From Candidatus Moanibacter sp. (GTDB lineage: Bacteria > Verrucomicrobiota > Verrucomicrobiia > Opitutales > UBA2987): 64,000 nt of DNA. Location: assembly GCA_965215885.1 (NCBI GenBank), contig CBDCEW010000104.1, positions 64,001 to 128,000 on the forward strand, given 5' to 3'. A model generated the notes under the pieces. The model searched no databases. It worked only from the letters and a program-made list of their open reading frames with translations, and had not been told where the DNA came from. Below, piece by piece: positions 1 through 64,000 of this stretch. Position numbers and translations under genes: made by a program. Within the stretch, counting starts at the first letter, position 1, and each line of letters opens with the position of its first letter.

Positions 1-4
1 GGTC

Positions 5-490
5 CCTGCCGGCATCCCGTTCGATCAGCCGAAGGCGTAGCCGCGGTCGCAAGAACGCGGTTGAGTGGGTGATAGGTATTGCCCCTCCCGTTCCGCGGCC
101 TTGCGGCAGCGGCTACAATGGGGACTCGATGTCGAATTTGTTTTCGATATTCTTTACGACAAGGTTCGCGACAAGGTTCGGGACGAGGTTTGCTTCGCTG
201 ATTCCGAGTAGATCAGCTGTTACGTGCCCATTGCCCGGAGGGCGAAAGCAACTTCTACCTACCCTGGTAACCTTGTCGCGAACCTCACTCGCGAACCTTG
301 TCGATTGTTTTCAAACTACCTGCCGGCATCCCGTTCGATCAGCCGAAGGCGTAGCCGCGGTCGCAAGAACGCGGTTGAGAGGATGATGAATATCGCCCCT
401 TTCGTTCCGCGGCCTTGCGGCTGCGGCTACCATGGTGAATCGATGCCGAATTCGTCTTCTGTATTCTCTGCGACAAGGTTTGCTTCGCTG
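5..490. repeat. Two ~170-195 bp direct repeats (from 5 and 319), each with an inverted pair of GTAG-type REP-like hairpins plus 12-mer CGACAAGGTTCG units
   Basis: CCTGCCGGCATCCCGTTCGATCAGCCGAAGGCGTAGCCGCGGTCGCAAGAACGCGGTTGAG is identical at 5 and 319; inverted partners CCGCGGCCTTGCGGC(A/T)GCGGCTAC at 93-116 and 407-430. Confidence 0.85.
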
Positions 491-521
491 GATTTCAATA
501 TAGGCCCGCGATCAACCCCTA

Positions 522-2060
522 TCAGCATACCGGCTGCATATCCCAGATATCTACCAGCTGTAATTTCGCCTGCGCTCCGCGAGTGAAAAGCCGGATTCCC
601 AGGCTGTCACCTCGCGCGGGATAAGCTCTGTGCGTAACGCACTGACGCCGGTTGGCAAAGACCTCCAGGACCGATCGATCGAGAAAGATTCTCAGCTCCA
701 GCGGCTCGCCGGCCGGCAAAACAAACGGCGCTTCCTGGGCGTCTTCACCGGATTCATGTGATTCTATTCTAATCATTTTTCCCCCCACATGATAAGCGAT
801 CGTCGTCTGCTCTTCTCCGTCTGGTGAGCACAGCACCTTTACACCCACCTGCTTTGCATCTCCGGGATCCACTATGACAGAAATCTCGAGGCAGTCGCTG
901 GATACGCCAGACAGGATCTTCTCTTCATCCGAATCCAGATCCACCCTCTCCCACCTTCGATGATTCCGTCGCAGGGCCAGCAGCTCCGGTACCGGGTCGA
1001 TGAGCAGTTTCCCGCCATCATCGAGCGAAAATTCCCGGGGAAGGCTCATCACTGACCCCCATCCTGTTTCGAAGCAGTTATCCCAAGGTCGACTTTCGGC
1101 CAATCGATCGGTCTCCCGGATCCAGCCGAAGAATATCCGACGACCTTTATCATCGAGAAGAGTTTCCGGTCCGGAGAGGGGGCCACCCGGCCAGTTCATC
1201 CTTCCGTGGTCTTCCGGAAAAAATGTATGATTTTCATAGCGACCCAGGTAGTATTGACACTGGTAGTTAGGACGGTGGGTGTGCATGAGTAGCATATGGC
1301 GATCGCCGAGGGGAAAGAAATCGGGACAGGCGCAATCTTCATCCTCATCGGTCCACTTTCGATCCGATCGATAAAACGGGTGCAGGTAGTCCCAGTGAAC
1401 GAGGTCCGCGGACCGAAAGAGGCTTGTGCAGTCGCCTGCATATCCCGGTCGAAGATTCTTGTTTCCGAGGAGCGCATAATACACGCCGTCTTCATACCAT
1501 GCGCAGGGATCGAAAACTCGGTATTCCGTGGTGGCGGTCTCCTTCGTTTCCTTTGACGAATAGACCTGCCGTTTCTGGACCTCATCCGGCGAGGGAATGA
1601 CAGGGTTTTCGCGTAAGGGCGTCCACTTTATCAGCAGGTCATCTTCGCTCGTGGCGATGCAGGTACCCTGTGCGGGGACGTGGTAGATCAGCGTCGGGAC
1701 GGGCGCACCCTCGACGGCATCACCGCTGTAGATTCCCCGTGGTGTGGTGCCGTCAAAGGCCGGAACAATCGCCGGCGGGTGGTAGACCCAGTGTACCAGG
1801 TCGCTGCTCGAAGAATGCTCCATGACAGGCAGCCAGTCGTATTCCATAGAATCTCCCGGATCCGGGTTGGGCAGTCTCCCCAGGTAAAAGACATGGTAGC
1901 GCCCTTTCCAGTAGATGGTGCCGTTGGCATCGTTGAAAAAACCATCCGGGGGCAGCAAGTGATAGCGTGGACGGTGGGGATCGTTCCACAACCGCTCCCG
2001 TAACACTCTGACGCTTCGAAGCGCCTGTTCCAAGGATCTGCTGTCGTGATTGTCGGGCAT
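522..2060 (-). CDS. Glycoside hydrolase family 32-like protein (beta-fructofuranosidase fold)
   Basis: RPRYH..FFNDANG, YHVFY, VFDP, CACPDFFPL motifs; C-terminal LRIFLDRSVLEVF beta-sandwich. Confidence 0.85.
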   Translation of the reverse strand: MPDNHDSRSLEQALRSVRVLRERLWNDPHRPRYHLLPPDGFFNDANGTIYWKGRYHVFYLGRLPNPDPGDSMEYDWLPVMEHSSSSDLVHWVYHPPAIVPAFDGTTPRGIYSGDAVEGAPVPTLIYHVPAQGTCIATSEDDLLIKWTPLRENPVIPSPDEVQKRQVYSSKETKETATTEYRVFDPCAWYEDGVYYALLGNKNLRPGYAGDCTSLFRSADLVHWDYLHPFYRSDRKWTDEDEDCACPDFFPLGDRHMLLMHTHRPNYQCQYYLGRYENHTFFPEDHGRMNWPGGPLSGPETLLDDKGRRIFFGWIRETDRLAESRPWDNCFETGWGSVMSLPREFSLDDGGKLLIDPVPELLALRRNHRRWERVDLDSDEEKILSGVSSDCLEISVIVDPGDAKQVGVKVLCSPDGEEQTTIAYHVGGKMIRIESHESGEDAQEAPFVLPAGEPLELRIFLDRSVLEVFANRRQCVTHRAYPARGDSLGIRLFTRGAQAKLQLVDIWDMQPVC

Positions 2061-2193
2061 GTTGTTGTTTCCAAATGGTGCTTATACGCGGAATTTCCAG
2101 ATGAAATCGTCTACCTACGTATCCTCGTCGCGAACCTTGTCGAATCAACCCAAGCGAGAAACATATATACCGATTGATTCTTACTAGGCGAAA

Positions 2194-2477
2194 CTAAACC
2201 TTCAGCATCGCCGCGATCATACTATCGACTCTTCTCAACATCTGTTTGATTTCCGCAACCGCACGAGTTTCCCATATGCCCCTTGCTACGCAAACATCGA
2301 TAAGAGCCGCTAGTTTGCGGGTCGCTCTATTGGCTATGTTTAGGAACCGCATACCATCCAAATTCGAGTAGCGCCCGTTTCCTTCGGCGATATTGAGGAT
2401 CATGCTAGTCGAGGTATCGTCAATCCGACGAAATGTAATAGGTCTTTATAAACTTCCAGTTTCTCGTGACTGAACAT
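2194..2477 (-). pseudogene. Four-helix bundle protein (23S rRNA IVP / TIGR02436-like), internally deleted and frameshifted
   Basis: ATG at 2477 gives MFSHEKLEVYK; another frame continues DDTSTSMILNIAEGNGR...RRVDSMIAAML; flanked by CGAACCTTGTCG repeats. Confidence 0.75.
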
Positions 2478-2582
2478 TGCTTATAAGAATTCATTCGACC
2501 GAATTTGAATTCGACAAAGTTCGCGCCAAGGTTCGCGACGAGGTTATTAAAGGAATTCGCAATTATCTTCTGATTTCGATCA

Positions 2583-2770
2583 ATAATGTCAGCCGTGTAA
2601 TTCCGCTTAGAACTTAACGGAGCAAACCTTGTCCCGAACCTTGTCGATAAAACAAAAGGAGAAAACCGGCGTTCGCTATAATGTCAGCCGTGTAATTCCG
2701 CTTAGAACTTAACGGAGCAAACCTTGTCCCGAACCTTGTCGATAAAACAAAAGGAGAAAACCGGCGTTCG
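2583..2770. repeat. Exact 93-bp tandem duplication (2583-2675 and 2678-2770)
   Basis: ATAATGTCAGCC...AACCGGCGTTCG occurs twice, separated by CT. Confidence 0.95.
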
Positions 2771-2799
2771 AATCATTCCGTGGTGCCAGATTCAACTCC

Positions 2800-3912
2800 T
2801 CACCCTATCTCAAGCGCCGCTTCGCGTTCGAGGATCCCGTCCTCCGTGCGATCCCCGTCTTCTTCTTCTACGGGTCGCGGCAGTTCGGGCACAAACGCAT
2901 ACTCGGGATCCGCGATCTGTTTTCGATGGATTTCCAGCAATCCCTTCCAGGTCGCCCAGAGTCCGTAGGGCGCCGGCGGTAGGTCGTGCGCGATAGCGGC
3001 GCGCAGTTTCGGCAGGTTGAAAAACGGGACTGCGGGGTACATGTGGTGCTCGATGTGGTACTGCATGTTCCAGTAGAGGAAGGCCGGAAGCCACGAACAG
3101 GTGTAGGTCCGGCAGTAGAGGCGGTGATCCGCGATGTTCGGAGAGAGCCCGTAATGCTGCGGATGGCCGCAGAGAAAACCCAGCCAATGGCAATAGTGTC
3201 TGCCGTTGACCAGGACGATGAGAAACCAGTGTCCGGTGGCGATAAAGAGCGCGGCCAGGGCGGTGTGGCCGAGGAGGGTAAATCGCGCCCAGTTCCGGTG
3301 CTCGCCGCGCAGCTTGGCGTCACTTTCGGGCAAGACAAACTCATACCATTCGTTGTCCATTTGTCCCGTCGCGCGCTTGGTATAGAGCTTCAAAAGATCC
3401 CAAGTATGCAACGGATCCCACGCGAACAATCGAGCCCAAAATCGCCAATCCTTGAATGTAAACTTGGCGGGGAGAACGACCTCGCCGTCGTAGTCACCAT
3501 GGACCGTGACCTGGTGGTGTTTGATGTGGCTGGGACGAAACCAGACATGGTCCCACCAGCCGAAAAATGCGAATACCCTCAAAAAGAACTCATTCAGCGC
3601 CTTCGTCTTGAAGGGTGTACGGTGCATGAGTTCATGACAGGCGGTGCCCCCGATAAAGTGACAGAATGTGCCGTGAGCGAACAATGAGACGAGAAGGAGG
3701 GGCGCGGACCAGAACCAATTCCCGTCGTTGATCTGAAGAAAAACCAGGTAGGCCAGCGACCCCGTAATAACACACAGCCCCAAGTGCCCAAGGGCCTGAC
3801 GGAATCCCTGCAGGTCGCTCCGCTTTACCAGCTTCTTCATCACCGCAGGATCGACTTTGCAGCGATACCATCTGATCGTCTTGTCTTTGAGGAATTTCTC
3901 AGCGCCACTCAT
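2800..3912 (-). CDS. Membrane fatty-acid desaturase family protein (MocD-like)
   Basis: Three His boxes HELMH, HIKHH, YHIEHH; hydrophobic segments. Confidence 0.85.
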   Translation of the reverse strand: MSGAEKFLKDKTIRWYRCKVDPAVMKKLVKRSDLQGFRQALGHLGLCVITGSLAYLVFLQINDGNWFWSAPLLLVSLFAHGTFCHFIGGTACHELMHRTPFKTKALNEFFLRVFAFFGWWDHVWFRPSHIKHHQVTVHGDYDGEVVLPAKFTFKDWRFWARLFAWDPLHTWDLLKLYTKRATGQMDNEWYEFVLPESDAKLRGEHRNWARFTLLGHTALAALFIATGHWFLIVLVNGRHYCHWLGFLCGHPQHYGLSPNIADHRLYCRTYTCSWLPAFLYWNMQYHIEHHMYPAVPFFNLPKLRAAIAHDLPPAPYGLWATWKGLLEIHRKQIADPEYAFVPELPRPVEEEDGDRTEDGILEREAALEIG

Positions 3913-4119
3913 GGCAAGTGTTGAGGATCCACAGCGATCAAAGCTATGGCCTCTCGGAGCATCGATAGATACTTCCTATACTGCTCCACACCCCATTGCT
4001 CCATCGTATAATCAAGGATATGTTCATAGTCCTCAGAAGCCAACCGAGTGACTATAAAGTCCAGATTTTACCTTGGACTTCACCATCATTTCCAATTTAT
4101 CAGTCAGCGACACGTGCAT
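3909..4119 (-). pseudogene. Collapsed parD-parE type II toxin-antitoxin operon (ParD N-terminus joined to ParE N-terminus)
   Basis: MHVSLTDKLEMMVKSKVKSGLY (ParD/CC2985-type RHH) after RBS AGAAAGGA, then shifted frame IVTRLASEDYEHILDYTMEQWGVEQYRKYLSML (ParE-like). Confidence 0.8.
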
Positions 4120-4145
4120 GATTAATCCTTTCTGGTCATCTGTCT

Positions 4146-4174
4146 ATTATACACATTTTGTCAATGTTTGTACA
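4146..4174 (-). promoter_or_regulatory. Sigma70-type promoter upstream of the parD remnant
   Basis: Minus strand TGTACA-N17-TATAAT with extended -10 TG, ~27 nt before the parD ATG. Confidence 0.6.
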
Positions 4175-4315
4175 TGTAGCCGAACTTTGAACACTTTCGA
4201 GCCGCCCCGGAAAATGCCAGCATCACCGCGTAAGGATCGCTTTTCGGCCACCGAAAGCGGGCTATTGAACAAAAGGTAAAAGAAGATATTGCAGGTGTCC
4301 CGAATAAAGACAGAA

Positions 4316-5182
4316 ATGAAGGCCATGATCGACATCGATAAACGAAAACGATTAGAAAAAGACGGTTTTTATCTTTTTGAGAACATTCTTGAGCCTGACT
4401 TGATCGTAAAGCTGAATAACCTTAGCGATGCCATCCTTGCCCAGCAGGAGGCCAAGCATTTCGAACAACAACGCGCGACGGGCAGCATGGTGCTGATCAC
4501 CTGGGAGATGGCCTATGAACATGCGGTCCTGGCGGAGATGATCGCCCAGCCCAGGATGCTTGCGGCGCTGGCTGAACTCGGCTTCGATGAACCGAAATTC
4601 GGGCACGGCCGTATCATCAGCAAGCCGCCGCACAGCCCGCCGCTGTTCTGGCACGAAGATGGCCGTTTTTGGAATGATCCGGTCAGTTACACCCCGCAAC
4701 CAATCCAGGTCTTCCTGATGTACTACCTCACGGATACCACTCCGGAGAATGGATGTTTAAGAGTGATACCGGGGTCGCATCTGAAGCGGCACCCCTTGCA
4801 CGACCAGGCCTCGGAGCGGCACACGGATGATCTGCGGACGTATACCGATCCGAATTGCATCCAGTTCCAGCGCGCGGAGGGAGAGATCGATGTGCCATTG
4901 AAGGCCGGTGATCTGGTGGTGGGGTACGCGACCCTGTTTCATGCCTCCCATCGGAACGGCTCGGATGGGCGCCGAACGTGTCTCACCATGTGGTACTACC
5001 CGGACTTCAACAATCTGCCCGAGCGCACGCGGGCGACGGTCGATTTCCTGGAATCCAAAGGTTGGAAGGCCGCCAGCAAGACGGGGCCTGGAGAGGCTGT
5101 GATGCAACCGTTCAGGATCGTGTATACCGGGGATGCGAAACCGATCGAGCAGGAGTGGGTGCCGGGGAAGGAATTGAGGTGA
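4316..5182 (+). CDS. Phytanoyl-CoA dioxygenase (PhyH) family Fe(II)/2OG oxygenase
   Basis: WHED, ENGCLRVIPGSH, HAS..N...RR motifs. Confidence 0.9.
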   Translation: MKAMIDIDKRKRLEKDGFYLFENILEPDLIVKLNNLSDAILAQQEAKHFEQQRATGSMVLITWEMAYEHAVLAEMIAQPRMLAALAELGFDEPKFGHGRIISKPPHSPPLFWHEDGRFWNDPVSYTPQPIQVFLMYYLTDTTPENGCLRVIPGSHLKRHPLHDQASERHTDDLRTYTDPNCIQFQRAEGEIDVPLKAGDLVVGYATLFHASHRNGSDGRRTCLTMWYYPDFNNLPERTRATVDFLESKGWKAASKTGPGEAVMQPFRIVYTGDAKPIEQEWVPGKELR

Positions 5183-5372
5183 AGTACTGAACTTTGATTG
5201 CCGAATCCCGGCTTTCCGGAAAACATCCAACCCTGCTGGTACGGTCTCGATTTTTTGAGCGCAGGATTCTCGTCGGCATCCATTCTCTGACTTTGACATT
5301 CGAGTTTGCTGTTACACATATTTGGTTTCTCCACCGGATAATTGTATATGGAATTATAACAAAGGAATCGTT

Positions 5373-6209
5373 ATGGAACTTAGTTTTCAGCAAGAGAACC
5401 CTCACGTGATGAACCTCCGTGCGGAAGGCATGGGCACCATTTCTCGATACGCATGGTATCCGGAATTGCACCCCCATATCACGTGCCTGTTGGGGCCGGG
5501 CAAACGAAACGTGCTGGAAAACCAACCTGCCGATCATCTTCACCATCACGGCGTTTGTTTCTCACACGGAGTGGTCAACGACGAGCTCGACTTCTACCTC
5601 TACAGAGATAAACGAAACTTGGGCCAGATCAATCTAGTCGGTGACGTGCAGACCAAGGCCGAGGATAACGTAGCTGCATTGGCCCATGATAGCGAGTGGA
5701 TCGCTCCAGATGGTAAGGAGCTGATTACCGACCACCGCTCCTACCGTTGGGAGATGCTTAACGACGGTGAACTTTACCTCGATACGGATATCAGCCTGCG
5801 ACCCGTCGATCAAACGGTGGTGTTTCACCCCACCAATGAATCCGGAATGCCGCTGGTACGTCCGGCCGATTGGTTGGTGGCGAACCACGGTGGTGTTCTG
5901 ACCGACAGCGAAGGGCGCAGCGGTGAGAAAGAGATGTTCGGCAAACCCGCCCGTTGGATCGACGAAACCGCTGAAACCGACGGCAAGTTGATCGGCATTT
6001 CCCTCCTGGATCACCCCTCAAATCCAGTGCAAGCCCACTGGTTTTCCAGGGATTACGGTCCTCTCGCTCCCAATTACAACTACTTCACCGGTCCGGTCGA
6101 ACTCAACATCGGGGACCAACTCAACCTGAAATATCGAATTTTTGTCCATTCAGGTGCCGGTGATCCTGATCGCATGAGCACTGAATACGAAAAATTTGCA
6201 CAAACCTGA
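5373..6209 (+). CDS. PmoA-like (PF14100/DUF6807) family protein
   Basis: PADHLHHHG, FGKPARWID, DHPSNP, WFSRDYG, LKYRIFVHSG; RBS AAAGGA. Confidence 0.75.
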   Translation: MELSFQQENPHVMNLRAEGMGTISRYAWYPELHPHITCLLGPGKRNVLENQPADHLHHHGVCFSHGVVNDELDFYLYRDKRNLGQINLVGDVQTKAEDNVAALAHDSEWIAPDGKELITDHRSYRWEMLNDGELYLDTDISLRPVDQTVVFHPTNESGMPLVRPADWLVANHGGVLTDSEGRSGEKEMFGKPARWIDETAETDGKLIGISLLDHPSNPVQAHWFSRDYGPLAPNYNYFTGPVELNIGDQLNLKYRIFVHSGAGDPDRMSTEYEKFAQT

Positions 6210-6423
6210 ATTTGTGGTACTTTCCGCAAGTTCAAGTTCGGGAGAACAGACCTCCCGACGATAGTAAGTACTCAAGCGATGACAACATCCCCGCATAAAA
6301 ACGAGAAGAACATGGAGGTCGAATTTCACGCCTCCGGTGCCAACGTGGACCCAGATACGAAGCAGCTCTACACGAACTTCGATAACACGGCAAGCCCCGA
6401 GGGCTGCGTGGACACCTCCGCCT

Positions 6424-8317
6424 CAGGGTAAAAGGATTCCAGGAAGCAACTAGCTGATAAGCAAGAAGATAAAAAAAGAGCTAAACAAACCCGAGGGAAT
6501 CAGTCATGTTAAGATGGGATGAAAGACAAAAAATCTTACCAACTGAATCCTTCGATAGATCGTTTAACTCTGCGTCTGGTCCTGCCCGAAGAGCAGGAGC
6601 GATTCAATGATCTATTGAAACAACATCATTATTTACACAGTGCGGGCAGCGCAGGAGAGACCCTGCGCTATGTGGCGCAGATCGACGGGCAATGGATGGG
6701 CCTGCTCTTGTGGGGGGCCGCATCCTACCGGCTGAAGGATCGAGACGAATGGATCGGGTGGGACGGGGCGCAACGGCATGCACGATTGAAACTGGTAGTA
6801 CAGAACCGGCGTTTTCTGATTTTGCCCGGGGTGGATCTTGCAAATTTGGCCTCCAAGACGTTGGGTATGTGCCTGAGAGTCTTAGCCGATCACTGGCAGG
6901 AGGCTTTTGGCTATCGTCCCTTAGTAGCGGAAACGTTCGTGGACCCACAGATTCACCGGGGCACTTGCTACGAAGCGAGCGGGTGGACGCCCTTGGGCTT
7001 GAGCGCGGGATATGGCCGCCAACGCGAAGATTTCTATCAACGCCATGAGCGTCCCAAGCAGATCTGGGTCAAACCCCTCAAGGCTAATGCCCTTGAGCTT
7101 TTGCGCGCTTCAGGGCCATTGCCCGCGGCACAGAGCCAGGCGCTCAATGAAACCGATAACTCCCATGCGGTCTGCCTCAAAGTGGAACAGATGAGCAGCC
7201 TGTGGGAACGCTTCAATCAGATAGAAGACTTCCGTCGTAAAGCGGGCCTTAGATATCGGCTCGCCACGGTCCTGAGCATGATTGTGCTCGGCACGATGTG
7301 CGGCAAACAGACCCTCAAGGGCATCGTGCGCCTGGCCCATCATCTCAATCAAGCCCAATTGCGCGCCTTACGCTCCTGGAAAAACCCCAAAACAGGCCGC
7401 TATAAGGCCCCTTGCTATGATGTCTTCTATCGGGTCTTGCAAAACGTAAAGGCCGAGCTCTTCGATAAAACCCTCACCGAATTCATCTGCTTACAAGACG
7501 GCTGTTTGCCCCGCGATATTGCCGTCGACGGCAAGACCCTCAAAGGCACAAACACCGAAGAATCAAAGGCTCTGCACCTGGTGGCCGCAGTCGATCACCA
7601 AAGCGCTCAAACCTTAGCCCAAGTCGCTACCGCCGATAAATCCAACGCGATCACCGCCGCCCAGACTCTCTTGCGAAAGATGCCCATTTTGGACGGCTCC
7701 ACCTTCACCTTCGACGCCATGCATAATCAAAAAGAAACTGCCCACATCGTCGTCGAAGAACTCAGTGCTGACTATGTTATTCAAATTAAAGACAATCAGC
7801 CCAACATGCATCAATACGCTCAGAATCTCTTCAGCTCCACCCCCTTTTTCTCCACCAAACCGTGGACAATGACCATGGGCGACTCGAAATACGTCAAATA
7901 GCAACCCATTCTCTAAGCGCTCCCTCTGCCGGCCTGCCCCATGCCCGCCAGTTCGCCTGTGTGCAACGCACCTTCCATTATCCAAACAAAGCTGAACCTT
8001 CCTCTGAACGCTCTTACTACGTAAGCAGTCTCGATCCCGCCGATTTGAGCCCTCAACAGTTCCTCTCGAAAATTCGCAACCATTGGTCGATCGAAAATAA
8101 AAATCATTACCCCAGGGATCGCTTCTTCGATGAAGATCGATGTATGATCCGTAATCATAACGCAGCCAGAATTCTTGCTGCATGCAGGCAACTGGTTCTC
8201 AGCCTCAAGTCTTCCATGGGCGCTGAATCCACTCCCGCACTCTGTGATGATTTCGTCTTTAACTTACATAAGGCCATCAATATCATCACCTAATGCTCCG
8301 AGAATCAAAATACCGTG
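6424..8317 (+). mobile_element. ISAs1-family insertion sequence
   Basis: Imperfect IRs CAGGGTAAAAGGATTC / CACGGTATTTTGATTC; flanks CACCTCCGCCT (6413-6423) and CACCTCCAACT (8318-8328) form a degenerate 11-bp TSD. Confidence 0.85.
6519..8293 (+). CDS. DUF4338-domain ISAs1 transposase in two frames (6519-7901 and a -1 frame ending at 8293)
   Basis: N-terminal HHYL..LRYVA..RFLILP..LVAETFVDP..GTCY (DUF4338); AVDGKTL, FDAMH, IKDNQP; second frame HGRLEIR, IRNHWSIEN, DED; CCCCCTTTTT at 7840-7849. Confidence 0.85.
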
Positions 8318-9287
8318 CACCTCCAACTACAAGGGCTCAGGTCGGGTGAAGAACCGCGTTGCCATCGTGACGGGGGGCACGCAGGCCATCGGCAAGACGT
8401 GCGTGGAGGTCCTCGCGAAGGAGGGCGCGATCGTCTACTTCTGCGGCCGGAGGGCGGAGCCCGGCGAACGGGTGCAGGAAAATTTGAGGAGAGAGTTGAA
8501 ACAGAGGAACGTCGGAGAAGGAGAAGAAGGGGAGCGCGTCTTTTTCGACGTGGCGGACGTGGGCAACGAGGACTCGTTGAAGAAGTGGATTGAATCGGTC
8601 GGCGAGAGGGAGGGCAAGATTGACATCGTGCTTCCGAATGCCGCGGCGTTTGTTTTCGGTAATGTCGACGAGGTGACGTCCAACGACTGGGATGTGATTC
8701 TCAACACCAACGTGAAGGGCTACTCGAATTGTGTGAAATTTGCCTTACCGTATTTGCGCAGCACCCAACCGAAAATCAATCGAAGCGGAAGCGCAGGTGA
8801 GAATCAAAATCCGAATCGTGTCGGCGGCAGCGTGGTGATGATGGCATCGATCTCAAGCCACATTGCGCAGCCGGCTTTTCTCCCGTATAATACGAGCAAG
8901 GGAGCGATCATACAGATGATGCGGTGTATGAGTCTGGACCTGGGTCCTGAGAGTATCCGGGTCAATGCCGTCTGCCCGGGGACTATCGACACGCCCGCGA
9001 CCACCAAGCACGCCACAAATCTGAACATAAGCAAGGCGGAGCTGACCCGGATGCAGTGCAAGAGCCACTTCGTTAAGAGGCTGGGGTCTACCTTGGATTG
9101 TGCATATGCCGTCTTGTTTCTGGCCTCAGATGAGAGCAGCTTCATAACCGGAGCAAGTCTCATGGTCGATGGAGGTTACACGGTAGGGCACAATGCGGAG
9201 GAATAGTAAATAGTAGGAAATCGCTCTTCGGGAAGTTAAGCCGTTGTTGAGCGACTGTTGAAGGATTTTTTTTGAAGGAGATGAGTT

Positions 9288-10034
9288 ATGGCAGAGCAGA
9301 AAAAGGCCCCGGTGGGGTACGATGACACGCCGTTTTTGCCGGGCGACCAGTGGCGGGTGCACGATGCGAATCGGCCGCAGCCGAGGGTGGTGACACCGGG
9401 AGCGAGGGTGGGGGATGCGCCTTCCGATGCGGTGGTGCTGTTTGACGGAACGGATTTGTCCAGGTGGCAGGGAAGGGATGGATCGGATGCGGGGTGGAAT
9501 ATTAAAGACGGTTATATGGAGGTGGTGCCGGGAAGCGGGAATATTCAGACCAGGGATGATTTTGGAGATTGCCAGTTGCACATTGAATTCGCGTGTCCTG
9601 CCGAAGTGGTGGGCGATAGTCAGGGGCGGGGGAACAGCGGGGTATTTTTGATCGGGCAATACGAGGTTCAGGTGCTGGACGGATACAATAATCGGACTTA
9701 CGCCGATGGAACTACATCGGCGATTTACGCCCAGTATCCGCCCCGGGTTAATGCCTGCCGACCGCCTGGGGAGTGGCAAAGTTATGATATTGTTTTCGAA
9801 GCCCCTCGATACGACAGCGACAGGCTGTTGAGCCCGGCCTATTTAACGGTGTTGCACAATGGGTTGCTTGTACACAACCGCCAGGCGGCGCTTGGTCCCA
9901 CAGGGCACAAGAACGTGGCGAATTACGACGATCCACACGGGCCGACGGGACCATTGATTCTGTAGGATCACAAGAATCCGACCCGGTTTCGGAATATCTG
10001 GATCCGGGCGCTGACGGAATACGACGAAGCTTAA
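9288..10034 (+). pseudogene. DUF1080 (3-keto-disaccharide hydrolase) family protein with an internal amber stop
   Basis: VLFDG, GNSGVF, YEVQVLD, GEWQSYDI; reads GPLIL*DH..RFRNIWIR across the TAG at 9963-9965. Confidence 0.85.
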
Positions 10035-10039
10035 CGACT

Positions 10040-10859
10040 TCACGACGGCACGATCCCCGTCACATCCTTTACCAGATCCCGCAGATAAGTGTACGCTTCG
10101 GCACAGTAGCGCGGGAGGTTTTCCCAGTCCTCGACCTCCAACTCAAGGGCGAGAGGACCCTGGTAATTAATGGTGTGGCTGACGGAGGGCATCGATATAC
10201 CCCTTCAGATCGATCTCGCCGGCCCCGATTGCGACGGACTGGGACCCGATGTGGTCTTTGACGTGAAAGTTGAAGATGCGGTCGCGATATCTCTCGATAA
10301 GCTTCTCCCAGTCGACGCCGGCGGAGTGAAAATGTCCCGAATCAAGTGTAATTCCGACTTGGGGCGACTTGATCCGCGAGAAAATTGCGTCGTAGTCTTC
10401 GAGGAACTGGATCTGCTTTCGATAATGGGGTTCGAGGGCGATTCGCACGGGCCGATCGGCAACTAAAGGCAACAGCGCTTCCAGCCCCGCGATGGTTGCC
10501 TCGATACCCCCTTCGACCCTTTTGTTTCCTGAGATCACTACCAATGGACTACCGAGGACCTCCGCGGCATCGAACAGAGCGGCAATGTCCGGGGCGGCCT
10601 TTTGGGCATCCTCGATCGAGGAGGTGGGAAAGGTCGGGCTGTAGACCTCGGTGCATCGGGTGAGTCCGACCTCTTCCGCCCGGCGCCGCACCAGTTCGAA
10701 GTTGACCCATTTTGCGAGCCCTAGCCTCGAGGTGAGCGGCCCAGCGATGCCCCAGGCGCCGAAACCGATCTTCGGCGCAATGGCAAAACACGCCTCGACT
10801 TCGTCATTGCCGGGCATGCGTGTCGCGCACGTCGTGCAGGAGAGAAGGAACTGGCTCAT
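10040..10859 (-). pseudogene. Sugar phosphate isomerase/epimerase (xylose isomerase-like TIM barrel), frameshifted near the C-terminus
   Basis: ALEPH, LDSGH, FHVKD, GAGEID; the C-terminal YQGPLALELE...VPS* lies in another frame. Confidence 0.8.
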
Positions 10860-10887
10860 TGGGGTTTCATATCGGCCGCAAAAAGGC

Positions 10888-11069
10888 CTAGCCCGGACAT
10901 TTCACACACTTCGTAGCGAGACTGCGTAGGTTGCTGCGTATCAGTGACTATCCGCAGCACGGCGGGCGACAGCGTGTCGGAACCCTCTGAGGTCGCCGGG
11001 CAAGGGAAGGCTTTGAGAAGCAGTGACATCCGCGGTCGTAGCAGAAGATTTGTGAAATGTTCGGGCTAG
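10888..11069 (+). mobile_element. MITE family 1, copy 1 (182 bp including CTAG at both ends)
   Basis: TIR CTAGCCCGGACATTTCACA...TGTGAAATGTTCGGGCTAG; homologous copies at 21919 and 61304. Confidence 0.9.
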
Positions 11070-12082
11070 TGCCACGGATCGACGACGATCTTGCCGGCCT
11101 CGCCCCTGGCGAGAGTCTCAAAAGCGTCCTGAATGCGGCTCATTGGCATCTCATGGCTGATTAGCAGATCGATGAGCGGCGATTCCCGGATCACTTTCAT
11201 CACTTTCGGATAATCACCCTGGTTATAGAGCCACGTGCCGACAACGGTCAGGCCCTTGCGGATCATGTCGCGACTCACTTTGATAGTGAGATCCTCGCCG
11301 CATTCCCCTACGAATGAGACGCGTCCCCTCCGGCGGGCGGCGTCGATGCAAAGGCGCTCACCAGCGACGGTTCCCGAGCAATCGACCGCGCATTCGACCC
11401 CCTGACCGTCGGTCAGGGCGCGAATCTGGTCCAATAGGTCCGGATCGCCCGGGTCGAATACGGCTACCGCGCCCATTTCCCGTGCTCGCTCGGCGCGCCA
11501 TGGGGCGGGTTCGACCCCGATCACGCGGGCATTGCGGAAGCGCGCGTTGGCGATGGCTCCGAGACCGACTGGTCCCAGCCCGGTCACCAGAACGGTATCC
11601 TGGGAGTTGACATTGATCCTCTCCATACCGCCGAACGAAGCCCCGATGCCGTCGATGGCCATCGTGGCTTTCGCGTAGCTAACGTCTTCGGGGATTTTCG
11701 GCAGGAGCCAACCCGGCTTGAGAGTGTAATGGGCAAAGGTGCCGGAGCCGGCGATGGAACCGTTGAATTCCTCAAATTTGATGGTGTCCTCACAGTAGAT
11801 GTAATCGCCCGACATGCAGTAAGCACACCGCCCGCAGGGATACTGGGGTAAGATGACGACGCGATCCCCAACTTCGGCGGGACAGTGTTCGGCCACCTCG
11901 ACGATCTCTCCGACCCCCTCGTGGCCCATCTTGGAGTTTGTCTTTCCTGCGAGGTAAGCTTTGTACTCCGTGCAACAGGCGGATGCGTGCACTTTCACGA
12001 GAGCCCAGTCCGCCTTTGGACGTGGGTCGGGCATTTCCACAAAGTCGACTTGTCGTTCACCGGAAATCGTTGCTTGTATCAT
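11066..12082 (-). CDS. Zinc-dependent alcohol/polyol dehydrogenase (MDR family)
   Basis: GHEGVG, CGRCAYC..C zinc motif, GLGPVG. Confidence 0.92.
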   Translation of the reverse strand: MIQATISGERQVDFVEMPDPRPKADWALVKVHASACCTEYKAYLAGKTNSKMGHEGVGEIVEVAEHCPAEVGDRVVILPQYPCGRCAYCMSGDYIYCEDTIKFEEFNGSIAGSGTFAHYTLKPGWLLPKIPEDVSYAKATMAIDGIGASFGGMERINVNSQDTVLVTGLGPVGLGAIANARFRNARVIGVEPAPWRAERAREMGAVAVFDPGDPDLLDQIRALTDGQGVECAVDCSGTVAGERLCIDAARRRGRVSFVGECGEDLTIKVSRDMIRKGLTVVGTWLYNQGDYPKVMKVIRESPLIDLLISHEMPMSRIQDAFETLARGEAGKIVVDPWH

Positions 12083-12269
12083 TGTGCTTCCTTGCGATTG
12101 CTGAGAGAGATAGAGAACTGGAATGGTGGAAGTTTGTAAATGGAAGATCGATTCGTAGTGGCGCAGTTTGGAACCGGCGGCTCCTTAAAACAAGACGAAT
12201 TACCGCTGCATTCATGCTTTCAATCGGCTGGCACCGTGACTACGAATGCTGCTTGGCAGAATTGATGTC

Positions 12270-12599
12270 ATGACAAGTGACGAAGCGCTCATTGCCCGGA
12301 TTCGTCCGATACTCTCCCGCCGAAAGGGGTTCTCCGAAAGGAAAATGTTCGGTGGCGTCTGCTTTATGTTAAATGGGAATATGAGCGTCGGCACCTGGAA
12401 GGGCTCACTCGTCGTCCGGCTGGACAAAGCTAAACACGATGAGGTCCAGGCGGAGCCATACACTAAACCATTCGATGTTACGGGGAGAGTCATGAAGGGT
12501 TGGGCCTTAATCGAACCCGCGGGTATAAAGACCGACTCAGATCTGAAAGCGTGGGTCCGTCGAGCAGCGAAGTTTGCTGGGTCGTTGCCGCCCAAATAA
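12270..12599 (+). CDS. TfoX/Sxy N-terminal domain protein
   Basis: ERKMFGGVCFMLNGNM, LVVRL, MKGW, SLPPK. Confidence 0.85.
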   Translation: MTSDEALIARIRPILSRRKGFSERKMFGGVCFMLNGNMSVGTWKGSLVVRLDKAKHDEVQAEPYTKPFDVTGRVMKGWALIEPAGIKTDSDLKAWVRRAAKFAGSLPPK

Positions 12600-12749
12600 T
12601 AGATTCACGTGGGACATTTTAACGCTACGCATTGGTCACAGCGCAGTGTGTCATGCCCTCTGCCCTTGACGAACTGATCGCACGGCGTGATTATCCGGAA
12701 CTATAGAATATCTTGTTCGGCGACAGAATAGTGCCATTGGAGGTATTGA

Positions 12750-13487
12750 ATGGCTTTGAGAGAGGAACTGGAAAGGCAGGGCAATTGGCTGTTCAGTCGG
12801 AGAAGCTACCTGCCTTTACTGATTCTTCCAATTCTGCTTATTGCTCTGCGAAATTCCGAGCAGGTTCTTGGAGATACGTTAGATGACTTTTATGAGGTCC
12901 TCTGCATCACGATATCTTTTCTGGGGTTCACGATACGTTGTATTACAGTTGGCCATGTCCCTAAGGAGACGTCTGGTAGAAACACGGTAATGCAGATAGC
13001 CGAATCCCTCAATACGACGGGTATGTATTCATTGCTGCGCCACCCGCTTTATTTTGGGAATTTTATCATCTTTTTAGGTATAACATTCTCTGTTCAAGTG
13101 TGGTGGTTCAGCCTTTTAATGGTTTTGGCGTTTCTTGTTTACTACGAACGCATCATGTTAGCGGAGGAGGAATTCTTAAGGGACAAATTTGGAGTTTTGT
13201 ATCTAACGTGGGCTGAAGACACGCCGGCATTTTTACCAAAACTCAAGCTGTGGCAACAACCCAGTCTTCCATTTTCGTTTAGAAATGTTCTGAAAAGAGA
13301 ATACACGGGATTTTTTGTTATAATTGCTTCCTTCACACTGCTTGAGATTCTTGCAGATTTGGTTTCCGAAGGAGTCCTTGAAATAGATCTGGAGTGGCTA
13401 ATCATTTTTTCTGTCGGATTGCTTATCTATTTGGTCTTAAGGACTCTGAAGAAAAAAACCGGAATATTGAATGTTGATGGACGGTGA
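12750..13487 (+). CDS. ICMT-family membrane methyltransferase, lipid A phosphate methyltransferase (LmtA)-like
   Basis: QGNWLF.RRSYLP, TSGRNT..QIAESLNTTGMYS..RHPLYFGN, EEEFL..KFG; AT-rich. Confidence 0.75.
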   Translation: MALREELERQGNWLFSRRSYLPLLILPILLIALRNSEQVLGDTLDDFYEVLCITISFLGFTIRCITVGHVPKETSGRNTVMQIAESLNTTGMYSLLRHPLYFGNFIIFLGITFSVQVWWFSLLMVLAFLVYYERIMLAEEEFLRDKFGVLYLTWAEDTPAFLPKLKLWQQPSLPFSFRNVLKREYTGFFVIIASFTLLEILADLVSEGVLEIDLEWLIIFSVGLLIYLVLRTLKKKTGILNVDGR

Positions 13488-13547
13488 TTCGATTCCCGAG
13501 AAAGACCGATCCTACTCATCGGGAGACATCTTCCAATTCTAAAGGCG

Positions 13548-14399
13548 ATGCATAAACTGACACAACCCGCTGCGTCCCTCGGGCTCGCTAAAACGCAGAT
13601 ACAATCGTTTTGGGAAACGGGTTACCTTGTGATTGATGACGTTTTCACTGATAGCGACATTGCGTTGCTCAGGGCGGCGTGTGAATCTTCCGGTTTAGTC
13701 GATGATCTGAAGAAGCGGGATTTTGAGAGCCGCACGGTGCATCTTTTGGAAATCACAACCCGGCACCCGCTCTTTTTGGAACTCGCCAGGAGTCCACGCA
13801 TGATAGAGCGCATGGTGCCCCTGATAGGCCCGGATATTCAGCTTCAGCACTCAAAATTGGCGACCAAGCCGCCGGCGAAGGGAAAGGGACCTGTTAAGTG
13901 GCACCAGGATTTTGCCTATTTTCCGCACACCAACACGGATCTGGTTGCCGTCATGGTTATGCTCGATGATGCAACGCCTGAAAATGGATGTATGCAAGTC
14001 GTTCGAGGCAGCCACAAAATGGGTTTACTGAACCATACCGAAGCGGACGGTCTCTTCCAGGGGCAGTGCCAGGAGTCACACTTGTGGGCGGATGCCGGCC
14101 GTCTTGATCATGTGACGCCGAAGGCTGGAGGCATCAGCATCCATCACTGTTTGACGCTCCACGGTTCTCCTGCGAACCGTTCAGGCGAGCCGCGCCGTGG
14201 CGTTGTGTTCCAGTACCGCGCTGACGATGCCTATCAACTCGCCGATGCCATTTGGGCGGATACAGGACTGCTCATTTGCGGAAAGCGACGAGAGCAGGCA
14301 CGTTGTGACGCCGGAGCTCTTCCCTTGCCGAAATCGCATCGTTACCCTGAGCACCCATTTGGCAATGCCTGGAATCAGGAGGGCGAATTGGCGCGTTAA
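13548..14399 (+). CDS. PhyH-family Fe(II)/2OG dioxygenase
   Basis: WHQD, ENGCMQVVRGSH, HGS..N.S..PRR. Confidence 0.9.
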   Translation: MHKLTQPAASLGLAKTQIQSFWETGYLVIDDVFTDSDIALLRAACESSGLVDDLKKRDFESRTVHLLEITTRHPLFLELARSPRMIERMVPLIGPDIQLQHSKLATKPPAKGKGPVKWHQDFAYFPHTNTDLVAVMVMLDDATPENGCMQVVRGSHKMGLLNHTEADGLFQGQCQESHLWADAGRLDHVTPKAGGISIHHCLTLHGSPANRSGEPRRGVVFQYRADDAYQLADAIWADTGLLICGKRREQARCDAGALPLPKSHRYPEHPFGNAWNQEGELAR

Positions 14400-14433
14400 C
14401 GGGACTACCTCACCACTTCAGGTTAAATGTGAA

Positions 14434-14646
14434 ATGCGTGAAATCAAATCGATCTGTCTGAGTTGGAAGGCGATTTTGTCTTTCTTGATGTTGCCAGTCC
14501 TGGCGATTCTCGGCGTTTTCATGGCGGGAGTGTTTGGAATCATATGCGGCGTGACGATTGGAGGTGGGTTGATTGGTTACGTCCTGTGTGATTTGGAGAA
14601 GAAGAGCGTTGACGAGGCTGCCGGTACCCATTCGATTGGCGATTGA
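14434..14646 (+). CDS. Small hypothetical membrane protein
   Basis: 70-aa ORF with two hydrophobic segments. Confidence 0.4.
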   Translation: MREIKSICLSWKAILSFLMLPVLAILGVFMAGVFGIICGVTIGGGLIGYVLCDLEKKSVDEAAGTHSIGD

Positions 14647-14686
14647 AGACTGTAAGTGTAGACCGCAACGTCATTCGATTTCGCTC

Positions 14687-16123
14687 ATGCAAAAATTCCC
14701 TCACTCTTTCGTTTCCTCCATTGCATTTTGTGTCCTTCCTTTACTCGTTCAAGCCGACGTCCTCTCCTGGCGAAATGGGGGCGATGGCGCTTATCCCAAA
14801 GCTCAACCTCCACTAGATTGGGAATCCACCGATTCAACATTGTGGACAACCCCGTTCAGGGAAAGCAACGCCAGTCCGATTCTGGTCGACGGAAAGCTTT
14901 TCTTCACTGAAGAACCGACAGCCCTGGTCTGTGTGAACAGCGAAACAGGGGAGCTCCTCTGGAGGCAAAACAATAGTCTCTTGGACTTATTGGGCTTTAG
15001 TGATGAAGAAATACAGGCAGCAAAAGCCACGATTGCGGAATCGGAGCGACTCGATAAGGAGATCGCCCGAAAACAGTATGAACGCAGACGTCTCCAGCAC
15101 TCAGAATCAAGCGCCACCAAGGAGGAGATTGAGAAGCGAAGGAGTGAACTTCGCGATGAATATACTGAACTCGAAAAACAAAGGGAAGAACTGAGAAAGA
15201 ACGACCCTTACGGTAACGCCGTTTTACCCGTCACGCATCCATCGAACGGATATTGTTCTTATACTCCTGTTTCCGATGGAAAAAAAGTCTTTGCCTGCTT
15301 CGGATCCAGTGCGGTTGTTGCCTTCGATCTGAAAGGTCATCGTCTCTGGCACAGGATACTCGACGAAACCGATCACAGTTTTGGCGGATCCGTATCACCG
15401 TTGCTGATCGATGGTAAACTGATCGTACGCTTTTCCGATTATGTCGCGTTGGACCCGCAAGATGGGAGAGAAATCTGGCGCGCCCCGAGTAGAGTTAACT
15501 TTGGCACTCCGGTGGCGTTTGAATTGGAAAACAAAGCCTATCTGTTTACTTCCAGGGGAGAAGTGATTCGGATATCCGACGGAAGAAAACTCACTGAGGA
15601 ATTGGTGGAAATTCGAAGCGAAGATAGAAATTGGGCTGTATTCAATTCTCCCGTGCTGGTTAACGACCGTCTCTACACCGTTCGCGGAGTAGGTGGCGAA
15701 GAGGGAGACGTATACCAGTTCCGGATACCCGACAATACCAGGGACCTCGAGCAGCACGGTTTGGAACTCGTTTGGAGGAAAGACGTTCGTAAGAGGCGCT
15801 ATTATGCATCGCCGCTGCTTATTGACGGATTGCTCTACCTGTTTTCTGACAACCATTGGTTGATGGTACTCGATGCGGACTCCGGCGAGCTGGTCTATGA
15901 GCACCGGATCGAGGGCATGCAAGGGGTGGCCTACCCGAGTCTGGTCCGGGCGGGGAATCTAATTTTCGCCGGTTCCGAGAGCGGGCAAGTTGCCTTTTTC
16001 AAGCCGGGGCGCAGGTATGAGGAAATCTCACGCAGCGAAGTACCGGATTATCGCAGTACCCCCCTCTTCGAAGGTAATAGGGCCTACCTTCGCACCCTTG
16101 AAGATATTCGAGCGATTCAATAG
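14687..16123 (+). CDS. PQQ-binding-like beta-propeller (BamB-like) secreted protein with a coiled-coil insert
   Basis: Signal peptide, WR.G, ASP, TP.SDG, repeated G..LW units. Confidence 0.8.
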   Translation: MQKFPHSFVSSIAFCVLPLLVQADVLSWRNGGDGAYPKAQPPLDWESTDSTLWTTPFRESNASPILVDGKLFFTEEPTALVCVNSETGELLWRQNNSLLDLLGFSDEEIQAAKATIAESERLDKEIARKQYERRRLQHSESSATKEEIEKRRSELRDEYTELEKQREELRKNDPYGNAVLPVTHPSNGYCSYTPVSDGKKVFACFGSSAVVAFDLKGHRLWHRILDETDHSFGGSVSPLLIDGKLIVRFSDYVALDPQDGREIWRAPSRVNFGTPVAFELENKAYLFTSRGEVIRISDGRKLTEELVEIRSEDRNWAVFNSPVLVNDRLYTVRGVGGEEGDVYQFRIPDNTRDLEQHGLELVWRKDVRKRRYYASPLLIDGLLYLFSDNHWLMVLDADSGELVYEHRIEGMQGVAYPSLVRAGNLIFAGSESGQVAFFKPGRRYEEISRSEVPDYRSTPLFEGNRAYLRTLEDIRAIQ

Positions 16124-16139
16124 GCTCGTTTGCCGGCCT

Positions 16140-16308
16140 GGCACGGCCATTACACACTTCCTGGTGCGGTCGCTCTTTGTCGTTAGCGGGCAAAATCTCC
16201 AGAACGCCACCTTCGGGAATGTTGATGAAATACTGGCCCTTTGCTTCCTTCGCTGTGAGGATCTCAAAATCCAGAGTGTCGCAATACCATTGAGTGAGGT
16301 TTGCGACG
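16140..16308 (-). pseudogene. VOC/glyoxalase family fragment
   Basis: Reads VANLTQWYCDTLDFEIL...YFINIPEGGVLEILPA; no start or proper end. Confidence 0.5.
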
Positions 16309-16417
16309 AGGTCACGACGAACCTGTGCTCACGGCTGGCGAAAAGTGGTTTGTTATCATTGACCTGATAACAGAAGGCGTATGGTCTACTCAGACGCCGA
16401 ATAGAGGAGAGAAACTG

Positions 16418-16783
16418 GTGAAGGGACTCATCAAAAAGCAAGTAGAAGTCTGTCTTGAGGAGTTGAGAGGAAAGGCGCTTCGGGAGGAGAGCCTGCAACG
16501 AATCAGCGAACTGGCCGAACAGCTTCCGGACGGACGTCAGGACCTTCTGTATCTTCAGGCAGAGCAGACCTCGGTGACCAGTCGCGTGATCGGCATGAGC
16601 AGTTTCGAAGACGGGCAGTTCAGCGACGGACCAGGCGATCCCGACGACTGGCCGTATCAGACGGTGAGTGAGGCGATGGCCGATGGTTGGCGGATCATCA
16701 AGTTTCCCGAGATGGCCCTGCTCCTCGACGAGCGCCGCACCTATGGATTAGGATGTGAATTCGTTCTCGAGAAATGGAGCTAG
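16418..16783 (+). CDS. Conserved hypothetical protein
   Basis: GTG start after RBS GAGGAG; RQDLLYLQA, WPY.TV..AM.DGWRIIKFP, CEFVLEK. Confidence 0.65.
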   Translation: MKGLIKKQVEVCLEELRGKALREESLQRISELAEQLPDGRQDLLYLQAEQTSVTSRVIGMSSFEDGQFSDGPGDPDDWPYQTVSEAMADGWRIIKFPEMALLLDERRTYGLGCEFVLEKWS

Positions 16784-16853
16784 CATCCTGTCGGAATGAA
16801 ACCGAGTGGCTTTTCGGGATAGAAGTATAAAGTCCGACAGATTCCTAAGACCT

Positions 16854-17720
16854 ATGAGAAACCATGATTGCCAGCCAACGATGAACGATACCCAGGTGTT
16901 GGAATTCTGCAAGAGGGGGTTTCTGGTCCTGGAGGGAGCCGTTCCCGATGCAATCAACCGGCGAACGATCGAGTTTCTGGAGGATCGAGACCATACAAGT
17001 GAGCCGACGGAACTCATGCACGAGGATTGGTTTGTCGACAACGTGATCCTCCAACCCGATGCGGCGGGAGCGATTCGCTCGTTGCTTGGGAGAGATTTCG
17101 GTCTGCCGATTCTGGTCAGTAACCATCGTGCTAGATGCCCATCGCCGAGGCAGTACTGGCATCGGGACGGCGCCTCCCAGTACGGTCCGCAGCTGCACTA
17201 CCTGCAGGTATTCTACTATCCCCAGGATGTGCCACGCGAATTGGGGCCGACCGCACTCCTACCGGGCTCTCACTTTCTCTACAACCTGGGACAGTTAACG
17301 CAGAACTACATGGGACACTATGGCGGTATAAGGGGAACCTATCATACAGCTGCGCCGGCGGGTAGCATTTTTCTGACAGTCTATTCAATTTGGCACCGCC
17401 GCAGCGCCTCAACCGGGACCGGAGTGCGACACAACATCAAGTACAGTTATTTCCGCACGGTCGAGCCGGAGAGGGACTGGCTGATGGAAGGCAACTTCGA
17501 CTTCGCCACCGCCGACTACGGATTCGGCAAACCGCTGACCTACCGGCAGCAGCATCGGGACACAATCGACAACGCGGAGATGTTTTACTGGTTATCCGGC
17601 AAATCGGAAGAGTTTAGCTGCCTCGGGGGGGCGGGCTGGCCGGTAGTCAACTCGGATGGGCACGAAATCGTGGGACGCCCTTACGGGGTGCCGGCGGGAC
17701 GGGATGTGTATGAAGATTAG
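16854..17720 (+). CDS. PhyH-family Fe(II)/2OG dioxygenase
   Basis: WHRD, YYPQD, GPT..LPGSH, IWHRR. Confidence 0.85.
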   Translation: MRNHDCQPTMNDTQVLEFCKRGFLVLEGAVPDAINRRTIEFLEDRDHTSEPTELMHEDWFVDNVILQPDAAGAIRSLLGRDFGLPILVSNHRARCPSPRQYWHRDGASQYGPQLHYLQVFYYPQDVPRELGPTALLPGSHFLYNLGQLTQNYMGHYGGIRGTYHTAAPAGSIFLTVYSIWHRRSASTGTGVRHNIKYSYFRTVEPERDWLMEGNFDFATADYGFGKPLTYRQQHRDTIDNAEMFYWLSGKSEEFSCLGGAGWPVVNSDGHEIVGRPYGVPAGRDVYED

Positions 17721-17864
17721 ATTAATTAGCTTTTGAACTGTTGAATTTGCGAATTGTCATTGGACTATGGGCTGATCGACATCAGATCACGATTGAAAGC
17801 ACGATGGGAGAGCGGTGTGTTCGATCTTCTGTAACGGGTCAACCTCTTCAGTTTATCTTAGCTA

Positions 17865-20342
17865 TTACTGCTCCAAAGTAAAATGATCGAACTCGACGTG
17901 GCACAGCTCCCCTCTCGCACTGAAGGCGTGAACGAAAATGCCGACGTCTTGCGCGGAATCGGCATCCTCCGTTGAAATTCGATGCAGGGCTGAAAATTGC
18001 TTTCCGGTCCTGGTGACGTGACGAAACTGCGTATCCTCGTAATGACAGACGGCGTATTTCGGGTAGAACCAGTCGACCACACAGCCCGAGTCGTTCTCCG
18101 GGTCGGTCATGTCATTTTTGACGATTAGCCCTCCGCCACAATAGGGTCCGGTGACGTGGCGCACAGAAAACGTGGTGGTGGCAAATAAATCGCCTTCAAC
18201 GCCTTTCAGATAGAGGGCGGCGTATTGACGATCCGGCTTCTGGATCTGGTGTTCTCCTCCGCCGGCCTCGATGATAATTTTCTCGCGGGTTTGAAAGAAG
18301 TTGGCTGCAGTGTTGGCAAAGGTGGCGTAGGGCCAAACAGGAAAGTCGCCTATCTTCAGCTTGTGCGGTCCCTCTTCCTGGAAGCGGTGCTGAAGCGTTA
18401 TTTCCTTCTCTTCACCCGGGGCAAGAGTGACGTGCGTTGACGCAACTGCTTCGCCGTCGGCCAGCAACTTCACAAGTTTGGTTCCTGCCTGCCCGCCGAT
18501 GTTCTTTAGAGGTACGGAAACGAGGGTATTTTTACCGGCCGCCGCAGGCGATTCGATCTTCATTCGCTCACCAAACTCAAACGCGGCGGGGATTGAAAGA
18601 ACTTCGCTGCGAGGTGAGCCACCCTGAAGGTGAGCCACCCTGATCTTATAGTTGCCGGGCAGGTAGCAGGACTGAGTCGTCAGGGTTAACGGGCGGCTTT
18701 CCCCTTCCTTCAGCCATAGCCATTGAGAACCGGACAACTTGCCGTCAACGTGAACCTCGGCCTTGAATGCGCCTTCGTTTCCCGTGTTGGTAACTGTCAC
18801 GCGTGCCGTAAAACTCTCGTTAGCCACAATCTGCTTCGATACTTCGAGGTTGCTAATCGCAGGCTCTCCAGCCAGCGGGAGCATGTCCGTTTGGGATAGG
18901 TCCTCCGCGATGTCCAAAGGAGTCAGGTTCTCGCCCCAATCGTTGTTTGCCAGGTGGATGTCGGATGTCTGTGCTCCTTCGGCGTGGAGAAACGTGCGGG
19001 AAGCCGGTCCTTTGCAGTTTCGAATGGAAACTCCCTTAACCCGTTTGAGGGTCAGGACCGGTCCCGCGCCCTTCTTATCGGAAATATCCTGTACGTCCAG
19101 CCCGTCAATGGCCACTTCCGATCCGTTTTCAGAGATCAAGACTGATTCCACGTCGTCAAGCAGAAGTTTGACATCGCTCAGGCTCAGGCCGTGGACATGT
19201 CGAGTCTTCAGCCAATAGGGTAGGGGCTTCGAATTCCGTGGGAGCGCGGCGCTATACCAATACCGTACAGGTTTCGCGCTTCCTGTGATTGTGATGTTCC
19301 GAAGCGTCACGTTCTCTATGGGAGCTTCCGGCAACCCCCATACGGCGGACCTCCCCTTCAATCCCTGCGCGACGATGTTCTGGAGAGAAATATTCCGGAT
19401 GATCGGCCTGTCGACGGTCAATGATGTCACGTCGATCAACCCGCTGACATTCTTTATGGCAATATTCGTGAAGCTGATGTTCTCGATCGCTCTTTTGGGA
19501 GTATCTTTGCGGTTTGGGCTCATCAGTTGTATGGCCAACATGGCGCCGGTATCTTCGAACGAGCAGTTCGAGACCGCAATGTCCCTGAAGATTCCAAACG
19601 TTCCAGTTCCGATCTTTACGGCGGGATGCCCGCAGTTGCGGATCGTCGAATTCCTGATGACAATATTTTCCGTGAGGAAGCCGCACTCGGGCGCCATTCC
19701 GGACATTTCATTCTTAATAGCAATCGGGTCGTCCTTTGAACCTTCGATCAGCACTTCATCTAAGCAGACGAATTGCGAGCAGACCGGATTGATTCCATCG
19801 GCGTAGCTGTCGAGGCACTTCACGCGGATCACGTCGACCTTGTTGCATCCGAAGAATGTAATCGCCCAGCTGGGCGAGTTTCGCACGGTGATGTCTTTGA
19901 TCAGGATGTTCCGGGAATTCTCGAACAGAATCGGAAGCGGCCCTCTACGGATTGCCTCCCCTTGATGGGAATCTAAAGCCAGGTTGCCGTCGATGGTACC
20001 TTCGCCCACCAGCGAAACGTTTTGAACCTTATCACCGTGAAGGAAAATACGACGGGAGCCGGTTCCGTGGACATAGCAGCTCTTTGGAGGGATCTCGTAA
20101 TCATCCATGTTCTTGCTCTGAAGCAACGTCGCATCGGCTGGCAAGTGCAGCGTAACGTTACTTCTCAGGCGAAGCATTCCTGCCCGATGCGTCCCGGGCG
20201 GAAAAGACACCGTCCCGCCGCCCGCTTTTCCGCAAGCATCAATCGCTTCCTGAATAGCCTTCGTATCCAACTGTCTTAATTCTTTCCGGCGATTATTTCG
20301 ATTTGGTCCTTGGGGCCGTAGAAATAAGCCCCCGGCTGCCAC
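17865..20342 (-). CDS. GH28/pectate-lyase-like beta-helix glycosidase with CARDB-like domains; native N-terminus appears lost
   Basis: DTKAIQEAIDAC, LRSNVTLH, ADGINP, DDPIAIK, KIGT; no signal peptide and no GAxGDG before DTKAIQ. Confidence 0.75.
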   Translation of the reverse strand: MAAGGLFLRPQGPNRNNRRKELRQLDTKAIQEAIDACGKAGGGTVSFPPGTHRAGMLRLRSNVTLHLPADATLLQSKNMDDYEIPPKSCYVHGTGSRRIFLHGDKVQNVSLVGEGTIDGNLALDSHQGEAIRRGPLPILFENSRNILIKDITVRNSPSWAITFFGCNKVDVIRVKCLDSYADGINPVCSQFVCLDEVLIEGSKDDPIAIKNEMSGMAPECGFLTENIVIRNSTIRNCGHPAVKIGTGTFGIFRDIAVSNCSFEDTGAMLAIQLMSPNRKDTPKRAIENISFTNIAIKNVSGLIDVTSLTVDRPIIRNISLQNIVAQGLKGRSAVWGLPEAPIENVTLRNITITGSAKPVRYWYSAALPRNSKPLPYWLKTRHVHGLSLSDVKLLLDDVESVLISENGSEVAIDGLDVQDISDKKGAGPVLTLKRVKGVSIRNCKGPASRTFLHAEGAQTSDIHLANNDWGENLTPLDIAEDLSQTDMLPLAGEPAISNLEVSKQIVANESFTARVTVTNTGNEGAFKAEVHVDGKLSGSQWLWLKEGESRPLTLTTQSCYLPGNYKIRVAHLQGGSPRSEVLSIPAAFEFGERMKIESPAAAGKNTLVSVPLKNIGGQAGTKLVKLLADGEAVASTHVTLAPGEEKEITLQHRFQEEGPHKLKIGDFPVWPYATFANTAANFFQTREKIIIEAGGGEHQIQKPDRQYAALYLKGVEGDLFATTTFSVRHVTGPYCGGGLIVKNDMTDPENDSGCVVDWFYPKYAVCHYEDTQFRHVTRTGKQFSALHRISTEDADSAQDVGIFVHAFSARGELCHVEFDHFTLEQ

Positions 20343-20520
20343 TTCGTTCCTAAATCTCCAAGCAAACGGCGCTGTCTAGGGGTGCATAGATCCAGCACCT
20401 CCGCCATACTCAATTGGATGTAAACCCCATTATTTCAACCACCATTCCGAAAGTGGCAGGATGATCGATCAATTCGATAAAAACCTTACTTTCCGGCAGG
20501 ATGTTCCGGTATCGCCTGAA
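20276..20520 (-). pseudogene. Heavily deleted PhyH-family remnant
   Basis: FIELIDHPATFGMVVEIMG..IQLSMAEV followed by CTPRQRRLLGDLG...YFYGPKDQ. Confidence 0.55.
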
Positions 20521-20696
20521 AAGCGATTTATTTCCGCAACCTTACGCCGTCGTTACCGTAACGACTTGCGTGCAGTGGCCAGGGAAAAACGGGAACGGAT
20601 TATTCGCGATTGGTAATGCGCGATTGAGCAGGACAGCATCGTTCAGTTGCATTCGCGTATAATCGCGCTATTCGTAGATTTAAAAGGGACGAAAAA

Positions 20697-21896
20697 ATGA
20701 ACTATCGCGACTCCGCTTTCCTTGGCAATCACATCCGCAGCATCATCGATTTTTATCATCCCGCATGTATTGACCGTGAGGTTGGCGGCTACATCAACCA
20801 GTTTCTGGATGATGGAACGATTTATGATCGAACAACCAAGCATCTCGTAGGAACCTGCCGATTCATCTACAACTACGCGATAGCCTGGTTGGTCCTTCAG
20901 GACGAAGAATATCGGGACGCTTCGGCCCATGGGTTAAGTTTTCTGCAGGAGGTCCATCGGCAGCCCGACGGAGGTTTCGCCTGGGTTCTACAGGGTCGAG
21001 AGGTTGAAGACGGGACGCGCCACTGCTACGGCCACGCTTTTGTCTTGCTGGCAGCAGCGGGCGCAGCTAAAGCGAGTGTTCCAGGCGCAAAAGAACTCAT
21101 TGCCGAGATTTATGATCTCCTTGAGACCCGTTTCTGGGAATCACCAGCCCAACTTTATGTCGACGAAATCGCAGTCGGTGATTGGAGCGCTATCTCGCCC
21201 TATCGTGGGCAAAACGCCAACATGCACATGTGTGAAGCTATGCTTTGTGCGTTCGAAGCGACGGGCGAAGCGCGCTATCTGGAGCGAGCCCACCTGTTGG
21301 CCAGACGTATCTGCGTGGAGTTGTCCGAGGCCTCAGATGGATTGGTCTGGGAACACTACGCGACCGATTGGAGCCATGATTGGGAATACAATTTAGACGA
21401 TCCGCGGAATCTGTTTCGGCCCTATGGCTATCTTCCCGGTCACTTTGTTGAATGGGCCAAGTTGCTCTTGATACTTGAACGTCACCGCCCGGAAGACTGG
21501 ATGGCACCCAAGGCGCAGCAACTCTTTGACGTGGCGATGGAGAAAAGTTGGGTCCATGAAGGCGGCGGGATGAACTACACCTTTTCCCCCGACGGACGCG
21601 TGCTTGACACGGATCGCTACTATTGGGTGCTTTCCGAGGCCTTCGCATCTGCCGCTGCGCTTGCCATCAGAACCGGTGATGACGATTATTGGGATTGGTA
21701 TGATAAGGTGTGGCAGTATGCGGACAGGCACCTCGTGGATCATGAATATGGTGGATGGTTCCGCGTCTTGAATGTTGAGAACCAGAAGTATAGCGATGAG
21801 AAAAGTCCGCCCTCCAAGACCGACTATCATCCGTTGGCCGCCTGCTATGAGACACTTGTTGCCATGAACCTTGCGGCTAAAGAGAAACTTCAATAA
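20697..21896 (+). CDS. AGE-family epimerase/isomerase (mannose isomerase/YihS-like)
   Basis: CYGHAFV, QNANMH, PGHFVEW, YYWV, KTDYH. Confidence 0.9.
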   Translation: MNYRDSAFLGNHIRSIIDFYHPACIDREVGGYINQFLDDGTIYDRTTKHLVGTCRFIYNYAIAWLVLQDEEYRDASAHGLSFLQEVHRQPDGGFAWVLQGREVEDGTRHCYGHAFVLLAAAGAAKASVPGAKELIAEIYDLLETRFWESPAQLYVDEIAVGDWSAISPYRGQNANMHMCEAMLCAFEATGEARYLERAHLLARRICVELSEASDGLVWEHYATDWSHDWEYNLDDPRNLFRPYGYLPGHFVEWAKLLLILERHRPEDWMAPKAQQLFDVAMEKSWVHEGGGMNYTFSPDGRVLDTDRYYWVLSEAFASAAALAIRTGDDDYWDWYDKVWQYADRHLVDHEYGGWFRVLNVENQKYSDEKSPPSKTDYHPLAACYETLVAMNLAAKEKLQ

Positions 21897-21918
21897 AATG
21901 TCGTGTTCCCTGGACCCG

Positions 21919-22100
21919 CTAGCCCGGACATTTCACACACTTCGTAGCGAGGTCGCGTAGATTGCTGCCTATCAATGCCTTTCCGCAGAACGGCGGGCGA
22001 CAGTGTGTTAGGACCCTCTGAGGTCGGCGGGCAAGGGAAGGCTTTGATGGGCGGTGAGATCCGCGGTCGTAGCAGAAGATTTGTGAAATGTTCGGGCTAG
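21919..22100 (+). mobile_element. MITE family 1, copy 2
   Basis: Same TIRs, CTAG ends and 182-bp length as 10888-11069. Confidence 0.9.
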
Positions 22101-22199
22101 CCCGCTTTTCTCACAAATTTCCGAGAAGACACTCCCGATAAAAAGATACCTTTCGACACTCTGCCGTACCGCAGAGCCGGCCAAAGAAAAGCGGGCTGA

Positions 22200-22637
22200 C
22201 TAACCGTGGAAGCTACTTTTCAATGCATCAAACCCGCCCTGAAATACGGCACCGCCAATTTGAGCTATCAGGCCCTCTTCTTCTTCTGGCGGACAGTTGA
22301 ATTCCGCGGTCCATTCAGCATAGGTTTCATGGCCATCGGTGATTGGCAAGAGGCGTAATGTGGAGACATAGTTTTCGACTGCCATTGGGGATTCCAGAAT
22401 TGAATAGGTGCAGAGGTAGTTTACATCGCTGAGAGTTAGCAACTGTTCTCGAATGTTCCCGCCATCTTCGAGATTGAAGTTTCTGATACAGCCAACTTTG
22501 TCACTGGGATCGCCATTCTCAATGTGGCTCCCGACAACAGCGGGATGCCAATCGGGCAAGGCATTAAAATCCCGCACCTTTGACCATACATCGTCGATGG
22601 GTGCGTTGATAACAGAACTTACAAAAACTTTTGCCAT
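22200..22637 (-). CDS. SRPBCC/polyketide cyclase family protein
   Basis: MAKVFVSSVINAPIDDVW..VRDFN.LP.WHP, IREQLL, WTAEF. Confidence 0.85.
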   Translation of the reverse strand: MAKVFVSSVINAPIDDVWSKVRDFNALPDWHPAVVGSHIENGDPSDKVGCIRNFNLEDGGNIREQLLTLSDVNYLCTYSILESPMAVENYVSTLRLLPITDGHETYAEWTAEFNCPPEEEEGLIAQIGGAVFQGGFDALKSSFHG

Positions 22638-22847
22638 AGTAATCTCTCCATTTGCCTTTTCAAAAGACTGGTATCTCCTGTAGAGAATTTCCGCAAGTGA
22701 ATCAAATGTGAAATTGCCAGATGTTCTCAATCGCCTTCGAGAGGGCGGAGTGATAGGTGTCATTTTTCGGGGAGTTTGAGATAAATCTGGAGAATTGTAA
22801 TTTTGACTGCAGACGGGAAGAATGCCTCGATTGCGAGCGCATTATTT

Positions 22848-24313
22848 ATGAACAGCCCGAAAGCAGGTTTTGTCGCTTTTCTCGTCGGTCTAACGGCTTG
22901 CTCCTCGCCCGCACCGGAGACTCCTGCGCCGCGCCTGGTGCTCGAAGACTGTTCGCGCGACGTGGGAATTGCCGAGGCGCAGTGTGGCGCGCTTGAGGTC
23001 TTTGAGGATCGAAGCGCCGGCACGGGCAGAAAAATCGCGCTGAATATCTTGGTGCTGCCGGCTGTCAATCGCGATCCGAAGCCGGACCCGCTCTTCTTTC
23101 TTGCAGGCGGGCCCGGCGTAGGCGCAACGGAGATTGCGAAGATGGTGAGTTCGGTTTTCCGGCAGACCAACCGCAAGCGGGATATCGTGCTGGTGGACCA
23201 GCGCGGCACAGGGTCCTCCAATCCTCTGGACTGCGGGTTTGACGAGCTGGATTTCGCCGCCCGCTTCGAGATCGAACCCCGAGTCGAAGAACTCCAAGCC
23301 TGCCTGGACAGCCTCGATGCGGACCCGCGTCTCTACACCACGCCGATCGCCATGGACGACCTCGAACGAGGTGCGCGAGGCCTTAGGGTACGAACTCGTT
23401 AACCTTTATGGCGGTTCCTATGGCACGCGAGCGGCCTTGGTCTATATGCGCCGCCATCCGCGGCACGTGCGTGCGGTCGTTCTCGATGGATTGGCGCCGC
23501 CTTCGATCAAGCTGCCGCTTAATATGGGAGAGGACGCGGCCGGCGAGCCCTCGATAGGATGCTGGCTGACTGCGAGGCGGAGGAGAGCTGCCGCGATGCA
23601 TTTCCCGATATCCGCACGAAGTTCAACGAATTATTAGAACGTCTCGAGAAGAAGCCGGAAAAGCTGGTTTTGCCAGATCCCCACACAGGCGCCGAGAGCG
23701 AGGTCGAGATCCACCGCCTGCTCGTGGCGGTCCTGGTGCGGGGAGCGCTCTACAGCACAGAGGCGAGTTCGTTGTTGCCCTTGCTGATCGAGCGCGCCCA
23801 CTCCGGCGACTTTCGTCCTCTCGTGGCCATGGGTGCATCTTGGGAAAGGGTCGAGTCCCTTATGAGCCAGGGCCTGTCGCTCTCGGTGGTGTGCAGCGAG
23901 GATGTGGCGATGATTTCACAGGAGGACCGTGAGCGGGCGCTTTCCGACAGCTTTTTTCGCGCGGAGTTGCTCGACCTTTTAAAAGAGGCCTGTGGCCCAA
24001 AGGAGAGTTGCCTGAAGGTTATCACGATCCGGTTGTCTCTGATTTGCCCGTGCTGCTGCTTTCTGGCGAATTCGATCCGGTGACGCCGCCGCGCTGGGGT
24101 GAGGAGGTCAGCAGCCATCTTTCGGCGGCGCGCCATATCGTGGTCCCCGGTGTAGGGCACGGCACGCTCGCCTACGGCTGCGTGCCCAGGCTCATGGACG
24201 AGTTCATTGAAAAAGGAAGCGCAGAAGAACTCGATGCCGCATGTGTCAACCGGCTGCACCGCCTTCCATTCTTCAGCAGCAATACCGGTCCCCGGGTTGG
24301 GAGGAAAAATTGA
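22848..24313 (+). pseudogene. TAP-like alpha/beta hydrolase lipoprotein with three frameshifts
   Basis: GGPG, DQRGTG, GGSYG, DPVTP, GH motifs spread over ORFs 22803-23402, 23239-23637, 23559-24083 and 24008-24313. Confidence 0.9.
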
Positions 24314-25041
24314 TAGAGGCTGAGAAAGTCCACAAGCGCTTCGGAAAGGTCATTGCTGTGGACGAGGTCTCTTTCACTGCGCCGGATGGGGTGGTTACGG
24401 GCCTGCTCGGCCCCAATGGCGCGGGCAAGACGACGACGCTGCGCATGCTCTACGGGCTGATTGCACCCGATGGCGGGCAGGTACGGGTCGATGGTATCGA
24501 TGTGGGCCGTGACCCGCTTGCGGCCCAGGCACGGATTGGGGTTTTACCGGACACACAGGGTCTCTATCAGCGATTCACAGCGCGCGAGCACGTACGTTAT
24601 TTCGGACAATTGCAGGGCTTGTGCGGAGATGAGCTGGAAGAGCGTACCGAGGAACTGATAGAGCTGCTTAACATGCGCGACATCGCCGACCGAAGGGCCC
24701 AGGGATTTTCCCACGGTGAGCGCATGAAGGTGGCTCTGGCGCGCGCCCTGGTGCACAGACCAAAGAATGTGCTCCTCGACGAGCCTACCAACGGCTTGGA
24801 CGTGATGAGTACCCGGGCAGTGCGCCAACTGATTCGCAGTATGCGCGACGAGGGCAGATGCGTGCTCTTTTCGAGTCATATCATGCAGGAGGTCTCCACT
24901 TTGTGCGACTCCATCGCGATCATTGCAGGTGGAAAAATCGTGGCGAATGGCACGCCCGATGAACTGTTGGAACAGAGCGGCCACAGAAATCTCGAGGACG
25001 CGTTTGTGGTTTTGAGCGGCATCGACGAGGCACCGGCATGA
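24310..25041 (+). CDS. ABC exporter ATP-binding protein (NatA-like)
   Basis: GPNGAGKTT, FSHGE, LLDEPT, SSH. Confidence 0.9.
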   Translation: MIEAEKVHKRFGKVIAVDEVSFTAPDGVVTGLLGPNGAGKTTTLRMLYGLIAPDGGQVRVDGIDVGRDPLAAQARIGVLPDTQGLYQRFTAREHVRYFGQLQGLCGDELEERTEELIELLNMRDIADRRAQGFSHGERMKVALARALVHRPKNVLLDEPTNGLDVMSTRAVRQLIRSMRDEGRCVLFSSHIMQEVSTLCDSIAIIAGGKIVANGTPDELLEQSGHRNLEDAFVVLSGIDEAPA

Positions 25042-26204
25042 ATGCGGTGAAGGTAGTGTTCCGCAAGGAGATGGTGGATGGTCTGCGCGACAGCCGCTCG
25101 CTCTTTTCCGCTCTTCTCTTTCCGATTTTGGGTCCCGCATTGATGATATTCATTTACAACATGGCCGCGGAAAAGGTGCGCGAGCCAGAGCAGTTGGAAC
25201 TGCCCGTCATCGGATCGGAGTATGCCCCGACTTTGATCGATTGGATGGATCAGAAGGATGTGGAGGTGGTCGAGGGGCCGGAGGATCCTCATGCAGCCGT
25301 TCGCGACCGCGAAGTCGATCTGGTGCTGGTGATCTCCGAGGATTTTGGCGATGATTTTGCCAAAGGCCGAACGGCCAAGGTCGAGTTGGTCATCGATAGT
25401 TCGAACGACGATGCAGGTCCCAAGGAGCGCAGGGTTCGGAGGGTGGTCGGCGCATATGAGAAACTAATAGGCAATCTTCGCCTGGTCGCCCGCGGGATCA
25501 GTCCCGAAGTGGTGAATCCGATAGAGATCGAGGAGGTAGAGATAGCCAGCTCGCAGAAACTATCCGCCAGAATCCTGAGATTCATTCCCATGTACGTGCT
25601 GCTGGCAGCTTTCATAGCGGGCATGAATATAGCGGTGGATGCAACGGCTGGCGAGCGCGAGCGCGGCTCACTCGAGTCCCTCTTGGTGAATCCCGTGACG
25701 CGCACGGCCATTGTCTTGGGTAAATGGCTGGCGGCCGTGGTATTCGCCTGCTTCGGGGTGTTGCTCACGCTTGGTTCCTGTCTGATCGGCCTCGAGCAGA
25801 TGACGCTGCGGGATATGGGCATGCGGTTCGATTTTGGGGTCTCAGAGGCAATCGGCATTCTGGCGGCCACCCTGCCCTTGTCTCTTCTGGCGGCAGGTCT
25901 TCAAGTGCTGGTCGCGACTTTTGCGCGCTCCTTCAAAGAGGCGCAGATGTATTTGTCGATGCTGATGTTCCTTCCGATGGTTCCCGGTATTACCTTCACC
26001 ATTCATTCGATCAGCAGCGAAGTCTGGATGTACCCCATTCCGATTGTGGGGCAGCAGGCATTGCTCACCGATGTGCTCAGCGGCGAGGCGCCAGGATTGG
26101 TGTTCTTCATTTTGGCGGGGCTTTCCTCCCTGCTGGCCGGCTTGCTCTGCGTAGGATTGACGGCAAAGCTGTTCCAGCGCGAAGGGATCATCTTTGGGCG
26201 ATGA
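25038..26204 (+). CDS. ABC exporter permease (NatB-like)
   Basis: KE..D.LRD, AGERERGSLE.LL..P, ARSFKEAQ; ATGA overlap with the ATPase gene. Confidence 0.9.
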   Translation: MNAVKVVFRKEMVDGLRDSRSLFSALLFPILGPALMIFIYNMAAEKVREPEQLELPVIGSEYAPTLIDWMDQKDVEVVEGPEDPHAAVRDREVDLVLVISEDFGDDFAKGRTAKVELVIDSSNDDAGPKERRVRRVVGAYEKLIGNLRLVARGISPEVVNPIEIEEVEIASSQKLSARILRFIPMYVLLAAFIAGMNIAVDATAGERERGSLESLLVNPVTRTAIVLGKWLAAVVFACFGVLLTLGSCLIGLEQMTLRDMGMRFDFGVSEAIGILAATLPLSLLAAGLQVLVATFARSFKEAQMYLSMLMFLPMVPGITFTIHSISSEVWMYPIPIVGQQALLTDVLSGEAPGLVFFILAGLSSLLAGLLCVGLTAKLFQREGIIFGR

Positions 26205-26254
26205 ACTTGGTAATTCTCGGTCCACGGCGGGCCGGGAAAGGGAGTTTTCATTAA
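26201..26254 (+). pseudogene. adk: Adenylate kinase N-terminal stub
   Basis: MNLVILGPRRAGKGS* resembles the Adk start M.lillGPPGAGKGT; translationally coupled to the permease stop. Confidence 0.6.
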
Positions 26255-26285
26255 GAAATTGATAAGGTCTTGCGTATTTGGTCTA

Positions 26286-27254
26286 TCAACCACGCTTGAG
26301 TACGGTCAGGTCTAAGGGATTGGACCAGGCCTTGGACCCGTCCGGTCCTATTACCTCGAATCGCGCCCACCGAGCGTTTGGTCTTAAGAGGAATTGGGCG
26401 GTCTCAAAGGTCTTTCCCGGCTCCCGGTATTCCACCCCGACGACATCGTGCACCGCAGCGACTCGCTGGGCCTCGGAGCATCGGACGGTCGCTTCGACTA
26501 CCCGCTTTTCGTCTCCCGGCTGGTCCACACGCCTCACTTGGATGTCGTGGATCTCGGGTCCGGTGCTGCCATAGCTAACGCCGTATCTGAGGGCTTCGCA
26601 CACAGCCTCAGTCGTGCGTTCCTTAACCCGCACCATGGTCCACCCCTGGTAGGTGTCCTTCTCCTCGTGATCGTAAGCGTGGGAATCGTCGTTGACCAGG
26701 GCGGGGTAGAGCCGGTTTTCCATTTCCATCCAATCGTCCCAATGCACCGACGACTCACCGCGTCCGTAGGTGCGACAGAGGGTATTAAATACTTCGATGC
26801 CGGCGAGCCCTCGCAGGGGCAGGGTGTCTCGCATGATTTTCACCGAACTCCAGTGGGGATGGGCCAGCCAGATGGAGCCGCCCTGCTCGTTGACGCGGTC
26901 GATCACGTGCTGTGGATGCATGTTTCCCGAATCCATGTCTTCGTGGATGTTCAGGCACAGAAAGTGGTGCTTCTTGCCGCCGAAAGGGTTTTCCGGATGC
27001 AATTCCGCGCCTTGCACGAGGACGAATTCGTCAGGCGCCTTGACGGTTTCGATTCGAGTGATGGTGTAGTGATCGGAGAGGCAGAGAAAGTCGTATCCCT
27101 GAGCGACATAGCCGTCGAGTCGTTCCTGTGGCGAGGGCCTTCCGTCCGAATTAGTGGTATGAGAATGCAGATTACCCTTGAGCCAGACATAACCTTCGTT
27201 CGCCTGCAGGTCAAAAGGGCTCCTTAGTTCATTAGCCGGTCTATTCGTTGCCAT
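26286..27254 (-). CDS. PHP-domain metallohydrolase (CehA/McbA-like)
   Basis: KGNLHSHT..SDG, SDH, AHP.WS, DDSH, STGP, AWSNP. Confidence 0.85.
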   Translation of the reverse strand: MATNRPANELRSPFDLQANEGYVWLKGNLHSHTTNSDGRPSPQERLDGYVAQGYDFLCLSDHYTITRIETVKAPDEFVLVQGAELHPENPFGGKKHHFLCLNIHEDMDSGNMHPQHVIDRVNEQGGSIWLAHPHWSSVKIMRDTLPLRGLAGIEVFNTLCRTYGRGESSVHWDDWMEMENRLYPALVNDDSHAYDHEEKDTYQGWTMVRVKERTTEAVCEALRYGVSYGSTGPEIHDIQVRRVDQPGDEKRVVEATVRCSEAQRVAAVHDVVGVEYREPGKTFETAQFLLRPNARWARFEVIGPDGSKAWSNPLDLTVLKRG

Positions 27255-27281
27255 GTGCGTGCTTCTCGAGTTATTGAAACA

Positions 27282-27485
27282 ATGGAATCAAGAGAGGAAG
27301 TCGATAGAATATACAACGATGTAATCAAAGCACTTCTGGATGTTACCATAGAAGACCCTCCCGTTGACTGTCCTGAATACCACTATGATGAGTATTATGC
27401 CGCCTATTTCCGTGATCCCGATGGAGCGAAGCTAGAGATGGTTTATGCGTCACCGGAGAATTCTAAGAGATATCGTCTAACCTGA
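27282..27485 (+). pseudogene. VOC/glyoxalase C-terminal fragment
   Basis: SREEVD, YYAAYFRDPDGAKLE; N-terminal half absent. Confidence 0.7.
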
Positions 27486-27588
27486 GGAAGGCGCGCGAAA
27501 AGCGTTGTTAAATGTTGCCTCAATCACCAGGCGACCAACTTGGGGAATATTCCGAAAAACCAAATCCGCTTTTTTGGCACATTAGATG

Positions 27589-27683
27589 CGTAAACCTTCA
27601 ATTCGGCTTTAATCTGATAGAGGATTCGGTAATTGCCTTGGCGAATCCGATATTTCTCTTCACCGGAAAGTTACTTCACGCTT
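27589..27683 (-). pseudogene. RelE/StbE toxin remnant
   Basis: SVK*LSGEEKYRIRQGNYRILYQI directly after the sulfatase stop. Confidence 0.7.
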
Positions 27684-27686
27684 CAT

Positions 27687-29201
27687 TCAGTCAATCGTTA
27701 CCTGGCTTCCCCACCAGTCTTCATTCGGCTGCCAATCAGGGTCCAGGTATTCGGCGTGTTGTACTTCGAGCTTTGGCATAAACTCCTGCTCCAGACTTTT
27801 CAATCTTGCTTCTTCTTTTTCAGGGTCGTATTGCGTGTCCGGAACGGGGAATCTGGCATCGACTTCGACGAGCCAGCCGTCCAAACGTTGGCGCAGCTCG
27901 GACGCCTTCTCCCCGTTGTCCGCAGACAGATCGTTCTGCTCACCAGGATCGGAATCCAGGTTGTACAGTTCATCATGACCATCTTCATGGTAGTGGATAA
28001 GTTTCCACGGGCCATTTCTGATGATCGATGAGGGGTCCCCTCCCTGGTTGCCGTAGTGTGGGTAGTGCCAGAATAGATCGCGTTCGGCCATCTCCCGGTC
28101 CTGCTCACCTTTCAACAGCGAAACCATGCTCCTGCCATCGATAACCTGCTCACGCGGGATGGGGATTCGGGCAAGCTCCATGATCGTAGGGTAGAAATCG
28201 ATCCCCGTAACCGGGACGTCACAGCTCGAACCGGGCTTAATCAGCTCCGGAAACCTGAAATAATACGGCTCACGAATTCCTCCCTCCCACTGGCGTCCCT
28301 TGCCACCTCTTAGCGGCAGCATGGAGGAAGAATAAGAATCGCCGGACGACACCCCGCCGTTGTCCGAGGTAAAACAGACGATCGTGTTTTCGGACAGTCC
28401 ATGCTGGTCCAGGGTATCGAGGACGAGGCCGACGGCGTCATCCATCGCCTCAATCATGCCCGCATAGATCGGGCAGTCTTGAACCTGCCGAACCGGTAAG
28501 TTTCTGTCGAAGACAAAACGTGAGTCAGTCGGTCCCCGAGCGATCGCTTTTCTCCGAAACTTCTCCCATCTCTCCCTGCTTGTCTGTATCGGCCCATGGA
28601 CCGAATAGAACGACAGATAGGCTAGGAATGGTTCATCCTTATTGTCGCCGATGAACTGCGACGTTTCCCGGCCAAGCCGCAAGGGAAGCGACTCTCCATC
28701 CGGACCAGGCTCGAGCTTCGGGTTGATCCACGGGGCAAAATAACCGCCTTTCGGCGAACCGATACTCCAGCCGCCCTTGTTGATTTCGAACCCAAAATCT
28801 TCAGGATAGGCTCCCTCATCCCCAAGATGCCATTTCCCCGCGAAAAAGGTTCGGTACCCCGAACGACGGAATGCTTCTGCAAAGGTGATCTCTCCTTCAC
28901 GAAGGCCGTGCTCGTACTCAGGGGGGAGCATCTTGTTGGACCGGCCGGCTTCTCTCCAGAGTTCGCCAGACCGTGCGCCGATCCAATCTGTAATTCCGTG
29001 CCTCGGCGGATACTTCCCTGTCAGAATGCTCGCACGTGACGGACTGCAGACCTGACAGGTCGCATAGCCCTGCGTAAATCGCATTCCCTCCAATGCGATG
29101 CGGTCGATGTTCGGGCTTTCATAGAAGCTACTGCCTCCCACTCCGAGATCACACCAACCCAGGTCGTCCGCCAGAATGAAAAGAAGATTGGGTCGTTTCA
29201 T
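27687..29201 (-). CDS. Sulfatase (S1 family, Cys-type)
   Basis: ADDLG, CSPSRAS.LTG, GKWHLG, SDNGG, EGGIR, ELYNL..DPGE. Confidence 0.95.
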   Translation of the reverse strand: MKRPNLLFILADDLGWCDLGVGGSSFYESPNIDRIALEGMRFTQGYATCQVCSPSRASILTGKYPPRHGITDWIGARSGELWREAGRSNKMLPPEYEHGLREGEITFAEAFRRSGYRTFFAGKWHLGDEGAYPEDFGFEINKGGWSIGSPKGGYFAPWINPKLEPGPDGESLPLRLGRETSQFIGDNKDEPFLAYLSFYSVHGPIQTSRERWEKFRRKAIARGPTDSRFVFDRNLPVRQVQDCPIYAGMIEAMDDAVGLVLDTLDQHGLSENTIVCFTSDNGGVSSGDSYSSSMLPLRGGKGRQWEGGIREPYYFRFPELIKPGSSCDVPVTGIDFYPTIMELARIPIPREQVIDGRSMVSLLKGEQDREMAERDLFWHYPHYGNQGGDPSSIIRNGPWKLIHYHEDGHDELYNLDSDPGEQNDLSADNGEKASELRQRLDGWLVEVDARFPVPDTQYDPEKEEARLKSLEQEFMPKLEVQHAEYLDPDWQPNEDWWGSQVTID

Positions 29202-29616
29202 ATATTTTATCCTTCGCTCTTCTTGCTAATTACGGAGTTTAAACAGACGTCCCCGGACCTGACTACGCACCGTCCAGCATCCCGCTGGGCAGAGCTACGG
29301 CGTGGCAAGGGGGCCGCCTGCCTCGGCGCAGTCGCGCATCGCGCTTCGTAGACGGGTTCCACCACTAATGTCTCTGCCGTACGGCAGAGTGGATCGGGCG
29401 CTCCGCGCACGATGATGCTGAGGGCAGGCCGCGCACGATGATGCTACCGGCTCCTCGCCCAAGTAAGCGTTTTCCTTCAACAGTTGTTCTGGCAGAAACC
29501 GCATCTATATTCTCCCTGAATCCTACAACCTTTTCACGATGACATTTTCTCAATTTCTCTCCTGCTATAAAATGGGTATTCAAATTTGTATGCGCATTCG
29601 TATGCCTCCGTCGACC

Positions 29617-29820
29617 TTAGATCACGATTAGGATCACGACAAGGGATCGAAAATGCCTCCCCTCTCTAATCGTGTCTCATAATCGTGATTTACAGTCGAT
29701 CTTTCTCTCCTTTCGAATTTAGATCACGATAGAAAATCTAAGCGGTCTCCAGTCTGCCATCGTGAATCCTAATCGTGATCTCCCGTCGATCGATTTCAGA
29801 TCACGATTAGGAGCTACGAC
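29617..29820. repeat. Cluster of degenerate short repeats GATCACGATTA / TAATCGTGAT in both orientations
   Basis: About eight copies visible in the intergenic region. Confidence 0.7.
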
Positions 29821-29892
29821 AGAAGGAGGAACTTATTCTCACTTTCCTTCGTCATTGACATCTATTTTTCACTGTCCTCACTACTACAACAT

Positions 29893-30735
29893 ATGCCGAC
29901 CGAAATGGAGGAGTATCTGTTCGATCTTCGTGGCTACCTGATGCTCGAGGGAGCGGTCGACGCGGAGCACCTTGTGGAGATAAATGCCATCGTCGATACT
30001 TACCGAGGCATGGAGCCAGGCGAATGGCGGGGTTGGGTGAGACGATCGCCGAACATCTCGACGAAGTTGAATCTTCACCAGGTGTTCGAGATGGGCGAGC
30101 CCTTCGAGCGGCTGATCGACCACCCCGCGTGGGTCGAGCGTATCAACCGGTTTGTGGGCGGAGACGATGGGCTTTTCATCGACGAATCATTTGTGGACGT
30201 CCGCGAAAGAAGCAGGGCCACACGACTCCACTCGGGAGCACACAAACGGCGCATCCGCACGCAGTTTCGGTATCACAACGGCCAGTTTCGGTGCGGGATA
30301 GTCAATATTCTGCTGGCTCTGACAGACGTGGGTCCCGGCGATGGCGCGACGATGGTGATTCCCGGCAGCCACAAGTCGAACATTATCCACCCCGCGTTTG
30401 GAAGCGGACAGATTGCTCCCGGGAAGGGTTCGGGAACAGACAAGAATCGAGAAGATACGGGATTGGAGGAGGTCGAGGGCGCCCTCGAGGTCCACTACAA
30501 GGCGGGCGACGCGCTTTTGTTCGTTGATTGTATGGCGCACGGTTCGGCCCAACGTATCAACGATGGCGAGCGCCGAATCGTGATTATTCGTTACGGTCCG
30601 CATTGGGGATTCGACCGCTACGGCTACCAGCCGTCACCCGAACTGATCGCCCGGTTAACCCCCGAGCGCCGAAAGATTATACAACCGCTGCCGCCACTCC
30701 AGCCGCCCGATCACCCTTCGATCTATCCCTCCTAA
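29893..30735 (+). CDS. PhyH-family Fe(II)/2OG oxygenase with an HxG motif
   Basis: YLFDLRGYL, LIDHP, LHSG, DGAT.VIPGSHK, AHGS. Confidence 0.85.
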   Translation: MPTEMEEYLFDLRGYLMLEGAVDAEHLVEINAIVDTYRGMEPGEWRGWVRRSPNISTKLNLHQVFEMGEPFERLIDHPAWVERINRFVGGDDGLFIDESFVDVRERSRATRLHSGAHKRRIRTQFRYHNGQFRCGIVNILLALTDVGPGDGATMVIPGSHKSNIIHPAFGSGQIAPGKGSGTDKNREDTGLEEVEGALEVHYKAGDALLFVDCMAHGSAQRINDGERRIVIIRYGPHWGFDRYGYQPSPELIARLTPERRKIIQPLPPLQPPDHPSIYPS

Positions 30736-30916
30736 ACTCTAGGTTGTAGCGGAAAGCGGCAGCTTTTCGTCTTCCAAGACGCTCTTGTTCCGAGCCCGCG
30801 CGATAAGCCGAGCGCTCGAAAGACGATTTCCTATGAATCATCGGTTGCGACAACGGGGCGATAGAAAAGGCGCATAGTGGCCATGGCGTCGATGGGTTCG
30901 TTGTTGGATTCCTGTT

Positions 30917-31984
30917 TCATGGTACAAATGTCCTGTCTTGTATCAGCAGACCGCGTATCTCGCACACGCCCGTCGACGGCTCAGGGTAGGAGGCCGTATA
31001 GTAGACGCAGTATATGTGTCCGCCCGGAAGATACGTCATAGAGGGATAGGCACAATCCGTGTTTCCGCCACGGTAGAGGTGGCCGAGGGCGGTCCAGGTG
31101 GCGCCCAAGTCATCGCTGGACGCGCAGCTCATGCCGCACTCGCCTCGTCTCATGTCCCGGTAGGCGCAGAGGATGCGGCCATCGGCCAGGGTCAAGAGCG
31201 CCGGGCACTGACCCGGAAGTTCGGTGGGTTCGAGGGGGCTCCAGGTTGTTCCCTCATCGTCGGAATGTGAGCGGTAGAGTCTGTGGGCCGCATTGGCTCG
31301 TATCATCGCAAGGCAACGCCCGTCAGAGAGGCGGATGATGTCCGTCTCGCTGGGGTTGATGTCGCCCTTTCGATCCTCGTATATCACGGAGAATTCCGGC
31401 CAGGAGTGGCCTCCGTCGGCCGAGAATGCCATGGCCGAGACCCGCAGCCTGGCGTGGTCGGCCCCTTTGGGAACGCCGTAGACCGGTGTCATGAGCCGGC
31501 CGTTGGAGAGCTCAAGAACCTTGCCGTAGGAAAATCCCCGGCCTTCGCTGTCCCAGAATGGAAAGTCCAGCTTCTCGCCGTATTCTCCCCACGTGTGCCC
31601 GTTGTCGGTTGAGCGGATGAAGGCACCCCGGGATTGAATCTTATCCCTGCCCTCGGACGCCGACATCATCTTGCCGCGTATGATTTCGAGGAGGAGAGTG
31701 CCTTCCGAGAGTCTCGTCATCCCATGGTTGGTGTAGCAGTGGCGGCCAGGTTCGGCCGCGATGGTTCTTTTCTCCGGCCACGTTACTCCGCCGTCGGTCG
31801 ACCGCGAGAGCGTAACAACTCCATTGTCCGTTAGGTGATGGTCGGCGCTCTCCATGTAGGCTGCCAGGAGATCGCCGTTGGAGGCGACTTCCAGAGTGCA
31901 ATCCATGGCCCTGCGGCCAGGCGGGTATGGGCCGGAGACTGCAAACTCCTCGAGGACCGCAATTGGTGCGTCGTTCTTTAGCAT
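30917..31984 (-). CDS. BNR/Asp-box sialidase-like protein
   Basis: Five S.D.G.TW Asp boxes, CAYP. Confidence 0.85.
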   Translation of the reverse strand: MLKNDAPIAVLEEFAVSGPYPPGRRAMDCTLEVASNGDLLAAYMESADHHLTDNGVVTLSRSTDGGVTWPEKRTIAAEPGRHCYTNHGMTRLSEGTLLLEIIRGKMMSASEGRDKIQSRGAFIRSTDNGHTWGEYGEKLDFPFWDSEGRGFSYGKVLELSNGRLMTPVYGVPKGADHARLRVSAMAFSADGGHSWPEFSVIYEDRKGDINPSETDIIRLSDGRCLAMIRANAAHRLYRSHSDDEGTTWSPLEPTELPGQCPALLTLADGRILCAYRDMRRGECGMSCASSDDLGATWTALGHLYRGGNTDCAYPSMTYLPGGHIYCVYYTASYPEPSTGVCEIRGLLIQDRTFVP

Positions 31985-31985
31985 C

Positions 31986-32894
31986 TCACTCCTCGAGCAG
32001 ACGAATTAGCTCGCGATCCGTATCCTCGTTCCAGCTGTCGAGGTATTCCGGCGAAAAGAGATCGCGTGGTAGGGGAAGGTTGTAGCGCGCCTTGATTATC
32101 GATTGCACCGTGATCGAACCCCGTTCGAAGTAACGTACAATCATGGATTGCGCGCGAATCAACGGCTTGTCGGGCGTCCCTACGTTCTTATGGTTCCAAG
32201 CCTGGATGGCCTTTATTAACTTTCCACCTCTATCATACTTTTCCGTCGTCAGGTAGCGGCTGTCTTCACGTGCGAAAAACAGGCGTCGCTCGCCGTAGGC
32301 GCTATGTTTCTGAATAGCGGGATCTGTGAATCGATCTGAAACGACGTCGCACTCCACCCCATCGACATAACCGAGGGTGTGATTGTAGAATTCGCGGTTC
32401 GTCTTATCGTCATCGAGCGCATCTTCAAAGTGCCAGTCTGTAAAAGCGATCGTCTGTGCCATCTCTTCCACCGGGATGCGACGCGCCTTCGCATCCGTTG
32501 AAAAATCGCGAAAATACATCTTGAACACTTTGCCCGCCTCCTGGAGAACGAGCAGCGTGCCGCCGGGATCGCTCGTGCTGTCGGTTAACAATCTGAAAAC
32601 GCCGCGAACACGCTCTTCATCGTACTGATAGAGGATAAAAAAACGAAAGGTGCGGACGGAACCATCGGCGTTTATCTGCGCTCCACCGTAGAGCTCAACC
32701 TGCGAACCTACCAGGAAGGTCTGGTCGAATTGCGCTACTACTTCAGGAGCGGTGTTTCGCGGCAGCCGAAATCCGGCCCCTCCCAGTACCATCAAAACGA
32801 GCAGCGCGCATCGAAAAGAGAGCGAACGGCCAAATCCGAATGCGTGCATCTTTTCGTGGGACACGCGAATCGCTGTTTCAGGAGGAAGATTCAT
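31986..32894 (-). CDS. Outer-membrane lipoprotein-sorting (LolA-like) protein with an apparently foreign N-terminus
   Basis: ARRI, TDW.FED, SAY....., YDR.GKLIK, YN..LP..LF. Confidence 0.65.
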   Translation of the reverse strand: MNLPPETAIRVSHEKMHAFGFGRSLSFRCALLVLMVLGGAGFRLPRNTAPEVVAQFDQTFLVGSQVELYGGAQINADGSVRTFRFFILYQYDEERVRGVFRLLTDSTSDPGGTLLVLQEAGKVFKMYFRDFSTDAKARRIPVEEMAQTIAFTDWHFEDALDDDKTNREFYNHTLGYVDGVECDVVSDRFTDPAIQKHSAYGERRLFFAREDSRYLTTEKYDRGGKLIKAIQAWNHKNVGTPDKPLIRAQSMIVRYFERGSITVQSIIKARYNLPLPRDLFSPEYLDSWNEDTDRELIRLLEE

Positions 32895-33040
32895 AAAGGT
32901 GATCCGTTCAGTTCAGGTAAGGCGCCGTTCCACCTACATCCATTCGGGTGGAGATTGTCAAATCGTCTCGGACAAGGCAGCGATTATTCAGCTGTTCGGC
33001 CCTAATCTCTGGTTTTTGTTCACTGATTACCCACAGATGC

Positions 33041-34014
33041 TACCGGGAGAGTCTGCGCGACATCGAAACCTGCCTGCGGGCAGTACAACCAAAACTATAC
33101 CACGCAGGGATTCGAAGCGGAGTATCCAAAAGCACGCTCGCCGATGCCAACGAGAAACGAGACTGGCGCATCTACGCCGACTTTGCACAGGTCCTCATCG
33201 CAATGGCTCGTCCTTTGTATTCAAACGAGGATCTGGGCATCGACCTGGACAATACGCTCTACGCTCTGGACTCCACCACGATCGATCTATGTCTATCACT
33301 CTTCCCGTGGGCACGTTTCCGCAAGCACAAGGGGGCGGTGAAGGTCCATACGCTTCTCGATCTCAGAGGCTCTATCCCTTATTTTATCGAGATTACCGAT
33401 GGAAAAGTGCACGACGTAAACATTCTGGATCTCATCAAGGCCGGTGCTTACTATGTAATGGACCGAGCCTATCTGCATTACGAGCGCCTCTATCGGATCG
33501 CACAATGCGGTTCTTTCTTCGTGAGGCTGCCCCGGTCTTGTGCCGGGGTGGCGCACCGTTGCCCTGGTCAGCTTCTATCCTGCCAAGGCCTACCCCGAAA
33601 GACTCCGGCGTATCACTTACCTCGACCCCGACAGTTCCGAGCGCTTCGTGTTTCTCACCAACCAGTTTGCCCTCCCAGCCATAATCATCACCCAGATTTA
33701 CCGTTTACGCTGGCAGATCGAATTGTTCTTCAAATGGATCAAACAGCACTTGCGCATCAAGAGCTTTTTCGGCACCTCCGAGAATGCTGTGAAGACTCAA
33801 ATCTGGATTGCCGTCAGCGTCTATGTGCTCATCGCCATCATCCGCAAACGCCTTCGCCTGGAGATCAGTTTGCACAAAATCCTACAGATTCTCAGCTTCA
33901 CCCTATTTGAGAAAACTCCTATGACTGAACTACTTACAGAAACCGATTACACTTTCAATGAACACCGCATTCCTAAACAGTTGGAGTTGTTTGACTTATA
34001 ACCGGACAGTACTG
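33041..34014 (+). mobile_element. IS4-family element remnant, 5'-truncated, with a disrupted transposase
   Basis: YRESLRDIE, STLADAN, ALDSTTI, VMDRAY, Y..RWQIELFFKWIKQHL (YREK); right end TAACCGGACAGTACTG. Confidence 0.9.
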
Positions 34015-34686
34015 GTTTTTGTTCACTGATTACCCACAGATGCTGAATTGAATCTTCTCTGGCGTACAGCAGAACGGCCTGAGGCGGTGGCCTAACGTTT
34101 AAAGCATGTAGAAGCGGGCTTGGAAAGAACCCACCCCTAATCCCTCCAAGGAGAGGAACCTGTTTAGCGTTTCTGAGGCTGCCCCGGTCTTGTGCCGGGG
34201 TGGCGCACGGTACACAGCTACAATACGCAATTGCCACCGTTTTCCCCCCGCCCGTCCCTTCTCGGCCCAGTCCCGGCGCCCCGGGACTGGGCCGAGAAGG
34301 GACGGGCGGGGGTTGGTAGAGGCACACGGTTTATAGCAGTGAACGCGCGCCCCCCGGCACAAGACCCATAATTACGAAATTGGGTTGGAGAACCCAAAGT
34401 AAATGTTATTCAGGCACTTGCAAGATTCTATTGATTACATAGTATGCCAGAATGGAGTTTCAACGATTGTTGTGTGTGGGTTCGTTAGAGGTAGAGAGCT
34501 TTTCCTGCAGGTTTGTTTTCAGTTAGAAACTTGTTGAGTATTAATCAGTTACAAAAGCGCTTTGAACGGGGAGTTGATTTCTGGTGGCAATTGAGTAGAA
34601 GCGAAGGGAGCTGGAGAAAGTTGGTATTGGCATTGTATGTAAAATAAAGTTTGCAGTTTTGCCTCCTTTCCATACTGTGCCGGTGC

Positions 34687-35403
34687 ATGCAAGAAGAGCT
34701 TTCGCGTAAAGAGAGGGAGGTGGTCGAAGCGGTACGGCGGGATCGGGTAAGCACGGTGTGGAGGCTGATGAAGGAGCAGAGGGTGTCGCGGCGAACGGTC
34801 TATCGGGCTTTGCAAAAATATGGCCATTACTCCAGTTACAATGCCAATTGTGGCTACCTGAGCTTGAAAGACATTCCGCGCTTTGACGGGGCCGGTTTGT
34901 GGCGTTTTCGCAAGGGGCGCTTTTCGCGCCACGGCACCTTGGAGGAGACCGTGGAGGCGGTGGTGGGAGCTTCGCTTTGCGGCTACACGGTGGCTGAGTT
35001 GGAGACCCTCCTTGGGGTACGGGTGCACAACCCCATAAGCGTGCTTTGTAGAAAGAAGCGGTTGAGTCGATACTATGAAGGGCGTCACTGCGTGTATGTC
35101 TCGGCCGGGGAACAGGGCGGGGCCGAACAGAAAAAGCGGCGGCAAGGGCGAAGAACAGCGGCACAAGTTCAGGCAGGGGACCCCGGGGGCGCTTTGCAGG
35201 CAGCTCCCGAAGGGCTCGAAACGATGGTCGTGATCGCTTTGCTGGTCGCCTGTATCGGCCATCCCGAGGCCGGGGTCAAGGAGCTTGTCGAGCTTATGCA
35301 AGAGCAGGGAGTAGAGCTGAGCGGGGAGCAAATTGAGCGGGTGATGGCGTTTTACTCGCTCAAAAAAAACCGGACCGATCGCGGTAGCGGAGCTGTTACA
35401 TGA
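34687..35403 (+). CDS. IS ORF1, probable HTH DNA-binding part of the transposase
   Basis: SRRTVYRAL, YSSYN, FD..GLW, FSRHGTL; A8 run (LKKN) near the end. Confidence 0.75.
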   Translation: MQEELSRKEREVVEAVRRDRVSTVWRLMKEQRVSRRTVYRALQKYGHYSSYNANCGYLSLKDIPRFDGAGLWRFRKGRFSRHGTLEETVEAVVGASLCGYTVAELETLLGVRVHNPISVLCRKKRLSRYYEGRHCVYVSAGEQGGAEQKKRRQGRRTAAQVQAGDPGGALQAAPEGLETMVVIALLVACIGHPEAGVKELVELMQEQGVELSGEQIERVMAFYSLKKNRTDRGSGAVT

Positions 35404-35404
35404 T

Positions 35405-37222
35405 TTGCGGGCAGAGGCTGAACGGGCCCTGCAAACGGTGGGGGCTGTGCCTGCGCAAACGAGTTATCGCTTCGATGCCCGGGAGGACGAAGAGGGTCCT
35501 TCAGAGGTGCGCAAGACCCTGCGCCGCAAGGTGGTCAGTTTCTCCTATGGATGCTTCCAGGCGGTGGAAGTTGTGCGCGAGCAGGGGCAAGGGAGCCACC
35601 GCAACAGCTACCGTTCTGCTCGCCTGGAACAGATCGTGCCCTCGCATAGTCGCTACGCTTACGATCTGATTGCCTATGTGGGCAAGCGATGTTTGTGCGA
35701 AAGCGCCACCCTCAAAGAGGTGCACAGGGAACTGCGCGAGGGCCCGGGGCAGCTGCAGATTGCTCAAAGCAGCCTCTATGAGATGCAGCAGAAGTTTCTT
35801 TTTTATCTGGGTCGGCTGCACGCCGCGGCCGCTCCGGTGCTTAAAGATTACCTGAGCGCTCGCCCTTGCCTGCGCTGGCTGGTGGATGGGACCGTGGAAC
35901 CGCAGACGCCGGTTTTCTTCGCTGTTCAGGAAGCCGACGAAGGGATCCTTTTGGGCAGCTGGAAAATGCCTTCCGAACAGAGCGAAACGATCAGTGGCTG
36001 TTTTGCCCGGGCGGCCCGGGCTTTTGGCCAACCCCACCATGTCTATCATGATTTAAGCGCTCAGATCAGCAAGGCCTGCGAGAGCGAAACCTTCCAGGCC
36101 CCCCATGGCGTCTGCCATTATCATTTCGCCCGCAATGTGGGCGAACAGCTTTATCGAAAACCCCAGCAGATGCTCAACGGGCGCTTGCGGCAATTGAAGC
36201 TCATGGAGCGCATGCGCGAGCAACGCAAACACATCACCGCAAAGCTCCGTGACGCCCTCCGTGAAAAACACGCCCTCGTCCTGGCCGATTTGCTCACCGC
36301 CAAAGCGCTCGCAGTGCCCTTCGATCCCACCCTTGCACGGGAACTGCTCATGGCCCTGCAATTGTGGATTTTGGATTATCCCTGCGACGGTCACCGCCAG
36401 GGCTTTCCCTTCGATCCTTACCTGCTTTATTGGCATCGGCGGGTCGTGCGCGCCCATGCCGCCCTGGAGCAGTGGCTTGCCCGCGCTCCTGCCAGTTGCT
36501 CTGTTCTGCGAAGCTTCTTTCATCTTTCGACCGGGTTGAAGCAGTATCTGGCTGATGCCCTCGTCATCGAAGCCGCTACTATCTATGAAAACGCTTTTTG
36601 CATTTTCAGCGCTTTGCGCGATGCCCTTTGGCTCAGCGCCAGCGGCCCCTGCCCTTTAAGCGACCCTTATCTGTTGCAAGCAGGACAAGCCGCTGAGCTC
36701 ACCGAGGCTCTCCAGTTGCTGCGTGCCCAATATCGCCAAAAAGGCGCCTCCCTGACCAACCCCTCGAAAGCCAAACTCTACCGCACCGTGGTCACTCATC
36801 TGGACAAATACTGGCAGCGGCTGCTTCCCCCACCGGCCCATCCAGACAGCGTACGCACGACCAATGAGCTGGAAGGCACCTGGCGCACCTCCAAGCGCAA
36901 ACGCCGTCAAACCCACGGGCGCAAAAATCTGACGCGCGACTTTGAAGCGCTCCCCGAAGAATACATGCTCCTGGCCAACTTACACAATCCCCGCTATGTG
37001 GAGCTGGTTTTAGGCAGTATCGATAATCTGCCCCAAAAGCTTGCCCAGGCTGCACAGAAAGCACCCCCCTTCAGTCACTGGCGGGCGAACAGAAAAACCC
37101 TCGCCGTGGGTCGATTGCCCAAAAAGCTCCTGCGAAAAGAAAACTTCCTTGAGGAACTCTTCGAAGTCTGTAATCGCCAGGATCAATCCTTAAACCCGCA
37201 ACCCCATCGGATTGCCTCCTGA
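35405..37222 (+). CDS. IS ORF2, DDE transposase catalytic part
   Basis: LVDGT (D1), HDLS (D2), CHYH (CxxH), RTTNELE (E). Confidence 0.8.
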   Translation: MRAEAERALQTVGAVPAQTSYRFDAREDEEGPSEVRKTLRRKVVSFSYGCFQAVEVVREQGQGSHRNSYRSARLEQIVPSHSRYAYDLIAYVGKRCLCESATLKEVHRELREGPGQLQIAQSSLYEMQQKFLFYLGRLHAAAAPVLKDYLSARPCLRWLVDGTVEPQTPVFFAVQEADEGILLGSWKMPSEQSETISGCFARAARAFGQPHHVYHDLSAQISKACESETFQAPHGVCHYHFARNVGEQLYRKPQQMLNGRLRQLKLMERMREQRKHITAKLRDALREKHALVLADLLTAKALAVPFDPTLARELLMALQLWILDYPCDGHRQGFPFDPYLLYWHRRVVRAHAALEQWLARAPASCSVLRSFFHLSTGLKQYLADALVIEAATIYENAFCIFSALRDALWLSASGPCPLSDPYLLQAGQAAELTEALQLLRAQYRQKGASLTNPSKAKLYRTVVTHLDKYWQRLLPPPAHPDSVRTTNELEGTWRTSKRKRRQTHGRKNLTRDFEALPEEYMLLANLHNPRYVELVLGSIDNLPQKLAQAAQKAPPFSHWRANRKTLAVGRLPKKLLRKENFLEELFEVCNRQDQSLNPQPHRIAS

Positions 37223-37488
37223 CAACGACTCCAGTGCCCTCCCTCTGCTCCCCATTTTCTTCATGCTCTAACCAGAGAACTCCACGCAATTTGCGTGCCA
37301 ACCGAAATTCAGAACGATGGGCACAAGACCGGGGCAGCCAGCAATCAAGGGCACGCTAAACAGATACAGCGGCAGAGCGAGCTTCCTACCCCTCACTGCC
37401 GAAGGCGCTTAGGTACTGGACGTTGTCCACAAGATCCATTTTCTTTGAAAGAACGGGCACTGGAGGGTTTGGACGATGAGTTACTCCT

Positions 37489-38388
37489 ATGGACGAGGGT
37501 ATTCAGTATTTTGATAGGTATTCAGGGAAGCTTCAAAGGGAGGCAATCTACGGCGAATCCTGGTTGAGGTGGACCTATGGTACGGTTCTGGGTCGATTTT
37601 TTCTCTTTGCCGTTGTTAAAAGGGCTCTCTTCAGTTCATGGTACGGTTGGAGGATGAATGGGGCGGCAAGTCGCAGAAAGATCGTTCCATTCTGTAGGCA
37701 ATTTGGAGTGGACACATCTGAGTTCGAATTTCCGATCGAGGAATATCGGACGTTCAACGATTTCTTTATCCGTCGGCTCAAACAGGAGACCCGCCCGATT
37801 GTAGTGGTTGAAAGGTCCGTGGTATTTCCAGCGGATGGCAGGCACCTTGGATTTCAGAACACAGATAAACTGGATGGCGTATACGTGAAGGGGCAACGCT
37901 TCGATTTGGCGACGTTGATTGGCGATTCGGAAACAGCGCAGCGATACCGCGGCGGCACACTGGTGATTTCTCGCCTTTCACCGGTTGATTGCCACAGATT
38001 CCTGTTTCCGATTGCAGGTATTGCTGGAGAGCCCAGGTCGGTTAACGGTTACCTGCGGTCCGTCAATCCTCTGGTGCTCCGAAATAACGTAGGCATTTTA
38101 TTTGAGAACAGGAGGGTATCTACGGAGATTAAATCAGAGCAGACCGGAAGAGTTCTGATCGTTGAGGTCGGTGCAACCTGCGTGGGGAGTATTCGACAGA
38201 GTTTTACGCCCGGAGCAGCGGTTGCGAAAGGCGAGGAGAAGGGATGTTTTGAGTTTGGAGGGTCCGCGGTCATTGCTCTTTTTGAACCTGGGAAGATCAA
38301 GCTTTCAGAAGATCTCGTGCAACATTCGGAGTCGGGAATCGAGCTCTATGCTCATATGGGTGATGTCATGGGAACAGCCGAGATCTGA
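37489..38388 (+). CDS. psd: Phosphatidylserine decarboxylase
   Basis: FNDFFIR.LK, PADGR, DCHRF.FP, VGATCVGSI, FGGS. Confidence 0.92.
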   Translation: MDEGIQYFDRYSGKLQREAIYGESWLRWTYGTVLGRFFLFAVVKRALFSSWYGWRMNGAASRRKIVPFCRQFGVDTSEFEFPIEEYRTFNDFFIRRLKQETRPIVVVERSVVFPADGRHLGFQNTDKLDGVYVKGQRFDLATLIGDSETAQRYRGGTLVISRLSPVDCHRFLFPIAGIAGEPRSVNGYLRSVNPLVLRNNVGILFENRRVSTEIKSEQTGRVLIVEVGATCVGSIRQSFTPGAAVAKGEEKGCFEFGGSAVIALFEPGKIKLSEDLVQHSESGIELYAHMGDVMGTAEI

Positions 38389-38417
38389 AGAATCCTCACA
38401 GTGCAGCCGTGCGGCAG

Positions 38418-38667
38418 GTATGTGTTTGGCGTGTTTGAGGCTCCCCCGGCCTCGCTCGGGGTGGCGCCCGGCTTTTGCAGCTGGAGGTCCGCGACTGGAT
38501 CTGCGGACCCCCTCACCCGGCCCTTCTCCCATTGCCGCAGCTTGCGGCAATGGGAGAAGGGCCGGGTGAGGGGGGTTGGTCGTCGGCAGCATTTTGTAGC
38601 ACGGAACCAGCACCACCCCGGCGCGAGACCGGGGGAGCCGGCAACGGAAAGGACGTTAAACAGGTAC
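38418..38667. repeat. Composite palindromic element (family 2), copy B, 250 bp
   Basis: Ends GTATGTGTTTGGCGT / ACGTTAAACAGGTAC; perfect 32-bp stem 38508-38574; lies between convergent genes. Confidence 0.8.
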
Positions 38668-38712
38668 TACGGTAGGACGGGATGGGAATTACCAAACTAA
38701 AATACAAAAGCT

Positions 38713-39228
38713 TCATTGGAATTTGAATGCGTCTGAATCAAACCCCCTCTGTTTGAGGGCGTCGATTACAGAATCGATATCGATCTTTGCTCCGGTGGGA
38801 ACACCGTTCATTGCAAACCACTCCTGATTCATCTCGAGGGCCAGCTGAATCTCCTCGCCTCGAGATGCGACGGTTGATTCATCGAAGGGATAGAGAGGAT
38901 ACACTTCACGAAGTATACCTTCGCCCGAGAAGAAACCGATATCGAGAGGAATGGAAGTATTTCGCATCCAGAAGCTCCTTTGGCGGGCATCCCGGTAGAC
39001 GAATAGCATGCCTTGATTCGGATCGAGCGACTTACGGAACATGAGGCCTCGCTCCATTTCCGAAGGTGATACTGCAAGCTGAACCGAGATGATCCTTTCT
39101 CCCAGACCGATTTCAAAATAAGAGTCTGATTTGGCCTGGGTTGGGGGAGGATTGGAGTCGGTCGCTCTATCAGAACAGGCGGCGTTCGCGAGGAGGAGTA
39201 GAACGGAGAGTAGTAGGCGGGAATCCAC
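38713..39228 (-). CDS. DUF192 family lipoprotein
   Basis: ERGLMFR, GMLFV, SFWMRNT.IPLDI, ALEMN; lipobox-like ANAAC; GTG start uncertain. Confidence 0.85.
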   Translation of the reverse strand: MDSRLLLSVLLLLANAACSDRATDSNPPPTQAKSDSYFEIGLGERIISVQLAVSPSEMERGLMFRKSLDPNQGMLFVYRDARQRSFWMRNTSIPLDIGFFSGEGILREVYPLYPFDESTVASRGEEIQLALEMNQEWFAMNGVPTGAKIDIDSVIDALKQRGFDSDAFKFQ

Positions 39229-39407
39229 TTGGATCTCTCTTCCACCAAAGTTCAGTTTCATTTTCTTGTCTCCAGGAGGCTGTCGGCAAAGTCCGACAGG
39301 CTTATAGAATGTACTGGCATGAATTTTTGTTAGTCTTTTTAATCCTGCACTCATATAAAATTGTTCAGAATTTTGAAAGCCCAGTGTGGATTTTGGTGGT
39401 TTAAGTG

Positions 39408-40553
39408 ATGGCACGAAGAGTTTCAAAATCCTCGCCTTTACTCTACGCCGATTCCGAACTGAATGCCGATCAGCTGTATTTTGGAAAAGCATTTGTTCCG
39501 GATCGCTTTATATCGTTTGGCATCGGAAAAAGGAAGTATGCCCTGGTAAGCGCGTTGGAGTTTTCCCGGCTGAGGAAAGACTCTGACTTCACCGAGGTGC
39601 TCTCCCTCGAGGAGTGGCAAAAAAGCGCGCGTAAGACATTCAGAAGAAAGAAAGTCGGATTGGTCGAAGTGATTCGCCTCCTGGCTCGCGAATTTGAAAT
39701 TCCGGAGTTTGTAATTTCCGAGGACTTTCCGGCGGGATTGGCTTTCAAACTGAAGGCGGCGAGGGTGAAGCTGAGAATTTCCGAAGGAGCATTATTTCCA
39801 GAGAGGTTGCAAAAGAGCGATGCGGAGGCGCGAGCGATAAAAGTGGGCAATGCCGCGAGCGCGGCCGGTATTCGCGCCGCGGAGAGGCTGCTCCGTGATT
39901 CCCGAATGAAGAATGGGAGACTCGTTTACGCGGGTAGGGCGCTGACCTCGGAACGAGTTCGGCACGCAATCCGGGTTGCGTGCCTGGAACGGGGGGCGGT
40001 TTCCATGCAAACGATCGTGGCGGGGGGCGACCAGGCCTGCGATCCCCATTGTTCTGGCAGTGGGCCACTGCGGGCTGACGAGTTAATTATCGTCGATGTT
40101 TTTCCGAGAGTAGCACACACGGGCTATTTCGGTGATATGACACGGACATTTCTGAAGGGTAGAGCAAGTGAAGCTCAGCGGCGATTGGTGGCGACTGTGA
40201 GGAATGCGCAGCAAAAGGCTTTAGGCGTCATGAAAGCCGGCGTTAGTGGTGCGCGGATTCACAGTATGGTTGAGGACTATTTCGCGAAAGAAGGATTCGA
40301 GACGACTAAGATAGATGGAACGAACGTCGGATTTTTTCATGGCACGGGGCATGGGTTGGGATTGGAGATTCATGAGCCGCCAAGAGTCAGTCGCAAAGGC
40401 CCCCGTTTTAGGGTGGGAATGGTGACATCGGTGGAGCCGGGTCTATATTATCCTGGCTTGGGAGGCTGCCGTATAGAAGACGTCGTTCGTATTCAGCGAG
40501 ATGGTGTGGAGATGCTCTCGAAATATCATTACCGATGGGAGATCAGGAGGTAA
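39408..40553 (+). CDS. Aminopeptidase P / Xaa-Pro peptidase (M24)
   Basis: DVFP, GDMTRT, HGTGHGLGLEIHE, EPGLY, RIEDVV. Confidence 0.92.
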   Translation: MARRVSKSSPLLYADSELNADQLYFGKAFVPDRFISFGIGKRKYALVSALEFSRLRKDSDFTEVLSLEEWQKSARKTFRRKKVGLVEVIRLLAREFEIPEFVISEDFPAGLAFKLKAARVKLRISEGALFPERLQKSDAEARAIKVGNAASAAGIRAAERLLRDSRMKNGRLVYAGRALTSERVRHAIRVACLERGAVSMQTIVAGGDQACDPHCSGSGPLRADELIIVDVFPRVAHTGYFGDMTRTFLKGRASEAQRRLVATVRNAQQKALGVMKAGVSGARIHSMVEDYFAKEGFETTKIDGTNVGFFHGTGHGLGLEIHEPPRVSRKGPRFRVGMVTSVEPGLYYPGLGGCRIEDVVRIQRDGVEMLSKYHYRWEIRR

Positions 40554-40584
40554 TAGGCGATGGTTGGAAGAATGGACTGTTGTA

Positions 40585-41562
40585 ATGATGGAAGAGTTGC
40601 TTGAGAGAATTGCGAAGCTGAAGATCCTGGTTATCGGCGACCTTGCCCTCGACCATTATATCTGGGGCAAGGCGACTCGGGTAGCGCCTGAGGCGCCTGT
40701 TCCGCTTGTCGATGTGGAGAGAGACAGCTATGCAGCCGGGATGGCGGCGATTCCGGCGTTAAATCTGGCGGCCTGGCATATAAAGGCAGAACTTTGTGGA
40801 GTAGTTGGGAAAGATGAATCCGGGAATAGACTGGTAGATATTCTTGGAAAGAGCGCTATTGATTATGATCCCGCTTTTATATCCGATCATGCGCCGACGA
40901 TTGTGAAATCGCGCGTCATGGCGGGAAGTCAGCACGTCTGCCGATTCGATCGAGAAGATGAGCCCGAGGCCTATGCTGAGGAGTGGCGAAAACGATTTTC
41001 ACTTGTTCGCGAAAAGACGAGTCGAATCGATGCGGTGATATTGTCGGATTACTCAAAAGGTGTCATTGACGAGGAATTTATTGAGGTTCTTCGAGATGAG
41101 TGCAAGAAGTCGGAGACATTCATTGCTCTGGATCCGAAACCTCGCCGCCGACTCAAGTTTCGTAATCTGGATTTGATGACCCCGAATCGCCATGAGTCTC
41201 TCCAGTTGGCGGAATTGGAATTTGATCGGTTTCAGTCGTTTCCGGCGGAAGAGGTCTGCGCGCGTATCTGGGACAGGTACAGGCCGAAACTACTGGTCAT
41301 TACCCTGGGGAGCGGAGGAATGTTGACTTCTCGCGAGGGAAAGGTGCTTGCACAGATTCCGTCATTTGCCAGGGATGTGTTCGATGTATCGGGGGCCGGC
41401 GATACATCGATTGCAGGCCTCACGGCTGCAATGGCGGCCGGTGCATCGATTGAAGAAGCAGTTGACTTCGCGAATACTGCTTCAGGTGTTGTTGTCGGGA
41501 AACTTGGATATTCAACAGCGAGTCCCGAGGAAATTCTCGAATTTCATGCCTCGCACCGATAG
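40585..41562 (+). CDS. rfaE1: D-glycero-beta-D-manno-heptose 7-phosphate kinase (RfaE domain I)
   Basis: GD..LDHY.WG...R..PEAPVP, LSDY.KG, TPN..E, DVSGAGDT, VVGKLG. Confidence 0.9.
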   Translation: MMEELLERIAKLKILVIGDLALDHYIWGKATRVAPEAPVPLVDVERDSYAAGMAAIPALNLAAWHIKAELCGVVGKDESGNRLVDILGKSAIDYDPAFISDHAPTIVKSRVMAGSQHVCRFDREDEPEAYAEEWRKRFSLVREKTSRIDAVILSDYSKGVIDEEFIEVLRDECKKSETFIALDPKPRRRLKFRNLDLMTPNRHESLQLAELEFDRFQSFPAEEVCARIWDRYRPKLLVITLGSGGMLTSREGKVLAQIPSFARDVFDVSGAGDTSIAGLTAAMAAGASIEEAVDFANTASGVVVGKLGYSTASPEEILEFHASHR

Positions 41563-42100
41563 AGCTCTGTTCCTGGATCGCGACGGCACTCTGATTTATG
41601 ATAAGAATCATCTTTCGGATCCCGACGGAGTGGATTTGATACCCGGAGTCCGCGAAGCGTTGATTCGGGCTCTCGAAATCGGATTCAGACTCTTTCTCCA
41701 TACCAATCAGAGCGGGATTGGGCGCGGTTGGTATTCTATGGAGGATGTGCTCTTGTGCAACGAACGCATGTTCGAACTCCTCGATTTGCCTGAACCCGCC
41801 TTTACCGAAGTCTGTATTGCTCCCGAAAGCCCTGACGAAACCGCCGTCTACCGCAAACCCTCTCCCCGATTTATCGATGAGATGGTTGAGAAGTATCAAC
41901 TCGAACGCGAAAGCTGTTATATGATCGGGGATCGGGATTCCGACCTGGAAGCCGGTATCAACAGTGGTCTGCGCCCTGTTTTCGTGAAAACCGGACCGGA
42001 AATTTCTGGTGAGACTCGTGCCCTATTGCAGAAATACGAAGTTCTTGTTTTCGGAAGTTTGGGGGAGTTTGTGAACTCCTTTGCGTTGGACTCAGCGTAG
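41546..42100 (+). CDS. gmhB: Heptose 1,7-bisphosphate phosphatase (HAD)
   Basis: FLDRDGT, TNQSGIGRG, RKP, MIGDR.SD. Confidence 0.9.
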   Translation: MPRTDRALFLDRDGTLIYDKNHLSDPDGVDLIPGVREALIRALEIGFRLFLHTNQSGIGRGWYSMEDVLLCNERMFELLDLPEPAFTEVCIAPESPDETAVYRKPSPRFIDEMVEKYQLERESCYMIGDRDSDLEAGINSGLRPVFVKTGPEISGETRALLQKYEVLVFGSLGEFVNSFALDSA

Positions 42101-42191
42101 GAATCTGTCGGTCTCATATTCGTCGAATTCTCCATTTCGCACTTAAAATTTCCTCCCGCGTGACCGTTTTTCTAATTTTCAACAAAATGAA

Positions 42192-42220
42192 AACTCCCCG
42201 CAGCAAGCTGCGGGGTATCT
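42192..42220. repeat. Hairpin resembling an IS200/IS605 subterminal palindrome; no transposase nearby
   Basis: AACTCCCCGCAGCAAGCTGCGGGGTATC. Confidence 0.45.
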
Positions 42221-42446
42221 AACTCTTTCGCCATTCGGACAGAAATTGCCTATGCTTTACTCGAAGTTGATACAAACGTCCCCGGAGGGGCCGTTCCACC
42301 ACTAGCATCTTTGCTACGGGTGGATCGGGCGCTCCGCGCACGATTTTGCCTAAGAAAGTCAGCGACCCCGTAGCACGCTACGGAGAATTACCAAGTTAAA
42401 AATAACGAGCTGCGAAGGCGGGAACATCAACACGGTTGACAGCCCG

Positions 42447-43718
42447 TTAGGATATTCCGGCGGATGCAGCCAATGCGTCAAAATTTGGATCAATCGATGC
42501 GGGCAGATCAACGGATCGCCTGGCGGCTTCAACGTCCTTGAGGCCCGATCCCGTGAGGAGGAGCACAGCGCACTCATCGTCGGCAACCCTTCCAGCTTCC
42601 CTTTCATTGATCAAGCCGGCTACCGCGGCGGCGGAAGATGGTTCGACAAATACTCCTGTGAGCCGGCCGCATGTCGCGATCGCGGCGAGTATCTCCTCAT
42701 CGGAAACCGAGACGCCACGGCCTCCGGAATGGCGAATTTCGCGCAGGGCCAGAATTCCGTTTCGGGGCGCTTCGACGACGATGGAATCTGCCACGGAATG
42801 GGCGCCGGGTATCGGTTCGGGCTCATCCAGGCCGCGCTCGAGCGCATCGACGAGAGCGGCGCTCCCTGCTGCCTGAACCGCGATCATCTCAGGCACTTTG
42901 TCGATCAGGCCGAGTCCGAGAAGGTCGTGAAAACCCTTGGCGATACCCGAAATTATGACCCCATCGCCTACCGGTATCCATACCGAATCCGGCGCTTTGC
43001 AGCCGAGCTGTTCCCAGATCTCGAATGCGGCCACACGCTTTCCGTCGATCGTATAGGGGTTATATGCAGTGTTGCGATTGTACCAGCCTAATCTTGTGCA
43101 GGCTTCGGTAGAGAGTTCGAATGCCTGGTCGTAGTTCCCTTTCACAGGGAAGACGCGCGCCCCATAGACGAGCATTTGAGCGAGTTTGGCGGGCGGGGCG
43201 GTTTCCGGAACGATCACCACACAATCGACGTTTTGTGAAGCGCAGACACAGGCTAGAGCAGTGGCGGCGTTTCCTGTGGATGCTGTGCAGACCGTTTGCA
43301 TTCCCTTTTCCAACGCTTTTGCCACGACAAGAACCGATGCACGATCCTTATAGGACCCGGCTGGATTCTTCGTATCGTCCTTGAGAAAGAGATTGCTCAA
43401 TCCGAGATCCTTGCTGAGCCGGCCGCCATGGTATAGGGGGGTGTCTCCGATGAGGAGAGGGGACAGATATCTCTCGTGAGAGAGTGGGAGGAGTGGAAAA
43501 TAACGGAGCGTGCCCCGACGATCAGTCCGCGCAAGGTATTCATGATTGAATTGCGACTTGATGAAATCATAGTCGTAAATCACCTCGAGCACACCCTGGA
43601 GTGCGCGCCCCGGCTGTTGATTCGAGGAAGCTACCGGGCAGAGGTATTCGACCTCGTCCGCATGATAACGACGTCCGCCTGTGACGGACTGCAATTCATA
43701 GTGTGATGAATCATGCAT
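42447..43718 (-). CDS. thrC: Threonine synthase-like PLP enzyme
   Basis: GDTPL, NPAGSYKDR, ASTGNA, VGDG, EPSSAAA, TGSGLKD. Confidence 0.85.
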   Translation of the reverse strand: MHDSSHYELQSVTGGRRYHADEVEYLCPVASSNQQPGRALQGVLEVIYDYDFIKSQFNHEYLARTDRRGTLRYFPLLPLSHERYLSPLLIGDTPLYHGGRLSKDLGLSNLFLKDDTKNPAGSYKDRASVLVVAKALEKGMQTVCTASTGNAATALACVCASQNVDCVVIVPETAPPAKLAQMLVYGARVFPVKGNYDQAFELSTEACTRLGWYNRNTAYNPYTIDGKRVAAFEIWEQLGCKAPDSVWIPVGDGVIISGIAKGFHDLLGLGLIDKVPEMIAVQAAGSAALVDALERGLDEPEPIPGAHSVADSIVVEAPRNGILALREIRHSGGRGVSVSDEEILAAIATCGRLTGVFVEPSSAAAVAGLINEREAGRVADDECAVLLLTGSGLKDVEAARRSVDLPASIDPNFDALAASAGIS

Positions 43719-43721
43719 CGA

Positions 43722-44459
43722 TTAATTGTTGGCTTTCCCTGGCGGCCACTTCTTCAGATGGTATGCGGAATCCCAGAACATCCACTCGTAACGGCATCCG
43801 CGCCGGTAGAGTTTTCTCATTTGCGCCAGTTGTTCCTGGGTCGCTTCCGCCGCCACGGCGTTAACGATATCAAGGATCTCCTGAACGACTTTTCCGTAGC
43901 CTTCGGAGGCGTAGGCATCGATCCATGTCTGATAGGTGTCATCCCGCGAACCCTCTTTGCTCAATTCCTTTCCTACTTCCCAATAGATCCAGTAACAGGG
44001 AAGGAGGGCGGTAATTCCTTCAGCGAATGTGCCTTGGCCGGTTGTCGCGAGCATGAAGTTCGTATAGGCGAATGCTTCCGGGGCCGGTTCCATCGCTGCC
44101 TCCCGCTCCGGCGTTATGTCATACTCTTCGTAGATCCTTGCGTGAAGCTGTTGTTCATCTTTGATCGTCTCCCGGGCGTGTCTGCGGAGGAGTACTTTCC
44201 AATCTTCCTTCGGCGCCTTCTCCGCGGTTTCGTTTAGAGCTTTGGCGAATTCCCGGAGGTAAAACAGATCTTGCACGATATAAAAAGCGAAGACGTCCTT
44301 GCTCAAGGTGCCCGCTTGAAGCTCTTTCAGGAAGGGATGCCGGAGAATTTCTTTGTAGATGTCTTCGTTTGCTTTCCAGACCTCATCGCTGAATTTCTCG
44401 GCGGCGAGCGGTGAGAGGGAGAGAAGAAGCGTAGTTAGTGCAAGTGAGAATCTCATCAT
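43722..44459 (-). CDS. tenA: Thiaminase II / aminopyrimidine aminohydrolase with an N-terminal signal peptide
   Basis: HPFL, YIVQD..YL, LLPCYWIY, WIDAY, EWMFWD. Confidence 0.9.
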   Translation of the reverse strand: MMRFSLALTTLLLSLSPLAAEKFSDEVWKANEDIYKEILRHPFLKELQAGTLSKDVFAFYIVQDLFYLREFAKALNETAEKAPKEDWKVLLRRHARETIKDEQQLHARIYEEYDITPEREAAMEPAPEAFAYTNFMLATTGQGTFAEGITALLPCYWIYWEVGKELSKEGSRDDTYQTWIDAYASEGYGKVVQEILDIVNAVAAEATQEQLAQMRKLYRRGCRYEWMFWDSAYHLKKWPPGKANN

Positions 44460-44620
44460 TTTTGTTACGCTTAGTCGAAGTATTCAATTGGGAGTCTTAT
44501 AAAGTATGGTTTCAATAAGGAAAGCAGGAATGCAGGAAAAGATACTTCGGCTTCCGGGGGGGCCATCGGCAATCCCGCTCAGCTTGATTCCTGATAACAA
44601 TAATTAGTAATGAGGCCTTT

Positions 44621-45040
44621 TCAGGGGACGGTAGGCACCCATTTGCCCTCTACTGCATACGATTCACTATCGCCGGGCCAGGGGGGCATCGTCACACCTA
44701 CCGCGGTGAGGGACTCATTCCCGAACGAACGAAACTGGAAGTGAGTGCCGCGCGGGATCGTCAAGCAGACATCCGGTGCGACCGGCACGACCTCTTCCCT
44801 GTCTTTCTGCCTGCGCCACATTTCACCGCGCCCACCGAGAAAAAACCAGATTTCTTCGACTGTTCGATGGGCGACTGATTTCGAGGTCTGTTCGGGTGGA
44901 AGCTCAAAGTGAGCCATCCCGCCCCCTTTCAACCTCAGTAGAATCCGTACATCCGATCCGTCCGGGGCCACCTCATCGGCGGCAATTGGTAATCGCCGTG
45001 TGCCGAATGCGTCAATCTTGAGGGAGGTGTCTTCAGCCAT
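44621..45040 (-). CDS. Cupin domain protein
   Basis: APDGSDVR, HRTVEEIW, GTHFQFR, TMPPWPG. Confidence 0.85.
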   Translation of the reverse strand: MAEDTSLKIDAFGTRRLPIAADEVAPDGSDVRILLRLKGGGMAHFELPPEQTSKSVAHRTVEEIWFFLGGRGEMWRRQKDREEVVPVAPDVCLTIPRGTHFQFRSFGNESLTAVGVTMPPWPGDSESYAVEGKWVPTVP

Positions 45041-45056
45041 GGTTTCCGACGCGCTG

Positions 45057-46286
45057 CTAGCGCGCGATTGCGCTCACGCCTGAACTCCAGTAGTCTCGAA
45101 GCCTGGCCAAGCCTTCGCGGATATTGTCGGAGGAGATTCCGGAAAAGGCAAAGCGGACAAATTTCCGAGTCTCGCTGGGTAGGGGAGTGCCAAAATGATC
45201 CCTCGTACAGAAAGATACGCCTGTTTCTTCAAGCGTACGTAACCGGAAATCCTCCAGCGATGTCGAGCCCAACCGCTCATAGATTGTGGTGATGTCCGGG
45301 AATAGATAGAAAGAAGAATGCGGCTTGAAGACATCGACGCCTTCAATTTTCTGAAGTTCGCCGAAGAGTGCGTCTCGACGCTCTTCCAGGGTATGAAGGA
45401 TTTCCTCGGCGCCGCTTTGATCTCCCTGGAGGCATTCCATGCCTGCGTATTGAATGCAGTGGCTCGTGCAAGATTCGATATTGACGTTTAACTTTGCGAA
45501 ATGGGCGATCACTTCAGGCGGCCCGATCGCCCCGCCCAGCCTCCATCCTGTCATCGCATAAGTCTTGGAAAAAGTGTAGAGAATAACGGTGCGTTCCCGC
45601 ATGCCCGGAAGTGAAACGATGCTCTTTCCCTTATCGGAATAGAGAATCTTGAAATAGGCCTCATCGGAGAGGACCCACAGGTTATGTTTTACGGCAAAAT
45701 CCGCCAACCACTGCATTTCTTCAGCAGTTGATTCGGCGCCGATCGGATTCTGGTAATTGTTATAAATCAGGGCACGGGCGTTGTCCCGAATTTGTGATTC
45801 AATCTCGTCGCGGTTAATAATAAATTGATCTCCGGTATAGGTGTAACCGTAGGGAATCGCTTCTCCACCCAGATAATTGATCTGGGATTCATAGATGGGA
45901 AAGCCGGGATTGGGATAGAAGACAGCTTCTCCGGGATTCATCACTGTCTCGAGGAACTTGGGGATCACTGGTTTGCCCCCGGGCTGGATCGCGACGTTTT
46001 CAGGTCCAAATTCAACTCCACGATCCCGGCCGACATTCTCGGCCAAAGCCTCCCTGAGCGGCTGAATCCCTGCTGCGGGAGCATATCCGGTTTTGCCCGA
46101 AAGCATGGCCTGATGGGCGGCATCGATGATATTGTCGGGCGTGCGCATATCCAGGTCGCCGAGATGGAACGGGTAAACTTTGTTTCCTTTTGCGGCGAAT
46201 GCGGCAGCATCGAGCGAAACGGCAAAAGCAGTCTCGGTACCAAGATTCTCAAGTCTCTTTGCTAACGGAAGGGTCGTGCTGCTCAT
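45057..46286 (-). CDS. Class I/II PLP aminotransferase (AspC-like)
   Basis: NP.G, SDEAY, FSKTYAMTGWRLG. Confidence 0.92.
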   Translation of the reverse strand: MSSTTLPLAKRLENLGTETAFAVSLDAAAFAAKGNKVYPFHLGDLDMRTPDNIIDAAHQAMLSGKTGYAPAAGIQPLREALAENVGRDRGVEFGPENVAIQPGGKPVIPKFLETVMNPGEAVFYPNPGFPIYESQINYLGGEAIPYGYTYTGDQFIINRDEIESQIRDNARALIYNNYQNPIGAESTAEEMQWLADFAVKHNLWVLSDEAYFKILYSDKGKSIVSLPGMRERTVILYTFSKTYAMTGWRLGGAIGPPEVIAHFAKLNVNIESCTSHCIQYAGMECLQGDQSGAEEILHTLEERRDALFGELQKIEGVDVFKPHSSFYLFPDITTIYERLGSTSLEDFRLRTLEETGVSFCTRDHFGTPLPSETRKFVRFAFSGISSDNIREGLARLRDYWSSGVSAIAR

Positions 46287-46620
46287 TCTTTAACTTGGGA
46301 ATTCCCCGTCCCGCCGTACGGCAGGACTTGCGGGGAGCTTACATTTAAGAAAGTCAGGGTTTAACAGAAATCTGGGGACATCCAAGTCGAAAGTGTGAAG
46401 CTAAGCGCCTGTGGGGCTGGAATTCCGACAGATTCCCAAGTCGAACTTCTTGACTCGCCGAATCGGAATCGCTTTATTCCGCCGCATTTTCCCCGGACGG
46501 CTTTGCCGTACGGCAGAATGTCGATTTGGGCGAGATTTTGACTGGAGATATTCGGGGTAGATGTTTGAAACAGCAGAATGTAAGCTTGAAGTTGAAATGG
46601 TGTATTAGGAAACAGCTAAA

Positions 46621-48103
46621 ATGAAAATTGATCTGGGAATTAACGAAGAGGGACTGAGGCATGCCGTGGAACGTGCGCGCGAGCGTAAAGTAACGATCCC
46701 TACGTTTAACGAGTTGAGCGATCCCATTAGCGTCTCGGAGAGCGTGGCCGGTCCGCTCAAGGACGTCGGCCTTTGGGAAGTCAATCCGCTAAACATATAC
46801 CGCGCCTGTTGGAAGAATGAACCCAAACCGGAAGGCGGCGGTTTTGGCGGTGTCAATTATGTTGAAATACCAAAGGAGATTACGGGAGTAGAGGCGCGGA
46901 TTTTCGCTCTCGTCGGTAAATGGTTTCCCACCGGCGCGCACAAGGTGGGGGCCGCTTTTGGATGTCTCGTGCCGCGCCTCGTGACGGGGCGTGACGGGGC
47001 AGTTCGATCCTACATCGCAGAAGGCGGTTTGGCCATCGACGGGGAATTTCTGCCGGGGAGGAGCCTACAATTCAGCGATTCTGGGTTGCGAATCGATCGC
47101 AATTTTACCCGAGGAGATGAGCAGGGAGCGGTTTGAATGGCTAAGGGAAATCGCGGGTGAGGTGATCGCGACACCGGGATGTGAATCCAATGTAAAGGAG
47201 ATCTATGATAAATGCTGGGAGTTGCGACGGACACGCGACGACATTGTCATCTTTAATCAATTCGAGGAGTTTGGTAACTATTTGTGGCACTATCACGTGA
47301 CCGGGCACGCCATTGAGGAGGTGCTGCGGAGTGAGATGTCTGAAGGCGTACGGATTGCCGGGTATATCAGTGCAACGGGTTCCGCGGGCACGATCGCCGC
47401 TGGAGATTATCTCAAAGAGCGATTTCCCGAATGCAGAATCGGCGCTGCCGAGGCTTTGCAGTGTCCCACCCTTTTAATCAATGGATTCGGAGGGCACCGA
47501 ATCGAGGGTATTGGCGACAAGCATGTTCCGTGGATTCACAATGTTCGCAACACGGATATGGTAATTGCCGTTGATGACAATCACTGCATGAACGCGATCC
47601 GTCTCTTCAATGAACCGACCGGGCAGGAATATCTGCAGAGTATTGGTCTGGGAGAGGATTTCGCGGATTCGATGCCCTTGATCGGTATCTCGGGTATGGG
47701 TAATCTTGTGGCTTCGATCAAGTTCGCCAAATATTACGAACTGACGGAGAAGGATATAGTTTTTACGATATTTACGGACTCCATGGAGCTCTATAGGAGC
47801 CGGATCGAAGAGTTGCGGGACGAGCTGGGCGAATACAGTCGGGAAGTCGCCATGAAGGACCATCACCGGCATCTCTTGGGCCTGAGTTCCGACTATATGC
47901 TGGAGCTAACCTATCCTGAACGAAAGCGCGTGCATAACCTGAAGTACTTCACCTGGATTGAGCAACAGGGCCGCGACGTGGAAGAGCTCAATGCGCAATG
48001 GTATGAGTATGACAGTTACTGGCCGGAGCTGCGCAGTCAGGTTGGGGAGATCGATGAGCTGATTGGTAACTTCAATGCGATGGTAAGAGCAGGTAATAAT
48101 TAA
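46621..48103 (+). pseudogene. PLP-dependent beta-family (cysteine synthase-like) enzyme, frameshifted by a 10-bp duplication
   Basis: FPTGAHKV, PSTGNFCRGG, TGSAGT, HRIEGIG; GTGACGGGGC occurs twice at 46981-47000. Confidence 0.9.
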
Positions 48104-49286
48104 CAAGGCAAGTGACATAGTCATTTTAGGGGCGAAGCGAACCCCTATTGGATCCTTTCAGGGGACTCTCTCAGCGATGCCGGCTCCCGCATTGGGTGGC
48201 GCGGCGATTCGCGCGGTACTCGATCAATCCGGATTAGATCCGGATACAGTTTCCGAGGTGATCCTTGGAAATGTCCTTGGCGCCGGTCTTGGTCAGGCTC
48301 CCGCGCGACAGGCTGTCTCTCTAGCCGGCCTGCCCGATTCGTTACCTTCATCGATCGTTAACAAAGTATGCGGAAGCAGCCTCAAGGCGATGACTCTCGG
48401 CGCACAGTCTATCATGGTTGGGGAGGCGAGCGCTGTTATCGCAGGGGGGATGGAAAATATGAGCCAGGCGCCCTATCTACTCAAGGGAGCGCGCGAAGGA
48501 CATCGATTCGGACATCAAAGACTGGTCGATTCCATGATTCACGAGGGGCTCTGGGATCCTTCTAACAACGTTCATATGGGTAACTGTGCCGAACGGTGTC
48601 GAGAGAGGTATGGGTTTTCCCGTGAAGAACAGGATGCCTATGCTATTCGCAGCTACCAATGCGCTCAGGGGGCACAAGAAGAGGGGAGATTTGACTCGGA
48701 GATATATCCGGTTGAAGTCACCGATCTTAAGGGGAAGGTGACGCGGGTCGAGCGGGATGAAGGACCCGGCAAAGTAGACTTTGAGAAGATTCCGCAGTTG
48801 AAACCCGCGTTTGAGGAAAATGGCACCGTAACTGCCGCCAACGCTTCTACACTGAATGACGGCGCCGCCGCGTTGATAATTGCCTCTGCCGGGGCTGCGG
48901 AAGAATCAGGCATCAAACCACTGGCCCGGCTCGTGTGTTGGGCGGAGCATTCTCAAGAACCTCTGTGGTTTACAACAGCGCCGGTGCAAGTGATTCCGAA
49001 GGTCCTTGAGAAAGCAGGTTGGACACTGGAAGAGGTCGATCTCTTCGAGGTCAACGAGGCATTCGCAGTCGTGCCGATGGCAGTGGAAAGGGAACTGGGT
49101 GTGCCCAGAGAGAAGATGAACGTTCGTGGCGGAGCTATCGCCTTAGGGCATCCTCTGGGGGCGAGCGGCGCTCGTATAGTAGTGACTCTTATTCATGCCC
49201 TAATCGATATTGGCAAGAAAAAGGGCTGTGCCGCGATCTGTATTGGCGGAGGCGAAGCCATGGCAGTATGCGTAGAGATCGTGTAG
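48099..49286 (+). CDS. Acetyl-CoA C-acetyltransferase (thiolase); start codon non-canonical or lost
   Basis: KRTPIGSF, NKVCGS, NEAF, GHPLGASG, CIGGG; the frame upstream of ATG 48177 has only ATT/ATA as possible starts. Confidence 0.9.
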   Translation: MNKASDIVILGAKRTPIGSFQGTLSAMPAPALGGAAIRAVLDQSGLDPDTVSEVILGNVLGAGLGQAPARQAVSLAGLPDSLPSSIVNKVCGSSLKAMTLGAQSIMVGEASAVIAGGMENMSQAPYLLKGAREGHRFGHQRLVDSMIHEGLWDPSNNVHMGNCAERCRERYGFSREEQDAYAIRSYQCAQGAQEEGRFDSEIYPVEVTDLKGKVTRVERDEGPGKVDFEKIPQLKPAFEENGTVTAANASTLNDGAAALIIASAGAAEESGIKPLARLVCWAEHSQEPLWFTTAPVQVIPKVLEKAGWTLEEVDLFEVNEAFAVVPMAVERELGVPREKMNVRGGAIALGHPLGASGARIVVTLIHALIDIGKKKGCAAICIGGGEAMAVCVEIV

Positions 49287-49347
49287 TGGGCTTTCCAAAT
49301 TTGCTGGCTTCCGTAGCTTCCGACTCTATAAACCTTAGCAGGATTTT

Positions 49348-50373
49348 ATGGCTCGGGAGAATAGACTTAAACTGATGCGACGCGCGCGGAGGCTACGTCG
49401 CAACGCCGGCATTCGAGCGCTCGTGGAGGAGACGGAATTGCTAGGGAGCGATCTGATAATGCCACTTTTTGTGGTGGACGGCGAAGGTGGTAGAGAAGAG
49501 ATCACCTCAATGCCCGGCCAGTATCGTTTCACTGTATCGGATCTCATAAAGGAGTGCGAAGCTCTCGCTCAACTGAGTATCCGCGCGGTAGCTCTCTTCC
49601 CGTCTCTCGATCCCGCGCTTAAAGATGATGATGGTAGTCAAGCTCTTAACGAATCTACTCTCGTGCTTCGTGCCGTAAGGGCGGTTAAGAAGGAATTACC
49701 CAAGCTTCTTGTGATTACTGATATAGCGCTCGATCCTTATACCAGCCATGGGCACGATGGCGTCCTTACCCGGGACGGAAAGGATGTCGATAACGATGAA
49801 ACCGTTTCCATCCTTTCGCGTATGGCGACACTGCACGCCGCCGCGGGTGTTGATCTCGTCGCTCCTTCAGATATGATGGACGGCCGGGTAGGAGCCATTC
49901 GCGAGGCCCTCGATTGTTCGGGATTTATCAATACAGGTATTCTTGCCTACTCCGCGAAGTATGCTTCTGCTTTTTACGGACCTTTCCGAGAAGCCGTGGG
50001 AAGCGCCCAAGCGGCAGGCACCCATCTCCTAAATAAGAAGACCTATCAGCTAAATCCCGCGAATCGACTCGAAGCGCAAGTGGAGACGCTCTTAGATGAA
50101 GAAGAGGGAGCGGACATCCTAATGGTAAAGCCGGCCGGGCCATACTTGGATATTATTCGAGAACTCCGTGATAGTACTCTTCTCCCCGTAGCCGCTTACC
50201 AGGTCTCCGGAGAATATGCTCAAGTTCACGCCGCCGCCCGTCTCGGTTGGCTCGATTTGGAACAAATCCGTGATGAAACGCTCCTCGCAATAAAACGGGC
50301 GGGGGCATCAGTTATTTTGTCGTATTTTGCAAGAGACTTCCTGCGAGATTTGAGATCGGCAGGGAATCTGTAG
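49348..50373 (+). CDS. hemB: Porphobilinogen synthase
   Basis: DIALDPYT.HGHDG, APSDMMDGR, FYGPFR, MVKP, AYQVSGEY. Confidence 0.96.
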   Translation: MARENRLKLMRRARRLRRNAGIRALVEETELLGSDLIMPLFVVDGEGGREEITSMPGQYRFTVSDLIKECEALAQLSIRAVALFPSLDPALKDDDGSQALNESTLVLRAVRAVKKELPKLLVITDIALDPYTSHGHDGVLTRDGKDVDNDETVSILSRMATLHAAAGVDLVAPSDMMDGRVGAIREALDCSGFINTGILAYSAKYASAFYGPFREAVGSAQAAGTHLLNKKTYQLNPANRLEAQVETLLDEEEGADILMVKPAGPYLDIIRELRDSTLLPVAAYQVSGEYAQVHAAARLGWLDLEQIRDETLLAIKRAGASVILSYFARDFLRDLRSAGNL

Positions 50374-50465
50374 GTCTCATCCGGGTCGGAATATCGATCT
50401 GCCATTCCCGGCGTGCCGGGATTAGGAATGCTAAGTCCGACAGATTCCCAGCTGGTGACGGCTGC

Positions 50466-51053
50466 CTACATCCTTCTGGGAACGTTGACGCTATCGCCTG
50501 GGTAGACTCTAAAATCACGTTCCGGGTTGTGAAGAGCCAGCTTCGTATCCACGACATAGGTCTTTTCATCTCTCGTCAGTATCACCCCTGATTTCTTGCC
50601 GTAGAGACTAAAGCCCCCAGCTTCCTGGATGGCCTTGTTCAACGTGAGATCAGGACTCCAGAGAACCCTACCCGGTCTGGCAACTTCGCCTCCAACGTGA
50701 ATATAACGCTGTGTTACAGAAACTGATACATCAATAGTCGGATAGATCCTTCTGTCGATGTATGCTTGTTTTATTTCTTGCTGAAGTTCTGATTCGGTGA
50801 ACCCGCTCGCTCGTACCGATCCAATGAAGCGCAGCGTGATATCGCCTTGGTCATCAACTTGCACGGAGATGCTATCGGGATCCGGGATACTCTGCAAATT
50901 CACTACGAGTCCGTCTCCCGGTCTTAGCCCGACTGACAGTGGTGGGGGAATGTTTAGAACCGGGTCACTTACCGGGTCTCCACAACCAACGAATGCAAAG
51001 ACTGAATACGCTGCAAGGGAAAGGGAACAATAGTTAGCTTGAGCCAAACGCAT
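50466..51053 (-). CDS. Polysaccharide export (Poly_export/SLBB) lipoprotein
   Basis: Lipobox FVGC, LRPGD, VDDQG.I, VGGEV.RPG, AGGF, PGD. Confidence 0.85.
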   Translation of the reverse strand: MRLAQANYCSLSLAAYSVFAFVGCGDPVSDPVLNIPPPLSVGLRPGDGLVVNLQSIPDPDSISVQVDDQGDITLRFIGSVRASGFTESELQQEIKQAYIDRRIYPTIDVSVSVTQRYIHVGGEVARPGRVLWSPDLTLNKAIQEAGGFSLYGKKSGVILTRDEKTYVVDTKLALHNPERDFRVYPGDSVNVPRRM

Positions 51054-51121
51054 TCTTAAGGTCTCTCAAAAAAATATGCTGGTTCAATTCTCACATTGCG
51101 GCGGTTAATGCGATGCACAAA

Positions 51122-51883
51122 TCATTTCTTCTTCCTGGGGCGTCCCCGCTTCGGTTTTTCTTCGATCACTTCCTCGTCCTCCTGATCCTCTTCCTCAAAC
51201 TCATTCTCCTCCTCTGCCGTTCCCTCTTCGTCCCACTTCATAGTCTCATCTTCCTCGATTTTCTCTTCCGCTTCTGGGATATCGGGAAAGTCTACGAACC
51301 CATCATCCTTAGTTCCCGCTGGATGAGCTTCATCCCCGATATCAATCTCAAATCCTTCCGGTACGTATTCCAGGATGGCAGTAACCTCGAGGAAAAAATG
51401 AGACGCTCTTCCTTCCATAAAATCGCTGCTTTGCCTCTCGCGAATCTCCTCTTCCAATTCGTCGATCGTGAGCTTTTGTTCAAAGTCGATTAGATCGTTG
51501 AGGAGGTTGACTCTCAGCTTTGTAATCTGATCGAGGAAGTCTGCGTATGGTCCCTTCTCTTCATCTAGTATGTCGGGCAGTGCGAAGAGCTCATCATCTG
51601 ATCGAATAAGCGAATCTCGTATGCGAACGAGGCGAACACGGTTTTCCTTCAATACTTTGTCGATTCGAAACTTGAAGAAAGCGTTGTCGATAATATCGGG
51701 ATCAAACCCGTACTCCCTCAGGGGATCACATAGGTCGACGATGTGGGAAATTTGCCTGGGGTCAATAATACCCAGTGCATCGATGTCCCAGTGAATCTCA
51801 TCGCTGATTTCCTCGATCCACCAGTTCATGTCGGTACCGAGGCGAATTACGCTCCAATCGAGCTGTGGACTGGTTTGTGGCAT
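51122..51883 (-). CDS. Conserved hypothetical protein with an acidic C-terminus
   Basis: 253-aa ORF with plausible composition. Confidence 0.75.
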   Translation of the reverse strand: MPQTSPQLDWSVIRLGTDMNWWIEEISDEIHWDIDALGIIDPRQISHIVDLCDPLREYGFDPDIIDNAFFKFRIDKVLKENRVRLVRIRDSLIRSDDELFALPDILDEEKGPYADFLDQITKLRVNLLNDLIDFEQKLTIDELEEEIRERQSSDFMEGRASHFFLEVTAILEYVPEGFEIDIGDEAHPAGTKDDGFVDFPDIPEAEEKIEEDETMKWDEEGTAEEENEFEEEDQEDEEVIEEKPKRGRPRKKK

Positions 51884-52125
51884 GGGTGAAAGAGGTGGTC
51901 TACCGTGATTTAAGAATTTCGGTCTGGGAATCTGTCGGACTTAGCTTTCGAAGCATCCCTGAAGTGAATATTTGCAAGTAGGTCCTTTGGAATACTTTTC
52001 GTGATTTTGTAAAGACTTAAATTGAAAAAATTGAATCGCCATTTTTCTGGACCCGTCCTAAAGAGTGCGATTTATGGCGGCTTCTAACCGCTTGCTCTCG
52101 ACGAGGAATTTGAGATATTCGCAAC

Positions 52126-53229
52126 ATGGGTCTTTTCTACGAGAAGGCTGTTCGACCGATCCTCTTTCTACAGGAACCGGAGCAAGCGCATAATCTGGCT
52201 GTTTCGTTTCTCACAGGGTTGAGCAAATGCCACTTCCTCTGCCGAATTTTTCGGGATCTTAACCAGCGCGCTTCAGACCGACCAGTAGAGCTTTTTGGTG
52301 TTACATTTCCCAATGCAGTTGGACTGGCCGCCGGCATGGATAAGAACGCCCAGATATGGTTGGCTGCCGCAGCCCTTGGGTTCGGACATGTGGAGGTTGG
52401 GACCGTAACTCTTCACCGGCAACCGGGAAATCCTCGGCCGCGATTGTTTCGCTATCCTCGGGAAGGGGCCTTGGTAAATCGAATGGGTTTCAACAATGAC
52501 GGCGCCGAGATAGTAGCGAACCGTCTCAAGTCTGTTGGGGCTCATCGAACGAGATTGATTCCTCTCGGTGTTAATATCGGAAAGTCAAAGGCTGCTAGTC
52601 TTGATCTGGCCGGCGATGACTATGTTGGATCTTTCAATCTTCTGGCTGATTTCGCCGACTATGTCGCAATAAATGTGAGTAGTCCGAATACTCCCGAACT
52701 TCGACAGTTGCAGGATCGCAACCATCTCCCCAAGCTCCTGAAAATGCTGCGTGAAGCCAATCGACATCGCGCACGGAATCTAAGCAAACCCCCGGTTCCC
52801 CTCCTTGTTAAAATAGCACCTGACCTTACATTCCCCGAGATTGATGACATTCTGGAGACGATGTTCGACCTTGAATACGACGGAATTATTGCCACCAATT
52901 CCACGATTCATCGGCCTCCTTCTCTTACAGAGGTAAATGAGGCAGGCGGGCTAACGGGAATTCCTCTTCATGAGCGGTCCGTAGAGATAATAAAGTATAT
53001 CCATCATGAGACTTCGGGCCGTCTCCCGATAATCGGGGTCGGAGGAATTCATGATGCCGACTCAGCTATCAAGACGATGGATGCCGGTGCCTCACTCTTG
53101 CAGTTCTATACGGGCTTCATTTTCAACGGTCCCTCCTTTCCCAAGCAAATCGCCCGCGCCGTCAGTGGGGAAAGATTTGAAGAGAATCGGGTTATGAAAG
53201 CACATAGCGCCATTGGTGGCGCGGAATAA
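52126..53229 (+). CDS. pyrD: Quinone-dependent dihydroorotate dehydrogenase
   Basis: GLAAGMDK, NRMGFNN, NVSSPNTP, VKIAPD, GVGGI. Confidence 0.96.
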   Translation: MGLFYEKAVRPILFLQEPEQAHNLAVSFLTGLSKCHFLCRIFRDLNQRASDRPVELFGVTFPNAVGLAAGMDKNAQIWLAAAALGFGHVEVGTVTLHRQPGNPRPRLFRYPREGALVNRMGFNNDGAEIVANRLKSVGAHRTRLIPLGVNIGKSKAASLDLAGDDYVGSFNLLADFADYVAINVSSPNTPELRQLQDRNHLPKLLKMLREANRHRARNLSKPPVPLLVKIAPDLTFPEIDDILETMFDLEYDGIIATNSTIHRPPSLTEVNEAGGLTGIPLHERSVEIIKYIHHETSGRLPIIGVGGIHDADSAIKTMDAGASLLQFYTGFIFNGPSFPKQIARAVSGERFEENRVMKAHSAIGGAE

Positions 53230-53303
53230 AAGGGAAACCTCAGGAGTCCTAGGTAAAAGACAATTTCCCCTTATCCTAAATCCGAATGTAATGATCGTGG
53301 AAT

Positions 53304-53385
53304 TGCTCAGGAGGGGACTCGAACCCCTACACCTTTCGGCATACGCCCCTCAAGCGTACGTGTCTACCAATTCCACCACCTGAGC
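53304..53385 (-). tRNA. tRNA-Leu (anticodon GAG), CCA not encoded
   Basis: GCTCAGG acceptor stem, GGAATTGGTAGAC D-loop, TACGC-TTGAGGG-GCGTA anticodon arm, long variable arm, GGTTCGAGTCC. Confidence 0.95.
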
Positions 53386-53592
53386 ATTGAAAAATTTCCT
53401 CTAGTGGGAGGGAAAACAGGCAAAGGTGTGAAGTCGCCCATTTCAAGTTTTTTCGTATTTTGCGTAGACTTAGGGAAATTTATACGTTTATTCCGTGGTA
53501 AAGTAGATTGAGTTCGTGAATGGAACGAGGATCCCATAGAAAAAGAGAAGCAACGGACGGCACCGGGTGATACCGGCGATTCTGCCAAACTT

Positions 53593-55167
53593 GTGGAACC
53601 AGCTGTTCCCGATGTGGTCGACTTGAGTGCTCTTAGAGACTTCTCCATCGGTCCCAATTGGAGTGATCCTGACTATTCTTCGGAATCGGCTGATGCAAAA
53701 AGTGGGACCCGGGCGAAAGGTAGGCGCGATAACGCCGGGGCTCTTTTGAAGCGGGACCGGCGGGCGCGTAGGGATGCAGCGGGCCGGGGCGGGAAATCTG
53801 AGCGGAGGGAGAGGAGACCTAACGAAGCTGAAGGTCCCAGGCGTTCGAGCTTCAGAAGGGAAGATAGAAAGCCGCCGTTTCGGCCCACTGTGCAGGTACA
53901 GTTTTCACCGGAAGAGGCGCCATTCAAAGCAATGACGAGCGCTCTGAGGTCGTCCTGTAGAACCTACGAACTCTTTGAGATCGCGCGGTTAATACTTGAA
54001 AAGCGCGAGCGTTTCGTGGTGCTGGTTCGCGCCGAGCCGTCCTCTGACTCACGACAGGAGCTCTTGTATATCTCCGTTCCGGAGGGGCTTCCTTTCGAAA
54101 CGGAAAAAGGTGTAATCGATCACGTTCTTGGGACACATCTGGATAGATTTCTTACCGTCGAAAAAGTTGAGATAGAACCTCCTTCGGGCAATTTCCAAGT
54201 GGTGAATCGTTGTTCCATAACGGGAGAGATCCTGGGCCCGCCCAATTATCATCGATATCAGCACCTGGAACAGGAACATCACCGCAATCGGCTTAAACAT
54301 ATCACCATTGAGAGGTTCCGTGCTAAGATTGAACCGGTTAACGATCCCAAAGTAATCCAGGATTGGCTGCAGCGAATGACGCATGAATCGCGCTACAGGC
54401 TAAATTCGTCGATCAGCGGCGCTGAGGACGCTCCTTCGTTCGACAATTACGAGAGCGCCCGGCATTATCTTGTCACTCATTTTCCGAATAGGATCTTTCG
54501 GACCGCTCCATCGACGCGATTTTCAGGTAAGGATATCGAATCGTTGCCGAAAGGAGGAGACTTGCGCCGCTCCATCGAAATGGCGCTGGAGTTACAGAAG
54601 AGATTTCCGTTGGATACGGCAAATCATCTTCGAAGACGACTCAAACGCCTGAAGTTTGTCGTCTACAAACGAGGGTCGAAGGGAGTGTCCTTTGTGAGCG
54701 CCGTGAAAAGAAAGCTCAGATCGCCTGACGCGACTTTTGCACTACCGGTGCAGGAACTCCTCGAAACTATCGAAACGCACCCGAATATCCACGTAGGAGA
54801 ACTTTATCGACTCTTATGTGGCAGTGAGCCAGTAGTTGAGCCAACGAAGGGAGAAAAAGGCGAATCCGGAGAAACTGAGCGGTTCCGCCAACTGTCACAG
54901 AATCTGCGCTGGTTAGTATCGGAAGGGTATGTCACCGAGTTTGGAGATGGTCGATTGTACTCCTCGCCTCCTCATCGACAGGAGACGATGACTTCTGAAA
55001 GTAATCGGGAAGATGAAGGAAAGCCTCATGAAGCCGCGGAGGTCGAAGAAATAGGGAAGTCGGTAGAGGAAAATGGGAATTTTGAAGATGGGAAAGCATG
55101 TGGACAGGAACAAACTGATCCGTCTGAATCCGTTGAAGTGGCTGAAGAGCAGGAGGTAACCCGTTAG
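53593..55167 (+). CDS. Conserved hypothetical protein
   Basis: 524-aa ORF; GPPNYH.YQ and WL..EGYVTEF.DG blocks; disordered ends. Confidence 0.75.
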   Translation: MEPAVPDVVDLSALRDFSIGPNWSDPDYSSESADAKSGTRAKGRRDNAGALLKRDRRARRDAAGRGGKSERRERRPNEAEGPRRSSFRREDRKPPFRPTVQVQFSPEEAPFKAMTSALRSSCRTYELFEIARLILEKRERFVVLVRAEPSSDSRQELLYISVPEGLPFETEKGVIDHVLGTHLDRFLTVEKVEIEPPSGNFQVVNRCSITGEILGPPNYHRYQHLEQEHHRNRLKHITIERFRAKIEPVNDPKVIQDWLQRMTHESRYRLNSSISGAEDAPSFDNYESARHYLVTHFPNRIFRTAPSTRFSGKDIESLPKGGDLRRSIEMALELQKRFPLDTANHLRRRLKRLKFVVYKRGSKGVSFVSAVKRKLRSPDATFALPVQELLETIETHPNIHVGELYRLLCGSEPVVEPTKGEKGESGETERFRQLSQNLRWLVSEGYVTEFGDGRLYSSPPHRQETMTSESNREDEGKPHEAAEVEEIGKSVEENGNFEDGKACGQEQTDPSESVEVAEEQEVTR

Positions 55168-55211
55168 GAATCTGTCGGACTTCGCTTTGTTGATTTCTCC
55201 AAACTTCTGGA

Positions 55212-55649
55212 TCAGTCGCGCCCTGGGCGATAGAGCTGTAAGTGGCGATGGTGGAGGTCTCTGAACTTCAGCTGTAGTTTCCAGCAATTTTCAGGTAGTC
55301 GGGAACCGATATTTTCAGGCCATTCAATCGCCAGGCAATACGGGGGATCCAAAAAGTCTTCGATTAAAAGAGCGTCATACTCAGATTCTTCTTCTAATCG
55401 GAAGGCGTCTACGTGGATGAGATTCCGTTTTCCTTTGTACATGGAGACAAGATTATAGGTTGGGCTTGTTATGTGTTTGTCGATTTCCCAATAGCGCGCC
55501 AATCCCCGCACGAAGGTCGTCTTTCCGCTGCCGAGACTTCCAAATAGAGCCAAAATCGAATTTTCGGGTAGGAACTGGGCAAGTTTTCCTGCCTGTTTTT
55601 CCGTTTCTTGTGCAGAGTCGGTCACGACGCCGGATATGAGAGCTTTCAT
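55212..55649 (-). CDS. tsaE: tRNA t6A biosynthesis ATPase
   Basis: GSLGSGKTTFVRG, TSPTY, HVDAFRL, IEWP. Confidence 0.93.
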   Translation of the reverse strand: MKALISGVVTDSAQETEKQAGKLAQFLPENSILALFGSLGSGKTTFVRGLARYWEIDKHITSPTYNLVSMYKGKRNLIHVDAFRLEEESEYDALLIEDFLDPPYCLAIEWPENIGSRLPENCWKLQLKFRDLHHRHLQLYRPGRD

Positions 55650-55700
55650 CGGTCGAGGTGGCACCGGCGGTTGAACTCTCGATCAGGGGCATTAGTTGCT

Positions 55701-56678
55701 TCAAGTGACAAAATACTCATAGCCTTTTCCTGTTGAGAGGGGTTTCCCGGTTACCGAATCGACAATCGTCTTTTCTGTAGAATCTTCTGGGCACGCGACT
55801 ATCTCCCCAATGTGAGAAAGCGGTGTCGTGAATTCTCGACTCCATTTTTCGATGAACGTTTTTGGGTTCAGTTTTGCGGAAAGAGCAAAGAGGAGCTCGT
55901 AGTCTTCGCCATCGTTTAGAGCATGTTCGAGAGGGGTACGGCCGGAACGATCTGCAAGGGTGTTGGCGGCCTCGCTTATGGGCAGGCAGTTCGTGTCGAT
56001 AGTGGCGCGAGAGCCCCTTGGAAGTAATTCGGGCAGGTCTTTGCTGAGTCCGTCAGTCAGGTCTATCATGGATCGAACGGCTTCGTCTTGGGCGAGCCAT
56101 TGGGCTTCCCTCAGGCGAGGCGAAAAATCGAAGTGTTTCCCCAGAAGGCTTCCCCCCACTGTACCTGTGACTAAAAGAGAATCGCCTTGTCGCCCTCCGT
56201 TTCGAGTGAGCGGTCTCGAGGAATATCCGAATAGAGTCAGATAGCCTCCGAGGGTTCCTTCTGACTGGGTTACATCTCCGCCCAAAATGGAAACTTCCCA
56301 TTGTTTCGCAGCATCACGAAGCCCGAAGTAAAAGCCCTCCAGCCAGGACCGCGCCAAATTACCGGGAAGGAACAGACCCAAAACAGCAAACTTTGGACTA
56401 CCACCCATTGCTGCAATATCGCTGATGCTACGCTTCAGCATTTTGGCGCCTACATCTTTCGGCGATATCGAATTATCGAAATGCTGACCATAGAGAAGGC
56501 CGTCCACGGTTAAAAGGTTCCCGGTTGTTTCCCTGGGGCGCAGAATTGCGCAATCGTCACCCATTCCAAATGGAGTGGGCGGCGTAACTTCCCCCAACCA
56601 CTCTTTGATGATTCTCAGAAGTCCTATTTCTCCGAGACTACTGATGGAATCTGCTCTTATGTTGGTAAAGGGATCCAT
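55701..56678 (-). CDS. thiL: Thiamine-monophosphate kinase
   Basis: GDDCA, SDIAAMGG, GGD, DLTDGL, GEDYELLF. Confidence 0.95.
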   Translation of the reverse strand: MDPFTNIRADSISSLGEIGLLRIIKEWLGEVTPPTPFGMGDDCAILRPRETTGNLLTVDGLLYGQHFDNSISPKDVGAKMLKRSISDIAAMGGSPKFAVLGLFLPGNLARSWLEGFYFGLRDAAKQWEVSILGGDVTQSEGTLGGYLTLFGYSSRPLTRNGGRQGDSLLVTGTVGGSLLGKHFDFSPRLREAQWLAQDEAVRSMIDLTDGLSKDLPELLPRGSRATIDTNCLPISEAANTLADRSGRTPLEHALNDGEDYELLFALSAKLNPKTFIEKWSREFTTPLSHIGEIVACPEDSTEKTIVDSVTGKPLSTGKGYEYFVT

Positions 56679-56750
56679 GTTTCATCCGGAAAGCCATAAC
56701 ACGCCGTGGACCGACTGATGTGAAGAATATACAGCAACGCACTGTTGTTC

Positions 56751-57647
56751 CTATCGGATAAGACCTAAAGGCACAGCTAAAGCCGAAATTTCGTCAGTTT
56801 GGTACTGTATTAGAATTATGGAATTAAGATTGAACAATGCGTGAAAAAAGATCGGCACTTTGAGATTACCAGACATCTCGTAACTGATGCACAGAAATAT
56901 TCCCAAAACAAAGAGAGGAGAAAAGCTGATGAAGTTCAAGTGTATGCCGGCGAAGAGCAGGGCGCTAGTTATGATGGCGAGAGAAGTTCTCATGCGAAAT
57001 TTCAAGAACCGGTAAATGACGCCGCGAAATATGAGTTCCTCAACAATAGGAGCGCCGACTATTGCAAGGAAACCAAGCATGAATAAGGGGAGAGGGGCTT
57101 TTACCTCGCTGAAGCTTCGCACCACGTTCTGAGGTTCATGGGCGATCTCAATGCCTGTATTCTCAAGGACATTCAGAATATTTAGCCATAGGATGCCGAC
57201 AATCCAGACGGCTGGAAAAGATGCAAGAAAGATGAAAAGTGCATTAGAAAGGGCTTTCCCCAAGGGCATGGGGATGTTGTTGAATTTTTCATGGAAAAGC
57301 TGTGGTTGGGATTTTCGATAAAGAAGAAAGACCGCGAGCAATCCAATCTGCATGGAGCTTCCCGCAACGATGTTCTCCCATGTTTCTTCGACCGCCCCTG
57401 GGTCGGCTTCCGTTTGGCCGAAGAAAGAGCCGAAGATCATCTGAATGATGACGACGCTCATGAACATGAGCCAGATGAGAAGACCGAAATCACTCCATCG
57501 GATACTCCAGGCTTGGACTTTGCCGGAAGGGTTGTCGGCTTTTCCCGCACAGATTCGCCGTGACAGTTGAAATAGACAGACTACACCAACGCCCAGCATT
57601 CCGATTAGGTAGAACACGATCCCTTCTTCCGTAGCCGAAAGCTTCAT
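56751..57647 (-). CDS. CPBP (CAAX/Abi) intramembrane metalloprotease
   Basis: APIVEELIFRG, FAGIH, HALFN. Confidence 0.9.
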   Translation of the reverse strand: MKLSATEEGIVFYLIGMLGVGVVCLFQLSRRICAGKADNPSGKVQAWSIRWSDFGLLIWLMFMSVVIIQMIFGSFFGQTEADPGAVEETWENIVAGSSMQIGLLAVFLLYRKSQPQLFHEKFNNIPMPLGKALSNALFIFLASFPAVWIVGILWLNILNVLENTGIEIAHEPQNVVRSFSEVKAPLPLFMLGFLAIVGAPIVEELIFRGVIYRFLKFRMRTSLAIITSALLFAGIHLNFISFSPLFVLGIFLCISYEMSGNLKVPIFFHALFNLNSIILIQYQTDEISALAVPLGLIR

Positions 57648-57658
57648 TGAAAAAACGG

Positions 57659-57960
57659 CTAGGAATCTGTCGGACTTTGTGACTCAATTGCTCTACAAGC
57701 ACCAAAGTCCGTCCGACAGATTCCTATGAAGAAAATGAAACTGAATTCTGGGACCAAATCACTCACTTACTCCTCTTCAAATGATTCAACCGGCAAGAAA
57801 AGCGAATGATTCTTAGGTCGCTGTGACAGTTTGGCCCTGATTTTCGCATCTCGAGCACACTTCCACCAAAATTCAGTTTCACTTTCTTGTTTCTAGCAGC
57901 CTGTCGGAATGAATTCGAGTGATTTTTTCGAAAGAATCATAAAGTCCGACAGGCTGCTAG
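57659..57960. repeat. Cluster of short inverted-repeat elements (family 3)
   Basis: CTAGGAATCTGTCGGACTTT..TCCGACAGATTCCTA (57659-57726); AAGAAAATGAAACTGAATT inverted pair; CTAGCAGCCTGTCGGA..TCCGACAGGCTGCTAG (57893-57960). Confidence 0.8.
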
Positions 57961-60302
57961 GCGGCCGCCTCCTTCAACCATACTTCGAGCTCATCAGTCG
58001 ATGCTATGGACTGGGCATTCTGGAGCTCTTCATCGAGAAGTTCGCGATATGAACCTTCCATAAAGCGCCGACAGTGCAAAAGAACCAGCGCTCTCTGTCC
58101 TGGAGCCCTAACGAGGCGGCCAAGTGCTTGGTTTATCTTGATCATGCCGGGTATCTGATAAACCTCACGGAAGGCTTCTTGTCGCGGTAGATGAGCGCGG
58201 TCATGCATCCTCTTGTCCTGCACCGCACTCACTTCGGGAAGGGCAGGTCCGACGACCATCGCACGTGAGACCCTGCCTCCCAATGAGTCGACACTTTCGG
58301 AAAAACTGCTTCCCAGCACGAGAAGGAGAACATCGGCGTCGAGGAGGGCGTTTTCCAGGAATCGATTTTGCTCGTTCAGATCCATGTTGCGAGGTTGCAA
58401 AATCGAGCGTATCTCCGGGAAAACCGTTCTTAGATGTTGGGCGATCGTTTCAGCGTAGCGAAAAGATGGAAAATATACGACAGCGGGTTCGGCGGTCTGT
58501 CGGCAGAGCAATGTGATTGTCTCCGCCGTTATTGGATAATACTTTCCTCTCTCTTTAAACCGCGTGTCTACTCGGGTGTCAATGGCCACGGTGTAGGCGT
58601 TCTTTCGCCAGGGAGCCTCGGCTCTGAAATAGACATATTCCTGGTTTGAGAGGCCACAGGTCTGCCGGAAGCAACCAATTGGTGCGAGGGTCGCTGACAT
58701 GAGAATTACCTGGCTGAACAATCCAAGAGTGGCGGCGATTTCTGGCGATGCGCTCAGACAGGTAAACCGAATCCTTTGTGATTGAGGGGTCCACAGAAGC
58801 TTGTCGATGTAGGGGCCAGCGAGAAATTCCAGAAGATCGATACACCTGTAAAGGGACACGTATGCCTGTGCTGAAAGAGATTCTGGATTTATCGGCGTGC
58901 TTTGAAGAGACTCAACGACCGCTTCCAGGATATCGATAAGTTCATATCGACGACAATCATCCAGTAGCTCCGCGCCCTCGATACGTTCAATGTAATCCAG
59001 AAAACACCTGAAGGCCGGGCCCAATTCTGCTCTGATTCCCGCATATTGCAGTTCGCCGTGTACATCTACGCCCTCTTGGAGAGTGTACTCGTAGGAAAAT
59101 GCTGCCGCTACGCGCCCCGGCAAATTGTGCGCTTCGTCGACCACGAGAAGCGTTTGTTCAGGATTGAAGCTGGGTTGCTGAAAGAAGACGTTTCGGCTGT
59201 GTGGGGAGAAGATGTAATTATAATCGCCTACCCAGAGGTCGGCGTAGGGTAATATAGCCCGCGATATCTCGTAAGGACAGATCCCATTTCGGCTGCCGAG
59301 TTCCTTAATTCGGCTAAGAGTCAAGGTTCCATTTTCAATCAGGTAAAAGGGTGATATGCCCGACTGTTTCCACCTCTCTTCAATATCGTGACGGCAGTCC
59401 AGTCCGTTCCCGCAGGAATGGAGTGGCGAATCGATTGCATGTTCAAGTCGATTTCGCATCTGAAAATACTGCAGCCCGCCTTGACCCGCTATCATCCCAT
59501 CCAGTTCTCGGATTGTCTGGATCTGTCCAGTGGATTTGCCGGTTAGATATACGATTCGTTCGCAATGGCCTTCGCGTAGTCGAGATAAAGCGAAATCGAG
59601 AACAATTCCCGTCTTTCCGAATCCGGTGGGAGCTTCAAATAGAATCTTTCCCTCCCTTTGGGCCAGGTCTGTCAACTGTTCACAGGTATCTTCCTGTCCA
59701 GGCCTCGGTCTCAAGTAGGGTCTCGCAAATTCGATATGCAGGAGACGCTGTTTCGCCTTCCAACGCTGTTTCACGAAATCAACAAGTGTTTCCAATTGAT
59801 AACGGAACTGCATGCCATCCCGTTCGTCGAGGACTACAGGCTGAATCAATCCAGAATTAATATCCACGAATACCAGTTCGCCCATGCGGTCCCGCGGATC
59901 TCCCCGGGGATCCAACCGTGCCAGAGCGAGGTACGATTCCAGTTGGACAAAGTAGGAGGGGTACGTTCTTCGAAGGATCGCTTCATCCTGCGGAAGATTC
60001 GAATCGATCGTCTTGATTTCCCTGAAATTGACCCGCTGGCCGGTCCTGACGATCTGATCGACTCTTCCTTGCAGCGCGATCGACCACCCTGAGTGCGTCA
60101 AGACTCCTTTTATCGGCACTTCGAATTCTGCCTGTTCAGAAGCCTCGATCGCTTGCCCCTGCAGGTCTTTATGCCACCGTTGGCCTATCTCTGCGCGCCA
60201 GCGTCCGGTTCGAGCCTTGGGGTAATCAGCGGGGCCGATTCTGAACTCGGCGAATTCCCGGACGCTCAGTTCGACTCTACGTTCATTCAGAACAAGCTGC
60301 AT
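57957..60302 (-). CDS. DinG/Rad3-family helicase with an N-terminal PD-(D/E)XK nuclease domain
   Basis: GRVD..EIKT..QL..Y; APTGFGKT, CPYE, DYNY, DEAH, QALGRLVR. Confidence 0.88.
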   Translation of the reverse strand: MQLVLNERRVELSVREFAEFRIGPADYPKARTGRWRAEIGQRWHKDLQGQAIEASEQAEFEVPIKGVLTHSGWSIALQGRVDQIVRTGQRVNFREIKTIDSNLPQDEAILRRTYPSYFVQLESYLALARLDPRGDPRDRMGELVFVDINSGLIQPVVLDERDGMQFRYQLETLVDFVKQRWKAKQRLLHIEFARPYLRPRPGQEDTCEQLTDLAQREGKILFEAPTGFGKTGIVLDFALSRLREGHCERIVYLTGKSTGQIQTIRELDGMIAGQGGLQYFQMRNRLEHAIDSPLHSCGNGLDCRHDIEERWKQSGISPFYLIENGTLTLSRIKELGSRNGICPYEISRAILPYADLWVGDYNYIFSPHSRNVFFQQPSFNPEQTLLVVDEAHNLPGRVAAAFSYEYTLQEGVDVHGELQYAGIRAELGPAFRCFLDYIERIEGAELLDDCRRYELIDILEAVVESLQSTPINPESLSAQAYVSLYRCIDLLEFLAGPYIDKLLWTPQSQRIRFTCLSASPEIAATLGLFSQVILMSATLAPIGCFRQTCGLSNQEYVYFRAEAPWRKNAYTVAIDTRVDTRFKERGKYYPITAETITLLCRQTAEPAVVYFPSFRYAETIAQHLRTVFPEIRSILQPRNMDLNEQNRFLENALLDADVLLLVLGSSFSESVDSLGGRVSRAMVVGPALPEVSAVQDKRMHDRAHLPRQEAFREVYQIPGMIKINQALGRLVRAPGQRALVLLHCRRFMEGSYRELLDEELQNAQSIASTDELEVWLKEAAA

Positions 60303-60322
60303 AATCCCGATTCTCGCCGGGA

Positions 60323-61174
60323 TCAATTATCGCGGGATTTAATCCAGTATTCCTTTATTTTCGGCATGACGAATAGCGAATCGGAAATATCGACATTGGC
60401 CTGGATAGAGTCATATTCAATGGTCTTGTAAACACCCAAATCGGCTGTGTATTCCCTACGCTGTTCCATCCATACATCATTCACTTTCTTTAATTTCTGG
60501 ACGTAATAGTCGGCGTAAACGGAAGCGCCGGCGAATTTTGCCGTAAAACCGTAGCGACGAACGAGAAAGTTCTTCGTATCGAAGTAATAGTAGACGAGGG
60601 GTCCATTTTTGATTTGAGCTCTTACCAGATAGGCCGGCGTGCTGTAGACTTTTGCTTTGCCATCGTAGGCGAAGGCGTGCCCTTTCTCCTTCCAGTCGAC
60701 AAGCGGTCCGTAAAAGTCGGCTTCCAAAGCGAATTCCTTTGCTTCCCCTTTGCCCATGAGCTTTGGCAGTTGCTTCTTCGGGGTGAATTCTTGAATCCAG
60801 GCGGTCTCGCCGTCATAGGCCCAAACGGTACGATAGTCTTGGCCTAATAGCCGGTAATGACGCTCAACCCGATACTTATTCGGGACTTTCCGGTACCACA
60901 ACATATTATAATATTTCTTTCCCTCCCGCAGCGTCCCTTTCTTTTTTGTCGACTTGATAGACTTGATCTTATCGATGCCGCCGCGGGATTTGTTGTGGTT
61001 CGCGATGATTTTCGCGGATGCAGCGTCCGAAACCTTCGGACCTACCTCTTTCTTACTGCTTTCCTGCTGCTCTTCTCCGTTTTCGGCTTCGGTTTGACCG
61101 TGGCTCACCATAGGCATGGCTGACAGCAAACACAAAAGACAGACAATGTAATTCACTTTGGTTTTGTATCCCAT
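60323..61174 (-). CDS. Secreted LolA-like / lipoprotein-sorting family protein
   Basis: Signal peptide, GG..K.K.IKS, PNKYR.E, YDGETAW, I..N..I.DSLF.MP. Confidence 0.7.
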   Translation of the reverse strand: MGYKTKVNYIVCLLCLLSAMPMVSHGQTEAENGEEQQESSKKEVGPKVSDAASAKIIANHNKSRGGIDKIKSIKSTKKKGTLREGKKYYNMLWYRKVPNKYRVERHYRLLGQDYRTVWAYDGETAWIQEFTPKKQLPKLMGKGEAKEFALEADFYGPLVDWKEKGHAFAYDGKAKVYSTPAYLVRAQIKNGPLVYYYFDTKNFLVRRYGFTAKFAGASVYADYYVQKLKKVNDVWMEQRREYTADLGVYKTIEYDSIQANVDISDSLFVMPKIKEYWIKSRDN

Positions 61175-61224
61175 TGTAATTAGTATGATGGTGGAAATAG
61201 GAAAGAATTGCAATTCTAAGACAC

Positions 61225-61303
61225 ATTGTAGTTGTATACCGCGCGCCACCCCGGCACAAGACCGAGGCAGCCAGCAATGGAAGGGATGACGCTAAACAGG
61301 CAC
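61225..61303. repeat. Half copy of composite palindromic element family 2
   Basis: GCGCCACCCCGGCACAAGACCGAGGCAGCCAGCAAT...ACGCTAAACAGGCAC. Confidence 0.75.
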
Positions 61304-61494
61304 CTAGCCCGAACATTTCACAAACCTTCTACTACGACGACGGATCTCACCGCGTGTCAAAGCCTTCCCTTGCCCGCCGACCTCAGAGGGTCTCAATCCC
61401 GGCAGGCCGGGATCGCCCGCCGTGCTGCGAAAAGGCACTGACACGCAACGATCTACGCCGTCTCGCTACGAAGTGTGTGAAATGTCCGGGCTAG
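61304..61494 (-). mobile_element. MITE family 1, copy 3 (inverted, 191 bp)
   Basis: CTAGCCCGAACATTTCACA...TGTGAAATGTCCGGGCTAG. Confidence 0.9.
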
Positions 61495-61518
61495 CTTGGA
61501 ATCGTCGCAACCGTTCTG

Positions 61519-62133
61519 CTAATCCACGAGAATGTCCGTATTTCCTGCCAGCCACCGTTTCAGGCTCTCAATTGTCAGCTCGGTCTCGTGTGAAGCCGCG
61601 CGCTGCTCTTGCAAGGGGAGTTTCAGGAGAGTCCTGGCCTTCTTCTGCTCTTCCTCGGGAATGTGTCGCAGCCAATCTTCCTTTACTGCATAGCCCTCTT
61701 CTCGCGCAAGCAGGTAGAGGATTTTGAAGTAGATAATCTCTGGACGTTGTCCGTTTTCCCAGTGCCGGAGGGCCTCCCTGAACAGTTCGTAGACAGTTTC
61801 GAATCTCTCCATGTGAATGAGGTTTATCTTCAAAATTCTGGCGAAGTCCGATGCGTAGAGCAGGCTAGGGTAGTGCCGACCGAGTCCTGAAGCCCGTTGT
61901 AGTACACGATACTCCTTTATAAACCACAGCTTATCCGATGAAGAGCTCTCTAGTTCAAGCTCCGCAAAATCGAGCAAGTCGGGCTGCGTTCGAGAATGAG
62001 GACTTCGAGATATTCGCTTCATGCAGTAGAGCAGTCCGTGCTCTCGAGAAAATATCGAGTAACGTCCAAAAGACTCGCCCGCAGATTCCTTACTTAGAAG
62101 TATCCCTTCCGTGGATAATTGCCTCTTTGGCAT
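61519..62133 (-). CDS. recO: DNA repair protein RecO
   Basis: TEGILL....GES.....FSREHGL OB-fold start; downstream of ybeY. Confidence 0.75.
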   Translation of the reverse strand: MPKRQLSTEGILLSKESAGESFGRYSIFSREHGLLYCMKRISRSPHSRTQPDLLDFAELELESSSSDKLWFIKEYRVLQRASGLGRHYPSLLYASDFARILKINLIHMERFETVYELFREALRHWENGQRPEIIYFKILYLLAREEGYAVKEDWLRHIPEEEQKKARTLLKLPLQEQRAASHETELTIESLKRWLAGNTDILVD

Positions 62134-62317
62134 TGGTAATTCGGGGGATCAGACGAGAATGGCTGCTAAGATTGAGAGCTCATCGCTCGCGAGCGAGCTT
62201 CCTACAACGAATGTAAGTTATTGTAGGAAGGCTGCTTGCGGCCGAAGAGGAACTGGCCGGATTTACCTTTGATACCCATTAATTTAGCCCTGTTCGGTTC
62301 AGACGACCAATCTTATC

Positions 62318-62818
62318 TTAATGCTGTCCAAGCCTGGCACTTTTTCGCGGCTTGAATGAGGGTAGGACTCCGGCGTCTAACACGCGTGCCAAGAGCTCTT
62401 TTTCCGCGGCGCGCATCAGCTTTTGCAAAGCTTCATCTTTGTCATCGAGGCCGCATAGGTGAAGCCAGCCATGAATTAGATAAAGTGTGAGCTCCTTCGA
62501 AACGGGCAAACCGCGCTCCCTCGACGAATTCTCGGCATAGTCCACCGATACACAGATTTCCCCTGCGCTATCCATATCCGAATCACCGGGGAACGTGATG
62601 ACGTCGGTAGGAGAGGAATCTCTCAGATACGTTTCGTGAACACCGGACAGTTCAGTCTCGGAGAGAAAAGCGATCGACAGCTCTCCCGGAGGTGCGTCAA
62701 AGTCCTCTTGCCGGTCGAGAAAGTGGAAGAGCTCGGCGATGGCCTTCTCCCTGAAATGGAGGCCACTATGCCGGTTGATTACCAGAATGGGACGAGGCTC
62801 TCTCTCTTGCTTCGGCAT
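62318..62818 (-). CDS. ybeY: rRNA maturation RNase YbeY
   Basis: PTDVITFP, GEICVS, IHGWLHLCGLDD. Confidence 0.93.
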   Translation of the reverse strand: MPKQEREPRPILVINRHSGLHFREKAIAELFHFLDRQEDFDAPPGELSIAFLSETELSGVHETYLRDSSPTDVITFPGDSDMDSAGEICVSVDYAENSSRERGLPVSKELTLYLIHGWLHLCGLDDKDEALQKLMRAAEKELLARVLDAGVLPSFKPRKSARLGQH

Positions 62819-64000
62819 ACGAGGCTGCTGCCTTGAGGGCTGACTTCGGGCGGCTCGGATGAGGAGTTTCGGAAGGTATCTTTTTGAATTTCCGGGCCCT
62901 TCTCCTGGTATCCTTTTGGACCTTTGACTGCGCGATCCTCTCGGCTTGAATTTGCTCCTTTTTTGACGGGTATACCAGTCGCGCGTGGAGCATATTTAAG
63001 AGGGTAAAGGAAAAGCTCTTTTTGATTTCCTTAACTTCCTCGAAGGTGAGTGGACAATCGGACAGCTGATTGTCATCAAGACGTTCTTGAAACATTTGGT
63101 CGAGCAGATCTTGGATCGACTGTGGAGTAACCTTCCTGAGACTGCGACTGGCCGCTTCTATGGAATCGGCGAAAAAGATGATCGCACTCTCCTTGAAACG
63201 CGGTTTCGGGCCGTCGTAGCGGTAGGTATTCTCATTGACCTTATCGAGTTCAATATTGGGCGCTCCCGGGAAAAAGGGCGGGGTTGAGCCCTTCTCCTTC
63301 TCTCGAAGTGCCTTATAGTAGAAGTACTGTATCAAGCTGGTACCGTGGTGCTGTTTGATGACGTCGACGATCAGTTTGGGAAGCTTGTAATCGTGGGCCA
63401 GATGGACGCCTTCCCTGACGTGACTCTTGATTACAAGTGCGCTCATCGAGGGATTTTTTTCAAGATGCGGGTTGACGCCCTGTTGCTGATTTTCCGTGAA
63501 GTAATCCGGCTTGATTGTCTTTCCAATATCATGGAAAAGGGAGCAGACTCTACAGGCCAGGGGGTTGGCCCCGACAGCAGCGGCGGCGTTTTCCGATAAG
63601 TTTGCCACCATCAAACTATGGTGATAGCTTCCAGGGGCCGCCACCTGCATACGCCGAAGGAGGGGATGGTTAAAGTCGGTGAGCTCGAGGAGGGAGATGT
63701 CCGTGGTCAATTTAAACAGATGTTCGAGGACCGGTAGAAAACCCACTACCGCAATACCGGTGACCACGCCTATGAACAGACTGACAAATATCTGCTCACC
63801 AATAGTAACGGAAGCGAGAACGTCGCGCAGGCCCAGGAAAAAAGCGCATACGGCAACACTGAGACCGGAAAACGCACCGGCGCGCACCACCCGGGCACGT
63901 ACCTGGACGTCGCGGCAGAAGTAAATACTGACGAGCGAGGAAAGAATTGACACAAGCAGTATGGTTATGGAACTGCCTTGCATAATAGAATTAAAAATAC
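62766..64000 (-). CDS. 7TM-HD (HDIG) phosphohydrolase, PgpH-like; 5' end outside the window
   Basis: APGSYHHS..VANL.E, FHDIGK, QHHGT, YDGPKP, ADSIEAASR. Confidence 0.92.
   Translation of the reverse strand, partial: IFNSIMQGSSITILLVSILSSLVSIYFCRDVQVRARVVRAGAFSGLSVAVCAFFLGLRDVLASVTIGEQIFVSLFIGVVTGIAVVGFLPVLEHLFKLTTDISLLELTDFNHPLLRRMQVAAPGSYHHSLMVANLSENAAAAVGANPLACRVCSLFHDIGKTIKPDYFTENQQQGVNPHLEKNPSMSALVIKSHVREGVHLAHDYKLPKLIVDVIKQHHGTSLIQYFYYKALREKEKGSTPPFFPGAPNIELDKVNENTYRYDGPKPRFKESAIIFFADSIEAASRSLRKVTPQSIQDLLDQMFQERLDDNQLSDCPLTFEEVKEIKKSFSFTLLNMLHARLVYPSKKEQIQAERIAQSKVQKDTRRRARKFKKIPSETPHPSRPKSALKAAASYAEARERASSHSGNQPA

Follow-up and report, generated by a model that had tools for sequence, protein, structure and literature searches.

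A high-copy Mutator-like insertion sequence at a fixed loop position of a REP-like hairpin in a Candidatus Moanibacter genome

Introduction

In a window of 64,000 nucleotides (the whole stretch of DNA analysed, from a contig of Candidatus Moanibacter sp.), the loop of a repeated hairpin is split by an insertion sequence, here called IS-A, which raises two questions: to which transposase family does such an element belong, and does it select the hairpin? Insertion into repetitive extragenic palindromes (REPs) is already known for single IS3, IS4 and IS110 elements, and Mutator-like insertion is reported, in the parts of the literature available, as random, as promoter-adjacent or as directed to an AT-rich motif. 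A preliminary description made from the sequence alone had proposed a 2,955-bp element with 23-bp terminal inverted repeats (TIRs; 17/23 identical) and a perfect 9-bp target-site duplication (TSD), all of which we confirm at 34366-37320 (Table 1). As it also stated, excision of IS-A yields an empty site, CCCCGGCACAAGACCGGGGCAGCC, that recurs in inverted form at 33525 and 34177; a copy at 61249 differs from it by one mismatch.

Table 1. Features of IS-A and its target repeat (positions in the window).
Feature	Position	Strand	Remarks
Isolated arm copy	33523..33554	+	in place of 82 bp within a truncated IS4 transposase gene; doubtful
Left part of target doublet	34161..34365	+	outer motif TGTTTAGCG, intact arm A, central hairpin, inner half of arm B
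Arm A	34177-34204		intact
Central hairpin of doublet	34245-34312		32 bp, perfect
Left TSD, 9 bp	34357..34365	+	GCACAAGAC; hairpin loop of 7 nt with one stem pair per side
IS-A	34366..37320	+	2,955 bp; most genome copies >99% identical
Left TIR	34366..34388	+	CCATAATTACGAAATTGGGTTGG; variant of family consensus C[ACT]AT[CT][AG]TTCCGAAATT[CT]GGTTG
ORF1	34651..35403	+	250 aa from TTG 34651 (238 aa from ATG 34687)
A-run	35362..35369	+	A8, then C; overlap of ORF1 with open ORF2 frame; predicted slippage site
ORF2	35405..37222	+	605 aa; Mutator-like DDE catalytic part
ORF2 motif codons			D161 35885; D216 36050; C237xxH240 36113-36124; E490 36872
Right TIR	37298..37320	-	17/23 identity with left TIR
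Right TSD, 9 bp	37321..37329	+	GCACAAGAC
Right end of split doublet	37321..37362	+	outer half of arm B plus outer motif CGCTAAACA
Further empty arm	61249..61272	-	one mismatch

Results

Copies of IS-A and their insertion register

A genome search with the ORF2 sequence alone returned no locus and one with the ORF2 alignment 32, and the genome holds 33 left and 33 right ends of IS-A. The preliminary description had proposed the palindrome as the target of the element, and the other copies bear this out: at 56 of the 66 junctions the same loop position of a single REP-like hairpin is used to the base, in either orientation. Counting a sister hairpin (one junction re-assigned by hand) raises the total to 60, and the copies are thus not at unrelated sites. 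By this use of one fixed position of a repeated palindrome, IS-A is a type 1 REP-inserting IS in the sense of Tobes and Pareja. The left ends on the hairpin are split 14/14 between the orientations, both arm types are occupied, and 60 flanks are distinct, with 6 present twice. Since the target loop class makes up only ∼1.8e-5 of genome positions, chance can be excluded. Three sites lie outside repeats. At each, one of the two half-sites is well preserved and in register; the site that falls within a reading frame has little or no stem. In short-read contigs of public runs (run X1), IS-A reaches ∼150x compared with ∼6x for unique flanks and both target orientations are visible as loose ends, so that neither copy number nor targeting is an assembly artefact.

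Random or weakly GC-biased insertion, with selection leaving only the copies in harmless repeats, would agree with the position of the hairpin arms, of which 13/72 lie within long ORFs against 72% expected, that is, they are mostly intergenic. Selection cannot, however, fix a single-base register, and other intergenic DNA is nearly unused by IS-A; this explanation is thus already largely refuted, and we find it scarcely credible.

Exact TSDs flank 12/30 paired copies, none is exact in 18/30 and flanks are inverted in 9, which indicates that the flanks of many copies have been shuffled, by recombination between copies or in mis-joined contigs. One could therefore suppose that IS-A invaded the repeat on only one or a few occasions and was then spread by homologous recombination or gene conversion among repeat copies, the more so as several flanks recur and the doublets have ∼200 bp of similar sequence in common. 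Against this stand the occupation of both orientations and both arm types, the use of the same register in the sister hairpin family and in the non-repeat half-site mimics, and distant homologues that, at 1-3 copies per genome, occupy unrelated palindromes of their hosts and have intact TSDs, and we consider such a spread very unlikely.

Two other delimitations of the element were rejected. The hairpin halves are not part of IS-A, as judged from the two orientations, the off-target sites with their own TSD and the occurrence of the repeat in genome G011 without an IS-A match; and an 11-bp TSD with 'CAT' ends disagrees with the second TIR base, which varies in homologues, and with one site that has an A before the TSD. 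No end-to-end circle junction was seen in the contigs of four runs, in which rare forms are dropped, no sigma-70 promoter or terminator was matched at 34340-34720, and Rfam gave zero matches.

The target repeat

The palindrome that the preliminary description named as the target is indeed the one used, but it is not a stand-alone hairpin: it makes up one of the two arms in a REPIN-like doublet of ∼235 bp, which an unrelated IS also targets. The genome contains 72 intact arms and 18 intact doublets, with arms ∼174 bp apart. The arm copy at 33525 is doubtful because short-read contig 2 of X1 lacks the truncated IS4 fragment at that place; it could stem from mis-assembly or from rearrangement at this locus.

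An IS4-family element unrelated to IS-A occupies the same loop (6 full copies and 1 end), suggesting a host-level hot spot, and a small insert uses it as well. The IS4 element, which may resemble IS186/IS421, gave no DNA match in E. coli, and a single strict query for it in G011 was negative; it may have an 11-bp TSD with 'CAT' ends.

None of 20 examined Y1 loci (29 were found) has arms on both sides, as a cognate RAYT would; a doublet lies upstream of one IS200-type gene. A 339-aa Y1 gene beside a doublet in G011 was rejected as the cognate, given near-identical doublets at five other places.

Fold and family of the ORF2 transposase

Across 67 aligned ORF2 sequences, D161, D216 and E490 are invariant, and so is the C237xxH240 motif. 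The structure model (pLDDT 84.9) is closest in fold to ISCth4 (PDB 6xg8; Z 12.9, 309 aligned residues, rmsd 7.5), followed by Hermes (Z 10.5). Together, these residues and the ISCth4 match bear out the earlier assignment to the Mutator-like superfamily. The CxxH motif, present as in other members, lies 21 aa after the second Asp, two beyond the published C/D(2)H range of 11-19 aa, and D1, D2 and CxxH align, weakly (probability 13.6), with the IS256 transposase of this genome (CxxH vs CRVH). The ends likewise agree with those of prokaryotic Mutator-like (p-MULT) elements (TIRs of 18-39 bp ending in C, TSDs of 8-9 bp): the TIR is ∼22 bp, the TSD 9 bp, and a terminal C occurs in 167/168 family ends, a tally that is partly circular because the search pattern started with C.

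Other traits set IS-A apart from the established families. D216 and E490 are separated by a 274-aa, mostly helical insertion, outside the 99-138 aa published for p-MULT 1-5 (PMC3942029, seen in part). ORF2 scores 28 bits on the IS256 model NF033543 (NCBIfam), far below its cut-off of 150, and 43/67 members match it weakly (best E 1e-6). IS256 elements have a single ORF and no target motif or an A/T-rich one, whereas IS-A has two ORFs and a 10-bit, GC-rich palindromic motif; and ISLre2/ISKra4 insert at a fixed distance upstream of sigma-A promoters, the IS-A sites being hairpin loops occupied in both orientations. Kinship in sequence with ISLre2, ISKra4 or ISMich2 may nonetheless exist, even though no model of these names, which the library probably includes, is among the families matched at E<=0.1 by the 67 members.

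The proposal that this is an unclassified IS group holds in the HMM search, as ORF2 stays below the cut-off of every Pfam and NCBIfam model; a few homologues do reach the broad Pfam MULE domain. A PDB sequence search with the ORF2 alignment and a search for ORF2 among 72,556 plasmids gave no match. We found no description of the family in the literature, subscription papers lying mostly outside our scope and the supplementary tables of PMC3942029 possibly listing a relative. By the available models and literature, IS-A is a REP-targeting variant of Mutator-like IS not described before. It might instead belong to a group listed in ISfinder (e.g., the ISNCY group) with known palindromic targeting, as 'ISNCY family transposase' is the automatic name of one neighbour cluster by Atlas features (506 aa, score 0.96). 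The failure of ORF2 to reach the cut-off of any model, the weak NCBIfam matches of the 67 aligned members, the lack of plasmid matches and the names of the 120 homologues listed, which are 'hypothetical protein' or none, make this markedly unlikely.

ORF1 and the A-run

Both ORFs of the previously proposed two-ORF layout are present, but they are likely halves of a single transposase gene, brought together by slippage on a conserved run of A. ORF1 is predicted to form two winged helices and an HTH; its sequence gave nothing beyond weak HTH hits. An ORF1 homologue precedes the ORF2 homologue in 92/95 loci with room for it; in the 95 homologue loci the junction is at -1 in 75, at +1 in 19 and in frame in 1, and 9/12 long relatives are natural fusions, with ORF1 and ORF2 matches within one protein. 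Among the genome copies, 16 have A8 and 18 A9 (the homopolymer controls were 6-mers, unmatched to runs of this length). Long-read error was rejected as the source of this difference, as short-read contigs contain both forms.

Homologues, flank signature and target read-out

Homologues of IS-A occur in at least seven phyla and have in common the TIR, the 9-bp TSD (in 56 two-ended loci, exact in 13 and one base off in 3) and a palindromic target signature, approximately CCnnCS-N9-SGnnGG, which is symmetric and GC-rich on both sides of the cut. After dereplication (58 flanks, 61 clusters), C is present in 78%, 81% and 83% at -15, -14 and -11. A family matrix built from 142 homologue flanks only places the target loop among the top 76 of 6,359,320 positions of this genome, and 56 of these 76 are arms of the target repeat; none of 40 position-permuted matrices equals it, although the best is close (1.3e-5 vs 8e-6).

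Empty homologue sites number 67 in G001, 40 in G002 and 40 in G005, compared with 1, 0 and 0 in controls. Host-specific high-copy palindromes make up 3/5 of the homologue sites tested, a set that leaves out the second G001 copy, the C7 copy in G005 and the C107 end in G003; the others are not high-copy, with 1 match for the G003 site and 2 for the G004 half-site, one being the flank itself. With merely 1-3 homologue copies in each of G001-G005, per-genome statistics are not possible.

What is read at these sites may be sequence, or it may be structure or a host factor, that is, the tips of extruded cruciforms or hairpins, or host proteins bound to REPs, the consensus merely reflecting the look of a REP-like hairpin. 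Arm pairing at homologue TSD sites exceeds that expected from the consensus (75/128 pairs vs 57.8 +/- 4.6; dereplicated, 58/88 vs 40.4 +/- 4.3), and the REP site in G002 combines a perfect 7-bp stem with only 0.7 bits on the family matrix, so that structure read-out fits these data as well; the shared use of the loop by the IS4-family element and the small insert points the same way. Conversely, the far stronger central hairpin of the doublet has 0/66 junctions, several homologue sites (L025, L029, L090 and L118) form only 2-3 of 8 pairs, and the off-target sites of IS-A keep one sequence half-site in register, one of them with little or no stem. The latter lead us to favour sequence read-out and to regard structure or host-factor read-out as unlikely, albeit the strongest competitor.

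Discussion

We thus consider it probable that IS-A is a high-copy IS of an unclassified Mutator-like family that inserts at a fixed 9-bp loop position of a REP-like hairpin, likely through a transposase that reads the symmetric GC-rich signature. RNA-polymerase slippage on the A8/A9 run would supply a low level of a ∼850-aa ORF1-ORF2 fusion, whose ORF1 winged helices or enlarged insertion domain may be the target reader; a dimer would contact the pair of half-sites, at 10-15 bp from either junction, and cut with a 9-bp stagger symmetrically about the palindrome axis. By analogy with ISCth4, its closest structural relative, IS-A may move by copy-out/paste-in via a circle. Its spread would cost the host little, since perfect matches are most often REP-like hairpins, which lie mainly between genes, and the mostly intergenic position of the arms suggests that hairpin targeting may be a safe haven in which IS-A would multiply without breaking genes.

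A more far-reaching reading, which we put forward tentatively and would stop short of calling probable, is that of a sixth, undescribed p-MULT branch, widespread among uncultured bacteria from at least seven phyla, that has acquired an N-terminal winged-helix module, switched on by transcriptional slippage, with which it reads a ∼21-bp symmetric signature common to otherwise unrelated REP and IS200-type hairpins, amounting to a single-protein, RNA-free, site-specific DDE integrase for palindromes left by HUH elements.

Targeting of repeated palindromes appears here to extend over an entire Mutator-like family, whose distant members suffice for a matrix that pinpoints the site used in this genome; the long-standing question of what REP-targeting DDE transposases recognize, whether sequence, a hairpin fold or a host factor, thereby becomes testable. 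The family supplies natural in-frame fusions, candidate reader domains and, for control, a second, unrelated IS that shares the site, and a DDE enzyme with a ∼20-bp symmetric site preference could serve targeted integration.

Comparison with known systems

IS-A resembles the IS256 family and p-MULT 1 (ISCth4) in its RNase H-like DDE core with a helical insertion, C/DxxH motif, TIRs ending in C and TSD of 8-9 bp, but differs in its ∼850 aa in two ORFs, compared with a single ORF of ∼400 aa, in its 274-aa D2-E insert and in element size (2.7-2.95 kb) (PMC7780238). ISCth4 and IS256 are reported to have A/T-rich, 8-bp TSDs (PMC7780238), in contrast to the GC-rich palindrome of IS-A. The ISMich2 group of p-MULT 4 likewise has a Mutator-like transposase in two ORFs joined by a frame change, there a conserved -1 shift, whereas -1, +1 and in-frame forms coexist in IS-A homologues; the accessible parts of that study report no REP or palindrome targeting (PMC3942029). 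In IS with transcriptional slippage, too, two transposase ORFs are linked by 8-10 conserved A, a run of varying length among homologues; the accessible part of that literature mentions no member of the IS-A family (PMC1088944).

The target repeat is like REPIN/RAYT systems in having two inverted palindromic arms round a spacer and in being mostly intergenic and lineage-restricted (PMC3733652), but by eye has no GTAG/CGTC tag beside the arms and showed no arm-flanked cognate RAYT among the 20 Y1 loci examined. The available part of a review of IS4 contains nothing on REP targeting (PMC2266710). REP-inserting IS include ISRm22 (IS4), ISPsy8 (IS3) and ISPa11, ISPpu9, ISPpu10 and ISRm19 (IS110), and the only IS256 member in that survey, ISRm5, lies merely near REPs (type 2) (PMC1525189). 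As with IS-A, nearly all of their copies break the REP at one position, which is the palindrome axis for ISRm22 and ISPsy8, and some copies also have TSDs swapped after recombination (PMC1525189). Unlike them, IS-A has a transposase of a different superfamily, and its targeting is apparently family-wide across phyla.

IS-A and its target hairpin

The preliminary description had placed an intact element with TIRs and a TSD in a hairpin loop, and its coordinates, the comparison of its ends (17/23 TIR positions identical) and the restored empty site bear this out. This insertion sequence, IS-A (2,955 bp), has one copy of GCACAAGAC at each side (9-bp TSD), and its excision in silico restores a CCCCGG-CACAAGA-CCGGGG hairpin, so that the duplication spans the entire 7-nt loop and extends by one stem pair on either side, with the palindrome axis at its centre.

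The hairpin is a single REP-like arm of a REPIN-like doublet of ~235 bp, in which the inverted arms lie ~174 bp apart with a long, variable central hairpin between them. The genome holds 18 intact doublets (fold z -12.3) and 72 empty arms, 13 of which fall inside long ORFs, as against 72% of the sequence covered by long ORFs; this position of the arms suggests a possible safe-haven benefit for IS-A. The repeat also occurs in one of 40 relatives (G011), where IS-A was searched for and not found, and therefore can occur without it. No cognate RAYT was found at the 20 Y1 loci examined out of 29. The genome also encodes ~12 diverged Y1/HUH proteins of 330-440 aa (dozens in G011), and no repeat arms surround their genes at the loci examined in the genome of the window.

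Next to the doublet in the window lies a further dispersed repeat. The window also has a 5'-truncated IS4 copy flanked by 33-nt direct repeats, in whose gene 82 bp are replaced by 32 bp of hairpin arm. As contig 2 of the short-read run X1 arrives at 34012 out of different sequence, this arm could be artefactual, introduced during assembly, or have arisen by template switching.

Features of the window and of its genome, G000 (C, contig; L, locus)
Feature	Location	Remarks
IS-A	window 34366-37320	
ORF1	window 34651-35403	intact
ORF2	window 35405-37222	intact
Dispersed repeat	window 34043-34159	73-86% identity to several other genome places
Truncated IS4 copy	window 33042-34014	within 33009-34044
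IS4-family element	G000:C44:21144-22519 (L215); also C38, C71, C81, C85, C96, C14	perfect 23-bp TIRs
Short palindromic insert (…GCCACGGCGAAGCCTCGCGCGAAGACGG…)	G000 C4:40863, C75:59812, C96:40273, C101:141763, C29:3716, C51:25616, C94:86897	
Nested ~1.9-kb element, ends GACCTTATCCGAAAAG…/…GAATGGGGTC	IS-A copies on C96, C79, C89, C99, C105	multi-copy; short duplications
Decayed transposase-like stretch	G000:C100:32828-34031	between two half-arms of same orientation
Diverged Y1/HUH genes (examples)	G000 C36:22995, C44:44610, C89:58220	

Insertion sites in the genome

Scanning of the genome (6.36 Mb, 105 contigs) recovered 33 left and 33 right ends of IS-A, from copies mostly >99% identical. By script, the 66 junctions comprised 56 in exact register on the hairpin, 3 variants, 2 in a sister hairpin family and 5 elsewhere; the right end on C97, which is inside a reading frame and pairs with the left end on C89, was for these reasons moved by hand from 'variant' to 'elsewhere', which gives 56, 2, 2 and 6, the last six representing three sites. 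With 56/66 junctions in exact register, the other copies indeed mostly sit at hairpin loops and not at unrelated sites. The flanks number 60 distinct sequences, six of them found twice. Each of the two target orientations has 14 left ends, both arm types are occupied, and loose ends in contigs from the runs X1 and X2 likewise show both orientations; in X1, IS-A reaches a depth of ~150x against ~6x for unique flanks.

Among 30 paired copies, the TSD is exact in 12 and differs by one base in 4, while 9 have inverted flanks and 5 other mismatches. Such flanks would be expected either from recombination between IS-A copies, as described for ISRm22 (PMC1525189), or from mis-joined contigs. Several copies carry a nested ~1.9-kb element, whose insertion points differ between them.

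Homologues and target recognition

Of the 112 homologue loci that we fetched, 32 come from genomes recorded as Desulfobacterota, Proteobacteria, Chloroflexota, Verrucomicrobiota, Planctomycetota, Acidobacteriota and Spirochaetota; the remaining 80 are the best among 142 metagenomic loci. All these loci have a TIR consensus in common, and 64 of 65 two-ended loci measure 2.7-2.9 kb. The 56 readable flank pairs include 13 exact 9-bp TSDs, 3 one base off, 6 inverted and 34 mismatched, the mismatches likely arising where short-read contigs of repeated elements join the flanks of different copies. Across 145 distinct flanks, C occupies position -14 in 81% and -11 in 87%, followed by G/C at -10, a signature that persists after dereplication. 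A symmetric matrix built from 142 homologue flanks (10 bits) places the IS-A loop within the top 76 of 6,359,320 positions in the genome of the window; 56 of these are repeat arms, and several others are sister hairpins or IS200-end-like hairpins. None of 40 permuted matrices did equally well or better, and one came close. The sister hairpin family (AATCCCCGGCRCRAGGCCGGGGGAT) contributes ~10 copies to the top-scoring sites and contains two IS-A junctions.

Without dereplication of loci, 83/152 flanks fall in clusters common to at least two loci, against ~5 by chance. That homologue TSDs lie in repeated hairpins was true of three of the five sites tested: rebuilt empty sites occur 67x in G001, 40x in G002 and 40x in G005 (controls 1, 0 and 0; some counted on both strands), whereas G003 has its site once and G004 a half-site twice. 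The G002 target (L041, Acidobacteriota) bears a GTAG tag beside the stem, resembling a canonical GTAG REP.

Positions at 16 homologue TSD sites pair in 75/128 cases, against 57.8 +/- 4.6, and at 11 dereplicated sites in 58/88, against 40.4 +/- 4.3, a covariation between stem sides which indicates that these sites are real hairpins. The same loop is used by an IS4-family element of 1,376 bp (NF033592, 122 bits against a cut-off of 115), in six of six full copies and one partial copy, with a TSD readable as 9 or 11 bp; one site is thus common to two unrelated DDE transposases. Because of the covariation, this second occupant and the poor fit of the G002 site to the matrix, read-out of structure or of a host factor remains a candidate for directing IS-A, albeit the less likely one: off-target IS-A sites have hardly any stem or none, yet retain one half-site in register, and none of the 66 junctions lies in the central hairpin, which is much stronger. 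Probably, a dimer of the fused transposase reads the two half-sites by sequence and makes a 9-bp staggered cut on the palindrome axis. Transposition itself would proceed by copy-out/paste-in, assumed by analogy with ISCth4 (PMC7780238).

A short palindromic insert is a third user of the hot spot, in the loop of other arms. The half-arms around the decayed transposase-like stretch on C100 are cut at a position unlike that of IS-A.

Probably one transposase from two reading frames

An ORF1 homologue precedes that of ORF2 in 92/95 loci with room for it. The script detected a run of 7-10 A at the junction in 89/95, and the other six also show A8-10 nearby. Relative to ORF1, ORF2 lies at -1 in 75 of these 95 loci and at +1 in 19, and a single locus has the two in frame; 9/12 relatives of at least 740 aa contain both parts. 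The IS-A copies themselves have A8 (+1) in 16 cases and A9 (-1) in 18, and both forms are present in short-read contigs. We infer that ORF1 and ORF2 are one gene, and since mixed frames coincide with an A-run, transcriptional slippage, known from other IS (PMC1088944), would fit better than -1 ribosomal frameshifting alone.

The suggestion that IS-A represents an unclassified group withstood HMM searches, in which ORF2 stayed below every family cut-off (IS256 model, 28 vs 150 bits) and passed no Pfam model. Scoring of 8,000 candidates yielded 284 homologues, of which the 120 listed, the window's own protein aside, are 42-49% identical; representatives at E<=1e-30 number 433. All 67 aligned sequences carry D161, D216, C237, H240 and E490 unchanged, and 34 of them match Pfam MULE weakly. 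The ORF2 model (pLDDT 84.9) has its best fold match in ISCth4 (Z 12.9, rmsd 7.5 over 309 aligned positions); Hermes has Z 10.5 and tops the Foldseek ranking (E 4e-6). ORF1 (pLDDT 90.5) is predicted to contain a pair of winged-helix-like domains together with a long helix and an HTH, and matches generic winged-helix proteins only (Z 7-9.5).

Relation to known elements

No description of the IS-A family was found in the main texts of the literature searched. In its targeting, IS-A works like ISRm22 and ISPsy8, and in its chemistry it resembles IS256, although it fails the cut-off of that family's model. It also falls outside the published limits of the prokaryotic Mutator-like superfamily (p-MULT), as ORF2 has a D2-E insert of 274 aa, double the 99-138 aa stated for p-MULT 1-5 (PMC3942029). 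We therefore regard IS-A as a REP-targeting Mutator-like IS that combines a known type of targeting with a known chemistry, outside both IS256 and the published p-MULT limits.
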